The notes below the pieces were generated by a model. It ran no database searches. It was not told the origin of the DNA and was given only the letters and a program-made list of their open reading frames with translations. Positions 1 to 25,544 of a DNA stretch of 25,544 bases are shown one piece after another. The position numbers and the translations under genes are program-made. The DNA comes from Promethearchaeota archaeon. Its GTDB lineage: Archaea; Asgardarchaeota; Thorarchaeia; Thorarchaeales; Thorarchaeaceae. Location of the stretch: assembly GCA_027031765.1 (NCBI GenBank), contig JALVPN010000176.1, forward strand, positions 2,583 to 28,126, read 5' to 3'. Each line of letters opens with the position of its first letter. Within the stretch, counting starts at the first letter, position 1.

Positions 1-79
1 CTCTGCTGAGGCTCAAGCCGGAGCCCTTAAGACTAGGTTTTGCGGCCACCAGACAACAGAAGACAAACCGGTGGTCAGA

Positions 80-1090
80 ATGTCTCTGAGGTCATATGTT
101 GTGACGAGGATTCTCCTCACCATCCCAATGGTGATGTTGCTCCTCACATTCGTGTTCTTCATCCTCAGGGTGTTACCGGGAGACCCAGTGCTCCTGCACT
201 TTGAGAGGCAGGTAGACCCTGAGGTCGTGGCCGAGTACCGACGCATGCTCGGCCTCGACAAACCGCCAATAGTACAGTACTTTGAGTACTTGGCGGGGCT
301 TCTCAGGGGAGACCTTGGGCTCTCTATGTACGGCTTTGAGCCCATAAGCACCCACATTGCAGGGCGGTTCCCGGCAACACTGGAGCTCACAATATACTCC
401 ATGCTGTTTGCTGTGCTCCTCGGCGTTCTGCTGGGGGTCAAGGCGGCCAAGAACTACGACAGGCCAGTCGACCACGGCATCAGGCTGTTCGGCATCGTGA
501 CCTATGCGATCCCAGTGTTCTTCTTGGGCATGATCCTCCAGTACATCTTTGCAATACAGCTCAGGTGGCTGCCCCCGAACGGCCAGTTCCCAGCACGGTG
601 GAGAGTACCACCACGTGTCACAGGGATGTACACTGTTGACACACTCTTGGCTGGTGACGTCGCTGGCTTCTTCTACGCACTGTCGTACCTCATCCTCCCG
701 TCCATAACTCTGGGGACGGTGCTGTGCGGTATCTTCATCCGGCTGACACGGACGAACATGCTTGAGACCCTCCGGTCAGACTTCGTGGTGGCCGCAGAGG
801 CGCGTGGCCTCTCCGACTCGACAGTGACGTACAGGTACGCGCTCAGGAATGCGTTCCTCCCAATACTGACGATGATTGGACTGCAGTTCGCAGCACTCCT
901 TGCTGGTGCGGTCCTCACTGAGACGACGTTCAACATCCGTGGCCTCGGGACGTATCTTGTTGAGAGGATTGCGTTCCGCGACTACACGGGAATCCAGGGG
1001 GCTGTCGTTGTATACGGCATACTCGTGAGCATAGTCACACTGGTCATGGACCTGCTGTACGCTTACCTGGACCCGAGGATACGACTATAG
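80..1090 (+). CDS. dppB: Dipeptide/oligopeptide ABC transporter permease, DppB/OppB type
   Basis: Starts MSLRSYVVTRILL...LPGDP, has the LGLDKP..QYF and GDLG.S segments, and the EAA loop (ETLRSDFVVAAEARGLS...YALRNAFLP). ATG at 80 chosen over the GTG at 71 because it gives the typical family N-terminus. Confidence 0.93.
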   Translation: MSLRSYVVTRILLTIPMVMLLLTFVFFILRVLPGDPVLLHFERQVDPEVVAEYRRMLGLDKPPIVQYFEYLAGLLRGDLGLSMYGFEPISTHIAGRFPATLELTIYSMLFAVLLGVLLGVKAAKNYDRPVDHGIRLFGIVTYAIPVFFLGMILQYIFAIQLRWLPPNGQFPARWRVPPRVTGMYTVDTLLAGDVAGFFYALSYLILPSITLGTVLCGIFIRLTRTNMLETLRSDFVVAAEARGLSDSTVTYRYALRNAFLPILTMIGLQFAALLAGAVLTETTFNIRGLGTYLVERIAFRDYTGIQGAVVVYGILVSIVTLVMDLLYAYLDPRIRL

Positions 1091-1105
1091 GGGGTGCACA
1101 GACAC

Positions 1106-2365
1106 ATGGCAAGTCTTGTTAACGGTGTGTTCTATCAGCTGGGAAGTGCCAAGCAGAGCATCAGTGAGCACTCACGCAAGTGGTGTGCCGTATTGCTGGT
1201 CCTAGTAGCATTCACGCTCGCACTGGTCGCGACCCTTGTGGGCCTGGCGCTCAGGTCATACAAGGGTTTCGGAGTCGTAGTCGTGAGTGGTACGTTCGTC
1301 ACGGCCGGTACGGTGTTCCTAGCAAGGGTCATTGCGAGCTTGTGGCAGAAGGCAAAGACCCTCGTCAGACAGGGGCCAATCCCGTTTGCCCTGCTCTGTG
1401 GCATTGCGGCCATCGTGGCCATGTTGCCCATCTCGCTCGTCATCAACCGGAGCGAGGGGCTGGCCATGTGGAGCGTCATTGCCGGTGGTGGCCTTGTCCT
1501 GTCAGGCATGATCCTACTGCTTATCGATGGCTACCCTGTCTTCAAGCAGTACAAGTCGCCCGGATACATGGTCCTCGGTGGGGTCATGATCGTCCTGGCG
1601 CTGGTCTACATGACGTGGATAGCCTACTGGATCGTACCGTACGACCCATTCGAGATTGAGATGGGACACCCCAACACGCCGCCTTGTGCGGAGTTCCCGA
1701 TGGGCACGACCAGTCTTGGCCAGGACATGTTGAGCCGCGTGATAGCAGGCGGCGCCACGATGTTACAGGTGGCCGTACTGTCAGTTATCGTCTGCTTCTG
1801 CATCGGTGTCCCCATCGGCCTCCTGGCCTCGTACAGGGGCGGTGCCGTGGACAAGGTGGTGTCCCTCGTCATGGACAGCATCTTCGCCTTCCCAGGCCTG
1901 GTGCTTGCCATCGCCATTGCAGCGATGCTCGGGCCCGGCGTGGTCAACATGGCAATCTCAATAGCAGTGGTATACGTCCCGTCATACTTCCGGGTCGTCA
2001 GGAGCCAGGTCCTCACCATTAGGGAGCTGGCATACGTGGAAGCGGCAATCATAATGGGCGCACGCGACCGCGACATCCTGCTGCGCTACGTGCTGCCGAA
2101 CGTGCTGCCGTCATCAGTAGTGGTCATGTCAATCAACTTCGCCGACGCAATCCTCACCGCAGCGGGACTGACCTTCGTAGGACTGGGGCTGCCTGTCGAC
2201 ATCGCCGACTGGGGCTGGGACCTCACCTATGGCTTCGACGTCATCACTCTGGGCTACTGGTGGGTGCCCACGTTCCCAGGGATAATGGTGGTACTCCTCG
2301 CACTCGGCTTCACTCTGACAGGCGAGGGGCTGAACGAAATCCTCACACCAAAGCTGCAGGAGTGA
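1106..2365 (+). CDS. dppC: Dipeptide/oligopeptide ABC transporter permease, DppC/OppC type, with a ~148-aa N-terminal region containing four extra hydrophobic segments
   Basis: PYDP...PP...PMGTTSLGQDMLSRVIAG segment, EAA loop (RELAYVEAAIIMGARDRDILLRYVLPN), and C-terminal WW..TFPG. GGGGTG RBS at 1091-1096 lies 9 nt before ATG 1106. Confidence 0.92.
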   Translation: MASLVNGVFYQLGSAKQSISEHSRKWCAVLLVLVAFTLALVATLVGLALRSYKGFGVVVVSGTFVTAGTVFLARVIASLWQKAKTLVRQGPIPFALLCGIAAIVAMLPISLVINRSEGLAMWSVIAGGGLVLSGMILLLIDGYPVFKQYKSPGYMVLGGVMIVLALVYMTWIAYWIVPYDPFEIEMGHPNTPPCAEFPMGTTSLGQDMLSRVIAGGATMLQVAVLSVIVCFCIGVPIGLLASYRGGAVDKVVSLVMDSIFAFPGLVLAIAIAAMLGPGVVNMAISIAVVYVPSYFRVVRSQVLTIRELAYVEAAIIMGARDRDILLRYVLPNVLPSSVVVMSINFADAILTAAGLTFVGLGLPVDIADWGWDLTYGFDVITLGYWWVPTFPGIMVVLLALGFTLTGEGLNEILTPKLQE

Positions 2366-2370
2366 TCACA

Positions 2371-3381
2371 GTGAAGGACATACTGAGAGTCGAAGACCTG
2401 ATTGTAGACTATGTCACACGGAGAGGAGTCGCAAGGGCAGTGGACCGTGTGAGCCTCACCGTGGGAGAGAACAGGACCCTCGGCCTTGCCGGTGAGTCCG
2501 GCTGCGGGAAGTCGACACTGGGACGCGCCATCATGAGGCTCGTACCCTACCCCGGGAAAATAGTGGACGGCAGGGTCTTCCTCGACCTGGACGAGGACAT
2601 CCCATACGAGAACGGCGTCCTCAAGAAGGGAGAGGTCGAGATAACAGCGCTTGACGAGGAGGCTCTCCGCGCAGTGCGTGGCAAGGAGATTGCATACATC
2701 TTCCAAGACCCGATGACCTCGTTGAACCCGATGCTCAGAATCGGAGACCACTTCGTCCAGATCCTCCAGGCACACAACCCTGAGATGGAGAAGGACGAGG
2801 CCCTTGAACGGGGGAAGGAGGTCCTCGAGAGCCTCGGGATACTCCCGGAGCGAATTGGGGACTACCCGCACCAGTTCAGCGGCGGCATGCGGCAGCGAGT
2901 GATGATTGGGTTGTCACTGGTAATGCGTCCCCGCCTCCTGATTGCAGATGAGCCCACCACGTCCCTGGACGTGATTGTCGAGGCGCAGATCCTTGAGGAG
3001 ATGGCCCAGTTGAAAGAGAAGTTCAACCTGACCATGATCCTCATCACACACAACCTCGGCGTCCTCGCCCAGACAGCAGACGACATCGCGGTCATGTACA
3101 CTGGCAGGATCTGCGAGGTCGCGACCACGGAAACGCTCTTTGAGGACCCGCAGCACCCGTATACGCAGGCCCTGCTAGAGTCGGTGCCGGACGTGACGAA
3201 ACCGGACAAGAAGCTCTCATGGATACCTGGGGCCCCACCGGACCTGGTGGAACCACTGCCAGGGTGCATGTTCCACCCGCGGTGTCCAAAGGCGATGGAC
3301 ATCTGCAAGAAGAAGGTGCCGAAACTTGTACAGAGTAACAACGGTGGCGTCGTGGCATGCCACCTGTATGGAGGTGCGTAA
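2371..3381 (+). CDS. dppD: Peptide ABC transporter ATP-binding subunit with C-terminal oligopeptide-transporter (HPY) Cys-rich domain
   Basis: Walker A GESGCGKS, Q-loop IFQDP, signature FSGGMRQR, Walker B LLIADEPTT, H-loop ITHNL, HPYT, and GC.FHPRC...C...VACH. Start is GTG 2371 (AGGAGTGA RBS just upstream) or GTG 2362 (overlapping the dppC stop). Confidence 0.93.
   Translation: MKDILRVEDLIVDYVTRRGVARAVDRVSLTVGENRTLGLAGESGCGKSTLGRAIMRLVPYPGKIVDGRVFLDLDEDIPYENGVLKKGEVEITALDEEALRAVRGKEIAYIFQDPMTSLNPMLRIGDHFVQILQAHNPEMEKDEALERGKEVLESLGILPERIGDYPHQFSGGMRQRVMIGLSLVMRPRLLIADEPTTSLDVIVEAQILEEMAQLKEKFNLTMILITHNLGVLAQTADDIAVMYTGRICEVATTETLFEDPQHPYTQALLESVPDVTKPDKKLSWIPGAPPDLVEPLPGCMFHPRCPKAMDICKKKVPKLVQSNNGGVVACHLYGGA
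3370..3376 (+). promoter_or_regulatory. Shine-Dalgarno site GGAGGTG for dppF
   Basis: Perfect GGAGGTG inside the end of dppD, 8 nt before ATG 3385. Confidence 0.8.
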
Positions 3382-3384
3382 GAG

Positions 3385-4362
3385 ATGGCACTGATAGAGG
3401 TCGTCAATGTCAAGAAATACTTCCCCGTCCAGAAGGGGTTCATGGAACAGCTGCTGACCAGACAACGGACTTTCGTCAAGGCACTTGACGGCGTGTCCTT
3501 CTCCATAGAGCGTGGCGAGGTGCTCGGTCTTGCCGGTGAGAGCGGCAGCGGGAAGACAACGATGGGCCGCCTGTGTGTCAGACTGATCGAGCCCACGGAG
3601 GGCAAGGTCATCTTCAAAGGCCTGGACCTGTCAGAGATCACTGGTGACCATCTGCGGTTCTTGAGGCGGAAACTCCAGTTCACCTTCCAAGACCCGTCGT
3701 CATCACTCAACCCACGAATGTCTGTAGGTGAGGCCATTGCTGATGCACTGCGCGTACAGGGGATGGGTACCAAGGAGGAGCGGCGCACGGCAGTGGAGGA
3801 GGTCCTGGAGAGGGTCGGACTGTCACCAGCAAGTGCGTTCTACGACCGCAAGCCCCACCAGCTCAGTGGTGGTCAGAGGCAACGTGTGGTGTTCGGACGC
3901 GCGATAGTGCTGAACCCCGAGTTCGTCGTCACAGACGAGCCCGTGGCAATGGTGGACGTGTCGATAAAGGCCCAGCTCCTCGAGCTCATGCTTGACCTCA
4001 AGAAGGACCTGAACCTCACGTACCTCTTCATCTCCCACGACCTGGCCACCGCAAGGTACGTATGTGACAGGATTGCCATCATGTACCTCGGTAAGATCGT
4101 GGAGATGGGCGACAAGGACCAGGTCTATGAGGAGCCCCTCCACCCGTATACCAAGGGTCTCATCCAGGCAATCCCGGTACCGAACCCGAAGATGCGCAGC
4201 GAGAAGGCCGTCCCACGGGGAGAGATACCTAGCCCGATAAGCCCGCCACCAGGGTGCAGGTTCCACCCCAGGTGCGAGCATGCCACGGACAAGTGCTCCC
4301 AGATAGAGCCCCAGCTCAAGGACGCGGGCAACGGTCACATGGTCGCGTGTCACCTGTACTGA
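3385..4362 (+). CDS. dppF: Peptide ABC transporter ATP-binding subunit, DppF/OppF type, with HPY Cys-rich C-terminal domain
   Basis: Walker A GESGSGKT, FQDP, LSGGQRQR, VVTDEP, ISHDL, HPYT, GCRFHPRC...C...VACHL. Confidence 0.93.
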   Translation: MALIEVVNVKKYFPVQKGFMEQLLTRQRTFVKALDGVSFSIERGEVLGLAGESGSGKTTMGRLCVRLIEPTEGKVIFKGLDLSEITGDHLRFLRRKLQFTFQDPSSSLNPRMSVGEAIADALRVQGMGTKEERRTAVEEVLERVGLSPASAFYDRKPHQLSGGQRQRVVFGRAIVLNPEFVVTDEPVAMVDVSIKAQLLELMLDLKKDLNLTYLFISHDLATARYVCDRIAIMYLGKIVEMGDKDQVYEEPLHPYTKGLIQAIPVPNPKMRSEKAVPRGEIPSPISPPPGCRFHPRCEHATDKCSQIEPQLKDAGNGHMVACHLY

Positions 4363-4415
4363 CCGGCGGGCACTTGACACACCACACAGACGAGAACGGG
4401 CCCCGAACATAGGCG

Positions 4416-4489
4416 GCCCCGTGTCCCCTGTGACCGGGGCTGCCTGGGGTCCTAGACCAGTGCCTGTGTCAGGGGGCTATGTCCTGACA
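4416..4489. terminator. Two GC-rich hairpins between convergent dppF and the lipT-like gene; possible bidirectional terminator
   Basis: GCCCCG(T)GTC...GACCGGGGC at 4416-4440 and TGTCAGG...CCTGACA at 4467-4489. No adjacent U-tract, so the functional call is weak. Confidence 0.3.
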
Positions 4490-4517
4490 GTCGTGGTAGG
4501 ACGGGGGGCTGGCCGCT

Positions 4518-5573
4518 TCAGCGGGACAGCTCGGCACGCACAAAGGCCTCACGGCCATCGTCGTCGAGCTCCACGACGTATTCTGTGAGGGAACGCACCA
4601 TGTCAGCAGTCCCGGAAACCTCACGAGAGTAGGCCTCCAACAGGTCACCGCCCTCACTTGCTGCACGTATCGCGGCTGCTGCGCTCTCGCCACTCTCGAC
4701 TGCCAGTCGGATGCCCTCGCCAGACAGTGGGTTACAGAGGCCCGCTGCATCGCCAGTGAGGAGCGTCCTGCCCCTACCCAAGACCACTGCCCCAAACGGT
4801 ATGGCCCAGAGGACCGAGGAGGTGGGCCTGCCCTGGAAGGAGAAGTCCCGCTGCAACAGGTCGTAGAAGCGCAGGAGCCGGTCAGACACATCCACACTGT
4901 CATGCGGTGTGCTGCCGGTGCCGATGAGGAGTCCCCCGTCCTTGGGGATCACGTAAGAGTAGGCTGGTGACACATGGCCGTTGAAGAAGGCATAGAAGTC
5001 GTCCTCGAACTGTCCACTGCGCGGACACCGGTCCTGCTTGATGACTGTCACCGGCATGTGTCGTTGCCCGGTCACGGTGTACCGTACGCGGGAACGCACG
5101 CCATCAGCACCGACCACGTAGTCTGTCGGCACGGAGATGTGAGAGCCAGCACTATTCAGGTGCACTACAGGCCGGTCGGCCTCCTCGACCGAGATGAAAC
5201 TCGTTTCCCAGAGGGTCTTGACGCCGGCGTCAGTGACGAGCCGTGCGAGCCAGCGGTTGAGCTCTGCACGGTCGATGTTCAGTACGCTGTAGCCCCTGAC
5301 GCGCCCCCCGTTCTCGGGACCGCTCGGTGGCACGTAGAACAGGCCCAGCTCCGGAGGACTGGCCATGACAGACTCCGGCAGTGCCTCACCGACGATGTCC
5401 TCGATTGTCTCAGCGGCAACACCCGGGAGCACACCACCACACGGCTTGTCCCCTGGCGAGGCGCGCCTGTCGACCAGGAGCACCTTGAACCCAAGACCGG
5501 CGCAACAGATGGCGGTGGAACAGCCGGCGGGGCCAGCGCCCACAACGACCACATCATACTCTTGCTCTTGCAT
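4518..5573 (-). CDS. Geranylgeranyl-reductase-family FAD-dependent oxidoreductase; LipT-like by gene context
   Basis: DVVVVGAGPAG dinucleotide motif, KPCGG, VVGADG, and GDAAG..NPLSGEGI. Directly downstream of the ligase (20-bp overlap) in a lipS1/lipS2 cluster. ATG 5573 preferred; GTG 5585 is an alternative. Confidence 0.8.
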   Translation of the reverse strand: MQEQEYDVVVVGAGPAGCSTAICCAGLGFKVLLVDRRASPGDKPCGGVLPGVAAETIEDIVGEALPESVMASPPELGLFYVPPSGPENGGRVRGYSVLNIDRAELNRWLARLVTDAGVKTLWETSFISVEEADRPVVHLNSAGSHISVPTDYVVGADGVRSRVRYTVTGQRHMPVTVIKQDRCPRSGQFEDDFYAFFNGHVSPAYSYVIPKDGGLLIGTGSTPHDSVDVSDRLLRFYDLLQRDFSFQGRPTSSVLWAIPFGAVVLGRGRTLLTGDAAGLCNPLSGEGIRLAVESGESAAAAIRAASEGGDLLEAYSREVSGTADMVRSLTEYVVELDDDGREAFVRAELSR

Positions 5574-7173
5574 CCTGTGACACACTCCCCTTCAGGAGGC
5601 CCCTCTCATGGAGCACCCTCAGTACCCGCTCGATCAGGTCGGTCTTCAGCGTGGTCTGGCCCTCAAAGTTACCGACGTAGGCCTCCTGCTCCTCACCGAG
5701 CTCGTAGCACGTCGAGTCGTCAATGTCGATTAGGAGGGCAGGCATGCCTGTGGCCACGAAGTCGTCATGGTGTTTCGTATAGAACCCCTCGCAACACGAA
5801 CCGACATAGCCCCTGTGACCGCGGGCAGCGAACTCCTCTATCGTTTCAATCAGGTGCTCGTAGTTCTGGATTGTCCTCACCGGGAGGCCGAGCTCCTGCG
5901 CAAGGCTGTAGACCGGGCCGATTGTGCACTCGCCACACACCGCACACCCCTCAGTGCGGCGGTACGCGCAGTCCACCAGCTTGGCACAGTAGGGCAACAG
6001 TACGAAGTCGAAACACTGGCTGTCGAGTTCGTCGGGCATGAAGTTGACGGTCATTATGTGGTTCGACTCGTCAAGCGAGACCCCATAGCGTGTGAGCGCC
6101 GACTTCTTCAGCGCCTCCAAGACCACATCAGTGAGCTGGTCGGGAGTGACGCCGAATATCCGGGCCCCGGTCTCCTTGAAGAAGTCCCTGACCCTTGTGC
6201 GCACGGCACCATCGTCCAAGGGCGTGTCCTTGAGCCTTGCCTCCAGATCCATGATTGCCCGTTGTGGGAACACCTGGAAGTCGCCAGTGATGAAGGAGCT
6301 GACGATGAACTTGCCGACCAGGTCGACCGCAAGCGACACCCTCACCAGTCCGCCGGGCAGCTTCCTCATGGCCGACACCATGCCACCGGTATTGGGCGGT
6401 CGCCGCACGAGGTGTACCCACTCGTCAGACTGGAAGTACGGGAGCCTCTCCCTGAATAGTGCGGACTCAGCGGGCGTCAGGCCACCGGGCTCGAACTCGA
6501 CACCGAACACCTCCTCGAACCCCGCGCGTATTGCGGCCTTGATGTCCGGCAGCGGCGGCACGTACCCGAGCTCCCACTTCAGGCATGTGACGCGTCTCTT
6601 GACCGACTCGACCTCCTTGTCCTTGAGCTTCTCAATGGGTATCCTGAGCGTCCGCAGCATCAGCTCGACGTCGAAGTCTACGAGCAGGGTGCCCTGGTAC
6701 ATGAACGAGGCACCACGCTCCGTACCACCAGTGCCCGATATCTTGCGGCCGCCCACCTCAATGTCGTTCTTTGGCCTGAACTCCGCGTCCACACCAAGGC
6801 GCTTCAGACCCCTGACTGTGGCCGAGCATATGCGCCGCGCAAGACGGTCAAGGTCGAGGCGCAGGTCGTGGATGCCCGGGGCGGACTTTTCCGCATAGAG
6901 CTCCCACCCCAGACAGGTCGGCGTGAAGAGGATTGCACCGCCACCCGTTATCCGCCGGTTGATGTCCACACCGTTCCTCCTGCAGAAGTCAACACGGATC
7001 TCCTGCTCCACAGACTGGTGATAGCCCACAAGCGCCGTCGGTGGACTGAACTGCAGGAAACGGAGGGTGTTGGGGGACTTGCCATCAGCATGACACTCAA
7101 GGATGACATCGTCAAGGGCCATGTTCTCAGCACCGGTCAGTACACCGGTGTCGAGCAGTCTCCAACGCGTCAC
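5554..7173 (-). CDS. lplA: Lipoate:protein ligase Lpl(AB) (catalytic domain plus accessory LplB-like domain) fused to a C-terminal Cys-rich DUF116-like domain; 539 aa
   Basis: Begins GTG-TRWRLLDTG...NMALD, with a GGGGTG RBS-like sequence upstream; the 80 codons of ORF upstream of 7173 look non-coding. Contains RRITGGGA, KNDIEVGGRKISG (catalytic Lys), QGTLL, the LplB-like GGLVRVSL...ITGDF, then LLPYC..5..C..7..C..C..C.IG and GSCC. Confidence 0.88.
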   Translation of the reverse strand: MTRWRLLDTGVLTGAENMALDDVILECHADGKSPNTLRFLQFSPPTALVGYHQSVEQEIRVDFCRRNGVDINRRITGGGAILFTPTCLGWELYAEKSAPGIHDLRLDLDRLARRICSATVRGLKRLGVDAEFRPKNDIEVGGRKISGTGGTERGASFMYQGTLLVDFDVELMLRTLRIPIEKLKDKEVESVKRRVTCLKWELGYVPPLPDIKAAIRAGFEEVFGVEFEPGGLTPAESALFRERLPYFQSDEWVHLVRRPPNTGGMVSAMRKLPGGLVRVSLAVDLVGKFIVSSFITGDFQVFPQRAIMDLEARLKDTPLDDGAVRTRVRDFFKETGARIFGVTPDQLTDVVLEALKKSALTRYGVSLDESNHIMTVNFMPDELDSQCFDFVLLPYCAKLVDCAYRRTEGCAVCGECTIGPVYSLAQELGLPVRTIQNYEHLIETIEEFAARGHRGYVGSCCEGFYTKHHDDFVATGMPALLIDIDDSTCYELGEEQEAYVGNFEGQTTLKTDLIERVLRVLHERGLLKGSVSQDARARV

Positions 7174-7240
7174 TGTCGATGAACACCCCGCATGGTGCAC
7201 AACCGCACCACACTCATACCACAAGTGCCGGGGCCGGCGC

Positions 7241-7247
7241 AATAAAT
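7241..7247 (-). promoter_or_regulatory. Possible TATA-like element (ATTTATT on the minus strand) upstream of the ligase gene
   Basis: The only AT-rich patch in the 249-bp lipS1-lplA gap, about 70 bp upstream of GTG 7173. Confidence 0.3.
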
Positions 7248-7422
7248 GTCTGTAGTCATGTGCACCCACCAAGGGCCAAGACCGGGGAGGACATGCCGCC
7301 AATCCATGCTGTGCGGTACAGTGTCGCAAGAGCCCTGTGCCCGTACTGTGGTACTGTGTGACATCGGAAACAGCCGTGGAGAGGCGGATGGACAAGCAGG
7401 AGGTGCAGCCCACCCGTGCGGC

Positions 7423-8457
7423 TCACTCGTGAGCGAGCAGCGAACGACCGAGCAGCGTGCAGCACTCCACCGACATGACCGGTTCCAGTCCTACGCTCTT
7501 TGCGAACTCGTAGCCCTCCTCAGTGGGGTATGCAATGGCATTGACGCCGGCACGTATCGCAAGGATGTCGGTCGTGCGGCGGTGCTCCCCCAGCGGTCGT
7601 GCGCACCCGAGGACAAGAGGCCGGTCCGGGATGGCGAGCCGCGCCGCGAGTATCACGCGTGCGATGTCCACTGGTGGTGCGGGCCGGGTGTGTGCCATCG
7701 GCGTCCTGTCGAGGGGCATGAACGCGACCACGACGACCGCGGCAGGGCTGTGTGCTGCAATCATCCGTATGGCCTCGGCCTCACCGAGGAGCCGGCCGTA
7801 GTGCAGGCCCACCACTATGTGTGGCATCACTGGCACCCCGTGCTCCTCGAGCAGGGACATCGACCTGTCAAAGACCTCCACCCCCACGTCCAGGTGGTAG
7901 ACCTGGCGGAGGGTTTCGTCTGAGCCTATGATGTCAAGCATTGCACCATCGACACCGGCCTCTGCAAGGCCACGTGCCACCTCTGGCAATACGACACCGG
8001 TGTGTACCACGATGTCGAGCCCGAGCTCCTCCTTGGCACGCTTGAGGACCGGTATGAACCTCTGGAGTGGGGTGTTCCCCTTCGGGGTGGAACCGCCGCT
8101 CACGAGACAGCCCTTGCCACCATGTTCCCTGACACGGAGCATGGTCTCCCACAGGGCATCAGGAGTGGTGGCGGGGAGCATTGTTTCGAGGAGCCTGCCC
8201 GAACAGTGGTCACAGTCCAGTGCGCACTGAGTGCCGGAGACCGAGATGCTGGGGAACCGGTACGGGTCGGTCGCGGTGAAGAAGTCGGTGTCAAAGTGCA
8301 CCATGCCGGGCATATGGAACGCAATCCGGTTGCCGAAGTGTGCCCGGGCTGTGCGGAAGGCCTCATCAAAGAGGGGGCCGAGCTCGTCCTCATCGGCAGT
8401 CATGCAGTGCTCGATGGTGTTGGAGAGGTCAGTCGTCAGCGTCATAGGAGAGGTCAT
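7423..8457 (-). CDS. lipS1: Radical SAM lipoyl synthase subunit LipS1 (BioB-like fold)
   Basis: CX3CX2C = CALDCDHC. Carries the LipS1-type GC(M/A)R motif (GCAR, 7597-7608) and C-terminal CC (7459-7464) that I recall from Thermococcus kodakarensis LipS1 homologues. Clustered with lipS2 and the ligase. Start is ATG 8457 or 8445. Confidence 0.82.
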   Translation of the reverse strand: MTSPMTLTTDLSNTIEHCMTADEDELGPLFDEAFRTARAHFGNRIAFHMPGMVHFDTDFFTATDPYRFPSISVSGTQCALDCDHCSGRLLETMLPATTPDALWETMLRVREHGGKGCLVSGGSTPKGNTPLQRFIPVLKRAKEELGLDIVVHTGVVLPEVARGLAEAGVDGAMLDIIGSDETLRQVYHLDVGVEVFDRSMSLLEEHGVPVMPHIVVGLHYGRLLGEAEAIRMIAAHSPAAVVVVAFMPLDRTPMAHTRPAPPVDIARVILAARLAIPDRPLVLGCARPLGEHRRTTDILAIRAGVNAIAYPTEEGYEFAKSVGLEPVMSVECCTLLGRSLLAHE

Positions 8458-9562
8458 CCACCTCGTATGTGAGAGAGTAGTCCTTGAGTTGCTGCCGGAC
8501 CAGCTCTATGTCGCTGGGCTCCGGGTGGACTGGGAAGTTCCGCCAGTGGCCGATTGATGCCTGGAAGGGAGTGCAGTTGCCGAAGGGCCGGTTGCAGGCA
8601 TTCTCCATGGTGGCGCCCCTGCAGCCAGAGGTCATGAAGGCATCGCCCATGGAGATGAGCTCGTCGAGGGCAGCAGGTGACAGTCCGAAGTCAACAATCT
8701 GGCCCAACTCGTTGAAACGCATGCCGTCGGCCCGTCCGTGGTCGTAGTTGATGATGTACCGTGCGAGCTGCACGCGCCTGTAGGCCCCGAGTGGCGGCTG
8801 CGGGTGGTCCTCCATTGCGGAGCCCTCCTCGGGGAAGAAGGAGAACAGGTGCGTGCGCGCACCCATGTCGTGCGCCCGCTGAATGGCCCTGACCATCTCC
8901 TCCTCGGTCTCACCGATGCCGACAATCAGGTGCACGCCCACGTTGAACGCCCCGAACACGTCGACGGCGTCCTCGACCGTGCGCCAGTAGATGTCCCACT
9001 TGTGGGGGCCGCGGACACCACGGCCGCGCAGCCTGTCAAAGAGTCCGGGGGTCGCTGCGTCGACCGCGATCCCGATCATGTCAGCGCCAGCGTCCCTCAC
9101 CCGCACGAGCCAGTCCTTCGTGACAATGGTGGGCGTGATGAGCACAGAGATGCGGGGGATGACCTCGTGGAACTCCGAGACCACACGGATGCAGTCCTCA
9201 CGGGCCCGTGCATTCGTGATCATGGACACGCAGACACGCTCGACATGTGGGCAGGTGCCGTCGCGCAGGGCCTGCTTGATGTCCTCAACAGGGACGATGG
9301 GCCAGTCCACACGGATGAAGCTCTTGTCGGTCCATGCACCGTCGGTCTGCCTGCTCCCAGAGAGCCCGCAGTACGCACACTTGGCATGACAGCCCTCATC
9401 ATAGGTCAGCAGCACATTGATGCAGTACAGCTTTGCGTCCCGGTAGAACCTACCGGGCACCTTGCCAATCGTCATCGCTGCGGCGAGGCTCACCCGCACA
9501 TGCGATGGCGACTCGAGACCTCCGGCCAGCTCTGTGGTGTCTGGTGCTCCTAGTGTCTTCAT
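8429..9562 (-). CDS. lipS2: Radical SAM lipoyl synthase subunit LipS2
   Basis: CX3CX2C = CHAKCAYC. C-terminal TSGC-RGATMENA-CNRP matches the LipS2 TXGC..C(N/D)RP motif with a longer spacer. ATG 9562 chosen because the upstream extension to 9718 runs through the promoter region. Confidence 0.82.
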   Translation of the reverse strand: MKTLGAPDTTELAGGLESPSHVRVSLAAAMTIGKVPGRFYRDAKLYCINVLLTYDEGCHAKCAYCGLSGSRQTDGAWTDKSFIRVDWPIVPVEDIKQALRDGTCPHVERVCVSMITNARAREDCIRVVSEFHEVIPRISVLITPTIVTKDWLVRVRDAGADMIGIAVDAATPGLFDRLRGRGVRGPHKWDIYWRTVEDAVDVFGAFNVGVHLIVGIGETEEEMVRAIQRAHDMGARTHLFSFFPEEGSAMEDHPQPPLGAYRRVQLARYIINYDHGRADGMRFNELGQIVDFGLSPAALDELISMGDAFMTSGCRGATMENACNRPFGNCTPFQASIGHWRNFPVHPEPSDIELVRQQLKDYSLTYEVDDLSYDADD

Positions 9563-9592
9563 GGCAACCCGCCACCGAAGGGTATTGCACGG

Positions 9593-9600
9593 CTTATTAC
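9593..9600 (-). promoter_or_regulatory. Putative BRE/TATA element for the lipS2 operon (GAAACC-GTAATAAG)
   Basis: AT-rich box 31-38 bp upstream of ATG 9562, preceded by GAAA. Confidence 0.4.
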
Positions 9601-9751
9601 GGTTTCTGGATTTGCCGTCCCGGATCGGAGCGGTGGCGTCCCGCCCCCATGACGACACACACTGCATGACACGCCGCCTGCCCTGGCTGAGAGTACCTGC
9701 GGGGCCAGAGGACAACACCTGACACAGACGGGGCCCTGACCAGCTGCTCTC

Positions 9752-9759
9752 TTTTTAAG
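9752..9759 (+). promoter_or_regulatory. Putative TATA box for mutS (TTTTTAAG)
   Basis: Archaeal-type TTTAAG box 30-37 bp upstream of ATG 9789 in otherwise GC-rich DNA. Confidence 0.55.
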
Positions 9760-9788
9760 TGTGTAGCGACAGAGCCTCGTTGAGAGCG

Positions 9789-12389
9789 ATGGTGCGTAAG
9801 ACCACACCCATGCGCAGGCAGTACCTCCAGCTGAAGAGGCAGTACCCGGACTGCATACTGATGTTCAGGCTCGGCGACTTCTACGAGATGTTCAACGAGG
9901 ACGCAAAGATAGCAAGCGAGGTCCTGGACATCGTGCTGACATCCAGGGGCGAGGGTGTCGACAAGTGGCCCATGTGTGGTGTCCCGTACCACTCTGTAGA
10001 AGGGTACGTGGCGAAGCTGCTGGACGCCGGCTATACCGTGGCCCTGGCCGACCAGGTCGAGGACGCATCACAGGCCCGGGGCCTTGTACGGCGCGAAGTC
10101 GTGCGAGTGATAACCCCCGGCACCGTGGTCGAGCCGTCCATGCTCAGCGATGCGACCAATAACTACCTTGTTGCTGTAGTGGGACACAGTGGCCGCGTGG
10201 GCATCGCAGCGGTGGACGTGTCGACCGGCGAGTTCATCGCAACGGAGGTGTCCGGCAACATCACTGATGACAGTGTGACGACCGAGCTCGCCCGCCTGAA
10301 CCCCGCAGAGATACTCGTGCCGAAGACCATGGTGCGTGACGAGGCGGCCCGCCAGGTGCTCGAGAGGACCGGGGCACGGCTGACGGTCAGGGGTGACCTA
10401 GACTTCCTGGCCGCGGAGGCCGAGGCACGGGTCAAGGAGCAGTTCAGAGTGGCGACCGTGGAGGGGTTTGGCCTCGCCGACAAGCCGGTGGCACTTGGTG
10501 CCGCCGGGGCCGTGCTCGCCTATCTACAGGAGGTGCACAGGGCGAATGCCGTCACACTGGACAACATCCGCACGTACTCCCTCGATGCACACATGGTGGT
10601 GGACGCCACCACACAGAGGAACCTCGAACTGGTGAGGAACGCCCGTGACGGGACCACTCGGGGCACGCTATTGTCTGTGCTCTCCAGGACCGTGACACCC
10701 ATGGGCAAACGTCGCCTCAGACAGTGGATCCTCCAGCCGCTCATGGACACCGCGGAGATTGAGAGGCGACTGGACGCTGTGGAGGAGCTGGCACGGTCAG
10801 CGATGACCAGACGGGAGCTCATGGACTCCCTGCGGGGACTCGGCGACCTCGAGCGCATAACAGGCAGGGTGGTGTTCGGTACTGGAGGCGCACGCGACCT
10901 GGTCGCTCTCCGTGTGGCCCTTGAACGGCTGCCAGCAATACGCACGGCGCTCGCGTCCTGTACCACAGACCTGCTGCGTGCACAGCTCGACAGCATCGAC
11001 CCCCTTGAGGAGCTGTGCAGTACGCTCCGGAGGGCCATCGTCGACGACCCGCCGGTCACGGTCCGCGAGGGCGGCATGATACGCGATGGCTTTGATGAGG
11101 AGCTCGACCGGCTGCGCTCATCGATAGCTGAGGACAAGCGGTGGATAGCCTCGCTGCAGGCGCGAGAGCGGCGGAGGACTGGCATCAAGTCCCTGAAGGT
11201 CGGCTACAACAAGGTGTTCGGCTACTACATCGAGGTGACGAAGAGCAACCTGCGCCTGGTACCGGACGACTACGAGCGGAAGCAGACCCTCGCCAACGCC
11301 GAGCGCTTCGTGACGCCGGAGCTCAAGGAACGCGAGGCTGCTGTGCTGGCAGGCGAGGAGAAGATCAACAGGCTCGAGTACGAGATCTACGAGCGGCTGC
11401 GGGCGCAGGTGCGGGAGTGCGTGGACAGCCTGCGTCGCGACGCTGTGGCGGTGTCGGTGGTGGACGTGCTTGCAGCACTTGCCGATGTCGCAGTGACGAG
11501 GAGGTACACGCGGCCCGTGGTCACCACAGGCACACGCATCCACATAGAGGACGGGCGCCACCCGGCACTGGAGATGATGATCGGGCCGAACGAGTTCGTC
11601 CCCAACAGCCTTGACATGGGCGGTGAGAACGGGCCCACCCTCATCATTGTGACCGGGCCGAACATGGCAGGCAAGAGCACGTACATGCGACAGGCCGCGC
11701 TCATCGTGTTGCTCGCCCAGATGGGGTCATTCGTGCCTGCCACGAGGGCCGAGATCGGGCTCGTTGACAGGATATTCACGAGGGTGGGCGCTTTCGACGA
11801 CCTCACGGCCCGACAGAGCACATTCATGGTGGAGATGGTCGAGACAGCGAACATCCTGAACAACGCGACCCCACGCAGCCTGGTCGTCCTCGATGAGATT
11901 GGGCGGGGCACCTCCACCTTCGATGGGATGGCCCTCGCATGGGCGGTCGCAGAGGAAATCGTGAGGATGAAGACACGGACGCTGTTCGCGACACACTTCC
12001 ACCAACTGACAGAGATGGCGTCCATGTACCACGGTGTGAAGAACGTACACACCCTTGCAAAGGAGGTCGGCGACCACATTGTCTTCCTCCACAGGGTGGT
12101 CGAGGGCGGCTCTGACAGGAGCTACGGTGTCCACGTTGCAGCCCTTGCAGGGGTACCGGACAGCGTTGTGCGGAGGGCACGACAGCTCCTCGCACGCATT
12201 GAGAACGACAACGTGGTGCAGCTCGGTGAGAGCACAGTGTCGGAGCCGGCACAGACAAGCCTTGAGGCCCTAGTGGCCGACGACCCGGTGGTGGAGAGGA
12301 TACGGGAGCTGGACATTGACAACATGACGCCACTCCAGGCCCTTGTCCTGCTTAAGGAGCTGCAGGACGAGGTGCGCTCCAGGGAGTAG
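9789..12389 (+). CDS. mutS: DNA mismatch repair protein MutS (MutS1 type, 866 aa)
   Basis: TPMRRQY, GDFYEMF mismatch-binding Phe-X-Glu motif, Walker A GPNMAGKSTYMR, Walker B LDEIGRGTST, SYG HTH, and C-terminal DIDNMTPLQAL oligomerisation helix. Confidence 0.97.
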   Translation: MVRKTTPMRRQYLQLKRQYPDCILMFRLGDFYEMFNEDAKIASEVLDIVLTSRGEGVDKWPMCGVPYHSVEGYVAKLLDAGYTVALADQVEDASQARGLVRREVVRVITPGTVVEPSMLSDATNNYLVAVVGHSGRVGIAAVDVSTGEFIATEVSGNITDDSVTTELARLNPAEILVPKTMVRDEAARQVLERTGARLTVRGDLDFLAAEAEARVKEQFRVATVEGFGLADKPVALGAAGAVLAYLQEVHRANAVTLDNIRTYSLDAHMVVDATTQRNLELVRNARDGTTRGTLLSVLSRTVTPMGKRRLRQWILQPLMDTAEIERRLDAVEELARSAMTRRELMDSLRGLGDLERITGRVVFGTGGARDLVALRVALERLPAIRTALASCTTDLLRAQLDSIDPLEELCSTLRRAIVDDPPVTVREGGMIRDGFDEELDRLRSSIAEDKRWIASLQARERRRTGIKSLKVGYNKVFGYYIEVTKSNLRLVPDDYERKQTLANAERFVTPELKEREAAVLAGEEKINRLEYEIYERLRAQVRECVDSLRRDAVAVSVVDVLAALADVAVTRRYTRPVVTTGTRIHIEDGRHPALEMMIGPNEFVPNSLDMGGENGPTLIIVTGPNMAGKSTYMRQAALIVLLAQMGSFVPATRAEIGLVDRIFTRVGAFDDLTARQSTFMVEMVETANILNNATPRSLVVLDEIGRGTSTFDGMALAWAVAEEIVRMKTRTLFATHFHQLTEMASMYHGVKNVHTLAKEVGDHIVFLHRVVEGGSDRSYGVHVAALAGVPDSVVRRARQLLARIENDNVVQLGESTVSEPAQTSLEALVADDPVVERIRELDIDNMTPLQALVLLKELQDEVRSRE

Positions 12390-12530
12390 TCGCTGTGCTG
12401 AGCGGGGACTCCCTGCGCCGCAGGCATCTCCAACACGTCAGCCGTGGCCCGTGTCCGGATGTGCCACCCACAGATTCAAGAACTGCGGGTGTGCCCTCTG
12501 TCGTGCTGCAGACAAGAGAGTGGTCGAGAG

Positions 12531-13205
12531 ATGGACATAGCCATTGCACCTTCAATCCTCTCAGCGGACTTCGGGAGGCTCGAAGACGACATCCGGGCCG
12601 CGGAACGTGGTTCGCCGGACTACTTCCACTGCGACATTATGGACGGCCACTTTGTCCCCAACATCTCCTTTGGGCCTATGGTCGTCAGGAAGATGAGGGA
12701 GCTCACGGATGTGCCGCTGGACGTACACCTCATGATCACAGACCCGGACAGGTACATCCCGGCCTTTGTGGAGGCGGGTGCCTCGCTCATCTACCCACAC
12801 ATCGAGGCACCACACGACGTCTACCGGACCGTGCAGCTCGTCAACGACCTCGGGGTGAGGGCAGGCATAACCCTGAACCCCGGGACGCCTGTGGAGTGGG
12901 TCGTACCGCTCCTCGACCAGGTCGAGTCTGTACTGCTCATGAGCGTGTGTCCCGGGTTCGGTGGCCAGGAGTTCATCCCCGGAACCATCGCCAGGGTACG
13001 TAGACTGAGGGCCCTACTTGATGAGCACAGGCCCGAGGTCGGGATAGCAGTGGACGGTGGGGTGAGTGAGGCCAACGCAACGGACCTGGTACGTGCAGGG
13101 GCGGACTTCCTGATTGCCGGCTCGGCAGTGTTCAGGGCACCCGACATTGCGGAGGCGGTGCGCCGGCTGAGGGCGGCGGCTGAGAGGGGAAAGGAGAACA
13201 AATAA
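12531..13205 (+). CDS. rpe: Ribulose-phosphate 3-epimerase
   Basis: IAPSILSADF, HCDIMDGHFVPNISFG, DVHLM, MSV.PGFGGQ, VDGG. ATG 12531 gives the canonical N-terminus. Confidence 0.96.
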   Translation: MDIAIAPSILSADFGRLEDDIRAAERGSPDYFHCDIMDGHFVPNISFGPMVVRKMRELTDVPLDVHLMITDPDRYIPAFVEAGASLIYPHIEAPHDVYRTVQLVNDLGVRAGITLNPGTPVEWVVPLLDQVESVLLMSVCPGFGGQEFIPGTIARVRRLRALLDEHRPEVGIAVDGGVSEANATDLVRAGADFLIAGSAVFRAPDIAEAVRRLRAAAERGKENK

Positions 13206-13263
13206 TACGCACATGCACTGGGAGAACCGCGACGGACAGCACACGATGAGAGAGTGAGTACCT

Positions 13264-13920
13264 GTGAAGTTCTTCATAGACACGGCGAACGTTGACGCCA
13301 TACGCAGAGCGCACGAGAGAGGAATGGTGGACGGTGTGACCACGAACCCGACCCTGGTCGCCAGGGAGGGGCGTGACTTCAGGGAGCTCGTGGAAGAGAT
13401 CGCCTCGTTCGTAAAGGGGCCCATCAGCCTGGAGGTCGTGAGTGAGGACGCAGATGGGATGATACGCGAGGCGCGCGAGCTCAACAGCTGGATTGACAAC
13501 GCGGCCATAAAGGTCCCCATGACATGGGAGGGACTGAAGGCCGTGAGGGTGCTCTCACAGGAGGGCATCCAGACAAACGTCACACTGTGCTTCAGCGCCA
13601 ACCAGGCCCTCCTCGCTGCCAAGGCCGGGGCCACCTTCGTGTCACCCTTCATCGGACGCCTCGATGACGTGGGCCACACGGGCATGCAACTTGTGGCGGA
13701 CGTGGTGCAGATCTTCGCCAACTACGACTTCGACACCGAGGTCATCGTGGCCAGCATAAGGCACCCGCTACACGTATACGAGGCCGCAATGATCGGCGCC
13801 GACATCGCGACAATCCCACCGGCAGTGCTTGACAAGATGGTGAACCACCCGCTGACCGACGTGGGGATCCGCCGGTTCCTAGCTGACTGGGAGAAGGTGC
13901 GTGCTGCCTCCGGCAAGTAG
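13264..13920 (+). CDS. tal: Transaldolase, short (TalC/FSA-family) type
   Basis: [15 protein letters not shown], Schiff-base Lys in [12 protein letters not shown]. Has the transaldolase-type Glu (PISLEV) and Phe (SPFIGR) rather than the Gln/Tyr of fructose-6-phosphate aldolase. Confidence 0.9.
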
Positions 13921-13939
13921 GCAAGTAGGTAGGTAGGCG

Positions 13940-13953
13940 TGACAGCGCTGTCA
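13940..13953. promoter_or_regulatory. Perfect 14-bp palindrome TGACAGCGCTGTCA, candidate operator upstream of the amidohydrolase-mutL pair
   Basis: Self-complementary sequence in the 88-bp tal-amidohydrolase gap, 55 bp before ATG 14009. Confidence 0.4.
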
Positions 13954-13957
13954 AAGC

Positions 13958-13975
13958 AAGAGTGATAAGAGTGAT
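13958..13975 (+). repeat. Tandem 9-bp direct repeat (AAGAGTGAT)x2
   Basis: Read directly from the sequence, 4 bp after the palindrome. Confidence 0.8.
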
Positions 13976-14008
13976 ATGTGTGGGGTCCTCGGTGCGTGCT
14001 AGCCAGGC

Positions 14009-15583
14009 ATGAGAGTGGAAGCAGACCTGATCGTGTTCAATGCCGACATCCACACGATGGACCCCAAGAACCCATATGCTACAGCGCTCGCCGTGAAGAG
14101 CTACAAGATCCTCGCAATAGGCGATGAGGAGGAGATTGCCGGCCTCGTGAGCTCTGCGAAGCGCGTCATCGACGCGGGCGGGAAGCTCATACTACCGGGC
14201 TTCATAGACGCGCACACGCACCTGACCGCTGATGGCCTCAAGGCACAGGGGGTGCAACTGCACGGCGCCAGGTCACTCTCGGAGATGAAGGGGCTGCTCA
14301 GGGAGGGACTGGCAAAGCACCAGACCGGACAGTGGCTCCGGGCCTACGGCTGGGACGAGAGCACGTGGGACGACAGGCGGTTCCCCACTGCCAGCGACCT
14401 CGACGAGGTGAGCCGCGAGACCCCGATTATGGCGACACGTGTGGACGGACACATGGTGGTCGTCAACACCGCGGGTCTTGAGGCACTGGCACTCCCACCG
14501 GACACGCCGGGAATAGAACGCGACAGTGCAGGGAGGCCCACCGGCGTGCTCAAGGACATAGAGGGGCTGAACGAACGCTTCCGGCCCAGTGACCAAGAGG
14601 TCGTGGAAGGAGCGGTCACGGGCTGTAAGATACTCAACCGGTGTGGCGTCACGGCGGCAGTGGACAACGCGCCAGCCGGGTACCTCAGGCACATCCGGAC
14701 CGCGGAGCGACATGACAGGCTCACGGTGCGTGTGACCGTCAACCCGCCAGTCGAACACATTGAGCACATGGTGGAGCTCGGCATAACGTCCGGGATGGGG
14801 AGCCCGATGGTCAAGGTGGGCGGTGTGAAGGTGTTCACAGACGGTTCTATCGGCGCCCGCACAGCGGCCCTCAGTCAGGACTACACAGATGACCCAGGGA
14901 ACCGTGGCCGATCCCTGATGAGCCGCAGGGAGTATGAGCGCATCGTGCGCATGGCCGTGGAAAACGACATCCAGACCGTGACACATGCCATCGGTGACGC
15001 AGCAATAGAGATGGTGATATCCACCTTCGAGGACATTGGTGACAGGGCGCGCATCAGGGAGCAGCGCCACAGGATTGAACACGCTGAGATGATGAGTGTC
15101 GAGCAGATAAGGCGCGCCGTGGGCCTGGGCCTCATCCTGTCGATGCAACCGAACTTCGTTGGCAGGTGGCAACAGGAGGGAGGCCTGTACGAGACACGCC
15201 TGGGGCCGGAGAGGACCGCAGAGATGAACATGTTCCGTGTCGCACTCGACAACGGCGCACGCGTCTGTTTCGGCTCCGACGGCATGCCATACGGCCCCCT
15301 CTACGGGATATGGTCAGCCACAACGCACCCCAACCCAAAGGTACGTATCACTGTGGAGGAGGCCATCAGGTGCTACACCATGGAGAGCGCCTACGCAGGG
15401 TTCGTCGAGAGGACACTGGGCTCACTGACGGTGGGCAAACGGGCTGATTTTGTCATCCTTTCCAAGAACATACTCAGGGTGCCGGCAGAGGAGATACGAC
15501 AGACCACGGTGGAGGCAACCTTCGTGGGCGGTCGGCCGGAGTACTCCGCGTCATGGGAGCAGGCCACAGCTGGGCGGGGGTGA
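14009..15583 (+). CDS. YtcJ-like metal-dependent amidohydrolase (amidohydrolase 3 family)
   Basis: N-terminal beta domain (IHTMD...ALAV...ILAIG), LPGFIDAHTH (HxH), GGVKVFTDGSIGARTAAL, HAIGD, RHRIEH, FGSD. Confidence 0.88.
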   Translation: MRVEADLIVFNADIHTMDPKNPYATALAVKSYKILAIGDEEEIAGLVSSAKRVIDAGGKLILPGFIDAHTHLTADGLKAQGVQLHGARSLSEMKGLLREGLAKHQTGQWLRAYGWDESTWDDRRFPTASDLDEVSRETPIMATRVDGHMVVVNTAGLEALALPPDTPGIERDSAGRPTGVLKDIEGLNERFRPSDQEVVEGAVTGCKILNRCGVTAAVDNAPAGYLRHIRTAERHDRLTVRVTVNPPVEHIEHMVELGITSGMGSPMVKVGGVKVFTDGSIGARTAALSQDYTDDPGNRGRSLMSRREYERIVRMAVENDIQTVTHAIGDAAIEMVISTFEDIGDRARIREQRHRIEHAEMMSVEQIRRAVGLGLILSMQPNFVGRWQQEGGLYETRLGPERTAEMNMFRVALDNGARVCFGSDGMPYGPLYGIWSATTHPNPKVRITVEEAIRCYTMESAYAGFVERTLGSLTVGKRADFVILSKNILRVPAEEIRQTTVEATFVGGRPEYSASWEQATAGRG

Positions 15584-15589
15584 CCATCT

Positions 15590-24226: not shown

Positions 24227-24360
24227 TGTAATCATACCTCACTAGCGCTCGTGTCACTGGCTGCACCTACAAACAACATGACTGGCGCGGCCATGTGGTC
24301 TTCGTGAAGGCATTACACGGAGCGCCTTCTACTTTCAAGATAGCACCTACGAAACTACCG

Positions 24361-24368
24361 AATATAAG
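24361..24368 (-). promoter_or_regulatory. Putative TATA box (CTTATATT) for the giant surface protein gene
   Basis: Best TTATA match in the 400-bp intergenic region, about 135 bp upstream of the start. Confidence 0.45.
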
Positions 24369-24635
24369 CTAATGTCGGACATACTGCTCCCAAATATCTA
24401 GACCCACTTCGTCTGTTGCCGAACTCCCGGAGCGGTGCGTGCACGGCTGACGAGATGTGAATCCATCGGGCCCGACCTGAGCCGCTGATGTTGTTGTCGG
24501 CCACGGCCTTGCATGTACGAGACGCGGTAGGTGGAGCAGCGGCCCGCAGGCACAGCAACAGGTACAGTACCAAGAGGGACTGGCGGGGGGCCCACACGGA
24601 CTCTCGGAGAGCCCCCACATACCCACCTGTGCCAC

Positions 24636-25544
24636 CTATCCGGTAAGGAGCATGGTGGCTACGACCGGTGTGGCGTAGGCTTCTATCAGGGCCGCGATCA
24701 GGAGGAAGAACAGCAGGAGGAGATACGTCCTCCACGTGCGGCCGCTGGTGAGTATCTCCATCGCAGTACGCGTCACTGCTGACCAGTCCTCCCTCGAAAT
24801 CGGCTCTGCCATGTCCCGGGCAATCCTCAGTGCCACGGCTCCTGCGAAGAGGAACGTCGGTATCTCGACGATGGCATGTGGCAGTACCCAGGCCAGGAAC
24901 TCCACCGCGTTCCAGCCGAGGGTCAGGTAGATGACCCAGATCCCACCGAGGTTCAGCGCGGTCGAGAGGATCTCTGCGATTGCCACGGACATCAGGCTGA
25001 ACTTGATGTACACTATCAGCAGGTCCTCATCCGTCCGTGAGAGCACCTTGTATGGGATTGCCAGGACCATCGCCAGCACGACGAGCGCAATCAGTGTGAA
25101 CTGGTCGTCGTAGACAAAGTACTGCATGGCCATGAGGACCAGGGCGGCCGGGAACCACCAGCCACCGGTACCCATCCCGCGCGCGTGTCGCACCAGAGCG
25201 ATGAGTGCGGTGGCGAGGACGAGGACGCCGAACAGCACGAGGGCACGCAGGCCGAGCTCCGCGGCCAGGTTCCAGTCGGCAGCAGGGTCGAAGTAGAAGT
25301 TCCCGGTAGCGAGGTCATAGGATGTCCAGAGAACAGTCGCCCCCGTGGCAATGAGGAGGAGCACAATGCCCATGAGGGCGGTGCGTGACTCACCAGGTGT
25401 CTTCTCGGCGGCCAAGAGCCACAGCACCGCACACCAGAAGACCGGCCCGATGACAAGCATCATCAGGACACGGACTGCGTTGTGCTCGAAGACTATCGCA
25501 AAGGGGCTCGCAGAGAGCTGGAGTACCTTCTCAAGGCCGGTGGG
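24636..25544 (-). CDS. SpoIIM (stage II sporulation protein M / DUF95) family multi-pass membrane protein, 5'-truncated by the window edge
   Basis: VLPHAIVEIP..LFAGAVAL and LLIAALIEAYATP match the family PHG..E.P and AA.IE...TP motifs. The frame stays open from ATG 25463 to base 25544 (PTGLEKVLQLSASPFAIVFEHNAVRVL), so the true start lies outside the window. Confidence 0.78.
   Translation of the reverse strand, partial: PTGLEKVLQLSASPFAIVFEHNAVRVLMMLVIGPVFWCAVLWLLAAEKTPGESRTALMGIVLLLIATGATVLWTSYDLATGNFYFDPAADWNLAAELGLRALVLFGVLVLATALIALVRHARGMGTGGWWFPAALVLMAMQYFVYDDQFTLIALVVLAMVLAIPYKVLSRTDEDLLIVYIKFSLMSVAIAEILSTALNLGGIWVIYLTLGWNAVEFLAWVLPHAIVEIPTFLFAGAVALRIARDMAEPISREDWSAVTRTAMEILTSGRTWRTYLLLLFFLLIAALIEAYATPVVATMLLTG

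What the first reader, a model, noticed from the sequence alone, without database searches (positions are those of the whole stretch)
5554..6012. Lipoate ligase fused to a Cys-rich DUF116-like domain: candidate built-in Fe-S or sulfur-relay module
After the catalytic and LplB-like domains, the 539-aa protein continues into LLPYCAKLVDCAYRRTEGCAVCGECTIG...GYVGSCCEGFY...STCYE. This has seven clustered cysteines in the DUF116 pattern plus two more nearby. Ordinary LplA/Lpl(AB) proteins lack such a domain. Lipoyl synthases consume an auxiliary Fe-S cluster as sulfur donor, so a fused metal or Fe-S domain on the enzyme that loads the substrate could regenerate clusters, relay electrons from the LipT-like flavoprotein, or scaffold LipS1/S2. 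That would give DUF116 a function. I cannot confirm whether this fusion has already been described.
Basis: partly seen in the sequence, partly recalled or inferred. Interest (0 to 1): 0.72.

Follow-up and report, generated by a model that had tools for sequence, protein, structure and literature searches.

The report
Lipoate ligase carrying a DUF116 cysteine domain
The lipoate ligase in this archaeal lipoic-acid operon really does end in a cysteine-rich DUF116 domain, and the same fusion recurs in hundreds of mostly anaerobic species beside the LipS1/LipS2 sulfur-insertion enzymes and the LipT flavoprotein, so it is probably an undescribed metal or iron-sulfur accessory part of that pathway.

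Summary
Observation confirmed. The minus-strand gene at 5554-7173 (539 aa) encodes an LplA catalytic domain, an LplB-like domain and a C-terminal PF01976/DUF116 domain. The DUF116 domain has eight cysteines that are invariant in 90 fused homologues. It sits in a lipS2-lipS1-ligase::DUF116-lipT operon.

The fusion is not unique. At least 589 species genomes encode it, across Asgard, Bathyarchaeia, Thermoplasmata, Chloroflexota, Desulfobacterota, Moorella and others. Databases auto-name it "DUF116 domain-containing protein". No paper in the searchable library discusses it.

The ligase-attached DUF116 is its own subfamily, tied tightly to the pathway:
- lipT lies directly downstream in 64 of 74 loci.
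- Both lipS1 and lipS2 are present in 43 of 47 loci with wide flanks.
- In 151 Desulfovibrionia genomes, the 13 with this subfamily are exactly the 13 with LipS2.
- Ligase+DUF116+LipT single-chain fusions and a free-standing DUF116 gene between the ligase and lipT both exist.

Canonical DUF116 shows no such link. It sits in def-fmt-DUF116-rsmB operons and is fused to isoprenoid-synthase-like domains.

The fold is a small flavodoxin/Rossmann-like α/β domain with no solved relative. My best reading (about 0.45) is an Fe-S electron-relay partner of LipT that serves LipS1/S2. Cluster or sulfur resupply, a structural Zn scaffold and a redox sensor remain open. Metal content is untested. The scan's other notes cover only this same window.

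The parts
8429..9718 (-). lipS2, a radical-SAM lipoyl synthase subunit. These are the maximal ORF bounds; the real start is probably further in, because the family match begins at residue 74.
   Evidence: The best NCBIfam hit is NF053743 LipS2, at 202.7 bits and E 8e-60 (below the 270-bit cut-off), plus PF04055. It belongs to a diverged LipS2 type that travels with the fused ligase in other genomes.
7423..8457 (-). lipS1, a radical-SAM lipoyl synthase subunit
   Evidence: The best NCBIfam hit is NF053742 LipS1, at 201.7 bits and E 1.6e-59 (cut-off 230), plus PF04055 and a weak BATS hit.
5554..7173 (-). Lipoate:protein ligase Lpl(AB) fused to a C-terminal DUF116 domain (539 aa plus stop). The ORF stays open upstream to 7413.
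   Evidence: Translation; start inferred from 90 homologues; domains; AlphaFold2 full-length model with pLDDT 90.1.
6517..7131 (-). LplA/LplB-family catalytic domain, including the invariant GRKISGTGG motif
   Evidence: PF21948 at 152 bits, residues 95-299 of the ORF translation. The motif lysine is invariant in 90 homologues.
6109..6363 (-). LplB-like accessory domain
   Evidence: NF053749 LplB at 33.9 bits (below the 65-bit cut-off), residues 351-435. Many fused homologues carry PF10437. The model shows a folded beta/alpha domain here.
5596..6012 (-). DUF116 domain of the ligase-attached subfamily: a four-stranded flavodoxin/Rossmann-like α/β fold
   Evidence: PF01976 at 29.8-31.8 bits; hhalign against canonical DUF116 gives 96%; the domain model has pLDDT 92.1 and pTM 0.87; generic Rossmann 2x2 and CheY-like fold matches only.
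5926..5988 (-). First cysteine cluster, C-x5-C-x7-C-x2-C-x2-C, in the loop after strand 1
   Evidence: All five cysteines are invariant in 90 of 90 fused homologues and are shared with canonical DUF116.
5791..5796 (-). CC pair after strand 3
   Evidence: Invariant in 90 of 90. In canonical DUF116 only the second cysteine is present (GxAC). In the wider set A2 the first is in at least 90% of members.
5707..5709 (-). Last conserved cysteine (TCY motif) after strand 4
   Evidence: Invariant in 90 of 90. It aligns with the cysteine of the canonical 'DGC/AGC' motif.
4518..5585 (-). lipT-like geranylgeranyl-reductase-family flavoprotein. Its start (ATG 5573 or GTG 5585) overlaps the end of the ligase gene by 20-32 nt.
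   Evidence: TIGR02032 GG-red-SF at 166.7 bits (cut-off 158.8) plus FAD-binding Pfam families. The same gene lies directly downstream of the fused ligase in 64 of 74 loci.

Best explanation
The C-terminal domain is a dedicated accessory module of the LipS1/LipS2-type lipoyl-cofactor pathway. It is a DUF116-subfamily flavodoxin-like domain that most likely holds one or two Fe-S clusters on its eight invariant cysteines. It probably acts as the redox partner of the flavoprotein LipT encoded immediately downstream.

Proposed flow:
1. A cellular reductant, NAD(P)H or ferredoxin, reduces the FAD of LipT.
2. Electrons pass to the DUF116 metal centre.
3. From there they reach the radical-SAM [4Fe-4S] clusters of LipS2 and LipS1.
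4. LipS2 and LipS1 thiolate the octanoyl group that the ligase part has just attached to the acceptor protein.

Tethering the relay to the ligase would keep substrate loading and reductive sulfur insertion in one complex.

Shown here: the domain architecture, family membership, cysteine conservation, predicted fold, operon structure, co-occurrence, and the fusion and split variants. Inferred: metal binding, cluster type, contact with LipT and LipS1/S2, and the direction of electron flow. I put about 0.85 on it being a pathway-specific accessory module, about 0.65 on Fe-S rather than Zn, and about 0.45 on the electron-relay role.
For: 1. Membership and conservation. PF01976 hits; 96% profile match to canonical DUF116; eight cysteines invariant in 90 of 90 homologues; domain identity 0.60 against 0.62 for the catalytic domain.

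2. Fold. The confident model places every conserved cysteine in the loop after strand 1 or just after strands 3 and 4, which is the usual cofactor edge of flavodoxin-like folds. A CxxCxxC motif is present. Makarova et al. 2015 (PMC5898192) independently predicted DUF116 to be a metal-binding, flavodoxin-like electron-transfer domain.

3. Pathway link. At least 589 species genomes carry the full-length fusion. Of 74 loci with enough flank, 64 have lipT directly downstream on the same strand and four more have it downstream on the opposite strand. Of 47 loci with wide flanks, 43 have both lipS1 and lipS2. The position of lipS1/lipS2 varies, while ligase::DUF116 followed by lipT stays fixed.

4. 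Fusions. Ligase+DUF116+LipT occurs as a single polypeptide in four 90%-identity clusters. Two of these (P0144, P0273) share only 36-37% identity with the Sumerlaeota query over the DUF116+LipT part.

5. Split form. In L104 the order is ligase, then a 164-aa DUF116 gene, then lipT, then two radical-SAM genes. This shows the domain is a separable module placed between the ligase and LipT.

6. Co-occurrence. In 151 Desulfovibrionia genomes the 13 with ligase-type DUF116 are exactly the 13 with LipS2, always on the same contig within about 3 kb. All 35 Asgard genomes with the subfamily also have LipS2.

7. Background. Tanabe et al. 2023 (PMC10332631) propose LipT as the electron supplier for LipS1/S2.
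Against: No metal content, redox or binding data exist, and none can be produced with these tools.

LipS1/S2 works without this domain in many genomes. In the Asgard sample, 102 of 137 LipS2-positive genomes lack ligase-type DUF116. This genome also has a second, dispersed LipS1/LipS2/LplA-LplB set without it. The Thioalkalivibrio lipS1-slpl(AB)-lipT-lipS2 genes sufficed to mature LbpA in E. coli, and the paper mentions no such domain.

Some loci, mainly Thermoplasmata, have the fused ligase but no lipT within 8 kb.

The cysteine pattern is not a canonical ferredoxin CxxCxxCxxxCP motif. Only four of 65 members give insignificant Fer4-type hits.

Eight cysteines could also bind zinc.

No solved structure or characterised family resembles the domain beyond the generic fold.
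Confidence: 0.45

Rival explanations
1. Cluster or sulfur resupply. The DUF116 domain carries an Fe-S cluster that it hands over to rebuild the sacrificial auxiliary clusters of LipS1/LipS2 after each turnover, as NfuA does for LipA. LipT would supply electrons for reductive cluster assembly or transfer.
For: LipS1 and LipS2 are reported to consume an auxiliary cluster as the sulfur source. The regeneration factor is known only for LipA/LIAS (NfuA/NFU1, IscU), according to the review PMC13692748. The subfamily co-occurs perfectly with LipS2 in Desulfovibrionia and shares the operon. Tethering to the ligase would place a donor next to the substrate.
Against: There is no sequence or profile similarity to Nfu, IscU or A-type carriers. 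Seven to eight invariant cysteines buried in one small domain look more like permanently bound centres than the labile, often dimer-bridged clusters of carrier proteins (inference). The neighbour with a fixed position and the in-frame fusion partner is LipT, not LipS1 or LipS2. Many LipS1/S2 systems lack the domain.
Confidence: 0.2
2. Structural zinc scaffold. The cysteines bind Zn, and the domain only serves as a docking platform that assembles the ligase, LipT and LipS1/S2 into one complex. It performs no redox chemistry.
For: Eight cysteines can form two Zn(Cys)4 sites. Fusion and adjacency patterns show physical or functional coupling but say nothing about chemistry. Canonical DUF116 occurs in non-redox contexts such as def-fmt-DUF116-rsmB.
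Against: The CxxCxxC motif and the placement of all cysteines at the cofactor edge of a flavodoxin-like fold are more typical of Fe-S sites (inference). Carriers are predominantly anaerobic lineages, judging by taxon names. The recurrent fusion partners are nucleotide- or flavin-type redox domains: LipT and a CdhB-like domain.
Confidence: 0.15
3. Redox or Fe-S sensor. The domain senses the cellular redox or iron-sulfur state and gates ligase activity, so that octanoylation proceeds only when sulfur insertion can follow.
For: The domain is fused to the ligase rather than to the synthases in nearly all cases. Its fold resembles CheY-type receiver domains at a generic level (Z about 6).
Against: The receiver-like match is no better than matches to de novo designed Rossmann proteins. 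The free-standing form and the LipT fusions are not explained by a ligase-intrinsic switch. No conserved phospho-acceptor aspartate is evident among the invariant residues.
Confidence: 0.08

Closest known systems
Lpl(AB)/sLpl(AB) lipoate:protein ligases of LipS1/LipS2-LipT gene clusters (Tanabe et al. 2023, PMC10332631; T. kodakarensis LplAB)
   Same: Both have the catalytic LplA domain plus an LplB-like accessory domain. Both share an operon with lipS1, lipS2 and the GGR-like lipT. One sulfur-oxidiser-type cluster (TusA-DsrE-GcvH/LbpA-lipS1-ligase-lipT-lipS2-Toluene_X) even carries the DUF116 domain.
   Different: The described ligases are presented as two-domain or two-subunit enzymes. The extra roughly 140-aa cysteine-rich DUF116 domain is not mentioned in any paper I could search.
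Canonical DUF116 / COG1852 / arCOG02078 (Pfam PF01976; Makarova et al. 2015, PMC5898192)
   Same: Seven shared cysteine positions including CxxCxxC; a flavodoxin-like fold; a profile-profile match of 96%.
   Different: Canonical members score 100-198 bits against the Pfam model, compared with 23-45 bits here. They have their own N-terminal region, reported as two TM helices. They lack the first cysteine of the CC pair. They occur in unrelated contexts: def-fmt-DUF116-rsmB, fusions to polyprenyl or SQS_PSY-like synthases, and sulfite reductase neighbourhoods. They show no link to LipS2.
NfuA/NFU1 regeneration of the LipA/LIAS auxiliary cluster
   Same: Both would be a pathway-associated accessory factor for a sulfur-inserting radical-SAM lipoyl synthase.
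   Different: There is no homology. NfuA is a general Fe-S carrier that is not encoded with or fused to the ligase. A role in cluster transfer is only a rival hypothesis here.
NCBIfam NF053790 bifunctional lipoate-protein ligase/lipoyl synthase (LplA-LipA fusion)
   Same: It is another case where the ligase is fused to a partner from the sulfur-insertion step. The ligase part of the query matches it at 88 bits.
   Different: That fusion partner is the synthase LipA itself, not a small cysteine-rich domain. The hit covers only the ligase part and is far below the 800-bit cut-off.
Flavodoxin or ferredoxin with their reductases as electron donors to radical-SAM enzymes; archaeal geranylgeranyl reductase with a dedicated ferredoxin (the second from memory, not checked here)
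   Same: The proposed logic is the same: a flavoprotein paired with a small low-potential carrier that reduces the radical-SAM cluster. LipT belongs to the GGR family.
   Different: The carrier here would be a DUF116 domain, not a ferredoxin or FMN flavodoxin, and it is covalently tied to the ligase. No biochemical evidence exists.

Membership tests
Pfam PF01976 (DUF116) | Match to the family HMM above the gathering score | tested here: met
   29.8 bits on the full protein and 31.8 on the domain, against a cut-off of 25. All 65 subfamily members match. hhalign against seven canonical Asgard DUF116 sequences gives 96%, E 3.9e-9.
Pfam PF01976 (DUF116) | Conserved cysteine set (about seven) including CxxCxxC | tested here: met
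   Seven positions are shared with canonical members, plus one subfamily-specific cysteine. All are invariant in 90 of 90 homologues.
Pfam PF01976 (DUF116) | N-terminal region with two transmembrane helices, as described for stand-alone members (Makarova 2015) | tested here: not met
   The match starts at profile position 42 of 155, and the ligase domains precede it directly. This is a feature of stand-alone members, not of the globular domain.
Pfam PF01976 (DUF116) | Flavodoxin-like α/β globular fold (predicted by HHpred in Makarova 2015) | tested here: met
   The AlphaFold2 domain model (pLDDT 92.1) is a four-stranded α/β fold. Its best structural matches are Rossmann 2x2 designs, CheY receivers and TIR domains (Z up to 7.8).
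Lipoate:protein ligase Lpl(AB) | LplA/LipB-type catalytic domain with the conserved lysine motif | tested here: met
   PF21948 at 152 bits. The GRKISGTGG motif has an invariant Lys in 90 homologues. The lysine's role in binding the acyl-adenylate is recalled from E. coli LplA and was not tested.
Lipoate:protein ligase Lpl(AB) | LplB-type accessory domain | tested here: inconclusive
   NF053749 scores 33.9 bits, below its 65-bit cut-off. PF10437 is recorded for many fused homologues. A folded domain is modelled there.
Lipoate:protein ligase Lpl(AB) | ATP-dependent octanoyl/lipoyl transfer activity | not testable with these tools
   This needs an enzyme assay.
LipS1/LipS2-LipT lipoate assembly cluster (Tanabe 2023) | lipS1, lipS2, a ligase and a GGR-like lipT encoded together | tested here: met
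   NF053742 and NF053743 are the best hits, at about 202 bits each, though below the curated cut-offs. TIGR02032 is above its cut-off. All four genes are co-oriented and abut or overlap.
Ferredoxin-type 4Fe-4S domains (Fer4 clan) | CxxCxxCxxxCP motif and an HMM match | tested here: not met
   Only CxxCxxC is present. Fer4-type hits occur in four of 65 members at E 0.005-0.03, below the cut-offs.
CCG domain (PF02754, HdrB-type non-cubane cluster site) | Profile similarity, with the CC(G) motif in register | tested here: not met
   hhalign of the domain alignment against 27 CCG domains from the same genome gives 1.3% probability. No CCG hit in Pfam.
DGC domain (PF08859) | Profile similarity | tested here: not met
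   hhalign gives 0.2% for the ligase-type domain and 0.5% for canonical DUF116.

The most novel reading that the evidence does not exclude
The ligase-attached DUF116 domain is the missing physiological link of the LipS1/LipS2 pathway in anaerobes. It would be an Fe-S module that, together with LipT, both reduces the radical-SAM clusters and enables multiple turnovers. More generally, DUF116 domains would be a new class of low-potential redox partners for GGR-type flavoproteins and isoprenoid-linked enzymes. That would give a first biochemical role to a family conserved from methanogens to sulfate reducers.
Probability: 0.25. Interest if true: 0.8.

Novelty: new variant of a known kind. Interest (0 to 1): 0.6.

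Why it matters
The LipS1/LipS2 route is the most recently recognised way to make the lipoyl cofactor. Three things about it remain open: its in-vivo electron donor, the role of LipT, and how the sacrificial auxiliary clusters are restored.

This analysis shows that a large, phylogenetically broad class of these operons encodes a fourth conserved component that the literature I could search has not discussed. The component is a cysteine-rich DUF116 module, fused to the ligase and positionally locked to LipT.

That turns an uncharacterised Pfam family into a concrete, testable candidate for the missing redox or cluster-supply factor. Cultured carriers such as Desulfovibrio desulfuricans and Moorella are available for genetics and biochemistry. 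The analysis also separates this subfamily from canonical DUF116, which has unrelated contexts, and this limits how far any functional assignment can be generalised.

Tried and rejected
- **Homology of the 'SCCEGF' region to HdrB-type CCG domains.** Rejected: hhalign 1.3% against 27 CCG domains from the same genome.
- **Homology to DGC domains.** I considered this because a DGC::GcvH fusion lies in the same genome. Rejected: 0.2-0.5%.
- **Solved-structure relatives.** The sequence profile against PDB found nothing better than E 0.2. Foldseek against PDB gave a best E of 3.7e-3, to TIR, CheY and lumazine synthase. The VIA-align wide search gave a best Z of 7.8, to de novo designed Rossmann or P-loop proteins. 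Only the generic fold is shared.
- **ESM Atlas feature search, excluding DUF116 and ligase families.** It returned a single 0.78 hit to a Prismane/CODH cluster, which is below the level at which shuffled sequences also score. I did not use it.
- **Complex prediction of LipT + DUF116 domain + FAD + 4Fe-4S.** Score 0.01, no verdict. This is not evidence either way.
- **CdhB-like domain as an alternative to LipT.** Not supported: the 1117-aa ligase+DUF116+CdhB protein still has lipT immediately downstream.
- **Neighbours of stand-alone canonical DUF116 in Asgard genomes.** They were heterogeneous and uninformative.
- **Rfam scan of the window.** No match.
- **One genome search failed on a parameter error and was redone**.
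- **Not attempted.** I could not read model coordinates, so Cys-Cys distances and the domain-domain interface in the full-length model (pTM 0.63) were not examined.
Full report
**What is in the window**

On the minus strand, four co-oriented genes abut or overlap.
- lipS2: ORF 8429-9718. NF053743, 202.7 bits.
- lipS1: 7423-8457. NF053742, 201.7 bits.
- The ligase gene: ORF 5554-7413.
- A geranylgeranyl-reductase-family flavoprotein, lipT-like: 4518-5585. TIGR02032, 166.7 bits, above its cut-off.

The two radical-SAM hits are the best matches but fall below the curated equivalog cut-offs.

Pfam finds the LplA/B catalytic domain (152 bits) and PF01976/DUF116 (29.8 bits; cut-off 25). NCBIfam finds a weak LplB match between them.

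**Is the domain real and constrained?**

I aligned 90 fused homologues that are 50-76% identical to the window protein. Eight cysteines are invariant, in the pattern C-x5-C-x7-C-x2-C-x2-C ... CC ... C. So are several charged and aromatic residues: K407, R414, E448, K476, H477 and Y499 in the numbering of the 548-aa gene call. The ninth cysteine nearby is not conserved.

Mean pairwise identity is 0.60 in the DUF116 part, 0.62 in the catalytic domain and 0.52 in the LplB-like part.

In a wider set of 65 domains reaching down to about 35% identity, seven cysteines stay invariant and the eighth is present in at least 90%. All 65 hit PF01976. A profile-profile comparison with canonical Asgard DUF116 proteins gives 96% probability. 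It aligns seven cysteine positions, and the first C of the CC pair is specific to the ligase-attached form.

**Fold**

AlphaFold2 models both the whole protein (pLDDT 90.1) and the isolated domain (pLDDT 92.1, pTM 0.87) with confidence. The domain is a four-stranded parallel α/β fold. The cysteines lie in the long loop after strand 1 and immediately after strands 3 and 4.

PDB searches by sequence profile, Foldseek and an exhaustive structural aligner return only generic Rossmann 2x2 designs, CheY receivers and TIR domains. The best values are Z 7.8 and Foldseek E 3.7e-3. This agrees with the flavodoxin-like prediction of Makarova et al. 2015, and it means no solved relative exists.

The ESM Atlas structural search returns only DUF116 clusters. 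These include ligase fusions, LplB+DUF116 proteins and polyprenyl-synthetase+DUF116 proteins.

**How widespread is the fusion?**

The word-indexed protein search returned more than 120 top clusters with the LplA-B_cat + DUF116 architecture. Sources name them 'DUF116 domain-containing protein' or 'lipoate-protein ligase'.

They include Thorarchaeota (the window's closest relatives), Bathyarchaeia, Nitrososphaeria, Thermoplasmata, several other Asgard lineages, Altiarchaeales, Anaerolineae and other Chloroflexota, many Desulfobacterota including cultured Desulfovibrio desulfuricans, Moorella, Nitrospinota and Sumerlaeota.

An exhaustive phmmer search of the domain alone against 1.84 billion representatives found only 186 proteins. 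Nearly all are ligase fusions or fragments of them. The ligase-attached domain is therefore a distinct DUF116 subfamily.

**Genomic association**

In 82 loci carrying the fused ligase I located relatives of the window's LipT, LipS1 and LipS2.
- Of 74 loci with at least 900 nt downstream, 64 have lipT immediately downstream on the same strand, often overlapping. Four more have it downstream on the other strand.
- Of 47 loci with wide flanks, 43 contain both lipS1 and lipS2.
- The synthase genes may lie before or after, but the order ligase::DUF116 then lipT is fixed.

Several variants exist.
- In-frame ligase+DUF116+LipT proteins occur in four 90%-identity clusters. P0144 and P0273 are only 36-37% identical to the Sumerlaeota query over the DUF116+LipT part.
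- A split form has a 164-aa DUF116 gene between the ligase and lipT.
- Some proteins add a CdhB-like (PF02552) domain after DUF116. One sits in a sulfur-oxidiser-type TusA-DsrE-GcvH/LbpA cluster and is still followed by lipT.

**Co-occurrence across genomes**

In a sample of 151 Desulfovibrionia genomes, 13 carry the ligase-type domain (33-44 bits, ORFs of 530-613 aa). Exactly the same 13 carry LipS2, on the same contig within about 3 kb. Canonical DUF116 (159-198 bits) is present in 136 of the 151 regardless of LipS2. These 13 genomes may be close kin, so this is one or a few evolutionary events rather than 13 independent observations.

In 201 Asgard genomes, 35 carry the ligase-type domain and all 35 have LipS2. 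However, LipS2 occurs in 137 genomes, so most LipS2 carriers lack the domain. In at least 21 Asgard genomes, the LipS2 copy next to the fused ligase is a diverged type scoring 215-260 bits, below the NCBIfam cut-off. A canonical copy scoring above 290 bits often lies elsewhere in the genome.

The window's own genome shows this duality. Besides the operon it has a dispersed canonical LipS2 (C169), a LipS1 (C144) and a bipartite LplA/LplB pair (C21). It has no LipA, it has three GcvH-family proteins, and the fused copy is its only DUF116.

**Canonical DUF116 is a different story**

In Desulfovibrionia and Moorella it sits in a conserved def-fmt-DUF116-rsmB arrangement. In Thorarchaeota it is fused, in either order, to a roughly 350-aa domain with weak squalene/phytoene-synthase similarity. 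Elsewhere its neighbours are heterogeneous. Makarova et al. report sulfite/nitrite-reductase and ArsA-like neighbours and polyprenyl-synthetase fusions.

The association with lipoate synthesis is therefore a property of one subfamily. A function found for it need not transfer to the whole family.

**Mechanism**

The shown facts point to a pathway-specific accessory module whose closest functional partner is LipT. These facts are the cysteine-rich cofactor-edge site on a flavodoxin-like fold, the tight positional and fusion coupling to a flavoprotein, the obligatory co-occurrence with radical-SAM sulfur-insertion enzymes, and the predominance of anaerobic lineages.

The most economical reading is an Fe-S relay between the LipT flavin and the radical-SAM clusters of LipS2 and LipS1, held on the ligase so that loading and thiolation occur in one assembly. 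This extends the published suggestion that LipT supplies electrons.

I cannot tell Fe-S from Zn, one centre from two, or the direction of electron flow. The rivals stay open:
- cluster or sulfur resupply analogous to NfuA;
- a zinc scaffold;
- a redox sensor.

The fact that many LipS1/S2 systems do without the domain argues that it optimises or adapts the pathway, perhaps to a particular reductant or acceptor protein, rather than being chemically indispensable.

**Literature**

Whole-word 'DUF116' occurs in two papers of the searchable library. Neither links it to lipoate. The key LipS1/S2 papers, a 2026 review and a 2026 preprint on ligase specificity do not mention an extra ligase domain.

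The library lacks most subscription journals, so absence there is not proof of novelty. The architecture itself is visible in public domain annotations.

**Verdict**

This window is a new member of a widespread but undiscussed variant of the known LipS1/S2-Lpl(AB)-LipT system. I score interest at 0.6. The variant is not rare or exotic, but it offers a concrete, experimentally accessible candidate for open questions about this pathway, and a first functional foothold for part of the DUF116 family.

Noticed in passing
own genome: G000:C169:729-1823, C144:48114-49139, C21:6271-7331, C218:2814-3629: The genome holds a second, dispersed lipoylation set: a canonical LipS2 (318 bits, above the cut-off), a LipS1, a bipartite LplA+LplB pair and another LplA-like gene. 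It has no LipA. So there are two parallel LipS1/S2 systems, possibly with different acceptor proteins.
   Followed up: partly
own genome: G000:C101:519-2187 (loci L004, L111, L124, L130): A GcvH-family protein is fused to an N-terminal DGC domain (PF08859, 48 bits) and is followed by two more DGC-domain genes. DGC genes also lie about 1.3 kb from a diverged LipS2 in G001 and about 2.6 kb upstream of the split ligase-DUF116-lipT operon in L104. DGC is not homologous to DUF116 by hhalign.
   Followed up: partly
L134, L135, L136 (Desulfovibrionia) and L137 (Moorella), about 2500-6000 in each: Canonical stand-alone DUF116 (about 270 aa) sits between methionyl-tRNA formyltransferase and the 16S rRNA methyltransferase RsmB. 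Peptide deformylase lies upstream in two of the four loci checked. The arrangement is conserved across two phyla. Canonical DUF116 is present in 136 of 151 Desulfovibrionia genomes sampled.
   Followed up: partly
L100:300-1913, L101:1673-3340, L103:3026-4696 (Thorarchaeota genomes G075, G197, G182): Canonical DUF116 is fused, at either end, to a roughly 350-aa domain with DDxxD-like motifs and weak squalene/phytoene-synthase similarity (PF00494, 19.5 bits, below the cut-off). This is another link between DUF116 and isoprenoid enzymes.
   Followed up: partly
L106:4965-8318 (P0243), L107:6001-8013 (P0249), P0245: Some proteins combine the ligase (one has two catalytic domains), DUF116 and a CdhB-like domain (PF02552, the CO dehydrogenase/acetyl-CoA synthase epsilon subunit family). 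L106 lies in a TusA-DsrE-GcvH/LbpA-lipS1-...-lipT-lipS2-Toluene_X cluster typical of sHdr-type sulfur oxidisers.
   Followed up: partly
window 7174-7422: Between the lipS1 stop and the supported ligase start lies an unusually long 249-nt spacer. It stays open in the ligase frame, and related Thorarchaeota loci have almost no gap here. It contains a TTTATT stretch near 7245 that could be an internal archaeal promoter. There is no Rfam match.
   Followed up: partly
L105:453-1157 (P0125): A 234-aa ligase-type DUF116 protein on a short metagenome contig translates to the recorded protein only if TGA is read as Trp. This hints at a carrier organism with a reassigned stop codon.
   Followed up: no
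own genome, 28 places: There are 28 CCG-domain (HdrB/HdrD-like) matches in a 2.95-Mb genome. That is a large heterodisulfide-reductase-like complement and might relate to the extra GcvH-like proteins.
   Followed up: no
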